From positions 1 to 53,779 of the forward strand of contig JBCDEZ010000003.1 of NCBI GenBank assembly GCA_039179045.1: a stretch of 53,779 nt of DNA, given 5' to 3'. Every line of letters starts with the position of its first letter. Within the stretch, counting starts at the first letter, position 1. Both the position numbers and the translations under genes were made by a program. The stretch is from Chlamydiota bacterium. GTDB lineage: Bacteria; Chlamydiota; Chlamydiia; Chlamydiales; SM23-39. Shown piece by piece: positions 1 to 53,779 of this stretch. Under the pieces are notes generated by a model, which did not search any database, had not been told where the DNA came from, and saw only the letters and a program-made list of their open reading frames with translations.

Positions 1-194
1 CCCACATGGTTGTGCTTTTGGATTACAGATTGCACCTCTCGGGAAAAACGGGTTATTGGTTGGGTTTCCTCAAGGTGTTTTTTTACGTAGGTTTGAACAG
101 AGGATCCTTCTGGATTGTTTTCAAACATAAATTGGCCCGTATGCTGATCATACACCATACCACATCGACTAACATATAAATGAATAATAGACAT
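1..194 (-). CDS. Orphan hypothetical protein, N-terminal part (runs off window start)
   Basis: ATG at 194 opens a stop-free frame to the window edge (MSIIHLYVSRCGMVYDQHTGQFMFENNPEG...). Upstream DNA is AT-rich. No recognisable motif. Confidence 0.4.
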   Translation of the reverse strand, partial: MSIIHLYVSRCGMVYDQHTGQFMFENNPEGSSVQTYVKKHLEETQPITRFSREVQSVIQKHNHV

Positions 195-252
195 AACATG
201 TATTTATAAAAAGAATGATTTTACCAATTTAGTCTTTTTTCAGCTATTTTTT

Positions 253-300
253 TATACCCATTTCACTTGAAGAATTGAGTTAGTTAGAATAATAGAGATG
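253..300 (-). mobile_element. Isolated right end (IRR) of the IS630/MITE family
   Basis: TATACCCATTTCACTTGAAGAATTGAGTTAGTTAGAATAATAGAGATG matches the starts of the copies at 41501 and 53460. Confidence 0.85.
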
Positions 301-443
301 AAAAAGGGTCTTGGCCTAGATGAGGTGGGCATAATTCTTTTGGGGAAACGGACGAGATACGAGCGAAAAGCTCTTGTAGGAACAGCATTCTCCAAGATGA
401 AAGGACTTTATGGTCCCATGTTCTACTCAAGAAAACCAAGCGC
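301..443 (+). pseudogene. IS5-family (IS903 group) transposase C-terminal remnant
   Basis: Translates to ...GKRTRYERKALVGTAFSKMKGLYGPMFYSR, which aligns with the IS903-type Y(2)R(3)E(6)K region. The catalytic Glu position is Gly and the N-terminal part is missing. Confidence 0.7.
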
Positions 444-830
444 TCAAGAGCAGCTCATTGCAAGGGCTACCGCTTTTTTTGCAATATAGGGGTCTTTGCA
501 GGCCTCCAAAGCCTTCGATTGTACGTATGCTTGTTGCTTGTAACCGAGAGCGTAGAGCGCTTTTGCGCGATTCAAAAGAGAGGGGTAGTGGTCTTGATGC
601 AAGGCCAAGGCTCTATCGAGGTAGTGGAGCGCTTCGAGATTGTTGCCTGTTTCTAAGTATAGGGCGCCCATGGTCTGCAAATCGTAGGTGTTTTTGGGAG
701 AGATGACAACGAGTGCTTGGAAAATCGTCAGGGCGATTTCGTAATTTCCCTCCTTCACGTAGGAATATCCTACAAAGCGTAGGTCGTCCAACTCCTCTTT
801 TGACCAGTGTAGCAACTTTTTCCAGTCCAT
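444..830 (-). CDS. TPR protein, SycD/LcrH-like type III secretion chaperone (CT274-like)
   Basis: 128 aa with TPR pattern (GYSYVKEGNYEIALTIFQAL; LGALY-like; LLNRAKALYALG). Lies next to a CT273-like gene and rsmH, as in Chlamydia. Confidence 0.8.
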   Translation of the reverse strand: MDWKKLLHWSKEELDDLRFVGYSYVKEGNYEIALTIFQALVVISPKNTYDLQTMGALYLETGNNLEALHYLDRALALHQDHYPSLLNRAKALYALGYKQQAYVQSKALEACKDPYIAKKAVALAMSCS

Positions 831-832
831 CT

Positions 833-1390
833 TTACCCTTTGTGGTACTGGTTGCGTAGTGTGTTGACGAGATGCAGGTCGTCGTTGAGTCGCTGTAGAA
901 GCTGCAAAAGGCCTTGGATAGAGGCCTTTTCCTGTTCTGGGGGAGGCGCGTGCTTTGAGTTATCTGCCTTGGACGCGCTCTTTTTTTTCCGTTCATCTCC
1001 CTTGGAATCTTTTCCGGATCCTCGCTCGTCTGCCTTGCCCACAAGAGCGCACTTTTCAGCAAGATTGCGCAATGTATCTTGGGTGCCCATGCTGGGAATG
1101 AGCGTGTGCGTGAACAGTCTTCTCATAGCGGTAAAAAAATGGGGAGGAGGCAAGATATGAGCCCAATGATCTTGGGTGAGGTGGGGGCTGTAGTGCTTCT
1201 GAAACCCTTGCCAACTCGCCTCATAAGGGGACTGAGAGACGACTCCAGCTAAGTCCGCAACTACAGAGGTCTCCTTCAAAGAGGCACCCCGAAGAGCTTT
1301 GGATGTTGTTTTTAATTCCTCTTGATTTGCAATATATTGCAGCGATACGTCATCGCCTAAGTTATCGATCGTTTTTACATCTTTTGACAT
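833..1390 (-). CDS. Conserved chlamydial hypothetical protein (CT273-like)
   Basis: 185-aa ORF directly upstream of the TPR gene, with PPP..F...RRLFTHTLIPS-type core and C-terminal QYHKG. Syntenic position supports the call. Confidence 0.7.
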   Translation of the reverse strand: MSKDVKTIDNLGDDVSLQYIANQEELKTTSKALRGASLKETSVVADLAGVVSQSPYEASWQGFQKHYSPHLTQDHWAHILPPPHFFTAMRRLFTHTLIPSMGTQDTLRNLAEKCALVGKADERGSGKDSKGDERKKKSASKADNSKHAPPPEQEKASIQGLLQLLQRLNDDLHLVNTLRNQYHKG

Positions 1391-1800
1391 GTCGTATCTC
1401 TACACAATTCCTACTTCAAATCGTACCATTTTTGCCCTTTTTTTCGGTAGGCGTAGAAAAAGCAGTATTGCTACTTCAAAGGGGAGTACGCCCAATCACC
1501 GATTATTGGGCGCATCTGTTGCGATGAGAGAAACTTGCTACGAGCAATGCTGTAGCAGAAGGCAAGTAGACGAAAAAGCGTGAGATGAAGAAAATCATTT
1601 CTCACTTGCTTTTTATGAATTTTTTCCCGAGACTATTCATAGTTTTGGTCTTTCTTGCGCAAGATGCTTTTCTTTCATTTTGCTAAATTTTTTCTAGTTA
1701 TGAACATGCATTCCGCATTTGCTGATTTTTTGCCAACCGTCTCTTTTTCAATAACTTAATTTACACTTCCCGGTTCCTTTGCAGTGTATTTTTGAACAAA

Positions 1801-1950
1801 TTTCCCACAATTTCCCACACAGGAGAAATGGTGCAATAACTCTCTTAGAAGGAAAAATTTACGGTAGATTTTTCGCTGTAAAAATGGGAAAAATCTTGCC
1901 AAGATGCGCCTGCTTGCGTAAGATGTGGTACGAAGTGGGAAAAGCGGGAA
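1801..1950. promoter_or_regulatory. Candidate MraZ-binding repeats upstream of mraZ
   Basis: GTGGT/GTGGG/GCGGG at 1925/1935/1944 (~10-bp period). An opposite-strand pair TTTCCCACAA-TTTCCCACAC lies at 1801-1820. MraZ is known to bind GTGG(G) repeats with a 10-bp period. Confidence 0.6.
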
Positions 1951-1951
1951 A

Positions 1952-2479
1952 ATGCAGTTTTTTAGTGGTTCTTGGAATACAAAATTGGATGAAAAAGGTC
2001 GCTTTGTCCTTCCGAGCGCTCTTCGAGATGGGCTCGTTGAGCAGGGGCGCCTCGAAATTTTCCTAGGCTTGAGCTTAGGAGGATGTTTGGCTATTTACCG
2101 CGAATCTGATGTTGCGAAGATGGTAGAGCGCTTCCGAGCAAAACAGCATCTCGCCCGCTATCAGTCTCTTTTCACTACCTTTTTCTCAAGTTTGCATCGC
2201 GCTCTCCCCGACAGAGTAGGCCGAATTTATCTCCCTCCGTTTCTGCAGAAAGTGGCAAACATCGAGAAAAAAGAGGAGCTTGCGCTAGTTGGTGTGATCG
2301 ATAAAATTGAGATTCTACCTAGAGCAGTTCACGAAGAGCGCATGCGCCACTTTCTAGAAGAAGGGAGGTCCTCTTCTCTTTGTGAGGAATTGTTCTCCCT
2401 TTTGGAGCCAGAAAAACCTTCGAAGGCAGATATGCCTCTTTCGGAGGAAACGCAGGAGCTAGTTGAGGTGCCTGTTTGA
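1952..2479 (+). CDS. mraZ: Division/cell-wall cluster transcriptional repressor MraZ
   Basis: MQFFSGSWNTKLDEKGRFVLP and second repeat DRVGRIYLP...VGVIDKIEI. Directly precedes rsmH. ATG at 1952 is preferred over GTG at 1925. Confidence 0.92.
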   Translation: MQFFSGSWNTKLDEKGRFVLPSALRDGLVEQGRLEIFLGLSLGGCLAIYRESDVAKMVERFRAKQHLARYQSLFTTFFSSLHRALPDRVGRIYLPPFLQKVANIEKKEELALVGVIDKIEILPRAVHEERMRHFLEEGRSSSLCEELFSLLEPEKPSKADMPLSEETQELVEVPV

Positions 2480-3387
2480 GTCTTCTCCATACGCCTGTGC
2501 TGCAAGAGGAGATTTTGCAATACCTCTCTACTAAGGGGCTCCGTACTTTTTGCGATGCTACCTTAGGCAATGGAGGGCACGCTCTTGCTCTTCTCGAAGC
2601 GCATCCAGAAATTGAGATTTACCTAGGATTGGATCAAGACAAGCATGCTCTTGGAATAGCACGAAAACATCTTACGGGGAAAGACAAAAAAATCCATTTT
2701 TTGCACCGGAATTTTCGTCATATTGAGCAGATTGTCCAGGAGAAAGGGTTTGCCCCTTTTGACGGCATTCTTTTCGATTTGGGAGTCTCTTCAATGCAGC
2801 TCGATGAGCAGGGAGAGGGATTCGAGCAGCGGGGGTTTAGCTTTCTGCGCCCAGCTCCCCTTGACATGCGGATGAATCAAGACCAGCCACTCACCGCAGA
2901 GCAGGTAATCAACGACTATTCGGAAAAGCAGCTAGGGGAGATTTTTCGGGAGTTGGGAGAAGAACCTTTTTGGAGATCGATCGCCCGAACCATTCACCAA
3001 GCACGGCAAAAAAAGCGGATCACTACGACTACCGAATTGGTGGATCTGGTGGAGAGAGTAAAAAAAAGGCGCGGAAGACTCCACCCGGCTACTTTGGTAT
3101 TTCAGGCGTTGCGCATTCTTGTCAATGAAGAGCTTATATCTCTCGAAGAGGGCTTGAGAAATGTCATTCCCCTCCTTGCAAAGGGAGGACTGCTTTTTGT
3201 AATCTCTTTCCACAGTTTAGAGGACCGCATTGCAAAACAGGTATTTCGTGCTGAGGCAAAAGTCGACGCCTCCTTGCGCATTCTTACAAAGAAGCCTTTG
3301 ATAGCTACACGTGCAGAAACGCGGAAAAATCCTAGGGCGCGTTCAGCGAAGATGCGCATCTTAGAGCGCTCAGCAGATCACACTTAG
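2476..3387 (+). CDS. rsmH: 16S rRNA m4C1402 methyltransferase RsmH (MraW)
   Basis: Motifs HTPVL, DATLGNGGH, DLGVSSMQLD, PLDMRM, ISFHSLEDRI, NPRARSAKMR. Confidence 0.97.
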   Translation: MSLLHTPVLQEEILQYLSTKGLRTFCDATLGNGGHALALLEAHPEIEIYLGLDQDKHALGIARKHLTGKDKKIHFLHRNFRHIEQIVQEKGFAPFDGILFDLGVSSMQLDEQGEGFEQRGFSFLRPAPLDMRMNQDQPLTAEQVINDYSEKQLGEIFRELGEEPFWRSIARTIHQARQKKRITTTTELVDLVERVKKRRGRLHPATLVFQALRILVNEELISLEEGLRNVIPLLAKGGLLFVISFHSLEDRIAKQVFRAEAKVDASLRILTKKPLIATRAETRKNPRARSAKMRILERSADHT

Positions 3388-3448
3388 CGGAACCTGGGGG
3401 GCCTGAAGGGATCTGCTGCGAGCGCAACGGCAAAAATGGGGACTTCTG

Positions 3449-4897
3449 ATGAAATGCAAAAAGCTGATCCGTGGCTTTCCTATTGCCTTGAAAGGCGCAA
3501 AGGAGGTGGAGATTACGGGCATTTCTGCCGATGCGCGGCATGTTCTACCAGGCAACCTATTTGTTCTGAATAAGGACCATTCTTTCGGTGGAATCGGTAG
3601 CATGGCACATGCGATGCAAAATGGCGCTGCAGCGATTCTTACCGATATTTACGATCCATTCCTTGCCGTTCCCCAGCTTGTAACGCCTTCTTTGGAAAAA
3701 GTGGTACCTTCTTTGGTCGATCGGTACTACGGAAGCCCCTCTAAAAGAGTGCGTGTGTTGGGCATTTTGGGTAGTCAGGCAACTGTAGCCGCGCATCTGC
3801 TGCGACACTGTTTAGAAGAGCTGGGAGAGGCTGTAGGGCTTCTTAGTAGCGTGGAAAAGTGGAGGCAAGGGAGCTATGTCCCAGCAGATCTGTTTGCAGA
3901 TGATCTCATCTCCAACCAAAAGTCTCTAGGGGAGATGTTGGATCAAGGCAAGAAGGTAGCGGTTTTGGAGATGCTTCCCAGAGCTCTCCAGGGGGGAGCC
4001 TTTGCGGAAGTCGATTTGCACGCCACAATTTTTGCGCAGTTCTCTTCTCAAGAGGAAGGGTGCCTACCGCCAGAGGAAATGCTACAGGAAGTCGCACCTC
4101 TTCTTCTAAACAATCATTGCTCGTTTGTGGCACTTAACGAAAACAGTCCCTACATTCCGTTTTGCCGAGAGACCCTTCGCATCCTGCCGAAAACCTACGG
4201 ATTTAGCAGAAGAGCAGAGCTCCAGATGGCAGACATTTCCTTTTCTCAAAAAGGCACCAAGGGGCGTCTAGTCCACCGAGGAAAAAGTTCTCTTTTCTCT
4301 TCTCCTCTGTTGGGAAGGCCCCCTCTTTATGGGATGCTTGCTGCTTTGAGCGCTCTTGTCTCTTGTGGTTATTGTATAGAAGAGATCACTCCTTATTTGG
4401 CTAGTTTTCGCGGTGTGCCAGGGAGGATGCAGAAAGTAGGGCGTACGATCTTTGTCGATGCTGCGCGCACTCCTTCCGCTTTAGAAGAGAGCCTTCTTGC
4501 TCTACGCGCATGCACAAACAAACCCATTGTTCTTGTGTTTGGATCTTTGGGAGGTACTGCTCGAAATAGTCGATTTCATATGGGAAAAATTGCGGACCGG
4601 TACGCCGATTTTACCATTCTTACCAACAACAACCCTGGCGCGGAGGATCCTGCATCGATTGTAGCCGATCTGCAGGCGGGTTTTTCCAGCAATCGGCGGC
4701 AGATTGTTTTGCATCGTAGAGAAGCCATCTACGAAGGAGTGCGAAGAGCGCATGGAAAAGCTCTACTACTCATTGCGGGCAAAGGGCATGAAAAAACCGA
4801 GTCTTGCGCACACACAACGCTCCCGTTTGATGATGTGGAAGTAGCAAAAGAGGCTTTGCGGGTAGTTTCTCAAAAACAGGGCAGAGCGACCCTTTGA
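3449..4897 (+). CDS. murE: MurE-like Mur ligase with degenerate catalytic motifs
   Basis: Three-domain Mur ligase layout (ITGISADAR, YYGSPSK, VPGRMQ, D..TP.AL, EDP..I, IAGKGHE, PFDD). P-loop, DHLDYH and DNPR motifs are all replaced. Confidence 0.85.
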   Translation: MKCKKLIRGFPIALKGAKEVEITGISADARHVLPGNLFVLNKDHSFGGIGSMAHAMQNGAAAILTDIYDPFLAVPQLVTPSLEKVVPSLVDRYYGSPSKRVRVLGILGSQATVAAHLLRHCLEELGEAVGLLSSVEKWRQGSYVPADLFADDLISNQKSLGEMLDQGKKVAVLEMLPRALQGGAFAEVDLHATIFAQFSSQEEGCLPPEEMLQEVAPLLLNNHCSFVALNENSPYIPFCRETLRILPKTYGFSRRAELQMADISFSQKGTKGRLVHRGKSSLFSSPLLGRPPLYGMLAALSALVSCGYCIEEITPYLASFRGVPGRMQKVGRTIFVDAARTPSALEESLLALRACTNKPIVLVFGSLGGTARNSRFHMGKIADRYADFTILTNNNPGAEDPASIVADLQAGFSSNRRQIVLHRREAIYEGVRRAHGKALLLIAGKGHEKTESCAHTTLPFDDVEVAKEALRVVSQKQGRATL

Positions 4898-5012
4898 GCT
4901 CTTGGGAAAAAAAGATTGGAAAGAAAAGAGCGGTCCTTACAATGCGGAAGTAGGTGAGGGTCTAGCATGACAAGGGTCCCCTCTTAGCAAAAATCGAGAT
5001 CATGGAGAAGGG

Positions 5013-6452
5013 ATGACGCAAGCAGATATCGGAATTATTGGCCTGGCCGTCATGGGCAAGAACTTGATCTTGAATATAGCAGATCATGGGTATACCGTCG
5101 CGGCCTTCAACCGGAGTTTGGATAAGGTAGATCGCTTTGCCTCTGGAGAGGCAAAGGGCAAAACCATTCTTTGTGCGCACTCCTTAGAAGAGTTTTTACA
5201 GCTTTTAAAAAGACCGAAGAAGATCATGTTAATGATCAAGGCAGGCGGTGCGGTCGATGCTTTTATCGAGCAGCTCCTTCCCCATTTAGAGCCGGGAGAC
5301 ATCCTCATCGATGGGGGCAATAGTCACTACCCTGATACCCAAAGGCGTTATGAACAGCTCCAAAAAAGAGGACTCTTATTTGTGGGAACGGGTATCTCCG
5401 GAGGAGAAGAAGGTGCCCGGAGAGGGCCTTCGATCATGCCGGGAGGCAATGCTGAGGCATGGCCTCACCTAAAACCTATTTTTCAGTCGATTGCCGCTAA
5501 AAGCGAAGAAGGGGAGCCTTGCTGCGACTGGGTAGGTGAGGGGGGCGCTGGCCATTATGTAAAAATGGTGCACAATGGGATCGAATATGGCGATATGCAG
5601 CTGATTTGTGAGGCGTTCGATCTGATGCATACCGCTCTTCGAAAAGACTATCCTACGCTGCAAAAGATTTTCTCTGAGTGGAATCAAGGAGAACTCGACT
5701 CCTATCTCATCGAAATCACCGGGGATATTCTGCAAAAAAAAGAAGAGGATGGTCGGATGGTATTGGAAAACATACTCGATGTAGCCGGACAAAAAGGTAC
5801 AGGTAAATGGACAGGAATCAATGCTTTAGAAGAGGGGGCGCCGGTTACCCTTATTGCAGAGGCGGTCTTTGCAAGATGCCTGTCTGCTTTGTATGAAGAG
5901 CGGCAACAAGCAGCGGGGCACTATCCTTTTGCCACCCCTCAAGGGGAGATCGATACAGATAAGGTTGCAGACGCTCTGTATGCCGCGAAAATCATTAGCT
6001 ACTCCCAGGGATTCATGCTCATGCGCTTGGCTTCAGAAAAATATGACTGGAATTTACAATATGGCGCCATCGCGCTCATGTGGAGAGGGGGCTGCATCAT
6101 CCGCAGCCGCTTTCTGGGAAAAATTCGTGACGCATACCGGAAAAACCCTGCACTCAAAAACTTGCTACTAGATGAGTTTTTCGTAGGAGAGATGTCCCGC
6201 GTGATCCCCAACTTGCGCGAGGTGGTCGCATTTGGTCTTTTACAAGGGATTGCTCTTCCTTGCTTTTCCGCGGGATTGAGCTTTTTCGATGGGTACCGCA
6301 GAAAGCGGCTCCCTGCGTACCTTCTTCAGGCTTTGCGAGACTATTTTGGAGCGCACACGTACGAAAGGGTGGACAAGAAGAGGGGAGAATTTTTCCACAC
6401 AAAATGGACAGATACCTCGGGGGAGACGAGTTCTTCTTCTTACAATGCTTGA
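5013..6452 (+). CDS. gnd: 6-phosphogluconate dehydrogenase, NADP+-dependent, decarboxylating
   Basis: Motifs GLAVMGKNL, IDGGN, GISGGEEGA, KMVHNGIEYGDMQLI, QKGTGKWT, RDYFGAHTY. Confidence 0.98.
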   Translation: MTQADIGIIGLAVMGKNLILNIADHGYTVAAFNRSLDKVDRFASGEAKGKTILCAHSLEEFLQLLKRPKKIMLMIKAGGAVDAFIEQLLPHLEPGDILIDGGNSHYPDTQRRYEQLQKRGLLFVGTGISGGEEGARRGPSIMPGGNAEAWPHLKPIFQSIAAKSEEGEPCCDWVGEGGAGHYVKMVHNGIEYGDMQLICEAFDLMHTALRKDYPTLQKIFSEWNQGELDSYLIEITGDILQKKEEDGRMVLENILDVAGQKGTGKWTGINALEEGAPVTLIAEAVFARCLSALYEERQQAAGHYPFATPQGEIDTDKVADALYAAKIISYSQGFMLMRLASEKYDWNLQYGAIALMWRGGCIIRSRFLGKIRDAYRKNPALKNLLLDEFFVGEMSRVIPNLREVVAFGLLQGIALPCFSAGLSFFDGYRRKRLPAYLLQALRDYFGAHTYERVDKKRGEFFHTKWTDTSGETSSSSYNA

Positions 6453-6464
6453 AAAGCAAGAACC

Positions 6465-8267
6465 TTAGTCTGCCTTCAATACAGCCATAAAGGCCTCTTG
6501 AGGTATACTTACTTTACCCACTTCGCGCATCTTTTTCTTTCCTTTTTTTTGTTTCTCCCAAAGTTTCTTTTTCCTCGTGATGTCTCCGCCGTAGCACTTT
6601 GCGGTCACGTTTTTTCCCGTAGGGCTCAGGGTTTCACGAGCTACAATTTTCCCTCCGATTGCGGCTTGGATCGGAATTTTGAAGAGCTGTCTTGGGATGA
6701 CTTCCTTCAATTTCTGGCAAAGAGAGCGCCCCTTGGCTTCTGCTTTTGAGCGGTGAATGAGAATAGAAAAAGCGTCGACAGGCTCTTCATTGATCCGAAT
6801 CTCTAGCTTCACGATATCGCTTTTGGCGTAATCGGTTAGTGTGTAATCAAAAGAGCTGTATCCTTTAGTAACCGATTTGAGCTTATCGTTGAAGTCGGTG
6901 ATGATCTCGTTCATAGGGAAGCGGTAAGAGAGAAGAAGCTGTTCTGAAGAGGTGCTCTCTGTCTTTAGAAGGGTTCCTCGCTTGTCCGAGCCTAAGTTCA
7001 TGACCGCTCCCAGATAGTCTTTGGGTACCATAATATGGCAAGCTGCATACGGCTCTTCGACGTAGGAGATTGTAGCGGGATCGGGATAGTGGGCTGGATT
7101 GTCAATCTCTTCTACCGCACCGTTTTGTAGGTGGTAGCGGTAAATTACAGAAGGAGCGCTCGAGATAATATCGAGTGCAAACTCTCGTTGCAACCTCTCA
7201 AAGATGATTTCCAGATGCAGCAGCCCCAGAAAGCCACACCGAAAACCGAAACCCAAAGCAAGAGAGCTTTCTTGCTCTACGTGGAGAGAGGAATCGTTAA
7301 TCTGCAGCTTGAGAAGAGCGTCGCGGAGAGCTTCAAAATCATTGGTATCAATGGGGTAAATTCCAGCAAAGACGACAGGTCGGATGCGCTGGAACCCAGG
7401 AAGGACCTCCTTTGCAGGCTGCTTTTTGTGGGTAAGGGTATCTCCGATCTGCACATCTTCTGTATTTTTGATATTGGCGCAAAGATAGCCCACCTCACCT
7501 GCTCGAAGTGCCTCGACTGACCGTTCTTGTGGGGAGAAAAACCCCGTGTCCAGTACATCGAAGGATTTGTCTGTTTTCATGAGAAGAATCGTATCTTTTT
7601 TCCGTAGTGTACCACTGATAATGCGCACATAGACCATAACGCCCCGGTAAGGATCGTAGTGGGAGTCGAAAATGAGCGCTCGGAGAATCGTATCTTCTAG
7701 GGGATCTGGGGGAGGGATTTCTTGGACGATCCTATCCAAGAGCTCGGAAATATGCCATCCCGTTTTGGCAGATACATGGAGCGCTTCGTCAGCCGGTATT
7801 CCGATAATCTCTTCAATCTCTTTTTGCACCACTTCGGGTCGAGCTGCTGGTAGATCGATCTTGTTGATGACAGGAACGATCTCAAGATCCTTTTCTAACG
7901 CCAGGAAAACATTTGCGAGCGTTTGAGCCTGTACCCCTTGTGCTGCATCGACTACAAGAAGAGCTCCTTCGCAAGCGGCCAGCGAACGGGAAACTTCGTA
8001 TGAAAAATCGACGTGGCCAGGAGTGTCGATCAGATTCATTTGGTAGGTAATGCCATCTTTTTGGTAATACATCCGAACGGGACGTGCTTTGATCGTGATG
8101 CCCCGTTCTTTTTCGAGATCCATATCATCGAGGAGCTGCTCTTGCATCTCTCTTTTTTCGACTGTCGCAGTCTCTTCGAGAAGACGGTCTGCTAAGGTCG
8201 ATTTTCCGTGGTCGATATGAGCAATGATAGAAAAATTGCGGATATGAGCAAGATTATAAGTAAACAT
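6465..8267 (-). CDS. lepA: Translation elongation factor 4 (LepA)
   Basis: Motifs [45 protein letters not shown]. Confidence 0.98.
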
Positions 8268-8424
8268 TCCCCGATTCTACTAGAAAAAAGCATAATCTCC
8301 AAGGTCCTTGTATGAGCATATTTTCCAGTGGAAAACAAAAAAACTCCTGAGTAATACATTTTTGAAAAAAGAAGTTGCACGCTTAACAAATATCGAGCGA
8401 AAATGAGGAAAAAGGAGGGGGATC

Positions 8425-8826
8425 ATGAAAAAGGAAGGGCAATGGGAGTACAGGCAATTTGCACAGCACGTGCACAATTTGCGTATATCCTTAGAAAATT
8501 ACCGCAAATACCACAAACATCCGGAGCATGTGTTAGCAGCGTACCGGCAAATCTGCAAAGATGCGCTAGGAAAGAGCCGCCTGAAGCGGGATTTGGCAAA
8601 AGCGATTGTAGAAACATTTCAGAATTTTCCCCTTAGATTGGGTCCTAAAGGACGCCCTCATAGCGCACATAGCTTTTTGCTCGACTATGAGTTGGGGAAA
8701 ATTCGCAGTGAAAAGGATCTCGCCAAGGGCATGGACGGTGTCTGCAGCAACCTTGGTCTCACCATCATGCGGATGTATGATCCAGACAGCATTTCCGCGG
8801 AAATAGAAGAAACCCTCTCCGAATAA
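8425..8826 (+). CDS. Orphan hypothetical protein (133 aa, basic)
   Basis: Strong RBS (AAGGAGGGGG) before the ATG. Fills the lepA-npt1 gap, and its stop codon lies in the loop of a perfect hairpin. Confidence 0.65.
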   Translation: MKKEGQWEYRQFAQHVHNLRISLENYRKYHKHPEHVLAAYRQICKDALGKSRLKRDLAKAIVETFQNFPLRLGPKGRPHSAHSFLLDYELGKIRSEKDLAKGMDGVCSNLGLTIMRMYDPDSISAEIEETLSE

Positions 8827-8844
8827 TCGGAGAGGGTTTCTTCT
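8805..8844. terminator. Perfect 18-bp hairpin, likely bidirectional terminator
   Basis: AGAAGAAACCCTCTCCGA-ATAA-TCGGAGAGGGTTTCTTCT, between the convergent orphan gene and npt1. Confidence 0.75.
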
Positions 8845-8898
8845 GGAAGATAGGAGCTTGCTGTCGAAGATCCTATCTAAAAGCAGCATTCGGGAGGG

Positions 8899-10506
8899 TT
8901 ACGACTTGGTCGTAGCCGTCTCTCTTGCCTCGAGATCTTCCGAAGACGACTCTTCTGATGCAATGATAGCATCTTCTTCGTCCTTTACAGAAACCGTGCT
9001 ATCTTGGGAGGTCTTTTCTTTTGTCAAGCTCAAGAACTGCCCATTCAAAGAACGTACAGCTGTGAGCCAACAAGCGACGATCCCAAACAAAATGATCGCA
9101 ATATACGGAGCCATGGCAATCACTGTTCCGAATGGAATCAGCAAGAGAGTCAGCAACAAAGAGCCTCCCGACTTGCCGAGTCTTGCGCCAACAACATCGA
9201 TAGCTGCCTTTCCTTTCACTTTCATTTCAGAATCAAGGGGAATATAGGCCATCTCCTTTGTTGGATCGAAAAGGGAGTACTTAGAAGATTTGGTCATGAT
9301 GTTTTGGATCATACCAATCAGTACTGCCATCGCCAAGGGTGAAGTTCCCATACTTGCCAAGAAAGTGACGAAATTCTCCTTAAAAATGATGAAGGAAAGG
9401 AACGTACTTCCCGTAATCAGCAGAACAATAGGAGTAATGGCGGCGGTGACTCCCCAGCCAAACATTCGGACAACGTTTCCTCCAACAAAGAGCATCATGA
9501 TCGATGTGACAAATCCCGTATAATAGGAAAATTGCCCCATAAATGCAGCGTACTCATTGGGCGTAGGGTATTGCAGTTTGAGCTGACTTTTCCAAGTTAC
9601 CTCTACAATGTTGATCGAAATGCCATAACCGATCACAAGCATTGCGATGCACGCCAAATACTTGGAAGAAAGAAGGTGCTTAAAGCTCTCTTTGATCGAT
9701 AGCTTAGGCTTGTTTTTCTTCTTTACAGTTTCACTTGGATTGTAAAAACGGGGGTCTGTGAGAACATTTTTTCCCATCCAGTAGTGGATTGCCACTACAG
9801 CGATACCTGCTACAACAACAAGACCCATGAGCCAGTTCAACGAGTATTGCCAAGGGTCCACACCCTCTGGAAGAGAGCTCTGTAGTCGAGAAAAATAGGT
9901 AATCAAAGGTCCTGAGACCATGAGAGCTAAGTTCGCGCCCAACCCTAGTACAGAGTAAAAACGCTTAGCCTCTGTTACCTTCATGATATCGTTGGCAAAT
10001 CCCCAATACAAAAGAGAAAGGACAACACTTCCCCAGAGCTCACTCATGATGTAGAAAAGGGAAAAAGACCAGTTTCGAATGATAGCGATCAGTCCCATAA
10101 ACCCTTGTGGCAGAATTGCTTGTAAAGAATCTGCAAAAGCATGCGGATGCAAAAATTCTCGATTGGGATAGAGAAACAATGTGAAAAGTGCGAAAAACGC
10201 AATGAAAGGTACAATGGACGCGTAGAACAAGCCCTCCTTCGACAAGCTGTTGCTCAATTTTGCATAAATGAACAGAAACAAGACAGCAAACGGCAAAGTT
10301 CCGTAGAGTTTCAAGAAGGGGACGGCTTCGGCTCCAGACCCTTTAGCTGTCACAATAATCGCATCTTTTGCATCGCGCAAAATGGTGTAATTGAACGAGA
10401 TCAAAAAAAACATCAAAAACATAGGAAGTAATTTTTTGAGCTCGAAATTGTGTACAGGCCAAAGTCTTGAGCGCCATTTACCAAATTCAGTGGTAGTCTG
10501 TGACAT
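8899..10506 (-). CDS. npt1: ADP/ATP translocase (nucleotide transporter, NTT/TLC family)
   Basis: Motifs LWPVHNFELKKLLPM, FNYTILRDAKD, ELWGSVVLSLLYWGFAN, SKYSLFDPTKEMAYIPLD, KGKAAIDVVGARLGKSGG. Confidence 0.96.
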   Translation of the reverse strand: MSQTTTEFGKWRSRLWPVHNFELKKLLPMFLMFFLISFNYTILRDAKDAIIVTAKGSGAEAVPFLKLYGTLPFAVLFLFIYAKLSNSLSKEGLFYASIVPFIAFFALFTLFLYPNREFLHPHAFADSLQAILPQGFMGLIAIIRNWSFSLFYIMSELWGSVVLSLLYWGFANDIMKVTEAKRFYSVLGLGANLALMVSGPLITYFSRLQSSLPEGVDPWQYSLNWLMGLVVVAGIAVVAIHYWMGKNVLTDPRFYNPSETVKKKNKPKLSIKESFKHLLSSKYLACIAMLVIGYGISINIVEVTWKSQLKLQYPTPNEYAAFMGQFSYYTGFVTSIMMLFVGGNVVRMFGWGVTAAITPIVLLITGSTFLSFIIFKENFVTFLASMGTSPLAMAVLIGMIQNIMTKSSKYSLFDPTKEMAYIPLDSEMKVKGKAAIDVVGARLGKSGGSLLLTLLLIPFGTVIAMAPYIAIILFGIVACWLTAVRSLNGQFLSLTKEKTSQDSTVSVKDEEDAIIASEESSSEDLEARETATTKS

Positions 10507-10673
10507 ATCTTTGATCCTTAGTATGATATTATGTAAAATTTGATTGGTTTGCTAATGCAGAATCACAATGAATCAATTATAAAGGATTCTCCGTAAAAAT
10601 CAAATACAAAATGAAGTCTGCTGGGTTGTTGGGGAGGGCGTCCGCAGCGATGAACCGCAGCGCCCTATCTTGT

Positions 10674-11198
10674 TTATGCGTTGCTTTTGTGCGTCGAATC
10701 TGTTGCCTCTTGCATGCCTGTTACGCATTCGGTATACATGTTCCAAAGATCTTGATCCACCTGGTTTTGCTTGATGGATAAAATAAGATTTCTTTTGCAT
10801 GTAGCAAGAGATTTTTTTGGACTGAGGACCGAGATGATTTCCGTGTCGCCAGCTAACCTTGCAATGTTGAGCATCCGCTCCAATTGCGAACGAGTGAAAA
10901 GAAGTTGGTCTTTTCTTTTTCTCGATCCTCTAGCGGCCCTTGGTTTGGGAGCGATTACAGAGGGCTCTTCTTTTTGAATGACAAACTTCTTCAACAATTT
11001 TGCCAAATCTTCTGGTTTTTTTGATTTCATTTTTTTCAAAGTGAAATGGTGCATATATCCTCCACTGGACATAGGGAGATATTTGCACAGTTCATTTTCT
11101 TTTTTCGCTCCAATTTTTTTAATAGCCTTCTCAATAATGGCTTCTATGTCATTCAAATCTTTTTTCTCTTTGAGTGTTCCGTTTTGTGCATTGCTCAT
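10674..11198 (-). CDS. Conserved chlamydial DNA-binding protein (CT066/DdbA-like)
   Basis: Motifs KKENELCKYLP..GGYMHHFTLKKMK and PKPRAARGSRKRKD. Lies between npt1 and ytgA, as in Chlamydia. Confidence 0.85.
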   Translation of the reverse strand: MSNAQNGTLKEKKDLNDIEAIIEKAIKKIGAKKENELCKYLPMSSGGYMHHFTLKKMKSKKPEDLAKLLKKFVIQKEEPSVIAPKPRAARGSRKRKDQLLFTRSQLERMLNIARLAGDTEIISVLSPKKSLATCKRNLILSIKQNQVDQDLWNMYTECVTGMQEATDSTHKSNA

Positions 11199-11566
11199 TT
11201 AAAACCTTCCTTACCGTTAAAATTTTTGCGTGGATTACCTTGGTGTTGTTCACGTGACATCGGTCCCGGTTTCCCTTTCTTTCTCATGGGGGATATCTTC
11301 GTTTGAAAAGATCCTGTTTTAGGCAAATTATACCCCGATAGATTAGAAGGAGAAAAGCAATCTTCAATATTGATTTATTATAGAAAAGCAAGTGCTTTTA
11401 TGCAAGAATGCGAGTTTGTTTTTTTGAGAAGTTCGAATCGAAACAAGGGAGTCGGGATAGTCCATCGACAATATTATCTATTGAAAGCGCCCAAAGTGAC
11501 CGGTAGAATTTAAAAGCTTTGGATGCTATGTTATGGTGGTATGTCGGAGGTTTTCTGAATAATAGA

Positions 11567-12505
11567 ATGCGTACCTTGTTTTATATTCTTCTTGCCTCTT
11601 TGACCTTCTTGTGGCTTTTACCTAACAGATCTATTTTTCCAAGGACAGAAGAGCGAAACACAAGGCCTTTGATTGTCTCTACTACGAGCATGATTGGGGA
11701 TCTGGTGACAGCAATTGTTGGTGATCACCTCGATCATTATGTCCTTATTCGAGGTGAACTCGACCCCCACGGTTACCAATTGGTGAAAGGGGACGCAGAT
11801 CGGTTTGATAGAGCCGATATCGTATTTTGTAATGGCTTGGGATTGGAGCACGGAGTTTCGTTAGTACAGGCCTTGCAGCAGCACCCGCGTGCGGTCTATT
11901 TAGGAGATCAAGTGCGTGCGCGTATCCCCGAAAAAATCCTCTCAATAGAGGGAGCTTGGGATCCACATATTTGGATGGATGTTTCTCTTTGGATGGAAGC
12001 GAGCTATATAGTCGAGGAAGTGTTGTCTATCCGTTTTTCTGAATACAAACCATTTTTTCAACGCAATGCAACCTCTTTGCGCCAGAAATGGAGCCGTTTG
12101 CATACATATCTGCTGACAACAGTAGCGCAGATTCCCGAAGAAAAAAGATACATTGTGACGAGCCACGACGCGTTTTCCTATTTTGTGCGCACCTACTTTT
12201 GTGAGGGAAAACACACATGGCAAGAGCGCCTGCAAGCGCCTGCAGGACTTGCTCCTGATGGCAAACTCAGCTTTCACGACCTCGCAACAACCTTGCAGTA
12301 CATTGAAAAGTTTTCTGTAGCGACCATTTTCCCCGAGTCGAATCTCTCCCAAGCTTCTCTGAAGAAAATTGTCCAATGCTCAGCTAGGCGAGGACAACCT
12401 GTGCAAATCGCAAAACAAGCTCTGTATGGAGACACGATGGGCAACAAGAGTTATCCCGAAATGATGCGGCATAATGCAGATGTTTTGAGGGAGTGGTTAC
12501 AGTGA
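11567..12505 (+). CDS. ytgA: Metal (Fe/Mn/Zn) ABC transporter substrate-binding protein, TroA/YtgA family
   Basis: Motifs DPHGY, NGLGLE, DPHIWMD, TSHDAFSYF. Hydrophobic N-terminus from ATG at 11567. Confidence 0.93.
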   Translation: MRTLFYILLASLTFLWLLPNRSIFPRTEERNTRPLIVSTTSMIGDLVTAIVGDHLDHYVLIRGELDPHGYQLVKGDADRFDRADIVFCNGLGLEHGVSLVQALQQHPRAVYLGDQVRARIPEKILSIEGAWDPHIWMDVSLWMEASYIVEEVLSIRFSEYKPFFQRNATSLRQKWSRLHTYLLTTVAQIPEEKRYIVTSHDAFSYFVRTYFCEGKHTWQERLQAPAGLAPDGKLSFHDLATTLQYIEKFSVATIFPESNLSQASLKKIVQCSARRGQPVQIAKQALYGDTMGNKSYPEMMRHNADVLREWLQ

Positions 12506-13269
12506 AAAGATTTGTATGTCAAGGGCTAACGGTTCACTACGGAGCCACGCTTTCTTTGTGGAACCTCTCTTTTTCTGTCGATCAGGGTGGACTCATCGGG
12601 ATCATTGGCCCAAACGGAGCTGGCAAAAGTTCCTTCATACAAGCGGCCATGGGGCAGATACAACCTAGTTCGGGAAAAGTTCTATTTTGGGGACATCCAC
12701 TATCCCACGTCGCGGAAAAAGTGACCTACATGCCCCAAAAGGGATCGATCGATTGGAATTTCCCCATCACGGTCTTCGATGTAGTCCTGATGGGGCGGTA
12801 TCACAAAATGCGTTTTTGGAAACGGCCCAGAAAGGCCGACCTTCTCTTAGCAGAAGAGGCACTAGAAAAAGTAGGCATGCACCATCTCAAAGATAAGCAG
12901 ATTGGAGAACTTTCTGGAGGACAGCAAAAGCGTGTTTTCTTCGCCCGTGCTTTGGTGCAAGGAGGAAAAATCTATTTTCTGGATGAACCGTTTCAAGGTG
13001 TTGATTTAGAAACAGAGACGATCATCATGCTCTTGCTCCAAGAGCTGGCAGAAGCAGGTAGCACGTTGTTTGTTGTGCACCATGATTTGCATACGGTGAA
13101 AAAATACTTCTCAGATCTCCTTCTCTTGAACAGATCACTCATCGATTTTGGACCTGTAGAAAAGGTGTTTACCGAAAAGAATCTCCACCTTTTGTACCGG
13201 AAGACACCCTTTCTTTTCGAAGAGGCAGATGCGCTATCTCGAGGTAGCCAGCAAGGGATTTACCTATGA
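12493..13269 (+). CDS. ytgB: Metal ABC transporter ATP-binding protein
   Basis: Motifs GPNGAGKS, LSGGQ, LDEPF, VVHHDL. Confidence 0.95.
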   Translation: MVTVKRFVCQGLTVHYGATLSLWNLSFSVDQGGLIGIIGPNGAGKSSFIQAAMGQIQPSSGKVLFWGHPLSHVAEKVTYMPQKGSIDWNFPITVFDVVLMGRYHKMRFWKRPRKADLLLAEEALEKVGMHHLKDKQIGELSGGQQKRVFFARALVQGGKIYFLDEPFQGVDLETETIIMLLLQELAEAGSTLFVVHHDLHTVKKYFSDLLLLNRSLIDFGPVEKVFTEKNLHLLYRKTPFLFEEADALSRGSQQGIYL

Positions 13270-14546
13270 CCTTTCTCTGGGATCCTCTTTATTCCTCCTC
13301 TATCTTAGGGTCCTGTCTTCTTTGCTTTTGCGCTGGGGTGATGGGTGTAATTCTGTTCCTTAGAAAGCGCTCGCTTCTGAGCGAAATTCTAGCCCATGCT
13401 GCCTATCCTGGATTCGCCTTGGGAGGCATAGCAGCCGCTTTTTTGGAACGAGATCTTTGGGTTTGTTCTCTTTGTGGTGCTGTTGTCACTGCTTTGCTCG
13501 GCTGCTGGTCGCTCTCTTTTTTTGAAAAGCGCGCTCGTTCTCCAGATGCCGCAATGAGTGTGGTCATGAGCGGTTTTTTTGCCTGGGGACTTCTATTGGC
13601 TAGCTATCTGCAAAATAGCAACGGCGCTCTTTTTCTTGAGGTGCAAAAATGCTTTTTTGGAGAAGTGACCACAATATTAGATGAGCATGTTCTCGTTTAC
13701 GCATCCCTAGCTTTGAGCGTGATCTTGTTCTGCTACTTGTTCTATCGCAAGTTGCAGCTGCACCTTTTCGATCCCCAGTATAGCAAAACGATGCACCTGT
13801 ACGACTGGAAGGTAGAAGCTCTAGGTGCTTTTCTTCTGATCTTGGCTGTGGTGATGGGCATTCGGTCTTGTGGATTGATTCTTGTATCGGCTATGCTGAT
13901 TGCTCCTGCCGCGGCAGCGCGCTTATTTGCCTCTTCTCTTGCTGCATTTTTTGTGCTTGCAGGGGCATTTGCCCTACTTGCTGGTTTTATCGGGAATGTT
14001 CTCGCGATCAAGGTGGTTCTTTGGAACGATCAAGGAGCTTTTTTTCTTCCCCCAGGACCTTTGATTGTTCTCACGGCAGGAATTCTCGTTATAGGAGCCC
14101 ACCTCTTCGCTCCCAAAGGTTTGTTGGTGAAGCGTTTGCGCATTCTCTCTTTTCGAGCACGCACCTTGCAAGAAAACCTTCTCAAAGAACTCTACGATCC
14201 CGAAAGAACAGGAGGGTTGGTTGCATCTGGCAGTTGGCCTTTGCAGCACATACTGAAGCCTTATTTTCTCAGACATATGCGAAGAGAGGGGCTCATTTCC
14301 ACGGAGAAAGGGAATATGTTCTTAACAGAAGAGGGCAAAAAAAAAGCCTTAAAAATCATACGTCTGCATAGGTTATGGGAGGTATATCTTACAGAACGCA
14401 TGGGCGTCTCTGCTAACCTAGTACATCCAAGCGCAGAGGAGATGGAGCACATTTTGACCCCCGACCTTGAAAAACGTCTCGACCAACTTCTCAAGCAACC
14501 CCAAAGAGATCCGCACAACCAACCCATTCCAGAGAGATTCTCATGA
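13266..14546 (+). CDS. ytgC: Metal ABC permease fused to a C-terminal DtxR-like repressor (YtgCR)
   Basis: ABC-3 permease N-terminal part. C-terminal LTEEG...IIRLHRLWEVYL...AEEMEHIL...DPHNQPIP is the DtxR/MntR dimerisation and metal-binding domain. Confidence 0.93.
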   Translation: MTFLWDPLYSSSILGSCLLCFCAGVMGVILFLRKRSLLSEILAHAAYPGFALGGIAAAFLERDLWVCSLCGAVVTALLGCWSLSFFEKRARSPDAAMSVVMSGFFAWGLLLASYLQNSNGALFLEVQKCFFGEVTTILDEHVLVYASLALSVILFCYLFYRKLQLHLFDPQYSKTMHLYDWKVEALGAFLLILAVVMGIRSCGLILVSAMLIAPAAAARLFASSLAAFFVLAGAFALLAGFIGNVLAIKVVLWNDQGAFFLPPGPLIVLTAGILVIGAHLFAPKGLLVKRLRILSFRARTLQENLLKELYDPERTGGLVASGSWPLQHILKPYFLRHMRREGLISTEKGNMFLTEEGKKKALKIIRLHRLWEVYLTERMGVSANLVHPSAEEMEHILTPDLEKRLDQLLKQPQRDPHNQPIPERFS

Positions 14547-15505
14547 ATCCGTACCAAGGACTCTCCTTCTTTGCTTTTTTTCCTCTCTTTTTCGAAAGAC
14601 TTTTCCTAGTTCTTTCAGGGCAGTTATCTTTAGAGAAGTGGACTATTGATGAGCTACAGATCGCTTCCCTGGCTCTTTTGAGTATCTCTTGCGCTCTTTT
14701 AGGAGCTTTTTTGCTCTTGCGCCGTTCTTTGATGATTGCAACGGCCCTTTCGCATACAGTTCTTCTAGGTATCGTGAGCGCCTGGATCATTTTTCGCTAT
14801 TTTGGCGCTTCTATTTCTGTCTTCTACGAAAGTTTGCCCTTCCTTTTTCTGGTATCCCTACTTGCTGCTTTTTTCACATACGCGCTCGAGGAGGTGTTTT
14901 CCCGCGTTCTCCAAATCCAGCAAGATGCAAGCATAGCTCTGGTCTTTCATGTTTTGTTTGCAGCAGGTGTTTTGTTTGTCACCCTATTCACGAAAAATAC
15001 GCATTTAGGTACCGAAGTGATGAGCGGAAATATCGATGCTCTTTCCCTTTTTGATGTGAAGGTATTGGGACTTTTAGCCCTAGTGAATACCCTGTTTTTT
15101 TCTCTTTGTTATCCAGGTCTTCTAGTCACCAGCTTCGATCCAATTTTGGCTAGAAATTTGGGCTGCTCCTTGCTCTTCTATCGGGGTATGCTTTTTTTGA
15201 TGACTTCGACTACGATCATTGCAGCCTTTCGGAGTGTGGGAATTGTCCTAGTACTCGCGTTTTTGACCTTACCCTACCTGACTGCTAGAGTATGCACATA
15301 TAGACTGATTTCCATTTTACTCTTGAGTCCCCTTTTTGGGGTCAGTGCCGCTTTGATTGGGGCGGCTTTGTCTCGACATCTGCTTTCTGTATACACTCTC
15401 GCGGTTTCTACCTCGGCGATCATCACCCTTGTCCTATTTTTACAGTATGGTGCTATGCTAGCTTTTGTGCAAAAACAAGCAGAGAGAAAAAGGACAAGTC
15501 CGTGA
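14543..15505 (+). CDS. ytgD: Metal ABC transporter permease
   Basis: Hydrophobic ABC-3 permease (ALSHTVLLGI, SFDPILA, AFRSVG). Fourth gene of the operon, with ATGA overlap. Confidence 0.92.
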   Translation: MNPYQGLSFFAFFPLFFERLFLVLSGQLSLEKWTIDELQIASLALLSISCALLGAFLLLRRSLMIATALSHTVLLGIVSAWIIFRYFGASISVFYESLPFLFLVSLLAAFFTYALEEVFSRVLQIQQDASIALVFHVLFAAGVLFVTLFTKNTHLGTEVMSGNIDALSLFDVKVLGLLALVNTLFFSLCYPGLLVTSFDPILARNLGCSLLFYRGMLFLMTSTTIIAAFRSVGIVLVLAFLTLPYLTARVCTYRLISILLLSPLFGVSAALIGAALSRHLLSVYTLAVSTSAIITLVLFLQYGAMLAFVQKQAERKRTSP

Positions 15506-16650
15506 AAAAATTGGCAATTTTGGGATCTACAGGGTCGGTAGGAAGAAATGCTCTACGAGTAGTGGAAGAGTTTGGTGACCGTATATCGGTAGTCGCTCTC
15601 GCTGCCCATTCCAACGCGTCGCTTTTGTACCAGCAAGCCTGTATCTTTCGGCCCAAGACTGTTGTGCTCTACGATAGCAACGAAGCAAAACTTTTGCAAA
15701 GACAGCTCCCCTTTTGTCAAGTTCTCACCGGTCCAGAAGGACTTCTCGAGGCAGCTACAGACCCCTCTGTAGAGCAGGTCTTGTTTGCTATGAGTGGCTC
15801 TCAGGCAATCGCACCTTGTCTCGAAGCGATCATTGCAGGCAAAACCATTCTTTTAGCAAATAAGGAAATTCTTGTGTCTGCAGGCTTTTTGATCATGCAA
15901 GAGTTGCGGAAGCAAAAGGGGATTTTGCTGCCCGTCGATAGCGAGCACAGCGCCATCTATCAGTGTCTATCTCTCGGCAGAAAAGAGGAAGTCGATCAGA
16001 TTGTTTTGACTGCTTCTGGGGGACCTTTTCTTGGATTTAATGAGAAGAGGCTCGCTGAGGTATCTGTCGAAGATGCGCTACGACATCCCCAATGGAAGAT
16101 GGGAAGAAAAATCAGCGTCGACTCCTCTACCTTGATGAATAAGGGACTCGAGGTGATCGAAGCACACCATCTTTTTTCCTTTCCGCGCGAGCAAATTGGT
16201 GTTCTGATCCATCCAGAGAGTACCGTACACGGTCTAGTTCGCTACCGGGATGGGCAGGTGATCGCGCACTGCGCCTCTCCCGATATGAGGACCCCGTTGC
16301 AGTATGCGCTTTTCTATCCCGAGCGCCTCGATGCGAATGTTCCTCCGTGCGATTTTGCCCAGCTAGGACAACTCACCTTTTCCCATCCCGACACAGCGAA
16401 TTTTCCTTGTCTCGAATTTGCCTGGCAAGCCCTTTTAGAGAAACATTCTTTTGCCTGCACTCTCAATGCTGCGAACGAAGAGCTCGTCTACCTTTTCCTC
16501 GAAAGAAAAATCCGCTGGCAGGAAATCGCAACTTCTTTGGAAAAAATCCTTTCCTTGCATCGATCAGAAAATATGCTATCTTTAGAAGATGTCTTTTCTG
16601 TAGACAAAGAGGCCAGAATCCTCGCAAAAGAGAGCGCATCGGTATGTTGA
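15502..16650 (+). CDS. dxr: 1-deoxy-D-xylulose-5-phosphate reductoisomerase
   Basis: Motifs LGSTGSVG, LANKE, LPVDSEHSAI, HPQWKMGRKISVDSSTLMNKGLEVIEA. Confidence 0.97.
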   Translation: MKKLAILGSTGSVGRNALRVVEEFGDRISVVALAAHSNASLLYQQACIFRPKTVVLYDSNEAKLLQRQLPFCQVLTGPEGLLEAATDPSVEQVLFAMSGSQAIAPCLEAIIAGKTILLANKEILVSAGFLIMQELRKQKGILLPVDSEHSAIYQCLSLGRKEEVDQIVLTASGGPFLGFNEKRLAEVSVEDALRHPQWKMGRKISVDSSTLMNKGLEVIEAHHLFSFPREQIGVLIHPESTVHGLVRYRDGQVIAHCASPDMRTPLQYALFYPERLDANVPPCDFAQLGQLTFSHPDTANFPCLEFAWQALLEKHSFACTLNAANEELVYLFLERKIRWQEIATSLEKILSLHRSENMLSLEDVFSVDKEARILAKESASVC

Positions 16651-18578
16651 TCATTTATGCGGTACTTGCCGTTTTTGGTTTAGGCTTTCTCGTGTTCATC
16701 CATGAGATGGGACACTATCTCGTCGCAAGACGTGTGGGAATGCGCGTCGAGGCATTTGCCATCGGTTTTGGCAAACCTCTCGTATCTTGGAAGAACAAAG
16801 AGGGTGTGGAATGGCGCATTTGTCTGCTCCCTTTTGGTGGATATGTAAAGATCGCAGGGATGGAACAAGAAGGAGAGGCTGAGCCATACGAAATCGCAGA
16901 TGGGTTTTTCGGCAGCTCTCCTTGGAACCGGATCAAAGTAGCGGTGAGCGGTCCTGTTTGCAATTTTGCATTTGCGTTTTGTGCTTTTACCCTGCTTTGG
17001 TTTTTGGGGGGAAGAGAAAAACCGTTTGCAGAGTTTACGAAAAGGGTCGGTTGGATCGACTCGAAATCTTCTCTTTACGAGAAAGGTGTACGTCCTGGTG
17101 ATGAAATCCTCCAACTAAACCGGCGCCCCTTCCGTGGAGCAAAAGATCTACTTTTGTCCTCCCTCATGGTGCACAATCCTACAGAAGTTGTGGGTTTGAA
17201 GATCGATTACATCGACCAAGAAAGGTCGGAATTTCTCTACGAGATTGTTCCCTACCAAGACCCGAGACAGGCAGAACCCGACATACAAACTTTGGGCATT
17301 TTCTCTCCAGCTAGTTATCTTATATACGAGGGCTCTGCCCCAGAGCTGTTGGGAGCGCCCCTAGAAAATAGTGGCATCGCTCTCAAAGATCGGATCTTTT
17401 GGGTTGATGGGCATCTTGTCTTTTCCGCAGCGCAGCTCCGCTCGATTCTCTCCGATTCTTCCGCTTTTTTGACCATTTTGCGAGATGGGAAAAAGATCCA
17501 TTCGAAAATTCCCAGAGTGCCCATTGCGGATTTGCAGCTTCAAGACGAAGAAAGAGCAGCTCTCGACGATCTTCGTTACAACGCTTCTTTGCGCACTAAG
17601 CCTCTTGGGAAGCTCCTCTTTTTTCCCTATTTGATTGGAAGTAACAATCATGTAGAGAAAAGATTGCAGTTCCTCGATGAGAGTGAAGAGCAGCAAGCCT
17701 TTGTACAATGCACTCGTTGTCCCTTTTTCTCTCCCCTCGAGCCAGGTGATCGTATTTTGGCTGTCGATGGCGCGCCTGTCCAGAATCGCGAAGACCTCTT
17801 CCGCACGATGCAAGAAAAGCGTTCCCTAGTGATTGTAGAGCGGGATCCCACGTTTAGCCAAGACCTTTCTTGGCAGCAGGCAGATGAGGCATTTGACCGC
17901 TCCTTTCATCCAAAGGATTTGCAGGCTTTGGTCCAAGGTATCGGCCTCAGCTCACCGATTCGTTCTTCGGGCAACTTGCATCTCTTGCATTCTATCGCTC
18001 CGAAAACAGTCGCGCAATTTCCCGACTCTCCTGGAAAACAGAAAATGCTTGTAAGATTTGTAGAGCAAGAACGGGAAATTCTTGAGATCGATTCTTCAGA
18101 AAAAAGGGAGCGTTACCTCCAACTATTGGACGAGCAAAAAGCGCAACCCTATTTAGGGGTCTATTTGCGCGACCGCCTAGTTCGTTACAATCCCTCTCCT
18201 TTCGCTCTTTTAGGAGATGTGTTTGTTGAAACAGGACATACTTTCCAGTCGCTATTTTCGGGTAATTTGCATCCAAAATGGCTCTCAGGTCCTGTGGGTA
18301 TTTTGCACGCCGTGCAACATAGCTGGACGTTGGGAGGCAGAGAAGCGCTGTTTTGGATGGGCCTGATCAGTCTCAATCTAGCTATTTTGAACCTTCTTCC
18401 CATTCCTGTGCTCGATGGAGGGCATATTGCCTTTTCTTTTCTTGAAATGGTCAGAAAAAAACCAATCAAGGCGAAAACAATGCAAAAAATGATCGTGCCT
18501 TTTGTGGTATTGTTTCTGATATTCTTTGTTTTTGTGACCTATCACGACTTTCTTCGACTTCTCTCGTTCTATCTTTGA
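16644..18578 (+). CDS. rseP: Site-2 (RIP) zinc metalloprotease RseP with PDZ domains
   Basis: Motifs HEMGH, LPFGGYVKIAG, NLLPIPVLDGGH. True start is ATG at 16644, overlapping the dxr end. The ORF-track start at 16347 overlaps dxr too far. Confidence 0.94.
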   Translation: MLIIYAVLAVFGLGFLVFIHEMGHYLVARRVGMRVEAFAIGFGKPLVSWKNKEGVEWRICLLPFGGYVKIAGMEQEGEAEPYEIADGFFGSSPWNRIKVAVSGPVCNFAFAFCAFTLLWFLGGREKPFAEFTKRVGWIDSKSSLYEKGVRPGDEILQLNRRPFRGAKDLLLSSLMVHNPTEVVGLKIDYIDQERSEFLYEIVPYQDPRQAEPDIQTLGIFSPASYLIYEGSAPELLGAPLENSGIALKDRIFWVDGHLVFSAAQLRSILSDSSAFLTILRDGKKIHSKIPRVPIADLQLQDEERAALDDLRYNASLRTKPLGKLLFFPYLIGSNNHVEKRLQFLDESEEQQAFVQCTRCPFFSPLEPGDRILAVDGAPVQNREDLFRTMQEKRSLVIVERDPTFSQDLSWQQADEAFDRSFHPKDLQALVQGIGLSSPIRSSGNLHLLHSIAPKTVAQFPDSPGKQKMLVRFVEQEREILEIDSSEKRERYLQLLDEQKAQPYLGVYLRDRLVRYNPSPFALLGDVFVETGHTFQSLFSGNLHPKWLSGPVGILHAVQHSWTLGGREALFWMGLISLNLAILNLLPIPVLDGGHIAFSFLEMVRKKPIKAKTMQKMIVPFVVLFLIFFVFVTYHDFLRLLSFYL

Positions 18579-18828
18579 TCTTCACAATCAACTGATGGAG
18601 GCAGTGGAATTTGTTCATCCGCCTTCTATCGTACATCACCGTAACCACACTTCCGTAAGAGTCATACCGGGCAAAACTCATAGCAGCTACCAAAAATATT
18701 CGAGGTACTTGCGGAAATTCTTTTTTCTATTTCAAATTGATTGCCGTTTTCTCTACGCTTATCTTCTGGAAGAAGTTTTTTCTCATTTCCCTATTGTAGG
18801 TAGAAAATTTGTAGAGTGCACAGCTCAT

Positions 18829-19644
18829 TCAAACTGCATGGATCATGTTTTGTTTTTCCCCGCGATTTGCAAAGAATAGGGGAGTAGAGGGTTCATCTTG
18901 CTGCGCGACTATGATGGGAATATCGACCCCCTGGTTGCTTAGGAAAGAGTGCGTAGTATTGACCGCAAGCTCATGGGTGTTGCACTCAGAAGAGAGATGA
19001 GCGAGGTAGATCGCTCGCATACCAGGGTGATAAATTTTCCCCAGTAAATTGGCGCAAGAGGCGTTTGATAGGTGTCCTTGGTTCCCCAATACACGCACTT
19101 TGTAGGTGGAGGGGCGTTTCGATTTTTGCACCAATTCTGGATCGTGATTCGATTCAAGGTAGACGATATCGCAGAGGCGCAATTTTCTTTCTACCAAGCT
19201 TGAGACAAAGCCGAGATCTGTACAGATACCGATGGTGTGATTGCATACATTCACGCGAAGAGCTACCGGATCGAGAGTATCGTGAGAAATACTGAAAGGA
19301 TCGATGGAGAAATCCTTATAGGAAAAGGCTTCTCCCGTTGAAAAGATTTTGCACTTGAATGGGAATCCACCAAATCTATGACAGATCTCTTTTGCCGTGG
19401 AGAGGTTACAGAAAATCGGAATTCCCCACTTTTCCTGCAAGAGGCGAAGACCTGCGATGTGATCGTGGTGCTCGTGCGTTACCACAACTCCTTCAATCTC
19501 TTCCAAAGAAAAACCGTATTGAGTGAGAGCTGCACGGAGTCGTTTTGTAGAGATGCCAGCATCAATGAGGAGTCGAGTCTCTTTGCTTGCAATCAAAAGT
19601 GCGTTCCCTTTCGATCCCGAAGCTAATGGGAAAAATCCTTGCAT
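18829..19644 (-). CDS. MBL-fold metallo-hydrolase (YycJ/WalJ-like)
   Basis: Motifs LASGSKGN, LIDAG, THEHHDHI, ESNHD, GHLSN, LAHLSSECN. Confidence 0.92.
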   Translation of the reverse strand: MQGFFPLASGSKGNALLIASKETRLLIDAGISTKRLRAALTQYGFSLEEIEGVVVTHEHHDHIAGLRLLQEKWGIPIFCNLSTAKEICHRFGGFPFKCKIFSTGEAFSYKDFSIDPFSISHDTLDPVALRVNVCNHTIGICTDLGFVSSLVERKLRLCDIVYLESNHDPELVQKSKRPSTYKVRVLGNQGHLSNASCANLLGKIYHPGMRAIYLAHLSSECNTHELAVNTTHSFLSNQGVDIPIIVAQQDEPSTPLFFANRGEKQNMIHAV

Positions 19645-19727
19645 TACTATCCTAGAAAACCTCCCCACTCTAACAAATTTCAAAAAAATGGAGGAAGCTT
19701 TTTTCGGACAGACTCTCTTGTTTATTT

Positions 19728-20249
19728 TTGCAGAGATTTATTGGGACCGTAAAAGAGGAAAATGCCTCAAAACAGAATTGCTTTTTTCTGCGTTCATTGC
19801 AGATAATTCAGTACATGATGGCTTGTTGTGAGAGCTCACTCTCCTATTTACTGCGTGTTTACGACGATATTTCTCTAAGAATTTGCGTGCGTAGAATAGG
19901 AACATCGGTTGTGGTCACTTTTCTTGCAAATTCGTTTTTCACTATATCTGGTGAAAATCAATACACACAAGGCATTACAATTGCCCCTGCCCTTTGTTTT
20001 TTAGCAGCAAGCATTCATCTTTTGATACAGCCTATCTTTGTCTACACCTTTTCTGATATGTATCCCATGCGTCAAGGGGTGCAATTTCTATGGTCTGTTT
20101 ACACTGTGTTGCTGGTGGTGAACCGTTGTAAAGAATGGAGTGCCTACCTACACAAGGTAGATGGGACGTATTCTCTCATTGGTATTTGTTTTGTGAACCT
20201 AGGGATACTCCTCGATGAGAAGCCAGGTCTAGTCTATATTTTGGTATAA
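19728..20249 (+). CDS. Hypothetical multi-pass membrane protein (start uncertain, possibly ATG ~19816)
   Basis: AT-rich ORF with about 4 hydrophobic segments, filling the gap between two minus-strand genes. Confidence 0.5.
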   Translation: MQRFIGTVKEENASKQNCFFLRSLQIIQYMMACCESSLSYLLRVYDDISLRICVRRIGTSVVVTFLANSFFTISGENQYTQGITIAPALCFLAASIHLLIQPIFVYTFSDMYPMRQGVQFLWSVYTVLLVVNRCKEWSAYLHKVDGTYSLIGICFVNLGILLDEKPGLVYILV

Positions 20250-20314
20250 AAAGTCTTTACCGAAGACACACATCACTATCTAAAACGTATTTTGGATAGT
20301 AAAAAAGCAAGGAT

Positions 20315-20653
20315 CTACACAGAGGCTTTGGTAGCTTGTTTCCTACGTGCTCTTTTGCGAACACCCATCTTTTTAGGTAGGTTCTTCACAAAATCGCGAT
20401 TGAGCTTTGTAAAACGGAATAACTTTTCCTGGATCTGGTAGCGCGCTATCTTAGGAGGTTTTCTTCTCGATCCTGGGTGCTTGTCTGCGAGCTGCTGATC
20501 TACATGGAGCATGCGGGCTAACAAGCTTTCCTGTGTTCTTTCCAGGAGATTCTTTTCTACAGGCGATAGTTCTTTACCTTCCATCGCTTCTGCGTTTTCT
20601 ATCAATCGGTCAATAGTAGCATCAATCTCTATGAGTAAATCTTCACCAAACAC
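20315..20653 (-). CDS. Hypothetical helical protein (112 aa)
   Basis: GTG start after GGAAG. Acidic helical N-terminus (IDATIDRLIENAE...TQESLLARMLH) and basic C-terminus. Confidence 0.7.
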   Translation of the reverse strand: MFGEDLLIEIDATIDRLIENAEAMEGKELSPVEKNLLERTQESLLARMLHVDQQLADKHPGSRRKPPKIARYQIQEKLFRFTKLNRDFVKNLPKKMGVRKRARRKQATKASV

Positions 20654-21010
20654 GGTCTACTTCCCTATTTCCTTTACTCATACTTATTTTATTTTTCACT
20701 TATTTTTGTCAATACTTCTATGCATTTTTTTGGTTAATCTAGCTTTTTCAATCCGATTAAACCGAAAAACGATTGGAAGAGGAAAAATTCGTCTACATTT
20801 TGCTTTGTTGATTAAAAGAGTTGGGCTCGGAATATATCCTGTCTTTTTTAGAGGAAATAAGGGGTTTTCTGCGATGCATTGTTCCTTTGTAAAAAGGGCG
20901 TGTTCCTGGAGAAATGGAAGTAGGTAGAAATTTTGCGTATTCACTACGCGCTCGAGAAAAAAGATTTTATCAATAGAGCTTCATAAAAGAAACCAAGCGG
21001 AAAAACATTG

Positions 21011-21144
21011 TATACCCATCTTGACTGAAGAGTTGAGTAAAGAAGTTCTTGTGGAGGCAAAAAGGCGGGATTTTTGTACAAGGTTCTTGATGACTTATTT
21101 GACTCCAGCAAGAAAAAGAAGCTCTGAAAAAGCAACACAAATAA
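21011..21144 (+). mobile_element. IS630 left end (IRL) with frameshifted transposase N-terminus
   Basis: TATACCCATCTTGACTGAAGAG matches the MITE left end. ATG at 21090 reads MTYLTPA/EKEALKKQHK after removing one base, resembling IS630 transposase N-termini. Confidence 0.75.
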
Positions 21145-21361
21145 ATAGCGAGACTGGATGAAGGCTTTGATTTTTCGAGATAAAAGTGGGATTTTTCATC
21201 AAATTGCTGACGACCTCCTCTCACACGTTCGAGACTACGAAGTAGTCTACTAAAAATGTGGATTTTTGGTGAGGGATGACGGATAAAGAGAAATTCGCAT
21301 GAGGATCAGGGGAGCCGTTGTCAATAACACAACGGATAGGATAGGCATTTTGCCGAAAAAA

Positions 21362-21437
21362 TGGGTGACCGACGGGACTTGAACCCGCGACCCTTGGAAT
21401 CACAATCCAATGCTCTACCGACTGAGCTACGGCCACC
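21362..21437 (-). tRNA. tRNA-His (GTG)
   Basis: GGTGGCCGTAGCTCAGTCGGTAGAGCATTGGATTGTGATTCCAAGGGTCGCGGGTTCAAGTCCCGTCGGTCACCCA folds as a cloverleaf with GTG anticodon and encoded G-1. Confidence 0.97.
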
Positions 21438-21443
21438 GTAAAA

Positions 21444-22892
21444 TCAGTCTATATGATACCGAAAACAGGGATCTCCTTGCAAGGCAAACCCAGCAAAAAG
21501 AAGGAGAGCTACCCAAAAAAATGCCCCCTCGGAAGAAATACTTTGCCCATACACGCAGGTTTGGCAACAGACGGGAGCATAAAGACAAATATTGAGTGCG
21601 CTATCGGTGATGCTGACCAATCCCTTTCCAAAGGAGGAAAAAAATGCAAGAGGCCAAAAAAGCGCCCAAAGGCCCATCAAGATGCCGATTATCCCAGGAA
21701 AAAATAGGTTGTAGAGCATCCCTGAATACGCAAAAGTGGAGAAGTGTGCGATGACAACAGGAAATGTCAAAAAGTAAACGGAGAGGGTCGCGCTCAAGGC
21801 CTGTTGCAGATAAGAAGACCAGCAGAGAAGAATATTATTCCACTTATACGGTCTTATTGAGGCATTCAGGTAGATTGCAAGAGTTTTTCGGATGCGGGGG
21901 TAAAAGAGAAGAAGAGCAAAGCAGCTGAGGTAACTCAACTGGAAACTGGGGGAAAATAGTGTGCTTGGCTGCACGAGCAACGAGACGATTAAAGAAATAC
22001 CAAGAAGATTGTAACTACAAACTCTTTTGCCAAAAAGTTCGGCAAGGAAATAAAGAGCAATCACGCAAAAAGCACGGAGACTGGAGGGAGAGTTTTGTAG
22101 CAAAAGAGCGTAGCTTCCTAAAAAGAGCAACGGGAACAAAGTACCCAAACGAAAAGAGCAAAACCTTCGAAAAAGCGGCGTCAAAAGAGCAGCAATGAGG
22201 CAGAAATGAAATCCCGAGATCGCCAGAATATGGGAGAGTCCCAGCCTCTGAAATCCGTGGATCAAAGAAATTTGCTCCTTTTTCCCCAAAAAAAAAGTCC
22301 GTAGAAAAGCTGCGCTCTTTTTCGAAGGGACTTGTTTGGTGATCCATCCACTGCATGCTTCGAGTGCCTGCCAGCGCGCCACTAGCCAGGAATTTTTTTT
22401 GAGAGGATGGATCGGTTTTTTCAAGGTGAGAGCGCATTGGTACGGGCTTATATTTTTGCAGACACCCTCAACTAGGCAAGGACCGAGAGGCTTGGGTAGA
22501 TAAGGTAGGCGCAAGGTTGTGTGCAAAAGCCTCCCCTCTACTTGCAATGTTCCTCTTAGAGTCCATCCTTGAGAAAAATGCGTGCATCTTTTTTCAATGA
22601 CCTGAGGAAAAAAACCCCCTCGTACGTAAGCCGGTTGCTCAAATGGATAAGGAAGAGGTGCGTAGAAATAGTAGGAAAAAAAAAGAGGCAATGCGTAGAA
22701 AAACCGGATCGGATAGATAAGAATGGAGCAAAATGTCACTGCCAAAAGTAGGTAAGAGGGGGACATCTTCCAAGCAGCTGCTAAAAGCAGGACCAGACCT
22801 AGAAAAAGACAAGGAGCGTCTTGAGCAATTCTTGCAAAGCGCGCTTGAATATGCGCGTACATGAAAAAGGGCAAAAAGAGGCGTTTTCTCAC
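21444..22892 (-). CDS. comEC: ComEC/Rec2 family DNA uptake membrane protein (no MBL domain)
   Basis: Motifs GLSHILAISGFHF, SPSSLRA, SFQLSY, plus multiple TM segments. Confidence 0.9.
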   Translation of the reverse strand: MRKRLFLPFFMYAHIQARFARIAQDAPCLFLGLVLLLAAAWKMSPSYLLLAVTFCSILIYPIRFFYALPLFFSYYFYAPLPYPFEQPAYVRGGFFPQVIEKRCTHFSQGWTLRGTLQVEGRLLHTTLRLPYLPKPLGPCLVEGVCKNISPYQCALTLKKPIHPLKKNSWLVARWQALEACSGWITKQVPSKKSAAFLRTFFLGKKEQISLIHGFQRLGLSHILAISGFHFCLIAALLTPLFRRFCSFRLGTLFPLLFLGSYALLLQNSPSSLRAFCVIALYFLAELFGKRVCSYNLLGISLIVSLLVQPSTLFSPSFQLSYLSCFALLLFYPRIRKTLAIYLNASIRPYKWNNILLCWSSYLQQALSATLSVYFLTFPVVIAHFSTFAYSGMLYNLFFPGIIGILMGLWALFWPLAFFSSFGKGLVSITDSALNICLYAPVCCQTCVYGQSISSEGAFFWVALLLFAGFALQGDPCFRYHID

Positions 22893-22996
22893 ATTGCTGC
22901 CTACCTAGATCTAGTACTGAACGCTACGATATCTGGTTTAGAGGAAGAAATCCACTCGAAAAGTCTAGCAAGGCAGGCTTGAGATCTTTCGCCTAA

Positions 22997-24265
22997 CTAT
23001 TTGTCTGGCATCAGTTCATCATCGAGAGATTTGGTGATCAGGCGCGCCCCTCTTTGAGAAGAGTAATAGGCAAAAATCCATTGAGCGAGGACACTTAGCC
23101 GGTTTCTGAAGCCAATCAGGTAGACAATATGAATAAAAGACCAAGCAAGCCATGCGAGAAGACCCTTGAATGGGATGCCTTTGAAAAGGCCAACCGCCTT
23201 CGATTTTCCCACCGTAGCCATACTCCCTTTATCGAAGTACTTGAAGGGGGAACGGTTCTTTTTTTTGATCCGCTTTTTGATGAGCCTTGCTACATACTTC
23301 CCCTGCTGGATCGCGACGGGAGCTAGTGCAGGCAAAGGTTGACCTTTCTTATCATGTACTAGAGCTGCATCTCCTAGAACAAAGATATTGGGAAACTCGG
23401 GGATGCTAAGGTCTTCTTCCACGACAGCTCTTCCTGCTCGATCCAGTGGTGTCTCTAAACTCTTGAGTAGGGGAGAGGCCTGGTTGCCCGCTGCCCAAAC
23501 AATGTTCTTCGTTTCGATAAATTGCCCATCGAAATAGACTCCCTCGTCGGTGATATTGCTCACCCGCTTACCTGTCATTACTACAACACCAAATTTTTCC
23601 AGGTATCTTTCTGCCGTTTTGGAAAGGCTAGCGGGATAGAAAGGTAAGATGTGATCGGCACCCTCGATCAGGTAAATCTTCGTATTTTTCACATTGATGC
23701 GACGAAAGTTTTTGATCATGGTATCATAAGCGATCTCTGCAATTGCTCCTGCCATTTCGACACCTGTAGGGCCACCACCTACAATGACAAAGTTGAGGTA
23801 TTTGCGCGCCTCCGAAATGCTATCGGAGCGCTCCGCTTTTTCAAAGGATATCAAGATTTTCTCCCGAATGGTAAGCGCATCGTCTAACGTTTTCAAGCCA
23901 GGGGCGTGCTCTTCCCACGCATCTTTTTGAAAGTAAGAGTGCCGTGCTCCTGTAGCTACGATTAGGTAATCGAATGCCAAGTCATCTCCATTTTTCAGAT
24001 GGATGACCTGCTCTTTCTTGTCGATGCGTACCACTTCCCCCATTACTACTGTGATGTTTTGGTATTTCCGGAGCACCTCTCGAATAGGAGCTGCCACATC
24101 CGCAGGAGATAGTCCTGCTGTAGCGACTTGATACAAAAGAGGTTGGAAAAGGTGGTGGTTGGTCTTGTCAAGAAGCCAAATATCGAGTTTTGCTCCCCCT
24201 AGTTTCTTCGCTGCGGCAAGACCCGCAAACCCTCCACCAATAATGACAACGCGCGCATAAGCCAT
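22997..24265 (-). CDS. ndh: Type II NADH:quinone oxidoreductase (NDH-2 family)
   Basis: Motifs GGGFAGL, HLFQPLLYQVAT, VGGGPTGVEMAG, WAAG, AIQQG, FKYFDKGSMATVG. Confidence 0.93.
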   Translation of the reverse strand: MAYARVVIIGGGFAGLAAAKKLGGAKLDIWLLDKTNHHLFQPLLYQVATAGLSPADVAAPIREVLRKYQNITVVMGEVVRIDKKEQVIHLKNGDDLAFDYLIVATGARHSYFQKDAWEEHAPGLKTLDDALTIREKILISFEKAERSDSISEARKYLNFVIVGGGPTGVEMAGAIAEIAYDTMIKNFRRINVKNTKIYLIEGADHILPFYPASLSKTAERYLEKFGVVVMTGKRVSNITDEGVYFDGQFIETKNIVWAAGNQASPLLKSLETPLDRAGRAVVEEDLSIPEFPNIFVLGDAALVHDKKGQPLPALAPVAIQQGKYVARLIKKRIKKKNRSPFKYFDKGSMATVGKSKAVGLFKGIPFKGLLAWLAWSFIHIVYLIGFRNRLSVLAQWIFAYYSSQRGARLITKSLDDELMPDK

Positions 24266-24551
24266 GCCGATTTAGTCCCCTTTTTTCTTCAAACTACAAG
24301 AATTCCTCGCACTTTGCAAAATATTTTATACAAAAACGCGTCTCTTGGAAAAGTATACATGGATCTAAGTATGGATGGGGGCATTTGCAGAAGCCGCATC
24401 CTTGAAAAAAGAGGGGTATGTGAAATTCTCGGAAAACTTATACGAAATTCTTGGTTTTTTTTCCTCTTTTTTGTAACGTTTGGTATGAAAATTATCTCCG
24501 ATCTCTGTGGGAAATTGTAAAGAGCATCCCACTCCCCAACCCATTTAGCCT

Positions 24552-25529
24552 ATGTATTTAGTGAAAGATTTTTACAGAAATTTTCAGGAGGAGTTAGGTC
24601 TCAAGCTACTCGTGGGAGAGGAGGGGTTAAAAAGAACTATTCGAAAGCCCGAAGCGCAGCGGCCAGGCCTTAGCTTATCGGGTTATACACCCCATCTGGT
24701 GAAAAATCGTATTTTGATCTTCGGAAAAACTGAGTTAGGTTATTTGCGGGGGATGGAAGAGTCTCTCAGAACGAATCGGCTGCGCGATATTTTTTCCGAG
24801 CAGACCCCTGCTGTGATTGTGGCAGGAGGCCGCAAGGGCATCCGTGCTTTGAATGCTTACTGCAAGGCGACAGATATTCCCTTTTTCCAGTCCCAACTTT
24901 CTGCCAATGATCTAGTGGCAAAAATTCCCCTTCTACTCGAAGAGGAATTTTCCCCTTCGACTATGATGCATGGTACCTTGGTTGAGGTCTTTGGAATGGG
25001 TGTTTTGATCCAAGGGGAGTCCTCTATAGGCAAGAGTGAAGCCGCTCTTGGTCTGATCGAACGTGGTCACCGGCTGATTTCTGATGATGTGGTCAAAGTG
25101 TACAAGAAAGAAGGGGCTCACCTGATCGGATATGGTCCTGATTTAACGCGCCATCTAATGGAGATCCGTGGCATCGGCATCATCAACGTAGCGCAGATTT
25201 ACGGATACCGCTCAGTAGGACCGGAAAAACCCATAGAGATTTTGATCAAAATTGAGGAGTGGGACAATGACCGATTTTACGATCGCGTGGGACTTGAAGA
25301 GAAATTTTGTTACATTTTAGGCAATCGGATTCCTTTCCGGCTCTTACCGGTAAAACCGGGTAGGGATGTGGTTCTTTTGATCGAGACTGTTGTCTCCGAC
25401 TACCGTTTGAAACGGATGGGGTACCATGCTCCTGAAGAGTTCAATGCGAATCTGTTGCAAGCGATTGCCAAACGACAGATAATGAGATCGATGCATGAAG
25501 TACGTCCTGGAAGTGGTGAAAATACGTAA
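24552..25529 (+). CDS. hprK: HPr kinase/phosphorylase
   Basis: Motifs QRPGLSLSGY, HGTLVEVFGMGVLIQGESSIGKSE, GHRLISDDVV, MEIRGIGIIN, PVKPGR. Confidence 0.96.
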   Translation: MYLVKDFYRNFQEELGLKLLVGEEGLKRTIRKPEAQRPGLSLSGYTPHLVKNRILIFGKTELGYLRGMEESLRTNRLRDIFSEQTPAVIVAGGRKGIRALNAYCKATDIPFFQSQLSANDLVAKIPLLLEEEFSPSTMMHGTLVEVFGMGVLIQGESSIGKSEAALGLIERGHRLISDDVVKVYKKEGAHLIGYGPDLTRHLMEIRGIGIINVAQIYGYRSVGPEKPIEILIKIEEWDNDRFYDRVGLEEKFCYILGNRIPFRLLPVKPGRDVVLLIETVVSDYRLKRMGYHAPEEFNANLLQAIAKRQIMRSMHEVRPGSGENT

Positions 25530-25770
25530 CGCCTTGGGATTGCATACACGTCCGGCTACCGTGATTGTTCAGCTGCTCGAGAAATTTAGTGCGAAGGTAG
25601 AGTTTGTCTACTACAAACAGCGCATCAACGCAAGGAGTGTCATGGAGATTTTGTCCTTAGCCGTTCAGAAAAATGAGCAGATTACCATCAGAGTGCTCGG
25701 TGTTGACGCAGAACTAGCCATGCAGGCACTTCTCGATGCGTTTGCGAATAAATTTGGGGAAATCCATTGA
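25495..25770 (+). CDS. ptsH: Phosphocarrier protein HPr
   Basis: GLHTRPA (His15) and NARSVMEILSL (Ser46). Confidence 0.95.
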   Translation: MKYVLEVVKIRNALGLHTRPATVIVQLLEKFSAKVEFVYYKQRINARSVMEILSLAVQKNEQITIRVLGVDAELAMQALLDAFANKFGEIH

Positions 25771-27518
25771 AAAAAGAACATATACTGAAAGGGATTTCTC
25801 TTAGCAAAGGAGTGGTTTGGGGTAAGCCCTACTTTTTAAAAAAAGATGAAGCTTCCCACTCTTTGCAATCGAAAAAGATCAACGTGGAGCGCGAAGTATC
25901 CCGCTTTCGCAATGCGCTTGGCCTTTCCCGTACCGATTTGCACCTTTTGCAGAAGTCTTTTTTGCAAGAGGGGAGTACAGAGGTTGCTGAGATTTTGGAT
26001 ACTCACCTGGCGATGCTCCAAGATCCTTTTATGAATCAGGTGGAAGAAAAGATCCGTAGTAGTGGCAACGTCCCTGCGGAATCCGTATTTCTCAAGGTAA
26101 TTTCAGATTACAAACACAAAGTATCGGCAAATAAAAGTGCAGTATTCCAAGAGCGGATCGTTGATGTGACCGACGTGTCTAGAAGAATTTTGAGTCATTT
26201 GGGTCCCTTTGGTAAGGTGGATCTCAAAGGGATTGCTCCCGGTTCGATTTTGATCGCTGAAGAGATGGCGCCCTCTATTGTGGCAGAGCTTGGTACTGAG
26301 CGGGTGCTTGGCTTGATCTCACAAAAAGGAGGAGCGCTGTCACATAGCGCCATCATCGCAAAAGTGCAGGCACTTCCCTATGTGGCCAAGATCGATATTG
26401 CCCAGATTCAAGGGGTAGAAGAGGTCTTGGTTGATGGGGAAAAAGGGCTTGTTATTCTCGACCCCTCCTCTCAGACAAAAGAGCGGTACAATCAGCTGAA
26501 AAAAAGCAAAGAGCAGATGCACGAGGAATGGGAAAATCTGTCCACTTCGGAGGCAAAAACAGAAGATGGTTCTTTGGTGGAGGTTTGGAATACAGTCGAT
26601 TGCGTTGAGCAATGCACCTCACTTCATCGCTATCGGGCAAAGGGGATTGGTCTCTACCGTTCGGAGCTTTTAGCTCTCGCCCAAAATGCCTTTCCTTCCG
26701 AAAAGGCGCAGTTTTTATTCTACGCATCTCTTTTGAAAAAAGCAGAGGGCAAGCCTGTAACAATTCGGGTGTTCGATCTCGGAGGAGACAAGCAGCTCAA
26801 TGGAGATTCTAGACCGGTCGCAAAAAGCTCTTTCGGGAATCGCGGTCTCCGTTTTTTACTACGCGAGCGAGCGCTTTTTACGACCCAAATGCGCGCTCTT
26901 CTGCGCGCATCGAGACTGGGCTCTTTGCGGATTCTTCTGCCTATGGTTGCCGATGCAGGAGATTTACAGGCCGTGCGAGGGCATCTCGTAACCCTCCTCA
27001 AAGAGTTGCAAGAAGGAGACAGGGTCTGCTTTCCTCCGCTTTGCTTGGGTCCGATGATCGAGCTGCCTTCTGCTGCGATTCTTATCGATTCGATTGCAAA
27101 AGAGTCGGATTTTCTCTCGATTGGTTCGAACGATCTTGTACAGTATACTCTTGCGGTCGATCGGGAAGATGCCTCAATCGATAGCGAGTACTCTGCTTAC
27201 CACCCGAGTATATTGCGACTCCTTAGACGAGTAGCGCGTGTTGGAAAAGAGCAGGGCAAGCATCTGCTTTTATGTGGGGAGTTTGCGGGAGAGCAAAAAG
27301 CTCTTCCTCTCATTTTGGGACTGGGGATCGAAGCGATCTCTGTGCCTGTGGGCCAGGTAGGGGTAATCAAGCACATGATCGGTAGGATTGCGATGGAAGA
27401 GGCGCATCTTTTAGCCGAACAGGCACTTAAGCAAGAGAGCGCATCCCAGGTCGTTTCTCTTGTAGAGAGGTGGTTTAGAACATTTCCGGTTTCTGAGAAG
27501 ACTTCTCATCTACTATAG
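25767..27518 (+). CDS. ptsI: PTS enzyme I (PEP-protein phosphotransferase)
   Basis: Motifs GGALSHSAIIA (phospho-His), GIGLYRSE, DLGGDK, MIELP, SIGSNDLVQYTLAVDR, CGE. Confidence 0.96.
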   Translation: MKKEHILKGISLSKGVVWGKPYFLKKDEASHSLQSKKINVEREVSRFRNALGLSRTDLHLLQKSFLQEGSTEVAEILDTHLAMLQDPFMNQVEEKIRSSGNVPAESVFLKVISDYKHKVSANKSAVFQERIVDVTDVSRRILSHLGPFGKVDLKGIAPGSILIAEEMAPSIVAELGTERVLGLISQKGGALSHSAIIAKVQALPYVAKIDIAQIQGVEEVLVDGEKGLVILDPSSQTKERYNQLKKSKEQMHEEWENLSTSEAKTEDGSLVEVWNTVDCVEQCTSLHRYRAKGIGLYRSELLALAQNAFPSEKAQFLFYASLLKKAEGKPVTIRVFDLGGDKQLNGDSRPVAKSSFGNRGLRFLLRERALFTTQMRALLRASRLGSLRILLPMVADAGDLQAVRGHLVTLLKELQEGDRVCFPPLCLGPMIELPSAAILIDSIAKESDFLSIGSNDLVQYTLAVDREDASIDSEYSAYHPSILRLLRRVARVGKEQGKHLLLCGEFAGEQKALPLILGLGIEAISVPVGQVGVIKHMIGRIAMEEAHLLAEQALKQESASQVVSLVERWFRTFPVSEKTSHLL

Positions 27519-27759
27519 CGGAAGCTGCGTTGAACGCTTCGAGGAGGAGATCTTCTAGTCCCTCGATATCCTCTCGATCGACACAGTCTGGATGGATCTC
27601 GATTTTCTGCACTTTTTTCTCCCCATTCATCGTCACTTTCACCAGTTCGCCTCCTGCGCTTGCTGTGATTTCCAAGTGCTTCATTTCCTCTTGGAACTGT
27701 TGCATTTGTGCTTGCATAAGTTTTGCTTTTTTCTTCATTTTGGCATAGCCAGATCCCAT
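27475..27759 (-). CDS. ybaB: YbaB/EbfC nucleoid-associated protein
   Basis: Motif AGGELVKVTMNGEK...DIEGLEDLL. Directly downstream of dnaX. Confidence 0.93.
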   Translation of the reverse strand: MGSGYAKMKKKAKLMQAQMQQFQEEMKHLEITASAGGELVKVTMNGEKKVQKIEIHPDCVDREDIEGLEDLLLEAFNAASAIVDEKSSQKPEMF

Positions 27760-27776
27760 ATGATCTCCTTCGTATA

Positions 27777-29102
27777 CTATTGTTCTAGGCGTCCTTCCAG
27801 TACTACAGAGGCGAAGCGCAAGAGCGTGTCTTGACGCACTTTTTCCTGTAGGGAAGTGTTTTTTTTTGCAGGTGTTGGTGTGTCTAATGAAAAGGACAAA
27901 GGAACAAGCTCCAAAGGAGAGGGCTTTTCGGGAGGTGGGGGCTGTGGTTTGCTCTCCTCTTGTGGTGGAATTTTCGCGGAGTTGCTATTGCCCTTTTCGA
28001 GTAAAGAGCTGCGCAGTGTCTCGAGTCTCTCGAGCAGTTCGGATAGGGAAACGCGCTTCTGCGCGCGCAAAATATCCAAAAAAAGCATTTCCAAGGTCAA
28101 CAGCGGGTGTGTTGTTTTCGGAAGAGTCGCTTGCGCTTTTTGCACAGCATCGAATAAGTGCAAGAGCGTATCTTGCGCGTACGGAGTGGACTTTTTCTCG
28201 AGGCATCGCAGAAAGTGGTTGCGAAAGTGGACGAATAGCTGCTCCAAAAAGTAGCTAAGATCTTTGCCCTGCTCGAGGAGCTGGCGTGCAAAGGAAAAAG
28301 GGAAGTGGTAGTTTTGCTCCAAGACGGCTTGATCGATCGCTAAAAAGTCCTCAGCTGAGCTCATTCCAAGGGCCGCGAATAGAGTTTCTTTTTCAATCGC
28401 GCCTGTCGTGTAGGAAAAGAGTTGCTCTAAGAGAGACTCGGCATCGCGTAGAGAGCCTTCAGCTCTTCTAGATAGAATTTCGAGAGCCTCTGGTGCTACG
28501 TTTCTCTGTAGGGACTGCGCAATGTGAGCGAGTTTTTTGCAGCAGACCTTCTCTGAGATTCTAGCAAGATCAAAGCGCTGACATCGACTCAAAATCGTGG
28601 GTAGAACTTTGTGAGGCTCGGTTGTAGCAAAGAAGAACTTCACCTGCTCTGGAGGCTCTTCAAGAGTTTTGAGTAAAGCATTGAACGCCTCTTTCGTCAA
28701 CATGTGCACTTCATCGATGATGTAGATCTTCCATTGAGATGAGGAGGGGGCGTAGATCGTCGTTTCGTTCAAAGAGCGAATATCATCGATACCTCGGTGC
28801 GACGCCCCATCAATTTCGATCACATCCAGCGAGCTGCCCGATTGGATCGCGCAGCAAGAACTGCAAGTCCCACAAGGTTCGATGCCCTGGGGATCGGTAC
28901 AGCAAAGAGCCTTTGCTAAAATACGTGCGAGAGTCGTTTTCCCCGAACCGCGCGCCCCTGCAAAAAGGTAGGCATGCGCCAAACGGTTTTCCGCAAGAGC
29001 GTTGCTCAAAGTAGTAACAACGGGGTTTTGGCCCAGAACTTCGGAAAATTTCTGCGGGCGAAATGTTCTTGCTACGCTCTGATAAGAAGGCGATTTCGAC
29101 AT
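27777..29102 (-). CDS. dnaX: DNA polymerase III subunit gamma/tau
   Basis: Motifs RPQKFSEVLGQ, GARGSGKTT, zinc cysteines, IIDEVHML, FNALLKTLEEPP, TILSRCQ. Confidence 0.97.
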   Translation of the reverse strand: MSKSPSYQSVARTFRPQKFSEVLGQNPVVTTLSNALAENRLAHAYLFAGARGSGKTTLARILAKALCCTDPQGIEPCGTCSSCCAIQSGSSLDVIEIDGASHRGIDDIRSLNETTIYAPSSSQWKIYIIDEVHMLTKEAFNALLKTLEEPPEQVKFFFATTEPHKVLPTILSRCQRFDLARISEKVCCKKLAHIAQSLQRNVAPEALEILSRRAEGSLRDAESLLEQLFSYTTGAIEKETLFAALGMSSAEDFLAIDQAVLEQNYHFPFSFARQLLEQGKDLSYFLEQLFVHFRNHFLRCLEKKSTPYAQDTLLHLFDAVQKAQATLPKTTHPLLTLEMLFLDILRAQKRVSLSELLERLETLRSSLLEKGNSNSAKIPPQEESKPQPPPPEKPSPLELVPLSFSLDTPTPAKKNTSLQEKVRQDTLLRFASVVLEGRLEQ

Positions 29103-29209
29103 GCATTCACTATGAAAAGGATACTTGAGATTCTATCAGCAATCGATTACATTGTAAATAAAGCTCAGGGTTTCTTCTGGTACTCAAGGAAAAGAAAGGT
29201 TCGCGATTT

Positions 29210-31339
29210 TTGTTTCTATGGCCTCCGGTATCTAAAGACTTTTGTAAAAAAATCTTGGTTGTCTCTCTTTTTATTCTTCTTTTGACCGCTTTTCTGCATC
29301 TAAGAGAGGCTAAGATCGACAATTTGGAGATCGGAGATTTTGCTCCACGGTTTTTGATCAGTCAGGTAGATTTTTCCTTCCCCGATGAGGAAGCAACCCG
29401 CCTGCTCAAGCAAGACTCTGCCCGGGAAATGGGACTTGTCTACAAGCTCAATGAACGGCAAATTGTCGATACGCGCTTTTCTTTTGAAAATTTCTTGATC
29501 CAAAACTCCCCCTCCCATCAGTTGAATATGCAAGGTTCTTTTGAGCACCTCTACAAAGCAACCGATACGCTGGAAGATGTCCTAGTCGAGAGCCGTTTTA
29601 CCGACGGGAGAACTTTGCAGAAAATGCGGGGATATGGGATCGCTACCCATTACGTACAACCCTACGTGCCCCCTGAAGTAGATACCGCGCTCCTTTTGCC
29701 TCAAAGGATCTGGCAGAAATGGACCGAGATCATCGCGCAAAAGATGTCTGTAGGAACGGAACAGCTCGGATTCATCATCGAATTTTTCTCCAACCGTTCT
29801 TGGGAAATCGAAGAAGACCGTATCCAAAGCAGGGCTCTACGTATGCTTGCTGAAAGGAGCATCCCAGAAAAGATGACGCGTGTGCGTGCGGGAACCAAGA
29901 TCATCGATCAAGGGGAGAAAGTCACCCAGCGGCATATCGTCATGTTGCAGGCGATGAAAGCGCAGCTCAACGAAGATAGGATGCTCTGGGAGCCCCTGCC
30001 GATACTCTCTTCATTCATTTTATCTTTGCTTTTTGTCGGGTTGTCAGGCGGTTACCTTTTTCTCTATAAAAAGACAGTGATTCAATCCCTAAATAAACTC
30101 AGTTTGCTCCTTTGCGTTGTAACGATGATGCTCCTATTTGCAAAAATTACCGAGTTTGTCATTCTGGGCAATTCCCACGAATACTTCAACCTGATGCGCT
30201 ATCCGGTAATTTTGCCATTTGCTGCAATTTTGATCGTCATTTTCCTCCAGGTAGACGTCGCTTTTTTCGCCTCTTCATTTCTCTCTGTCATCCTTTCGAT
30301 GGGACTTGTAGTAGAACATACCAAGTTTTTGATTCTCAATTTGACAGCAGCGCTTGTTGTTGTTACCACGGCTCGTGCGCTCAGGAAGAGAAAAGAGGTG
30401 TTTTTGATCTCTGCTAAAGTCTATTTTGCGATGGTGCCGATTTTGCTTGCATTCTCTTTTGCCGATAACTCCTTTTGGAGCGCCTCTTTGAGTGCGGACT
30501 TGGGATTCACCTGCCTATTCATTTTTGCAGCAGCCATCTTAGTCGTGGGGATTTTGCCTATCTTGGAGTCCCTGTTTCAAGTAATGACCGAAATGTCCTT
30601 GATGGAATACATGGATCCCAACAACGAACTGATCCGGCGTCTGGCTATGGAAACTCCGGGCACCTACCAACACTGTCTTGTGCTGGGCAATCTTTCTGAG
30701 GCTATGGCGCAAGCGATTGGGGCTGATGGATTGTTTTGTAGAGTCGCCACCTTGTACCATGATATTGGCAAGTTGAACAATCCGCAGTTTTTCATGGAAA
30801 ACCAGCCTTCAGGAGTCAATATCCACCAACTTCTAACACCAAAAGAGTCAGCCGAAGTAATCATTTCTCACGTCTCAGATGGGGTGGCAATCGGTAAAAA
30901 ATACCACCTTCCCGAAGTTTTTCTAGATGTTATTCGCGAGCACCATGGGACCACATTAACCTATTTTTTCTACCACAAAGAATTGGAAGTACAGTCAGAA
31001 AATCACGTTATTGAGGAAAACGCGTTCCGCTACCCCGGTCCCAAGCCGAGAAGTAAGGAGTCTGCCATCATCATGATCGCAGATTCTATAGAGGCAGCGT
31101 CACGCTCTTTAGAAAATTTTTCCGAAGAATCACTCCGCTCGCTTGTGGAGAAGATGGTGCAAAAGAGGATTGCTGATGGCCAACTTGCGGATTGTAGCCT
31201 CACCTTTGCTGAGCTTGGCATGGTGCAAGAGGCGCTCGTCCAGCGCCTTTTAGTTGCTCACCATATGCGGATCAAATATCCTGATCGAGACGAGAAGAAA
31301 AACTCGAAACCAGAAAACTCTGGCGAAAAAAAAGAGTAG
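29210..31339 (+). CDS. 7TM-HD phosphohydrolase, PgpH-like cyclic-di-AMP phosphodiesterase family
   Basis: N-terminal TM, extracytoplasmic domain and ~7 TM helices, then PGTYQH, LYHDIGK, HHGT, FRYPGPKP, IMIADSIEAASRSL, RIKYP. Confidence 0.88.
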   Translation: MFLWPPVSKDFCKKILVVSLFILLLTAFLHLREAKIDNLEIGDFAPRFLISQVDFSFPDEEATRLLKQDSAREMGLVYKLNERQIVDTRFSFENFLIQNSPSHQLNMQGSFEHLYKATDTLEDVLVESRFTDGRTLQKMRGYGIATHYVQPYVPPEVDTALLLPQRIWQKWTEIIAQKMSVGTEQLGFIIEFFSNRSWEIEEDRIQSRALRMLAERSIPEKMTRVRAGTKIIDQGEKVTQRHIVMLQAMKAQLNEDRMLWEPLPILSSFILSLLFVGLSGGYLFLYKKTVIQSLNKLSLLLCVVTMMLLFAKITEFVILGNSHEYFNLMRYPVILPFAAILIVIFLQVDVAFFASSFLSVILSMGLVVEHTKFLILNLTAALVVVTTARALRKRKEVFLISAKVYFAMVPILLAFSFADNSFWSASLSADLGFTCLFIFAAAILVVGILPILESLFQVMTEMSLMEYMDPNNELIRRLAMETPGTYQHCLVLGNLSEAMAQAIGADGLFCRVATLYHDIGKLNNPQFFMENQPSGVNIHQLLTPKESAEVIISHVSDGVAIGKKYHLPEVFLDVIREHHGTTLTYFFYHKELEVQSENHVIEENAFRYPGPKPRSKESAIIMIADSIEAASRSLENFSEESLRSLVEKMVQKRIADGQLADCSLTFAELGMVQEALVQRLLVAHHMRIKYPDRDEKKNSKPENSGEKKE

Positions 31340-31370
31340 CAGGTAAATTGCACTCTTTTTTGGAAAGCAG

Positions 31371-32570
31371 ATGAAATTTTCCCTATTCCTATTTTTCCCT
31401 TTTTGCGTTTTTGCCTCGACTATCGGCTATGTTGTACAAGAGGGCACGGGAGCTGTTCGCACGTTCAACACACAAAGCGCTTTTCCTGGGGTTGCCATTC
31501 CACTTGGTGCTACTCCAAAACAGATCTGCCTCTCCCCCGATGGGAGCTGTTTGTATGCAGTTTTCCCCTCCTTGGATACGATTTTGGCTATCGACTCTTC
31601 CACCTATGAAACCCTCTTTGAAATCGTAGTAGAAGATCCTGCTAGTATCTACTTTTCTTCGGAGGGAAAAGGCTATGCTGTTGCTTGTGATGCTCTCTAC
31701 GCTCTCAATACCCAAGACGCCTCTCTTGAAGGCCCCATTGCCTCTTTTTGCGGCTATGGGTCCAGAAAGGTAGTTCTCTCCCCAGATGCTCGTTGTGCTT
31801 ACATCGCTTTGACAGACCAGATCTGCTGCATTGATCTGGAGGCGGAAGTGGCCTTGCAACTCCCTTTGGAAGGGGAGTTTTCCGATCTCGCCTTGACTCC
31901 AAATGGCTCTTTGCTTTGTGTAGTTTACCCTTCTTCTCCCACTCTGTTTTTTGTGATTGAGGTTGCTACCAAAAAGATCTTGCACACTATATCTTTTGAG
32001 GAAGTGGGAAAAGGTGCCTCTGCTATCGTTACGACCCATGATAGCAAAACGGCCTACTTGGTCGCAGAGCAAGAAGATAGCTTATTGGAGATCGATCTCG
32101 AAACTGGTACATTGCAGAGGGTGATTTCTGTTGGAACTTCTCCGAAACATGCTGCGCTTAGCCCAGATGGTGCGACAATTTTTGTTGCGAATTCCTCTTC
32201 AGGGGATGTCACCCCTGTACTTGTAGATACAGGAACAACTTTGCCTGCAATAGCGTTTGGAGACAGTTGCACAGCGATTGCTGTTGCTAACGTCGATCTC
32301 GTACAGGATCTGCAGGTAGAAACTATCAAAAGTCGGTTTTTGGTAGGAGATGCTGTTATCAACACTCTTTCTTGGAAAAGCGCGCCAGGTGCGCGCACGC
32401 AATCCTTTCGTGTCTGGAAAAATGGGCGCTTTTTTCGAGAGGTGCCTGCCCAAGAGGTAATGCTGATTGAAGACCGGCGCATCCAATCTGGAGAACAAGT
32501 AGTTTATTCCGTTGTAGCAGTGAGCGCTTCAGGAACGCCAAGTCGACCATTTGCTATTGAGGTGCCTTGA
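31371..32570 (+). CDS. Secreted YncE/YVTN-type beta-propeller protein with C-terminal FN3-like domain
   Basis: Signal peptide (..FCVFA). Repeated LSPDG/LTPNG blades (VGTSPKHAALSPDGATIFVAN). ~90-aa beta-rich C-terminal domain. Confidence 0.8.
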   Translation: MKFSLFLFFPFCVFASTIGYVVQEGTGAVRTFNTQSAFPGVAIPLGATPKQICLSPDGSCLYAVFPSLDTILAIDSSTYETLFEIVVEDPASIYFSSEGKGYAVACDALYALNTQDASLEGPIASFCGYGSRKVVLSPDARCAYIALTDQICCIDLEAEVALQLPLEGEFSDLALTPNGSLLCVVYPSSPTLFFVIEVATKKILHTISFEEVGKGASAIVTTHDSKTAYLVAEQEDSLLEIDLETGTLQRVISVGTSPKHAALSPDGATIFVANSSSGDVTPVLVDTGTTLPAIAFGDSCTAIAVANVDLVQDLQVETIKSRFLVGDAVINTLSWKSAPGARTQSFRVWKNGRFFREVPAQEVMLIEDRRIQSGEQVVYSVVAVSASGTPSRPFAIEVP

Positions 32571-33775
32571 TCATGGGGGTCTTTTTTTGGGTCTTTTTTC
32601 TTTGCTGCGTGCCTCTTTTTGCAGAACCCATCTATGTTGCGCACGGAGCTTCTGGAGGTCTCTCATTTCTTGAGAAAACGCGCCTTGACCCGGCTGCTTT
32701 TTTGCCTCTTTTGCACAGCTCACCCGAGAAAATTCTTGGCCAGGGTAATCGGCTCTACCTCATTTCTGCGGGCAGCTCTTGGATAGAAATTATCGATGCA
32801 AAGTTGCAGACAGCTGTAGGCAGGATCGATTGCGGGGTGCCCATTATGGATGCTTGCTTGTGGAGAAATTGCCTTTTTGTCACTTCTGTGAACGACCTGA
32901 TTGCGCTCGACCTTACTGAGCAAGAGATTCTATACGCAATAGAACATAATTTGACCGGGGCTCTGCGGGTTGCTGTTGAGGAAAAGGGGCGCTTTGCATG
33001 CATGACAGGTGATGGAGGGTGTCTACAAACATTTGACTTGGAAAAGAGACTTGCACAAGAAAAAGTCGTTGCCGCTCAAGGCGACCTCTGCGCTCTATGT
33101 TCCGTTCCTGGGACCTCTTTGATGCTAATCGCAGAGAGCAGTTATGATCACGAGTTGTTCATTTGGGATGAGGAAAAGCAGACGAAAAAGATTCTTTGCA
33201 CTTGCGTGCACCAGGTTGAGGGGGGAACAGATCTTTGTTTTGCTCCGAATGGAGATGTCTTGTATCTTCTCGGAAAAGATACCGCAAATATCGGGAAAAT
33301 TACTTGGCAAGAGGGGAAAATTGAGAAGTTAGTTCCCGTGGCACTTGGATCTAGCTCCTTTGCAATTACAGAAGAAGGAAGTTTTCTTTATGTCGCAAGT
33401 CCAGAGGAAAACCTAATCGATGTTTTCGATTTGGCATCTTTTGATAGGCGTCCACCTGCTCGTTTTCCATATCCATGCAATGCCATCTATATCCCGCATA
33501 GAGAACTCGTCGAAAAGGTTCGCGGCGAGCAGCAAAGCGCTCAATTTCTATCAGCAAAACAATGGGTCAACATCCTAGAGTGGTCTTCTTCCTACCCGGA
33601 TGAGATCGCACACTATATCGTAAAAAAAGAGGGCAACTTCTTTAGAAAAGTGCCCTCTCAAAGTCAAATGAGTCTGGAAGACAGAAGAGCGCAAGAGGGG
33701 AGAAAAGTCCTCTATGAAATTGTCCCTGTAAGCACTTCGGGAACCTATGCGAAAAGTTACTGGATTGAAATCTAG
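32567..33775 (+). CDS. Secreted YncE-type beta-propeller paralog with C-terminal FN3-like domain
   Basis: Signal peptide (..VPLFA). FAPNGDVLY and ITEEGSFLYVA blades. C-terminal domain alignable with the upstream gene. Confidence 0.78.
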   Translation: MIMGVFFWVFFLCCVPLFAEPIYVAHGASGGLSFLEKTRLDPAAFLPLLHSSPEKILGQGNRLYLISAGSSWIEIIDAKLQTAVGRIDCGVPIMDACLWRNCLFVTSVNDLIALDLTEQEILYAIEHNLTGALRVAVEEKGRFACMTGDGGCLQTFDLEKRLAQEKVVAAQGDLCALCSVPGTSLMLIAESSYDHELFIWDEEKQTKKILCTCVHQVEGGTDLCFAPNGDVLYLLGKDTANIGKITWQEGKIEKLVPVALGSSSFAITEEGSFLYVASPEENLIDVFDLASFDRRPPARFPYPCNAIYIPHRELVEKVRGEQQSAQFLSAKQWVNILEWSSSYPDEIAHYIVKKEGNFFRKVPSQSQMSLEDRRAQEGRKVLYEIVPVSTSGTYAKSYWIEI

Positions 33776-33786
33776 TTTGTATGATC

Positions 33787-35562
33787 TTATCCCTGATGGA
33801 GCTCTTTGCGTAAAAGCGCTTCTAATGCCTCAAGATCCTGATCGCAGTCTGCAATCGCAGAATCAACTGAGGAAAACTCTTTTCTATGGCACGAGAGGTA
33901 GCATTTGATCTTCGGTTCGGTTCCAGAAAGGCGAAGAGCAAAAGAACAGGGGACCTCGGATGAAGACTTCTCAAGAAGATAGCGAACCATAGTACTCTTC
34001 GGAAAGGGAAGAGGGCTCGTGAGGTCGGTTGCCAGATCCAAGACCAATCCCTGCTCGTAGTCCTCAACTCGCTTGGTCCGGAAGGTTGCAAAAGAGGACT
34101 TTGGCGCGCAGCGAAGAGCTGTCACCATGCCTTGCATTGTTTCCCGCTTTTCGACTGGAAAAGGGATGGAAAAAAGGTGTTCGCGGTAAACACCGTAAGA
34201 AGCATAGATTTTTTTCAGGAGGTCATATAAGGAGAGTTTCTGCTTTTTCGCATACTCGGTAGCAAGGGCGATCAGGCCTGATGCTAGGGCAGCGTCCTTA
34301 TCCCGTACAAAATCTCCTAGGAGGTAGCCTAAAGACTCCTCAGCCCCGAAAAGAAAGTTGTGCTCAGAAGTCTGCTCCCATTTTGCGATCTTTTCTGCAA
34401 TGTACTTGAAACCTGTTGGCACCTCATAGCAGGGATACCCGTGCGCTCTACACATAGCAGAGAAAAGATCGGTCGTAACAACACTTTTGATGAAAGCTCC
34501 CTTCTCTGGAAAAAACTTCTTATGGTGCAATAGGAAATCGAGGCAGATACAGGCAATCTGGTTGCCAGAAAAGTAGATCGGCGTTTCATTGTGCATGGCG
34601 ACTACACCGACGCGATCGGCATCGGGATCAGTTGCAAGGAAAAGATCGGCCTCTTTTTCTTGCATCAATTGGATGCCTGGCTCGAGGGAATTTGCATTTT
34701 CAGGATTGGGATTCTTGGCTTCAGGAAACTCGCCGTCGGTCGAGAGCTGGCCTTTGACATAAGAGATCTGAGAAAAACCTACATCTCCTAAGACTCTGGG
34801 AATGGTCGTGATTCCTGTCCCATGCAAATTCGAGTAGACAATCGAGAGGCGGCTCTTGCGGCGTCTTTTACCAAAAAGCCGGATGAAAAGAGCCTGTGCC
34901 TTTGCAAAGTAGGCCTCGTCGAGTTCTTGCTCCACCCAATGGATGAGAGAGCTTTTGAGATCCTCACGCTGTACCTCTTCCGGTCCCTCTATTTTTGCTA
35001 CTTCCTCCACAATACCTAGGTCATGGGGAGGTGTTACCTGCCCTCCATCTGCCCAGTAGACCTTGTAGCCGTTGTACTCGGGGGGATTGTGCGATGCGGT
35101 GATCATGATAGCGGCAGAGCAGCCATAATGGCGGCATCCAAAAGAGCAGAGGGGAGTGGGACGTAGGTTCTTGGTGATGTATACAGATACGCCGTTTCCT
35201 GCCAATACCTTGGCACATAGCTTAGCAAAAAAAAGAGAGTTGGTCCGGTTGTCGTAACTGACAAAAACAGATAAAGACGGTTTATCTACTGTTTTGCAGA
35301 GATAAGAGGCAAGTCCTTGTGTGATTTTCTCGACGGTATACTCATTGAGACGGTTGGTTCCTACACCCATCAACGCACGAATTCCCCCAGTACCAAACTT
35401 GAGGTTATGCCCGAAGGCATCTTCTACCTGCTCAGGATATTTTTTCACGAAAAGGAGAGTATCCTTGCGATAAGAAGAGTCGTAACTATCAGTAAAGACC
35501 TGCTCAAGATTTCTCTTAGCTGCCGAAGAAAAATCTTCAAAATCGGGCAAATTATTTTTCAT
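33787..35562 (-). CDS. pgm: Phosphoglucomutase/phosphomannomutase
   Basis: Motifs FGTGGIR, ITASHNPPEYNGYK, DPDADR, GAEESLG, SGTEPKIK. Confidence 0.95.
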   Translation of the reverse strand: MKNNLPDFEDFSSAAKRNLEQVFTDSYDSSYRKDTLLFVKKYPEQVEDAFGHNLKFGTGGIRALMGVGTNRLNEYTVEKITQGLASYLCKTVDKPSLSVFVSYDNRTNSLFFAKLCAKVLAGNGVSVYITKNLRPTPLCSFGCRHYGCSAAIMITASHNPPEYNGYKVYWADGGQVTPPHDLGIVEEVAKIEGPEEVQREDLKSSLIHWVEQELDEAYFAKAQALFIRLFGKRRRKSRLSIVYSNLHGTGITTIPRVLGDVGFSQISYVKGQLSTDGEFPEAKNPNPENANSLEPGIQLMQEKEADLFLATDPDADRVGVVAMHNETPIYFSGNQIACICLDFLLHHKKFFPEKGAFIKSVVTTDLFSAMCRAHGYPCYEVPTGFKYIAEKIAKWEQTSEHNFLFGAEESLGYLLGDFVRDKDAALASGLIALATEYAKKQKLSLYDLLKKIYASYGVYREHLFSIPFPVEKRETMQGMVTALRCAPKSSFATFRTKRVEDYEQGLVLDLATDLTSPLPFPKSTMVRYLLEKSSSEVPCSFALRLSGTEPKIKCYLSCHRKEFSSVDSAIADCDQDLEALEALLRKELHQG

Positions 35563-35632
35563 AGTGTCAGCACAAGTGTAAGAAGAATAGACGAAAGAAG
35601 CAACAGCAAACCGCGCTCGAGAGAAAATACCA

Positions 35633-36124
35633 TCAGCTAGGCTGTGCTTGTATCTGCTCTGCTAGGTAAGCTGCCTTCTCTCTAAGGTAATCTTCTGAAA
35701 GCGGGGAGGAGAGCGAATCGGTTAAAAATCGCCACAGGATGCTTGTGGTCCATGTTCCCTCAGGAATAGCAATGATGTGGAAGTGTACATGAGGCACGGT
35801 TTGGCCCGCACTTTTCCCATTTTTCTGCAAGAGAAGGTAGTTGCCCAAGCCATCTGCTTGCAGAATGTTTTTCTCGACTTTTTGCACAAGGGAAAAAGCT
35901 GCCGTCATCTCCTCAGGTGTTAGCTCCTCGAGTCTTTCTACATGCCGTTTTGGGATAATCAGGAGGTGATCTTCATACAGGGGTATATGGGGATAGATCC
36001 CTAAAACGAGGTCATCTTCATAGAAAGTTTGTACTTCTTTAGCCTTGCCTCCAGGGCAAAACGGACAAGAAGGAAAAAGAGAAACTGTGAAGAGAAAAAA
36101 AATGAGAAATGGTTTCAGCATCAT
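35633..36124 (-). CDS. HIT family hydrolase with N-terminal signal-peptide-like segment
   Basis: Motifs CPFC, HLLIIPKRHV, NGKSAGQTVPHVHFHII. Hydrophobic leader MMLKPFLIFFLFTVSLFP. Confidence 0.9.
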   Translation of the reverse strand: MMLKPFLIFFLFTVSLFPSCPFCPGGKAKEVQTFYEDDLVLGIYPHIPLYEDHLLIIPKRHVERLEELTPEEMTAAFSLVQKVEKNILQADGLGNYLLLQKNGKSAGQTVPHVHFHIIAIPEGTWTTSILWRFLTDSLSSPLSEDYLREKAAYLAEQIQAQPS

Positions 36125-36334
36125 GCACTTCCTAACTGAAAAAGAGAATTGAATTTACCAGAGAAGATGGCTTTTGCGCAAGATGGAGCAAATGTTTAGC
36201 AAGAGGAATTGCATGTAATTTTCTTGGAAAAAAGTTCTCATAGGTTGGTCCCATTCATGCAGAAATCGTTTTATGTCTGGTTTAAATTTTTCTTGTCTTG
36301 CGCTAAAACCTTGCTTGAGATTTTGCCTGGGAAG

Positions 36335-37207
36335 CTATTGGAAGGTGTTTCTATTGAGGCGCATAGTGCGCACTGGTGTAATTTTCTCGGCGCTGATCTG
36401 ATAAACAGCAATCCCGATCTCTTGATCTAGCAAATCGTAGAGATGAAAGGTTCCCTGGCCCTGAAGAGAGACGCTTCCGCTATCTACAATGAGACCGCGC
36501 CCCTCTTCTCGTAGGTCCGCAATACAAGAGCGGTGCGTATGTCCATGCGCATAAATCTCAATCCGTGGATCTTGAGCGATGATGTTCTCTAAGCGGTCTC
36601 CCCCTTGTAGTGTTTTTCTGGGAGCATCAAAGGGAAAAAAGGGGAAGTGGCTCGCCAAAAAGATCGGCATTTTGGGTAGTTCAGCGAGTAAAGTCCGTAA
36701 ATTCTGCTCCACTTTCTTAGAAAACACACCTTGTGAGGAATACAGGGGAGTGGACTCAACCGTATCAATGCCGACATAGAACCAACCCTCTTGCAAAAGA
36801 TGCGCCTCTACCCCATGCTCCTTGAGGGTATATTTTCCGAACCCTGGAGAAGAAGGAAAGTACCTATAAAAGGTCTTCCTTTGGAAGTCTTTTTTCGTAT
36901 AGTGATCGTGATTTCCTGGAAGAGCAAGAATGTGGCCCCTTTCCCCCGCGATTTCTCGCAGGAGCTGCGCTGCTGCAAAGAGTTCTTTTTCTCTACCCGT
37001 TGTCGAGGCATCTCCAGTGAAGAGGATTGTGTCCACAGAATACTCTCTAGCAAAAGCAGGCAAAAGGGAAAGTTGGGAAGGAGCAAGGCAATAGCGCCTG
37101 GAAAACCAAAAGTTGAGTAGGCCAACGCTCCTTTTGGAAAAGAGTTCGGATAGTCGAAAAGCAGGATTGCAAAAATGTAGATCGGACAGGTGTAGGATAC
37201 GTTTCAC
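36335..37207 (-). CDS. Calcineurin-like metallophosphoesterase (Icc/CpdA-like)
   Basis: Motifs HLSDLH, TGD, PGNHD, HFP, HGHTH. Confidence 0.9.
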   Translation of the reverse strand: MKRILHLSDLHFCNPAFRLSELFSKRSVGLLNFWFSRRYCLAPSQLSLLPAFAREYSVDTILFTGDASTTGREKELFAAAQLLREIAGERGHILALPGNHDHYTKKDFQRKTFYRYFPSSPGFGKYTLKEHGVEAHLLQEGWFYVGIDTVESTPLYSSQGVFSKKVEQNLRTLLAELPKMPIFLASHFPFFPFDAPRKTLQGGDRLENIIAQDPRIEIYAHGHTHRSCIADLREEGRGLIVDSGSVSLQGQGTFHLYDLLDQEIGIAVYQISAEKITPVRTMRLNRNTFQ

Positions 37208-37387
37208 GAAATGCTCTGGCTATCAAATTGAAGCAATCGTACTCGTTTCATAGAAAAAATACAATTGTGTAGGTGTGGGGTACAGGTGACTTCGTATTGA
37301 ATAGGATTTTTGCATCAGTGGTCCCGGTAAGGGGAGATGTCACCTGGTGGATAAGCATGAGCCTTTCATTGCAGTCCTGAGAATGGA

Positions 37388-38737
37388 TCAAAATTCTGCG
37401 TGGCCAGGGTACCTTGGAAACGGGATCACGTCGCGAATGTTTTCCATGCCCGTCATCACCTGCAAGAGTCTCTCAAAGCCCATGCCAAAGCCGCTATGGG
37501 GACAAGAGCCATATTTGCGCAAGTCGAGGTACCACCAGTACTGTTCTGGAGAGAGTCCTTGGGCGCATATTTTGCTTTTGAGGATCTCGAGATCATCTTC
37601 TCTTTCTGATCCTCCAATGAGCTCCCCAATACCTGGAACAAGAAGGTCCACAGCACGGACCGTTTTCCCATCGGGGGACTCCTTCATGTAGAAGGCTTTG
37701 ATCTCTTTGGGATAGTTGTAGAGGAAAACAGGGCCTTTGCAAAACTCTTCGGCTAGATACCGTTCGTGTTCTGCTTGCAAATCGCAGCCCCACTCTACGG
37801 GGAAGGAAAACGAATTGGGGGCCTTTTTCAATACTTCAATCGCCTCTGTGTAGGAGAGTCTAGGGAAAGGAATCTCCAAGAATTTAGACAGCTTTTCGAT
37901 GAGCCCCTTTTCGATGAACTGCGCAAAAAAGTCGAGGTCGCGCGTTCCTTTTTCCAATCCAAAGCGGATGAGAAATTTGAGGAACTCTTCGGCAATATCC
38001 ATATTTCTGTCCAAGCGGCAAAATGCCATTTCAGGTTCGATCATCCAAAATTCGGATAGGTGCCTTGAAGTGTGCGAGTTTTCTGCCCGGAATGTAGGGC
38101 CAAAGGTGTAGACTTGGCTCAAGGCAAGAGCGCAAATTTCCGCTTCCAACTGCCCCGAGACGTTGAGATAGCTTTGAGGGCCAAAAAAGTTCTCCTCTCC
38201 TCTCGTAACTCGAAATAGCTCTCCTGCTCCCTCGCAGTCTAGATTTGTAATGATGGGGGTATGCACGTGAACAAAGCCCTTCTCGTGGAAAAAATGGTGC
38301 ACAGCGTAACTCATAAGGCTGCGGACACGCAGGCAAGCGCCTTGCGTATTTGTTCTGGGACGCAGGTGCGCAATCGTGCGCAGATAGGGGAACGAGTGGC
38401 GCTTTTTTTGTAGGGGATAGTCGTTTGGACAGGTCCCTAAGATAAGTAGGCGTGTGGCTTGCAGTTCGACTTCTTGCTTACCCCCAGGGCTTTTGACAAG
38501 CGATCCCTCGATTTCGACAGAGGCTCCTGTGCTGAGATCTTCCAATAGAATAGGGTAGTTTGGAAGAGTTTTGTCTAAGATCACCTGTATCGAATCAAAA
38601 TAGGTACCATCGTTTACCTGCAAAAAGCAAAAGTTTTTCTGGACGCGCACACTCCGAACCCATCCTGTGAGCGTACAGGGGCCCTGCATCCCCTCTTGTT
38701 CTGTAAGTAGTTGTTTGACAGATCGTTTAAGAAGCAT
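37388..38737 (-). CDS. asnS: Asparagine--tRNA ligase
   Basis: Motifs GWVRSVR, YPLQKKRH, HLRPRTN, FGPTFRAENSHTSRHLSEFWMIEPE, PHSGFGMGFER. Confidence 0.97.
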   Translation of the reverse strand: MLLKRSVKQLLTEQEGMQGPCTLTGWVRSVRVQKNFCFLQVNDGTYFDSIQVILDKTLPNYPILLEDLSTGASVEIEGSLVKSPGGKQEVELQATRLLILGTCPNDYPLQKKRHSFPYLRTIAHLRPRTNTQGACLRVRSLMSYAVHHFFHEKGFVHVHTPIITNLDCEGAGELFRVTRGEENFFGPQSYLNVSGQLEAEICALALSQVYTFGPTFRAENSHTSRHLSEFWMIEPEMAFCRLDRNMDIAEEFLKFLIRFGLEKGTRDLDFFAQFIEKGLIEKLSKFLEIPFPRLSYTEAIEVLKKAPNSFSFPVEWGCDLQAEHERYLAEEFCKGPVFLYNYPKEIKAFYMKESPDGKTVRAVDLLVPGIGELIGGSEREDDLEILKSKICAQGLSPEQYWWYLDLRKYGSCPHSGFGMGFERLLQVMTGMENIRDVIPFPRYPGHAEF

Positions 38738-39593
38738 GAGTTATGTACTCTTTGAGTTGGTTGATCTCCTGCTTGTACAAAGCAGGCTCTGGTGTTTCTA
38801 AAATCAGGGGAAGCTGGGAAATATTGGGGTTTGTGACCAAAGCTTCAATCCCACTAAGGCCAATTTCTCCTTTACCAAGAGAGGCGTGGCGGTCTCTTCT
38901 CGAACCGAGCGGTTTTTTTGTATCATTGATGTGAAGTGCGTAGAGGTGCTCGAGTCCTATCTTCTCATCAAAAGTTTTCAACGTTGAAGCAACCGCCCCT
39001 TCTGAAGCAAGGTCGTAGCCTGCTGCGAAGATATGGCATGTATCGATACAAACCCCGATCGGCAACACAGGCAACACGCGCTCCAAGATGTATGCAAGGT
39101 GCTCGAAGCGGTAGCCTACGCTATTGCCTTGACCGGCGGTTGTTTCGAGTAAAAGCCTCGTGGGGCTATTTTCGAGAGCCTGTTCAAAAGAGAGTAGGCT
39201 TTTTACGATTTGCTCCAAGCAGAGCTCTTCATCTTTGCTTGTAGCTGTGCCAGGATGGAAGTTGAGATAGGGGATTTCAAGTAGGCGGCAACGTTCGATT
39301 TCTCCCGCAAAGCTCTGTAGGCTCTTTTCGAGAATTTCCTCTTTTTCCGATCCCAAGTTGATCAGGTAACTATCATGGCTGACGATTGCCTCAATCCCTG
39401 TCTCGTCTCGCGCTTGCTTCCATCGATCTACATCCTCTTCGGGGATAGGTCTGCCGCGCCACTGCTTTTGGTTGCTGGTGAATAGCTGTAGAGCGCTTGC
39501 TCCGATCTCAGCCGCCCTTTCTAAAGCTCGGTAGGCACCTCCGGCAGCGGACATGTGCGCTCCGATATGTAATGTTGGCTTATTTGATGACAT
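38727..39593 (-). CDS. nfo: Endonuclease IV
   Basis: Motifs IGAHMSAAGG, HDSYLINL, NFHPG, LLETTAGQG, CIDTCHIFAAGY, HINDTK, DRH, ILETP. Confidence 0.97.
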   Translation of the reverse strand: MSSNKPTLHIGAHMSAAGGAYRALERAAEIGASALQLFTSNQKQWRGRPIPEEDVDRWKQARDETGIEAIVSHDSYLINLGSEKEEILEKSLQSFAGEIERCRLLEIPYLNFHPGTATSKDEELCLEQIVKSLLSFEQALENSPTRLLLETTAGQGNSVGYRFEHLAYILERVLPVLPIGVCIDTCHIFAAGYDLASEGAVASTLKTFDEKIGLEHLYALHINDTKKPLGSRRDRHASLGKGEIGLSGIEALVTNPNISQLPLILETPEPALYKQEINQLKEYITHAS

Positions 39594-39673
39594 GATTGTA
39601 GGGAATCTCTTAACTAGAATATTCCTCCTAGTTTAAAGAATTAGTCGATTCTGAGCAAATTCCCGTTTTGGAT

Positions 39674-39915
39674 GGGGCGATGAAAACTGTGGGAAACTAG
39701 CCGCTTTAGCATTTCTCCAGTAATGGTGCTATAAACGATCGGCTCTACACATTCCAAGAGCAATCATATTCTTGTCGTTTTGCACAGTTCCACCACAAAG
39801 ATACACGGTTGAGTCGGGATGGAAGAACTTGCTGGTGGGCGGTTGCAATTTCTCCGAAGCCAATCGGCAATCCTTTTCCCTTGGGGACCTTGTAATCCAG
39901 TTGACCTGGGTGATT
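39674..39915 (-). pseudogene. ISKra4/ISLre2-type transposase C-terminal remnant
   Basis: Minus strand reads NHPGQLDYKVPKGKGLPIGFGEIATAHQQVLPSRLNRVSLWW, then after a frameshift NDKNMIALGMCRA. This resembles the GLPIGSGEIESAH...RLK..GAWW...MLALR..RAN motif. Confidence 0.65.
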
Positions 39916-39916
39916 G

Positions 39917-40096
39917 CATACCCATCTTGACTGAAGAATTGCGTAAAGAAATTTTTGCATAGGCAAAAAGTGGGAGTTTTGGGAGAGTTTATCTCCACCG
40001 AGTCCAGAGCTTTTCCATGAACTGAAGAAACAAATCACAAACAGCTCTTCTCTCTATTTTTCCGCTTAACCCGATTCTTCAAATGAAACGGGTATA
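39917..40096 (+). mobile_element. IS630-derived MITE (complete, 180 bp)
   Basis: Imperfect terminal IRs (C)ATACCCATCTTGACTGAAGAATT ... GATTCTTCAAATGAAACGGGTATA. Reverse-complement match to 41501-41679. Flanks are TTG and CAA. Confidence 0.9.
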
Positions 40097-40579
40097 CAAA
40101 GACAATTTGGGGATGGATGAAAAAGGACGTGTGTAAAACAATCCGCACGAACCCTGGTAGGCAGAGAATCCACTTTTCTGGTGCTTTGGATATCAACAAG
40201 CATAGAGTCTTGACGCAAGAAGATACGACGCTGTATGCTGAGTCTACGCAAGAGTTATCTATTTTCTGACAATACGTGTTACTATGAAAATCGATTGGTT
40301 CAAGACTATTGAAAATACTCTAGAGTTGAACTCCGTTTTTTACCTCCATATAGCCCGCATCTGAATCCCATGGAGCGGGTCTGGAAATGTAGGAATGAGA
40401 ACGTGTTGTGGAATCAATATTACAAAAAAGTTTCTGCGTGCAAACACGGGGTGATGGGATTTTTAGAGAGTTTGTCCTCGCCCCGTACAGGAATCTTGCA
40501 CCAACTAAAGAAGCGTATCATAAATCGCTTTCATCTCTATTCTTCTGTATCACCCAATTCTTCAATCCAAGTTAGTTAG
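40096..40579 (+). pseudogene. IS630 transposase 3' half, decayed, with degenerate right end
   Basis: Reads GWMKK...TNPGRQRIHFSGALD...QEDTTLYAEST / YLFSDN..YY...*...LRFLPPYSPHLNPMERVWK (40340-40387)...GFLESL. Has a frameshift/deletion and an in-frame TGA at 40310. Confidence 0.9.
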
Positions 40580-41342
40580 TCCGTAAGATCGGGGAAAGGC
40601 TAACAGCCTGTTTCTGGGAAAGGTTTGGAGTTGGTTTAAATTCTGCCACTTTCCAAAATCGGTCTAGGAATTGCTTATCCAAGTGAGGCTCACTGTTAAT
40701 TTTAAAAGGGGAAATCACCTGAGTGTTAGAAGTGAAAAAGAGAGTAAATGATGATACGGGGTTCAGTTTTATATTGGTTGTCTTTAGCGGATCGTGCGTC
40801 ATATATTGAGCAATCACAAAAGAGTTGTCGAGAACGTCTTCCATTTGTTTTATGCTGTTCTTGATTGCAACTACCCGCTTAGCAATGTGTTCGGAAAGGT
40901 CTAAACTACTTGCGAATTTCATCCAGTAAAAACCGAATCCAATAATGGAAAAGAAAAAGATAGATAAAGGCACGTGAGGCATGACATGGAAAAGAAGACT
41001 GAGCACAAAAACAGACACCATTAGGACAACACCAGTTTTTATCCCAAGCTCTCTTGCTTCTTTATCGAAAAAAGCTTGCGTATCATCCAAAGCTTTCAAC
41101 AAGGAACGATGAACAAGAAAGCCAGTTACATGAGCTTTTGCTGTCTCTTGGAAAAGTTTTCGCTTTTCGGGCGTAAGGGACTGTTTATAAAATGTCCCAG
41201 GAATCTCTGAAATTTCAAAGGGCAATCCAGTTAAGACAGTCGCCTTGCTTGATTGTAAACCCCCTAGATGAAAGCAGGAAGTAAAGTTTGTGTCCTGAAC
41301 GTATGCCAGGGAATGACAAGAGATGAAAACATTGAGGTTCAT
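40572..41342 (-). CDS. Orphan protein with bilobed hydrophobic domain, candidate inclusion membrane (Inc-like) protein
   Basis: 256 aa, AT-rich. ~40-aa two-lobed hydrophobic stretch (GVVLMVSVFVLSLLFHVMPHVPLSIFFFSIIGFGFYWM) followed by a predicted amphipathic helix. No signal peptide. GGAG RBS present. Confidence 0.7.
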   Translation of the reverse strand: MNLNVFISCHSLAYVQDTNFTSCFHLGGLQSSKATVLTGLPFEISEIPGTFYKQSLTPEKRKLFQETAKAHVTGFLVHRSLLKALDDTQAFFDKEARELGIKTGVVLMVSVFVLSLLFHVMPHVPLSIFFFSIIGFGFYWMKFASSLDLSEHIAKRVVAIKNSIKQMEDVLDNSFVIAQYMTHDPLKTTNIKLNPVSSFTLFFTSNTQVISPFKINSEPHLDKQFLDRFWKVAEFKPTPNLSQKQAVSLSPILRTN

Positions 41343-41500
41343 ACAGTACTCCTAGGTGAGAAGAATGCAATCATTAAAAAACTTTAACAAAAGTCCAAAC
41401 TATTTTACTTCAAAATAGCTCTTTTTGTCAGGATATTTTTTCATAATTGCGATACTGTTTGGTGAAAAACTTTCTAAGCATCTCTAATAAAAGAGGTATT

Positions 41501-41679
41501 TATACCCGTTTCACTTGAAGAATTGGGTTAAGCGAAGAAATAGAGATAGAAGCTATTTGTGATTTGTTTCTTCAGTTCGTAGAAAAGCTCTGAACTCGGT
41601 GTGGATACACTCTTCCAAAACTCCACCTTTTTGCCTATGCAAGAATTTCTTTACGCAGATCTTCAGCAAGATGGGTATA
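41501..41679 (-). mobile_element. IS630-derived MITE (complete, 179 bp)
   Basis: TATACCCGTTTCACTTGAAGAATT ... CTTCAGCAAGATGGGTATA, with TA at both ends. Inverted relative to the copy at 39917. Confidence 0.9.
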
Positions 41680-41732
41680 CAAGAATGATCAAGGCATTCA
41701 ACGCCCCTTTTCATCTTTTCCAGCGTAAGCTT

Positions 41733-42350
41733 TTATCCTGTGTGCGCTAAGAATTCGCAGACGAGAGAAACATTGATAGGAAGAGGTAGAGATACGCTCT
41801 CATATGCGGGCACTTCTTGAAGAGTCCCTGTGAACTGATCAGACAGGTCAAGGTACTCGGGAAGGTCCAAAGAAGTATTTTGTACTGCTACTTGGATAGC
41901 TTTCACGTTTTGTGAAGATTTTTTTACAGAAATTGTCATGCCAGGCTTTACTTGAAAAGAGCGTCGATCCACTTTCTTGCCGTTTACAAGGATGTGTCCG
42001 TGGGACACGAGCTGTTGCGCAGCAAAGATGGTAGCACCGAAGCGAAGTCTGTAGACGATGTTGTCCAGGCGCGACTCCAACAGAGCTAAAAAAGTGTGCG
42101 AGGTATTCCCAGGCTTTCTCTCTGCATCGTTATAGGCGCGGATGAGCTGCTTTTGACTCAGCATCCCGTAGACAGCGCGCAACTTTTGCTTTTCTTCAAG
42201 CTGGGTGCCGTAGTCTGATTTTTTCTTCCGTTTGGCTCCATGCATTCCAGGAGGATTGGGCTTGTGCAACAAGGGGCTGCGAGATTTTCCAAAAATATTT
42301 ACTCCAAATTTTCTGGCGATCCGATTCTTAGGACCTCTGTATCTAGCCAT
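41733..42350 (-). CDS. rpsD: 30S ribosomal protein S4
   Basis: Motifs MARYRGPK, PPGMHG, SDYGTQLEEKQK, LESRLDNIVYR, QLVSHGHI. GGAG RBS before ATG at 42350. Confidence 0.98.
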   Translation of the reverse strand: MARYRGPKNRIARKFGVNIFGKSRSPLLHKPNPPGMHGAKRKKKSDYGTQLEEKQKLRAVYGMLSQKQLIRAYNDAERKPGNTSHTFLALLESRLDNIVYRLRFGATIFAAQQLVSHGHILVNGKKVDRRSFQVKPGMTISVKKSSQNVKAIQVAVQNTSLDLPEYLDLSDQFTGTLQEVPAYESVSLPLPINVSLVCEFLAHTG

Positions 42351-42495
42351 TTTCTCTCCTATTGAGGCGATTTCTTCATCAATCATAGGAAAACGCCCCT
42401 TTTTCGAGCAAGATGTATATTCTCTTGTTGCAGCCCTTTTCCAAGATGCCTAAACTGGTGGGGAATCTAGTTACATTTTAGCGAGTTGAAGTTTC

Positions 42496-43413
42496 ATGCA
42501 ATACGTTACAATTTCCTTTTATCAATTTTTTTCTATCGAAGATGTAGCCGGGCAAATCGCCTCTCTGCAATTGGCGTGGAAGCCACTAGGCGTGCGAGGA
42601 AGAATCTATCTTGCAAAGGAGGGCATCAACGCGCAGCTCTCCTTAGAAAAAGGGCAATATGCGGCGTGGCTTCGCTGGAAAGAGACTTCTCTTTTTCACA
42701 ACGCTCCTGTGAAAATGCAAAGTACTACCGAACATGCTTTTGAGAAACTTACGATCAAAGAGCGTCCCCAGCTGTGCGCTTTTGATGTGCCGATCGATGT
42801 AGCAAAGCATGCAAGCGCCTCGTTAACACCACAAGAGTGGAAAAAAAGGCTCGATGAGAGGGATCCATCTCAAGTGGTGATTGATGTGCGCAATAGCTAC
42901 GAGTCGTCCATAGGCCACTTTTCGGGAGCTCTTTTGCCGCCTTTGGAAACCTTCCGAGAGTTTCCTTCGTATGCGAAATACCTGAAAGAGAAGATGGATC
43001 TGAAAAAGACCTCCTTTTTGATTTACTGCACGGGTGGTATTCGGTGTGAGTACTATGGCGCCTACCTGCGCCAACAGGGATTTGAAGAGGTCTATCAACT
43101 TGCGGGAGGAGTCGTCGAGTACGGGAACGAAGTGGGGTCGGATCATTGGATCGGCAAACTCTTCGTATTCGATGATCGGATGGCTGTTGATATCGGATCT
43201 GAAGAGGTGATTGCCTCTTGCATTCATTGCAAAAACCCTTCCGACACCCACTACAACTGCGCAAATATGGATTGCAATCGCCTGTTTACTTGTTGCCCTG
43301 CGTGTGCGAAGAAGATGCGAGGGCTTTGTCAGGGGAGTTGTCAAGAGGGGCGAGTGCGCCCTTTTGATCCTGGGAAAAAGCCGAAGCCGTTTCGCAAGCT
43401 ATCCGCTTCTTGA
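42496..43413 (+). CDS. trhO: tRNA uridine(34) hydroxylase TrhO (UPF0176 rhodanese-like)
   Basis: Motifs GRIYLAKEGINAQ, IDVRNSYE..IGHF, YCTGGIRCE, GKLFVFDDR, C-terminal Cys cluster. Confidence 0.93.
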   Translation: MQYVTISFYQFFSIEDVAGQIASLQLAWKPLGVRGRIYLAKEGINAQLSLEKGQYAAWLRWKETSLFHNAPVKMQSTTEHAFEKLTIKERPQLCAFDVPIDVAKHASASLTPQEWKKRLDERDPSQVVIDVRNSYESSIGHFSGALLPPLETFREFPSYAKYLKEKMDLKKTSFLIYCTGGIRCEYYGAYLRQQGFEEVYQLAGGVVEYGNEVGSDHWIGKLFVFDDRMAVDIGSEEVIASCIHCKNPSDTHYNCANMDCNRLFTCCPACAKKMRGLCQGSCQEGRVRPFDPGKKPKPFRKLSAS

Positions 43414-44179
43414 GGAGTGAGAGCATAGTACGCTGGGTTTCATCGAGAACTACGGTGAGTCCTGGTTTGATACCCCGCTCGGAAAGGTGAAAAGCGCGCA
43501 TCGTATTGCAGATTCTCCCATCGAGGCGTACTCCGAGCCCTTCGATATTGAGCATAACTCCCCAGTCATGGAACATGCGCAAGCTCATCTCGCAAGCTGT
43601 AATCAAGAACAGCACTCTTTTTTGTGGGTTTTGGTGCACGAGTTCCATCATCTTTTCTCCGATGTAATGAACGGTAGGAATCAAAAGAAAAAGGGCATGC
43701 TTTGCAAGAGCTCTACACTTGCCAATGAAGCACTGCCCGCATACGGGATGGTCCTTTTGAAACGCGCACTGGCTATTGAAACGCCCTGAGGGGCATTCGA
43801 ATGGCTTGTGGCAATAGGAAAATCCTAGGACGAATAGATGCTCTTTCTCTGGAAGTACCTGCGCAAAAGCTGCCACCGACGAGGTGTTGCAAAGGAAAAA
43901 ATCTCCTTCTGTATTAGGGGGGTACCTATATGAGCGCAAGAGTCGGTAGGCGTAGAGGAAGGGATGCCGGAGGAAATACCTTCGAAAAATGCGCTTTTGG
44001 TCGTGGCGTAAAAGATACACAAGACTTTTCCAGCGCAAAAATCGAGCCGTTTTTTGTGTGATACCCTCCATCCGAGGCAGGCGCTTGAGTCTTTTGAGAG
44101 GATTGGTTTTGCGCAGAATGCGCTCTTGCTTTTCAAAGGTTTTTTTCTTTTCTTCAAACAAATCATTTTGAGAGGGCAT
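43286..44179 (-). CDS. Cys-rich hypothetical protein, possibly DUF116-like metal/Fe-S binding
   Basis: Long ORF with YCHKPFECP...C...CGQCFIGKC, ITACE and GRICN. The 3' end overlaps trhO. Confidence 0.65.
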   Translation of the reverse strand: MPSQNDLFEEKKKTFEKQERILRKTNPLKRLKRLPRMEGITQKTARFLRWKSLVYLLRHDQKRIFRRYFLRHPFLYAYRLLRSYRYPPNTEGDFFLCNTSSVAAFAQVLPEKEHLFVLGFSYCHKPFECPSGRFNSQCAFQKDHPVCGQCFIGKCRALAKHALFLLIPTVHYIGEKMMELVHQNPQKRVLFLITACEMSLRMFHDWGVMLNIEGLGVRLDGRICNTMRAFHLSERGIKPGLTVVLDETQRTMLSLLKKRIACETASAFSQDQKGALAPLDNSPDKALASSSHTQGNK

Positions 44180-44210
44180 ACTATTTACCTAGGCATTCAA
44201 TGGGGAGAGT

Positions 44211-46604
44211 TTGGCGCTCACATTTCATCTCAAGATACAGCAAAGCGCTTTTTTTCTGCAGATACGGTCGAACAAACCGGTCTTCTGGGAAGATCTGACT
44301 CGGAGCTGCTCTAAAGACTTTGCTCATCTCCTCCTCAAAGAGAAGCGGAAATGGGACTCGGGAAGGTTGGAGACCTTACGTTTTTCTGAGGTGCCTATCT
44401 CTTTGGAGGTGCTTTGGCGCGCTCTCAAGTATGCGGGGGAGGTCTACTACGGTGCGAAGAAAAAGCAAGTTGATCCGGAGCCCTACATTCCCTTTTTCAC
44501 CGTTCTCGAGGAGCGCGAACGGGGCTGCGTTGTCGACTACGTCTTGCAAAGAGGAGGGGTCGAGCTGCGTCCTGATCGCCTGTTGCTCGCACGTCCCCTT
44601 GTTTTTCTTGCAGGCGGGATAGTGGGAACAATGCAGCCTAGTTTGACGCATGCGCAGTGGGCTTTGCTAGAGGCAGGTCCTGCCTACATCCGCCATTTCT
44701 ACGAGGAAGAGGTGCTGTTTGTGAGGAAGGAAACCGAAGCGCGGTTGTGCCTGCAGATGGGGGATCCCTACGGCAAGTTTTGGCATCTTCTCCTCAAGAA
44801 TTCCATCCAGGGAGAAGAGATGCGCTCTTCGAATAAAGATCGGTTGCGTCAAAAGGCAGAGCAAGACTTGTTCGATCTTGGCTGGACGAAAACACGCGAG
44901 GGATTTGCGCTTTCGCCCTCTGATCTTTTTGCTTCCTTGGACTTACTCGTTTCGGTCGGTTGGGAAGTACTTGACAAAGGGGGCCGCCCTCTCCTGTTTT
45001 GCGAAGACGCCTCCTGCAAGATCGTAGGAGATGCGCTCTTTATACAAAGCCCTTCCCTCGATAAGGAGCATGACGCCGCCCCTTTTCTCCAGGCAGCCAA
45101 AGCAGGTTCATCCTTTCTTTTTTTGCATGATAAAGAAGAACGTAGCACCGTTCTTTTAGAGCACACTTTTCAAAAGAGAATACAGCATCTCGATGCTTAC
45201 ACATTCGAAGAGGAACAGACCCGGATTGATGAGAGAGCTCTTGGTTTTTTTCAAGAGGAAGATGACTTAGGCCAGCTCGCTCCATCGATGCGCTCTTTGC
45301 TTTTCCCGCCTTCTATCACGCCCGAGAGATTTCAAGGGAAGCTCTATCCTTACCAAGAAAAAGGCGTAGCCTGGATGCGCGCCCTACACGATCAGGGGTG
45401 GGGAGGGCTGTTGGCAGATGAGATGGGTCTTGGAAAAACAGTACAGGTACTCGCTTTTCTCGCTTCGTTGTCAGAGGGTGCGCGCTTGGTTGTCGCCCCT
45501 GCGCACCTCGTCTATCACTGGCAGAAAGAGGCTCGTACTTTTCTAGGAAAAGAACCCTACCTACATATTGGGGGAGGAAGGGAATCGACCTTGGAGGGAA
45601 AAACGCTCATCATCACCTCGTATGCTACCCTCGTGCGTGATGCTGCTCTTTTTGAGAAAAGTGTGTTCGCAACTGTCGTGCTCGATGAGTCCTCTTATGT
45701 CAAAAATCCCCGGTCTGTAGCTTTTTCTGTTCTCTCTAAACTACAAAAACAATCTGCTTTCGCCCTCAACGGCACTCCCATCGACAATGCGTATGAAGAG
45801 CTTTGGGCTCAATTTACCTGTCTCGATTCACGTATTTTGGGGCCAAAACAGGTATTTCTACCAAAGGCGCGCGTCGATCAAGAAAAAGCCGTTTTGCAGT
45901 TGAGGCCTTTTCTTTGTAAGCGGACAAAACAAGAGGTCCATCTCGACTTACCTCCTTTGACCGTACAAGATGTACTCTTTTCTTTGGGAGAAGAGCACCG
46001 CAGCTTTTACGAGGCGAAAAAAGCCTCTCTTCGAAAAGAGGCACCCTCCGCGTTAGAAATTTTGCTTCGTCTTCGCCAAAGTGCTCTTGCGCCCGCACTT
46101 GTAGGGGGCAATATTCCTTCGGACAAAATTTCCCTTCTTCTACAAGATCTAGAGCAGTTGAAAGGATGTAAAGTTCTTATTTTTAGTAGTTTTACTCAGT
46201 TTTTGCGTCTGGTAGAACGGGAGCTTATTGGGAAAAAAATTCCCACGCTTTATCTAGATGGGAAGCTCTCTCTTCGGGAGCGTGAAAAAACCATGCAGGC
46301 ATTTTGTTCCTCTTCCGACGGAGTCTGCTTTCTTTTGAGCATGAAAGCTGCGGGTATAGGTCTCAATCTCCCCCAAGCAGATGTCGTGTTCCTTCTCGAC
46401 CCTTGGTGGAATGAATCTTTGGAGAGGCAAGCGATGGCACGCGCGCATCGGATCGGCCGCAAAGGAGCGCTTCTCGTAAAGCGGTACATTGCCAAAGAGA
46501 CGATTGAAGAAAACATCCTAGAGCTCAAAAAAGAAAAGCTTCTCTACAATCAGCTTATTGACTCGTCGATCACGCGAGAGGATTGTCTTCATCTTTTTTG
46601 TTGA
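44211..46604 (+). CDS. SNF2-family helicase/ATPase
   Basis: Motifs LYPYQEKGVAW, LADEMGLGKT, LDESSYVKN, LNGTPIDN, KAAGIGLNL, DPWWN, RAHRIG. Confidence 0.92.
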   Translation: MALTFHLKIQQSAFFLQIRSNKPVFWEDLTRSCSKDFAHLLLKEKRKWDSGRLETLRFSEVPISLEVLWRALKYAGEVYYGAKKKQVDPEPYIPFFTVLEERERGCVVDYVLQRGGVELRPDRLLLARPLVFLAGGIVGTMQPSLTHAQWALLEAGPAYIRHFYEEEVLFVRKETEARLCLQMGDPYGKFWHLLLKNSIQGEEMRSSNKDRLRQKAEQDLFDLGWTKTREGFALSPSDLFASLDLLVSVGWEVLDKGGRPLLFCEDASCKIVGDALFIQSPSLDKEHDAAPFLQAAKAGSSFLFLHDKEERSTVLLEHTFQKRIQHLDAYTFEEEQTRIDERALGFFQEEDDLGQLAPSMRSLLFPPSITPERFQGKLYPYQEKGVAWMRALHDQGWGGLLADEMGLGKTVQVLAFLASLSEGARLVVAPAHLVYHWQKEARTFLGKEPYLHIGGGRESTLEGKTLIITSYATLVRDAALFEKSVFATVVLDESSYVKNPRSVAFSVLSKLQKQSAFALNGTPIDNAYEELWAQFTCLDSRILGPKQVFLPKARVDQEKAVLQLRPFLCKRTKQEVHLDLPPLTVQDVLFSLGEEHRSFYEAKKASLRKEAPSALEILLRLRQSALAPALVGGNIPSDKISLLLQDLEQLKGCKVLIFSSFTQFLRLVERELIGKKIPTLYLDGKLSLREREKTMQAFCSSSDGVCFLLSMKAAGIGLNLPQADVVFLLDPWWNESLERQAMARAHRIGRKGALLVKRYIAKETIEENILELKKEKLLYNQLIDSSITREDCLHLFC

Positions 46605-46776
46605 ATTTTTCCATTTTCTCTTCAATTGCAATGAGCTCTAAAGCGGCCTCTTTGAAGGTTTTGAGTCCCTCGGCAAACCCGAGTTTTCGCGCAAGTTCGT
46701 CGAGGTAACGAATCTCCGCTGCGAGCTGGTCATTGATGGATTGGAGCTTTGCGAGCTGCTTTTTCTCGTTGGCCAT
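46570..46776 (-). CDS. Small coiled-coil hypothetical protein
   Basis: AAGGAG RBS. Sequence LAKLQSINDQLAAEIRYLDELARKLGFAEGLKTFKEAALEL. Confidence 0.75.
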   Translation of the reverse strand: MANEKKQLAKLQSINDQLAAEIRYLDELARKLGFAEGLKTFKEAALELIAIEEKMEKFNKKDEDNPLA

Positions 46777-46925
46777 ATTCTCTCCTTAAAATCTGGTTGC
46801 TTCCACATACTTCTCTTATGTGAAAAGTGTGCCACTGTGGCAACTTTCTATTTCGGATAATTCCGTAACTCGGCTAAGCTCCAAAAAGATAGAGGAACAA
46901 AATGAGGTAATCGATGGTCGAAAGA

Positions 46926-47165
46926 ATGCGATTTTTTGTGCATATCTGCTTGAGTAGTTTTCTGGTCTCTTGCGGAAGCTCGAATAGCGAATCAGAGGGT
47001 CTTCCAAAAGAAGAGGCCGAAGAGATGCAAGAGCATGAGGCGGGTAGGTGCTACCATGCGGGCTATTCCATGGCAGAAGGAGAGGTAAAAAGTTCAGCTC
47101 CAGCGCTTTCCAGTGAGCCTTTAGTGCTTACCGATAGCAGCAAAGAAAAAAGCGTAGCTCCCTAG
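46926..47165 (+). CDS. Small predicted lipoprotein
   Basis: MRFFVHICLSSFLVSC lipobox followed by an acidic, low-complexity tail. Confidence 0.55.
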   Translation: MRFFVHICLSSFLVSCGSSNSESEGLPKEEAEEMQEHEAGRCYHAGYSMAEGEVKSSAPALSSEPLVLTDSSKEKSVAP

Positions 47166-47197
47166 CTAGATATTCTAAAGCGGTTATGCAAAAAGGG

Positions 47198-48166
47198 TTA
47201 CTCTTCTTGTGTAGCCGCCTCTTCTTGGCTTGTGAGCATCTGAAAGCGTTCCATATTGGTCGCTTTGCCTCTGTAGAACCACTCTTGCTTCACACCTGTT
47301 CGCGCTCCATAGTATTGGCTGAGCCCGTGTCGCTCATTTTCCTGATACTCGACTTGGGAAAGGAGTTCTCCCATCTGATCGTACCGCCTTTCTAGACCCT
47401 GCTTTTTTCCTTGCTCGTAGTTCGTAGAAACGAGGAGTTGCCCTTCGCGGTAGGAGCTCTTCTCTCCTTGTAACTTGCCCTCTTCCCAGTTGTTGACCAT
47501 GTAAAGGCAGCCCTTGGGAGTGTAGATCTTTTGGGTGCCGTGCAGCAGATAGTCAGAAAAATCCGAGATCATGTGGATCTGCCCGTTGGGATGGTACGAC
47601 GTTCTTTCTACGAGAAGGCCTTTGGTGATTTTGTCTACGACAAGTAGCAGTCCATCTCTTGCTCTTTTGCAGCGCATTCCCTCCCCTTGTTTTACCGAAG
47701 ATTCCAACTCATTTTGCGCATTGTAGTACTTTCCTTCTAGAAGCGCGCCTTTTTCGTACCGCTCGATCCGCAAGGGAGAGCCCCACTGGCTCCAGTAACA
47801 GATAGAAGTTATCCCCTCTCCAGAATAGGTTTTTTCCCGAATGGGAATGCCCTTGCGATCGTGAACTGTCTCTTTCACCAAGTCCCCTTTCTCATAAAGA
47901 GCGGTTTTTTCGATAGTGGAACTGTACGGATAAGTGTGGGCTGTTTCCCCATGTAAAGAGCCGTTTTGGTAGTTTTTGACTACCTTCACTCCGTTGTCGA
48001 GATACTGTTCAACCGTCCCTTCTTGGTCTCTTGCGAGCCACTCCTCTTGGTCCATTTCGAAGCCATATTTATGGATGTATTTTTGGGATACTACTTGGGC
48101 ATTTGGGGGAGAGTGGGCACAAGAGGGAAAAAACAGGGGGAGAAACAACACCCAGATTCGTCGCAT
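47198..48166 (-). CDS. MORN-variant repeat (YwqK-like) protein, predicted lipoprotein
   Basis: Signal with Cys (LFFPSC) and repeated Y..G.L.G...Y units. Next to pheT, as in Chlamydia. Confidence 0.85.
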   Translation of the reverse strand: MRRIWVLFLPLFFPSCAHSPPNAQVVSQKYIHKYGFEMDQEEWLARDQEGTVEQYLDNGVKVVKNYQNGSLHGETAHTYPYSSTIEKTALYEKGDLVKETVHDRKGIPIREKTYSGEGITSICYWSQWGSPLRIERYEKGALLEGKYYNAQNELESSVKQGEGMRCKRARDGLLLVVDKITKGLLVERTSYHPNGQIHMISDFSDYLLHGTQKIYTPKGCLYMVNNWEEGKLQGEKSSYREGQLLVSTNYEQGKKQGLERRYDQMGELLSQVEYQENERHGLSQYYGARTGVKQEWFYRGKATNMERFQMLTSQEEAATQEE

Positions 48167-48236
48167 AAAACCTCCAGATCAGTAGACCATCATAATCGTG
48201 CGCTCCTCTTAATGCAAGAGGCGCGTAGGAAAAATT

Positions 48237-50594
48237 TCACCCAAAAGAGCCCGTGTCTTGTAGAGCTTGCATGCAGCTGCTTTGCAGTTGTGCATGTTCT
48301 TTTTCCACTTCGCTTGTGGAGAGGGTTCTTGTAGAAGAGCGGTAGGTGAAGCGTAGGGTGACCTGTTTTTCTCCCTTCTCTTTTTCGGTGTAGAGATCGT
48401 GCAGATAGACACTCTCGAGAAGAGGGGATTGCATTGTGCCTAAAAAAGCCTGCAGGGAGGAAAAAGGGTAGGATGAGGGGAGGGAAATAGTCCAATCTCT
48501 AGTAGAGCTCGGATAGGGAGAAAGAGGCGTCAATTCTGCTCTATTGTGATCTAGACTAGATAGAGGCAAGAGATGGATCTCTGCGAAAAATGTTTTCTGT
48601 TTGATGGAAAACTGCTCGAGCACCTCTGGATGAACCTCCCCGAGAACTCCTATTGGGTGCTTTGCAAGGCAGATATCTGCTTGACGGTAAGGATGAAGGC
48701 TTGGATGCTTGCCTGGTGCAAACGAAATATCTGGAAAGGGGGTAAGAAGGACTTCAGAGGCGCCTTTTAAGGAGAAAAAATCGTGATACCGCGCTTCTTC
48801 CCCCCAAAATGTGGGCGCTTTTTTCCCTGAGGTGATGAGGGAAAGCACAGGCTCTTCTACGATCTTTTCTCCGAGCTTAGTATGGATTTTTCCTAGCTCG
48901 AAACTCTGGATCTCGAAATCTTGTCGGCACGCTCTTTTCGAGAAAATATGCAGCAAAGAAGTAAGAAGAGAGGGTCGGAGAACAGCAAAATCCTCTGATT
49001 TGGCATAGAGAGCTTTTACAAGGTCCCTTTTCCGCAGCGAGGTCTCTTCGGTCACGGCCGCCCACTTTTCGCTGATCAGATCAGGAGTGACACACTCATC
49101 GAATCCGAGTTGCAAGCAGCGGTAGCGCATCTTTTTTGAAAAGCGGTAGAAAGGATCTTGGTGGACTGGAGGAAGGGGAGCACTAGGAGCAAGTGACTCG
49201 ATCTGGCTGAGGCCCTCGATTCTCGCTATCTCTTCGATCAAGTCGATTTCCTCTTGAAGGTCATTCCGGTAGTGGGGGATGATCACCTCGAGCTCTTCCT
49301 CACCGGAGAGGATGGTGGGGCAGTCTAGGCGGGCAAAAATATCCTCGATCTGTTGGATACTCATGGAGATGCCTAGCACCTGTTCCACGCGTGATTTTCT
49401 GCACACAATCTGCCGGTTCGCAGGGGGGAGAGTAGAGGTTTGCATGGTACAGGCAACTTTTTTGCCTACAATTGTAGAGAGTAGCTCGGCTACAAGGCTC
49501 AAGGCAGTTGTACCGAGAGTGGGATCAATGCCCCTTTCAAAAAGATGGCTGCTATGGGAGCGCAACTGCATCGCTGTACTTGTCTTTCGGATCAATGTGG
49601 GGGAAAAGTGCGCAGCTTCGATCAAGTATGAGCGGGTAGAGGCCTCTACGGCAGAGTCTTTGCTCCCCATGATTCCACCAAGAGCTAGGAGCTTTTCTTC
49701 TGCGTAAACGCCCAAGGCGCCTTTAGGGCATACCCTTCTTGTGCCGTCGAGAAAAACAAGGGGCGTATCCGTAGGAATCTTGCGTATACTTGGAACTTTT
49801 CCGATAAGAGCATCTAAAGAAAAAGCGTGCATGGGTTGCCCCGTTAAGAGTGTGACATAGTGCAGCAAATCGACCAGTAAAAAAGAAGGGCAATGCCCTG
49901 CTTTTTGTAGGGAGGAGCGAAGCCAAAAAGGGGAGGAGCAGGAGGGCACATGCTCTAAGGTGAGCGTACTATAGGAAGAACAATCCTCGGTACTTTCGAT
50001 TACAAAGTCTTGCATCGCAGGTGCTATTGAGGGGGAATAGGGTTGGAGCGGAAGGCAAAAGTAGGCGCTAAGTTCCCTTGCGATTCCCAAAGCGCTCTGG
50101 CAGTGACCCAAATTGGGAGTAAAAGAGCAGTGCAAAACTGGATCGTAGAGTTTTTCCAAAGATTCTCCTAAAGAGAACGTGGAATCGAGGCGGAGAACGG
50201 CTAGCTTCTCTTCGTAGAGCCCCAGCTCCTCTGCTGAGACCAGCATTCCCTCGGAAATCTCTCCTTGCAAGGTTTTCTCTTCAATGAGTACTCCTTGCAC
50301 GTGTGCACCCAATGGGGCAAAGGCGACGATCTCTCCTTTTTTGATGGTTCGATCCCCACAGACTACCCGAAAGTTCCGCGTGCCTTGAGAGATGTCAGCT
50401 AGAAGAAGATTTTTTGCATGGGGATGCACAGTTACTTGCACAATCTTAGCTGCCACTACCTGAGAAAAAGAGAGGTTTTTTCCGGTAATGGCATCCACTT
50501 CGATTCCCAAAGAGACGAGAGCCTCCTCTAGGTCCTCCAAGGATTTTTGCTCAATGGCGATGTGCTGCTTTATAAGAGAAAGAGGAATCTTCAT
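48237..50594 (-). CDS. pheT: Phenylalanine--tRNA ligase beta subunit
   Basis: Motifs SEGMLVSAEELG, TPNLGHCQSALGIAREL, GQPMHAF, FERGID, RNDLQEEIDLIEEIARI, C-terminal FDX-ACB-like domain. Confidence 0.95.
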   Translation of the reverse strand: MKIPLSLIKQHIAIEQKSLEDLEEALVSLGIEVDAITGKNLSFSQVVAAKIVQVTVHPHAKNLLLADISQGTRNFRVVCGDRTIKKGEIVAFAPLGAHVQGVLIEEKTLQGEISEGMLVSAEELGLYEEKLAVLRLDSTFSLGESLEKLYDPVLHCSFTPNLGHCQSALGIARELSAYFCLPLQPYSPSIAPAMQDFVIESTEDCSSYSTLTLEHVPSCSSPFWLRSSLQKAGHCPSFLLVDLLHYVTLLTGQPMHAFSLDALIGKVPSIRKIPTDTPLVFLDGTRRVCPKGALGVYAEEKLLALGGIMGSKDSAVEASTRSYLIEAAHFSPTLIRKTSTAMQLRSHSSHLFERGIDPTLGTTALSLVAELLSTIVGKKVACTMQTSTLPPANRQIVCRKSRVEQVLGISMSIQQIEDIFARLDCPTILSGEEELEVIIPHYRNDLQEEIDLIEEIARIEGLSQIESLAPSAPLPPVHQDPFYRFSKKMRYRCLQLGFDECVTPDLISEKWAAVTEETSLRKRDLVKALYAKSEDFAVLRPSLLTSLLHIFSKRACRQDFEIQSFELGKIHTKLGEKIVEEPVLSLITSGKKAPTFWGEEARYHDFFSLKGASEVLLTPFPDISFAPGKHPSLHPYRQADICLAKHPIGVLGEVHPEVLEQFSIKQKTFFAEIHLLPLSSLDHNRAELTPLSPYPSSTRDWTISLPSSYPFSSLQAFLGTMQSPLLESVYLHDLYTEKEKGEKQVTLRFTYRSSTRTLSTSEVEKEHAQLQSSCMQALQDTGSFG

Positions 50595-50680
50595 GAACGC
50601 ACCCGATCAATGTCCTCCAGTCTAGGTAAAGAGAGGTTTCCTGGCAAGGATAAGGCTTTTTCTTGGTCGGTGCTTTTCAC

Positions 50681-50890
50681 TCATTTGAGTGGATCGTGAC
50701 CTCCTTGATGCCAAGGTGTGCAACGCGCGATCCGTTTTATCCCGAGAAAAATACCACGGAGAGCTCCATACTTACGGATCGCTTCCGCCATGTATGTGGA
50801 GCAGGTTGGTTCGTAACGACAAGAACGTCCGATGAGAGGGCTCAAACAGAGCTGGTACATACGGATGAGAAAAAGACAAAAATACTTCAT
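50681..50890 (-). CDS. yidD: Membrane protein insertion efficiency factor YidD
   Basis: Motif YQLCLSPLIGRSCRYEPTCSTY...RIARCTPWHQGGHDP. Confidence 0.95.
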   Translation of the reverse strand: MKYFCLFLIRMYQLCLSPLIGRSCRYEPTCSTYMAEAIRKYGALRGIFLGIKRIARCTPWHQGGHDPLK

Positions 50891-50946
50891 GGGTTGCTAC
50901 AAATTGCCCATTTGCCTATGATAGGAAGATACTCTTTCGAGCACAA

Positions 50947-51034
50947 GCGGAAATGGTGGAACTGGTAGACACGCTACCTTGAGGTGGTAGTGGGAACACA
51001 AAATCCCTTGGGGGTTCGAGTCCCCCTTTTCGCA
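50947..51034 (+). tRNA. tRNA-Leu (GAG)
   Basis: GCGGAAATGGTGGAACTGGTAGACACGCTACCTTGAGGTGGTAG...GGGGGTTCGAGTCCCCCTTTTCGCA, with GAG anticodon and long variable arm. Confidence 0.96.
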
Positions 51035-51056
51035 ATCTTGTTTTTTCCTCTCTTTT

Positions 51057-51716
51057 TTATCGCAACTCTTCCTGTAGATATCTTTTCAAGAAGGGGTACA
51101 AGGAAGTCTTTTCCCTGCATTCTTCTAAGGATTTATAACGCTTTGCTCTGCCGATTATAAGCAGCTTTTTCCAAGCCTCTTCAGAAAAATTGTGCCCTCC
51201 TTGTGGAAGATGACTCTCGCAGAGGCTTATACCGGAAAAAAGTCCCCGCGCTCTTTTTTCACAATAGCGGCACCGTTCCTCTAGGTGCAAGACCCCTTCG
51301 TATATGAGAAGCTTAGCCAGAAAGCTTTCTCCAAAAACCGTGGGGTAAATAGAAGAGGGGAGGCGCTGCAGGTAGCTCACGCAAAGGGCATAGAGCCGAG
51401 CTCCAGGGCGCTCGGGCATCTGGGACTGTAAAAGCGCCCATGCGATCTCTCCTGCTATGAAAAGGGGCGCTTTTTTTTCACGAAGAGGTATTCTCCAGTC
51501 TAGGAAAGAGCAGTCTTGTACCGCGTGCAAAGAAGAATGTTTTTTCCGATAAACAATCTCAACTTGTGCAAAAAGAGGAATGTTCGCCGAGCTTTTTACC
51601 ACTTTTTTCGGGCAGAAAAACGAAAAAAGGCCCTCCTTCGTATATACTTTCAAGAGACTTCCCCGGCTGAGGTAAGATGAGGAGTGTAAGATGACTCCTT
51701 CTAATTGACGCTCTAT
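51057..51716 (-). CDS. recO: DNA repair protein RecO (start codon uncertain)
   Basis: In-frame EGVILHSSSY..LLKVYTKEG N-terminus upstream of TTG at 51653. AWALLQSQMPERP and KLLIYEGVL....CRYC...LCESH zinc motif. Syntenic with yidD/pheT. Confidence 0.8.
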   Translation of the reverse strand: MERQLEGVILHSSSYLSRGSLLKVYTKEGLFSFFCPKKVVKSSANIPLFAQVEIVYRKKHSSLHAVQDCSFLDWRIPLREKKAPLFIAGEIAWALLQSQMPERPGARLYALCVSYLQRLPSSIYPTVFGESFLAKLLIYEGVLHLEERCRYCEKRARGLFSGISLCESHLPQGGHNFSEEAWKKLLIIGRAKRYKSLEECREKTSLYPFLKRYLQEELR

Positions 51717-51806
51717 TCTATCCTCTTTCAGTGAGTAAGTTTTCCATACAATACGCTCATTTCAAGAAAAAGTCACCCGGCTCGTCCAGGGTACTCGCGT
51801 ACGGGA

Positions 51807-52916
51807 TCACTGAGAAGGAGGTGATTGTTTAGATTGTAATTTTTGGAATATTGCACGGATCTCCTGAGTCGTCGAATTTGGACCAGGAAAAAAAGATTGC
51901 GTGTGTATTGTCCTTGTAAGCAAGATCTTAGTATTATTAGGTGTCTCTGGATACAAGGAGGCTGCGAGGGCACTTGTATCGGAAATTACACGATCAGGCA
52001 GTATGGTCATCTTAGGGTGTCCTGTATTTACGACAATATGGGTGATCTTGGGATTTAGTTTCCTAGAGAATTCTGTTGTAGGTAGAGTCCATCCGAATAG
52101 CCACAGGAAAAGAGCTGCTGTGTTGGGTAAAAGAGAAATGTATTCCCTGACAACACTTTCAAGGGAAGAAAATGTCTTGTTGCTAAGCACTAAGCAAGGT
52201 TTTTCAGGTTTGTAATCTTGCAACAGTGTTGCTTGGATTCCCCCTCCAAGAGAGAAACCCCAAAAATGAATCTCTTTAGTTTTTGTTTGTACATATTGCA
52301 ATGTTGCCCTAGCAGAAGCGATGAGATGATCCTGAGTACAGGGATATCGGCTCCGATCTATTCCTCGGTAGCCTACGCAAACTACGTTTGTTTGCAAAAG
52401 TTCTGCGATCCCTAATATCTCTTGCGCGCATGCTTGCCAGGACATGGCATTGCCAGGCATAAAAATTGTATAGCGACTCGTGTTCTGGGGGGTATACTCG
52501 CACCCGTCTATCTTTCTTCCATTGACTAGGATAGCAATGCGCTTCAAGTGCTCACTATCTCCGGACAGAAGTTGACCAGCGCGTTCACTTGCATCCCGAA
52601 TCCAGTTGGATTGATTCGCGACGTCTTCTTCTGACAAATCCTTTGCAGGAACAATGAGTCTTGCAAATAAAGATGCAATCCAATCATAAAAAAAAAGAGG
52701 AAATGTCAAAACGAGTAGACAGCGGCTGACCAGACCTGTGGAGAAAAGGGCGATATAGGCAGCAGGACGCAAGAATTTGCTCAAAGTGTCTCGCACAATC
52801 TGGTATAGAGTATATCCTCGGTAGTCGTTTGAAGAATAGACGTGAACCACAGAAGGCTCACTATGGAGCGCAATAAAAGATCGAGACGCCTTCGGCGTAG
52901 TTTCAGATGTGGACAT
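51807..52916 (-). CDS. Alpha/beta-hydrolase, chlamydial CHLPS/DUF818-like
   Basis: Motifs PGNAM, GYRGI and nucleophile elbow WGFSLGG. Ser/Thr-rich N-terminus and one hydrophobic segment. Confidence 0.8.
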   Translation of the reverse strand: MSTSETTPKASRSFIALHSEPSVVHVYSSNDYRGYTLYQIVRDTLSKFLRPAAYIALFSTGLVSRCLLVLTFPLFFYDWIASLFARLIVPAKDLSEEDVANQSNWIRDASERAGQLLSGDSEHLKRIAILVNGRKIDGCEYTPQNTSRYTIFMPGNAMSWQACAQEILGIAELLQTNVVCVGYRGIDRSRYPCTQDHLIASARATLQYVQTKTKEIHFWGFSLGGGIQATLLQDYKPEKPCLVLSNKTFSSLESVVREYISLLPNTAALFLWLFGWTLPTTEFSRKLNPKITHIVVNTGHPKMTILPDRVISDTSALAASLYPETPNNTKILLTRTIHTQSFFPGPNSTTQEIRAIFQKLQSKQSPPSQ

Positions 52917-53459
52917 AAAAATAAGCCATAAATTTTATACGTTGATTAGAATTAAAAGCAAGAAGAAAATATTCGGTATTTCTACGGTTGCGATGAAAGA
53001 TGCGGGGAAAATAGAAAGATCCTTGTCAAGGTGAGCGGAGTGAGGCAAAAATTTCGTATCCGTTCGGTAGGAGAGGGTAAAATGAAAACTTTCGTACCGA
53101 ATAGCCATCCATGATGTTGTCCTCCGAGGAGCTTCTAGACAAGGACAGCTCAGCTTCGTAAAGAAACTGAAGCTCTCGAGGAATAGCAAAGCTTAGCGTT
53201 AGTTCAATTAGAAACTGCTGTGTCAAATATCCCAAAATGCCGAATGCCAGCAAGTCCACTCGAAGCCTCGTTAGCAAAATCTGCTTCGGGTTAAATTTTT
53301 CGAAGATGTCACGAAAAAACCGAGAACCACCAGCTTGCTTTTCGATTTCTAGTCCATCGACAATCGTTTGTGATTTTTCCCCCAACGCTACGCAATTTTG
53401 ACACCCTTCGAAAAAAATAAAAGATCGAAAGGAACAGAAGGATCGGAGCGGCAATTGTA

Positions 53460-53607
53460 TATACCCATTTCATTTGAAGAATTGGTTTAAGGGAAAAAAT
53501 AGAGATGGGAGTTATTTGTGATTCGTTTCTTCAGTTCGTGGAAAAGCTCTGGGCTAGGTGGGGATAAACTCTCCGAAAACTCCACCGTTTTGTTTCTGGA
53601 CAATTTC
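53460..53607 (-). mobile_element. IS630-derived MITE, interrupted by an IS5-family element
   Basis: Matches 41501-~41649 (TATACCCATTTCATTTGAAGAATT...AAAACTCCACC...AATTTC), then breaks off ~30 bp before the expected end. Confidence 0.88.
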
Positions 53608-53779
53608 GGCGTTGTTGAAAAAATCTCTAGGAAAACCTTGATAAAAAGCCCATAAACAGGCGAGGCTCCTTATCTATAAAAAATCTAAGGAGCTTCTGAT
53701 GCGAAAATGTGATTGGAAAAGAGTTAACCGAGAATTGGTAAAAAGAGGGAGTCTCACTTTTTTTATAGACAAGGCCTGC
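53608..53779 (+). mobile_element. IS5-family (IS903 group) insertion sequence, left end (truncated by window)
   Basis: GGCGTTGTTGAAAAAATC closely resembles the IS903 terminal IR (GGCTTTGTTGAATAAATC) and is followed by a transposase start. Confidence 0.85.
53699..53779 (+). CDS. IS903-like transposase, N-terminus (partial)
   Basis: AAGGAG RBS. MRKCDWKRVNRELVKRGSLTFFID resembles the IS903-type NW..YN..L..RGSITFW.D N-terminus. Confidence 0.85.
   Translation, partial: MRKCDWKRVNRELVKRGSLTFFIDKAC

Follow-up and report, generated by a model that had tools for sequence, protein, structure and literature searches.

Why would a bacterium keep a full-length gene for a peptidoglycan ligase after both the active site of the enzyme and the pathway that it served have gone? 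The question matters particularly in Chlamydiae, which lack FtsZ and whose division is believed to require a peptidoglycan ring organised by MreB. Here we describe such a gene, murE′, in a marine chlamydial genome assembled from a metagenome (G000; 1.32 Mb, 88 % complete, 79 contigs). The gene lies in a 53,779-nucleotide stretch of DNA, referred to here as the window, and bears on whether Mur enzymes can act as scaffolds apart from their chemistry.

The gene occupies positions 3449..4897 of the forward strand, stop codon included. Open reading frame analysis and translation bear out the original prediction of an intact frame: it begins with ATG and encodes 482 amino acids without an internal stop. 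A Shine-Dalgarno-like word, GGGGA, is found at 3438-3442, 6 nucleotides 5′ of the start codon. The product matches the Pfam domains Mur_ligase_C (67.7 bits) and Mur_ligase_M (33.8 bits), while the N-terminal Mur_ligase domain, at 15.7 bits, misses its cut-off of 21. It also falls short of the MurE family models, with 245.8 bits for NCBIfam TIGR01085 (curated cut-off 257.3) and 246.2 bits for NF001126 (cut-off 373), the corresponding scores of the orthologue from a genome of the same genus (G001) being 501.1 and 540.6 bits. These two proteins are nevertheless sisters in the tree with 100 % SH-aLRT support, and murE′ occupies the ancestral locus, with mraZ-rsmH ahead of it and gnd behind, as in G001. 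An AF2 model built from a 60-row alignment has a pLDDT of 91.1 and a pTM of 0.89, a confidence that is no proof that the murE′ sequence itself folds, as the input alignment consists of active homologues. Foldseek aligns this model to MurE structures with TMq values of 0.87-0.89 and finds its best match in the plastid protein PAP11 (TMq 0.92). The product thus combines the three-domain Mur ligase fold with orthologous descent, and murE′ is a vertically inherited MurE orthologue. A genome-wide search for the second, intact murE that the original prediction had said should be looked for found none. Scanning for promoters and terminators around murE′ gave results no different from shuffled sequences; nothing resembling a terminator separates rsmH from murE′, and none of the RNA sequencing runs listed holds the stretch.

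Alignment of the product with 13 chlamydial MurE sequences (A1) recovers every motif change that had been predicted, at the positions given for it. The P-loop GITGTNGKTT aligns as GILGSQA-TV with its lysine column deleted, leaving the remnant GILGSQATVA at 3761..3790 (forward strand), and the motif for diaminopimelate (DAP) specificity, DNPR, is replaced by NNPG at 4628..4639 (forward strand) through D394N and R397G. TTxD has become FAD, EVSSH has become EMLPR, TNLxxDHLDYH has become AQFSSQEEGCL, DFAHT has become DAART and GCGGNRD has become GSLGGTAR; PGR, EDP, AGKGHE and PFDD are retained. Three further losses had escaped the prediction, namely the carbamylated lysine (K216 to A), the asparagines of GRFNxYN (N292P, N295G) and the QxR motif (Q182G, R184A). 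The DHxDYH residues now read H202E, D204G, Y205C and H206L. At the UDP-MurNAc-dipeptide contacts (the serine of DSR, NTT, the serine of EVSSH, and QxR) the replacements are S29A, T149F, T150A, S177P, H178R, Q182G and R184A, the published E. coli residue numbers being taken to correspond to these motifs. These motif losses cover the ATP, UDP-MurNAc and DAP residues of MurE as set out, with the TGTxGKT definition of the P-loop and the role of DNPR, in the relevant passages of PMC9434261.

Of the features that make MurE a ligase, the product thus lacks the P-loop lysine, the Mg/ATP and acyl-phosphate residues, the UDP-MurNAc-dipeptide contacts and DNPR. The claim that every catalytic motif has been erased is right for the motifs that it listed but slightly too strong as worded, since E174, R326, D337, R375, N395 and GKGHE remain in the pocket. 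Judged from its sequence, the product lacks the residues for ligase chemistry and should be unable to work as a ligase, because the sites for ATP, Mg, UDP-MurNAc-peptide and diaminopimelate are all destroyed.

Loss of catalysis has not been followed by decay of the frame. A second strain (L072), with 95 % nucleotide identity, carries an intact 483-amino-acid frame with the same dead motifs, and the sole indel between the two strains is one codon, in frame. The two copies differ by 24 nonsynonymous and 34 synonymous codons, giving a dN/dS (ω) of 0.21 (NG86) or 0.27 (maximum likelihood; p=2.6e-8 for ω<1) for what is the one strain pair usable for this measurement. The differences from L072 recur in an independent run, with counts per contig piece of 13, 24 and 9 in the same three spans. 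The neighbouring gnd has an ω of 0.10-0.14, about half that of murE′, a difference that is not significant (Fisher p=0.16). The comparison with G001 was set aside because of saturation at synonymous sites (third positions differ by 0.56-0.68) and an undefined NG86 dS. In neutral simulations matched to the observed 60 % retention, murE′ acquired 9.7 stop codons on average, and none of the 200 runs remained stop-free. The conservativeness of the replacements at conserved sites, used as a test of the fold, was not significant (mean BLOSUM62 score -0.39 versus -0.70 ± 0.21 simulated). A short-fragment protein search for further strain variants returned 90 matches at E<=1e-10; none was near-identical, the best of them sharing 49 % identity.

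These data show that murE′ is not a drifting pseudogene and that purifying selection has acted on its amino-acid sequence after catalytic death. The outcome is the opposite of the dN/dS near 1 and disrupted orthologues by which the original prediction could have been overturned. If the frame were preserved solely for the sake of transcription downstream, ω should likewise be near 1; this model is rejected on the same result. The murE of another genome (G016; 6 contigs, 63 % complete) was considered as a true pseudogene for contrast and rejected: it has three frame changes with all motifs intact, more likely a product of long-read indel error.

Losses are not spread evenly over the protein. Across 74 other MurE sequences, 91 columns reach a conservation of 95 % or more; the product retains 55 of them, and retention depends strongly on the domain (Fisher p=3e-6): the N- and C-terminal domains together keep 44 of 55 such columns versus 11 of 36 in the ATP-binding middle domain. 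The N-terminal domain (amino acids 1-100; 3449..3748, forward strand) is barely accelerated and strongly constrained. It keeps 14 of 17 columns, its identity to other MurE is 0.45 versus 0.47 for the active orthologue, and its end branch measures 0.55 versus 0.40; against L072 its ω is 0.07-0.10 (3 nonsynonymous and 10 synonymous codons). In the middle domain (amino acids 101-320; 3749..4408, forward strand), where the catalytic motifs have been lost, the end branch lengthens to 1.81 versus 0.24, with an ω of 0.22-0.27 (p=1e-4). The C-terminal domain (amino acids 321-482; 4409..4894, forward strand) retains AGKGHE and PFDD, with GCGGNRD and DNPR degraded, and keeps 30 of 38 columns; its end branch is 1.06 versus 0.27 and its ω 0.39-0.49, with a p value of only 0.04. 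Selection is thus strongest on the N-terminal domain. Erosion continues, because L072 has lost five more C-domain residues that were formerly invariant (L345F, F364L, G368V, N395T and I442V).

The pathway around MurE has disappeared from this genome. Genome-wide searches of G000 detected no murA, murB, murC/ddl, murD, murF, mraY, murG, ftsW/rodA, murJ, PBP2, PBP3 or amiA. Family searches found murF, a transpeptidase domain, murA, murB, FtsW/RodA and murJ in four of four relatives and not in G000, and tblastn of G000 with the G001 proteins returned no murC/ddl, murG, ftsW, murD, mraY, murF, PBP2, ftsI or amiA. Neither the MurC and MurD that make the substrate of MurE nor the MurF and MraY that use its product could be found in G000, whereas G001 has them all. 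Four of the losses (ftsL-ftsI, amiA, PBP2 and murB) are clean deletions in which one contig carries both flanks. Two of these scars border murE′ itself: a gap of 61 nucleotides after rsmH (3388..3448), where the G001 gene order has ftsL and ftsI (PBP3), and a gap of 115 nucleotides before gnd (4898..5012), where it has amiA. Neither the deletion scars nor the rest of G000 yielded a remnant of PBP2, FtsI, FtsL or AmiA at E<=0.01. The murJ slot (39594-41732 of the window) is occupied by other sequence, in which the search for a MurJ remnant gave a best E value of 1.3.

What survives upstream of murE′ is the head of the dcw cluster, mraZ (1925-2479, forward strand; TIGR00242, 51.7 bits, below cut-off) and, directly upstream, rsmH (2476-3387, forward strand; TIGR00006, 296 bits). 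Elsewhere in the genome mreB (529 bits, 90 % identical to that of G001) and folC are intact. A second peptidoglycan gene, dapF, is likewise dead with an open reading frame. The original prediction of a peptidoglycan-reduced lineage caught the loss but understated it, as the other pathway genes have disappeared and, with them, the synthesis of peptidoglycan and lipid II in the G000 lineage. Of 152 high-quality genomes of the order, 150 carry mraY. None of the other mraY-negative genomes added a further orphan dead MurE: G118, G108 and G173 carry a full-scoring MurE and probably reflect gaps in assembly, the one match in G107 is a cross-match, and G037 has no MurE match.

Since murE′ is intact, its active site destroyed and selection still preserving it, its product probably has a non-enzymatic job. 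We consider it likely that murE′ encodes a pseudoenzyme, that is, a whole three-domain protein held under purifying selection after the destruction of its ligase sites and the loss of its pathway, which would act by binding and not by chemistry. The leading alternative is that murE′ is a relic that has had no role since peptidoglycan was lost, its frame still being open and its ω below 1 only because a truncated or misfolded abundant product would be harmful, or because its deletion is still pending. Such decay would account for the continuing erosion of once-invariant residues in L072, whose TIGR01085 score is down to 228.7 from 245.8, for the ω of 0.39-0.49 in the C-terminal domain and for replacements at conserved sites whose kinds are near random; the state of dapF would fit as well, if slow decay is general here. 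We nonetheless find a mere relic unlikely. The overall ω is well below 1, that of the N-terminal domain is comparable to the ω of the housekeeping neighbour gnd, the N-terminal domain is as near to other MurE as that of the active orthologue, no neutral simulation stayed free of stops and the single indel is in frame. Moreover, at least 12 other peptidoglycan genes, both immediate neighbours included, were removed without detectable trace, whereas murE′ remains at full length.

Less probable still is that the protein binds a ligand or performs a changed chemistry, as a sensor of nucleotide-sugars or muropeptides or as a ligase with a different site. The three-domain architecture and length are kept, the pocket residues named above remain and all three domains are under purifying selection, as such a function would have it. 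Against it stand the deleted P-loop lysine, the replacement of the carbamylated lysine, the DHxDYH histidines, the NTT, SSH and QxR contacts and the DNPR arginine, and a genome without the enzymes that make the MurE substrate; even leftover pocket residues are now going in L072 (G368V, N395T, F364L). It is also conceivable that the genome is incomplete or mis-binned, with the peptidoglycan genes on unassembled contigs and murE′ a redundant paralogue. G000 is indeed fragmented and short of complete, and its dcw-cluster junction falls at contig ends (C79, C16). We hold this to be very improbable, as at least 13 genes at no fewer than eight separate loci would all have to be missing, four deletions are bridged by single contigs, the murJ slot holds other sequence, and L072 independently shows rsmH-murE′-gnd without ftsI and amiA. 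The ancestral locus, too, makes murE′ the orthologue and not an extra copy.

If murE′ does encode a pseudoenzyme, the scaffold or regulator role suggested in the original prediction would be a plausible one. The mechanism that we prefer, tentatively and as one of several that such a protein could have, is that it works as a structural partner within the MreB-based machinery for morphogenesis and division, through a scaffolding role that active MurE may already have had and that would have outlived its enzyme activity. MreB is thought to recruit MurB, MurC, MurE and MurF, according to the introduction of PMC3187750. Complex prediction for the murE′ product with MreB gave a median score of 0.35 (runs 0.01, 0.35 and 0.42; best of three controls 0.00). 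In the calibration of the method, 58 out of 80 solved complexes attain this mark, as do 2 out of 110 mismatched pairs; with a score of 0.60 or less, only 7 of those 80 complexes attain it, together with both mismatches that pass, and by that calibration a pass of this kind is wrong more often than it is right. Between runs at least 41 % of the contacts are shared, and the pLDDT of the partner is at least 77; the alignments were our own, that for MreB having only 4 rows. The modelled link to MreB is weak.

A deleted pathway, an MreB 90 % identical to that of a relative and a dead murE′ under selection together bear on the need for lipid II and peptidoglycan in chlamydiae. The far-reaching version of the MreB idea, that Mur ligases have a catalysis-independent structural role in the MreB machinery and that this role alone keeps MurE (perhaps also DapF) in a wall-less, FtsZ-less chlamydia, we regard as a long shot. 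Were it true, the organism would be a natural separation-of-function mutant, and chlamydial division could run on MreB without any peptidoglycan.

Among known systems, the nearest by descent is bacterial MurE itself, the UDP-MurNAc-L-Ala-D-Glu:meso-diaminopimelate ligase (TIGR01085, EC 6.3.2.13; for example Chlamydia trachomatis MurE, E. coli 1E8C), with which murE′ shares locus, fold and length and to whose active same-genus member it is sister. It differs in scoring below the family cut-off, in having lost the ligase residues and in standing in a genome where the pathway enzymes up- and downstream are not found. Loss of the wall with odd leftovers is known from intracellular bacteria without peptidoglycan such as Ehrlichia, where, in the part of PMC5814848 that treats it, a complete DAP pathway is retained without MurE. 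What persists in those bacteria is enzymatically active and does not include murE, whereas here the leftover is murE itself, and inactive; within the chlamydial order, loss of the pathway is rare, as the mraY counts show. In abstracts and some passages of the literature we found no Mur-ligase pseudoenzyme and no chlamydia without peptidoglycan, although supplement tables of PMC9816063 and PMC5814848 could list chlamydial metagenome-assembled genomes of that kind; a search combining 'pseudoenzyme' with 'Mur ligase' found no paper. With pseudoenzymes in general murE′ shares catalytic loss, a kept fold and an ω well below 1 after that loss, the latter from one strain pair. Pseudoenzymes are known as scaffolds and regulators, whereas murE′ is known here from its sequence.

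A parallel is PAP11 of angiosperms (8R5O, 8R6S, 8XZV), the MurE-like subunit of the plastid-encoded RNA polymerase and a MurE homologue likewise kept for a non-peptidoglycan role after loss of the pathway. The two match in sequence at 2.5e-39, the 482 amino acids of murE′ aligning to residues 249-689 of the 768-residue PAP11 chain. The analogy with the plastid protein that the original prediction drew holds in concept only. In the alignment PAP11 retains its P-loop, whereas the murE′ product has no P-loop lysine, and seed-plant MurE mostly keeps DNPR (as covered in PMC9434261). PAP11 also carries a long N-terminal extension and, as described in the section of PMC11561172 concerned, contacts the beta′ clamp-toe and PAP1 via two C-terminal folds that are absent from E. 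coli MurE. The PAP11 mechanism is not transferable to murE′, because murE′ has no such additions, being of the length of bacterial MurE, and has lost its motifs. The known case of a Mur ligase retained for a role other than ligation is plant PAP11, and murE′ would add one from bacteria.

The murE′ gene is an open frame of 482 codons on the plus strand (3449-4897) with an ATG start, zero internal stops and a GGGGA word 6 nt 5′ of the ATG. Pfam matches its C-terminal (Mur_ligase_C, 67.7 bits) and middle (Mur_ligase_M, 33.8 bits) domains, while the N-terminal Mur_ligase domain is sub-threshold (15.7 bits vs a cut-off of 21). The top NCBIfam matches are MurE models, both under cut-off (TIGR01085, 245.8 vs 257.3; NF001126, 246.2 vs 373); the active MurE of G001, a genome of the same genus with the full pathway, reaches 501.1 and 540.6 on them. 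The gene descends from MurE, yet fails the functional membership tests of the family.

An alignment with 13 chlamydial MurE bears out, at each position, the motif changes listed in the original prediction: GxTGTNGKTT to GILGSQATVA in the P-loop (3761-3790), TTP to FAD, EVSSH to EMLPR, TNLxxDHLDYH to AQFSSQEEGCL, DYAHTP to DAARTP, GGDRD to GGTAR and DNPR to NNPG. Further losses are K216A, which removes the carbamylated lysine of Mur ligases, N292P and N295G of GRFNxYN, and Q182G and R184A of QxR. Residue numbers of the E. coli, M. tuberculosis and S. aureus enzymes were placed on these motifs by what we take to be their correspondence. The claim that every motif was erased is slightly overstated: most are gone, but E174, R326, D337, R375, N395 and the GKGHE loop survive in the pocket. 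Published MurE residues for ATP, UDP-MurNAc and DAP binding, as given in PMC9434261, fall on the lost motifs. Judged from the sequence, a ligase that lacks its P-loop lysine, its Mg/ATP residues and its contacts to the substrate is not credible.

The host genome G000, whose contig C3 is the window, comprises 1.32 Mb in 79 contigs and is 88 % complete; DNA nearly identical to the window occurs in marine metagenome runs, and no RNA run carrying it turned up. The proteins nearest to MurE′ are chlamydial MurE, from sources including Chlamydiota, Rhabdochlamydia, Parachlamydiaceae and Simkania, with a best identity of only 44 %. Another gene of the window encodes an NTP/NDP exchange transporter (677 bits). 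A tree built from 40 chlamydial MurE places MurE′ as sister to an active same-genus MurE (SH-aLRT 100 %) that is identical to G001 MurE at 472 of 474 residues. Its position, 3′ of mraZ-rsmH and 5′ of gnd, is that of murE in G001. Thus murE′ is the orthologue of chlamydial murE and not a paralogue. The search for a second, intact murE found a single MurE-like place in G000 and no extra copy, the sole other Mur-superfamily gene being a normal FolC (262 bits, over its cut-off).

The pathway around murE′ has disappeared. The G001 order mraZ-rsmH-ftsL-ftsI-murE-amiA-gnd is reduced in the window to spacers of 61 nt between rsmH and murE′ and 115 nt between murE′ and gnd. Family searches for murF, the transpeptidase domain (PBP2, PBP3), murA, murB, FtsW/RodA and murJ gave no match in G000 and were positive in four of four relatives. 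By tblastn with G001 proteins named by NCBIfam, murC/ddl, murG, ftsW, a LysM/NlpD-like protein, murD, mraY and murF were not found in G000, and no remnants of PBP2, FtsI, FtsL or AmiA appeared even at E<=0.01. Four losses, of ftsL-ftsI and amiA (both in the window), PBP2 and murB, are bridged by single contigs and so are deletions rather than assembly gaps. The flanks of PBP2 (3264 nt in G001) now lie 379 nt apart (G000:C23:4345-4723) and those of murB (852 nt in G001) 175 nt apart (G000:C1:5875-6049), with no remnant detected in either scar. The large dcw deletion is known indirectly, since its junction falls at contig ends (C79, C16). The neighbours of G001 murJ map to window 38733-39596 and 41736-42374, matching the orthologous genes 38727-39593 and 41733-42386; the sequence between (39594-41732) is unrelated and shows no MurJ likeness. 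The slot is 2.1 kb long, lower in GC (40 %) and contains a 256-aa ORF (40572-41342, minus strand).

The original prediction had placed murE′ in a peptidoglycan-reduced lineage. Loss of peptidoglycan genes is confirmed, but the searches of G000 make the lineage peptidoglycan-less rather than reduced. Such loss is rare in the order, as mraY is present in 192 of 200 scored genomes and in 150 of the 152 that are at least 90 % complete; a reconstruction (PMC9816063) assigns murACDEFGJ, mreB and mraY to the ancestor of chlamydiae. G037 (0.8 Mb, 90 % complete) belongs to another family of the order and has neither an mraY nor a MurE match; it may be a second, independent peptidoglycan-less chlamydial lineage that, in contrast to G000, retained no murE. 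Another genome of 6 contigs and 63 % completeness carries a murE (G016:C5:506700-508150, L084) considered as a pseudogene and rejected: it has three frame changes yet all catalytic motifs, and the splits look like long-read indel error.

A second strain allowed selection on murE′ to be measured. L072, a 3.5 kb metagenome contig, matches window 3133-6671 in colinear order (95.1 % nucleotide identity), again with the order rsmH-murE′-gnd and without ftsI and amiA. Its murE′ is intact (483 aa, one in-frame codon difference) with identical dead motifs. The two genes differ at 24 nonsynonymous and 34 synonymous codons, giving an omega of 0.21 (NG86) or 0.27 (ML; binomial test against neutrality, p=2.6e-8). 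By domain, omega is 0.07-0.10 for N (aa 1-100; 3 nonsynonymous, 10 synonymous), 0.22-0.27 for M (aa 101-320; 10 and 15; p=1e-4) and 0.39-0.49 for C (aa 321-482; 11 and 9; p=0.04). For comparison, L072 gives 0.10-0.14 for gnd (13 and 34) and 0.03-0.04 for its rsmH fragment (1 and 10). Since the dead motifs are common to both strains, purifying selection postdates catalytic death. The differences do not stem from assembly: pieces of contigs from another run, possibly not a sample independent of L072, show the same difference counts in the same three spans (13, 24, 9), and L072 differs at all 24 gnd variant places listed for that run. L072 also has a 9-codon in-frame deletion in gnd (window 5162-5192) and a 1-nt deletion in the murE′-gnd spacer (window 4977) common to run X3; 2 nt of rsmH (window 3060) are missing in one low-depth contig of run X2, possibly by error.

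The original prediction held that a dead enzyme is kept for something other than chemistry, and proposed dN/dS among orthologues as its test; an omega of 0.21-0.27 with an intact orthologue supports selective retention, not decay. A frame kept open merely to protect downstream transcription requires an omega near 1 and is rejected, the observed value being far lower. A decaying pseudogene is expected to lose residues evenly. An alignment of 75 MurE sequences yields 91 columns that are conserved to 95 % or more in the 74 others; MurE′ retains 55 of these, distributed as 14/17 in N, 11/36 in M and 30/38 in C, and this concentration of loss in M (Fisher p=3e-6 vs N+C) speaks against a pseudogene. 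Identity to other MurE, for MurE′ and its active sister, is 0.45 vs 0.47 (N), 0.27 vs 0.45 (M) and 0.39 vs 0.49 (C); end branches are 0.55 vs 0.40, 1.81 vs 0.24 and 1.06 vs 0.27, and 1.27 vs 0.35 for the whole protein. Neutral decay was also simulated: the G001 coding sequence served as starting point, base composition followed G000 and kappa was set to 1, 2 or 4. The dose matching 60 % retention (147 conserved columns), about 0.25 substitutions per nucleotide, produced on average 8.7-10.7 stop codons, and at each kappa none of 200 runs stayed stop-free. The M domain alone (220 codons, 40 % retention) acquired a mean of 6.1-7.2 stops, with 2/200 and 0/200 stop-free runs at two bracketing doses. 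Finally, at least 10 other peptidoglycan genes and both murE′ neighbours were deleted without trace, while murE′ stands at ancestral length. Strain dN/dS, uneven loss, simulation and deletion of the neighbours thus all say no to a decaying pseudogene.

Other observations count against a strong new function in this case of one lineage and two strains. The omega of murE′ is about twice that of gnd, a difference that is not significant (Fisher p=0.16), and constraint on the C domain is only weak. The L072 protein departs in that domain from five further residues of the old active-site loops that had been invariant (L345F, F364L, G368V, N395T, I442V), and its MurE score falls to 228.7 bits. Replacements at conserved sites are not significantly more conservative than chance ones (mean BLOSUM62 -0.39 vs random -0.70 +/- 0.21), and saturation at synonymous sites rules out the use of dN/dS against G001.

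Like murE′, a second peptidoglycan relic in G000 would point towards a non-catalytic role. The G000 dapF orthologue (C17; L068:1520-2362, plus strand) encodes 280 aa, the length of G001 dapF, at 32 % identity and in conserved synteny (glyA-clpP-dapF-ald). GNDF has become GSDL, the second catalytic Cys region is gone and the Pfam DAP-epimerase score is 18 bits vs 64-71 in relatives; the frame is still open and a clade-specific C-terminal tail is conserved, so that dapF too appears dead but open.

As an orthologue with a dead active site, an absent pathway and purifying selection, murE′ is by operational definition a pseudoenzyme, and MurE′ would act by binding, not chemistry; the scaffold role given to it in the original prediction is an inference. 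AF2 on a 60-row alignment predicts a three-domain Mur ligase fold (pLDDT 91.1, pTM 0.89; dips at residues 41-50, 141-150 and 201-220), and Foldseek places the model closest to PAP11, the plant MurE-like plastid polymerase subunit (TMq 0.92), and to M. tuberculosis, S. aureus, E. coli and T. maritima MurE (0.87-0.89). As the rows are active homologues, the model shows compatibility with the fold and is no independent proof of folding.

We tentatively favor MurE′ as a structural partner of MreB. MreB is the one surviving morphogenetic partner in G000 and is under very strong constraint. The gene is intact (G000:C37:4583-5569; L075:563-1660, minus strand; 529 bits) and its product 90 % identical to G001 MreB. 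A MurE′-MreB complex predicted from alignments built for this analysis had a median score of 0.35 (runs 0.01, 0.35, 0.42) against 0.00 for the best of 3 controls, with contact agreement of at least 41 % and partner pLDDT of at least 77 on an MreB alignment of only 4 rows. In calibration, 58 of 80 solved complexes pass the mark, as do 2 of 110 mismatched pairs, and scores of 0.60 or less include only 7 of those 80 complexes and both passing mismatches; by this calibration a pass at the MurE′-MreB level is wrong more often than it is right, unless the pairing was likely beforehand. The prediction lends the partnership weak support. To our knowledge chlamydiae lack FtsZ; with MreB intact and the peptidoglycan genes that it usually organises gone, one must ask by what means this organism divides. 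For the study of cell division in chlamydiae, murE′ is of real interest. MreB is described in the introduction of PMC3187750 as recruiting MurB, MurC, MurE and MurF.

Among intracellular bacteria, MurE occurs in all peptidoglycan-positive and -intermediate species studied and is absent in Ehrlichia, according to PMC5814848. The literature searched holds no report of a Mur-ligase pseudoenzyme, nor, across its listings, abstracts and passages, of a peptidoglycan-less chlamydia. The analogy drawn in the original prediction with the plastid homologue holds in so far as PAP11 offers the nearest precedent of a MurE homologue retained after pathway loss, but it is a likeness of concept. PAP11 retains the P-loop and, according to PMC9434261, mostly DNPR, both lost in murE′; it carries extensions, and binds the polymerase via C-terminal folds absent from bacterial MurE (PMC11561172). 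Pseudoenzymes and exapted MurE are already known kinds, and murE′ is a variant of them in a peptidoglycan-less chlamydia.
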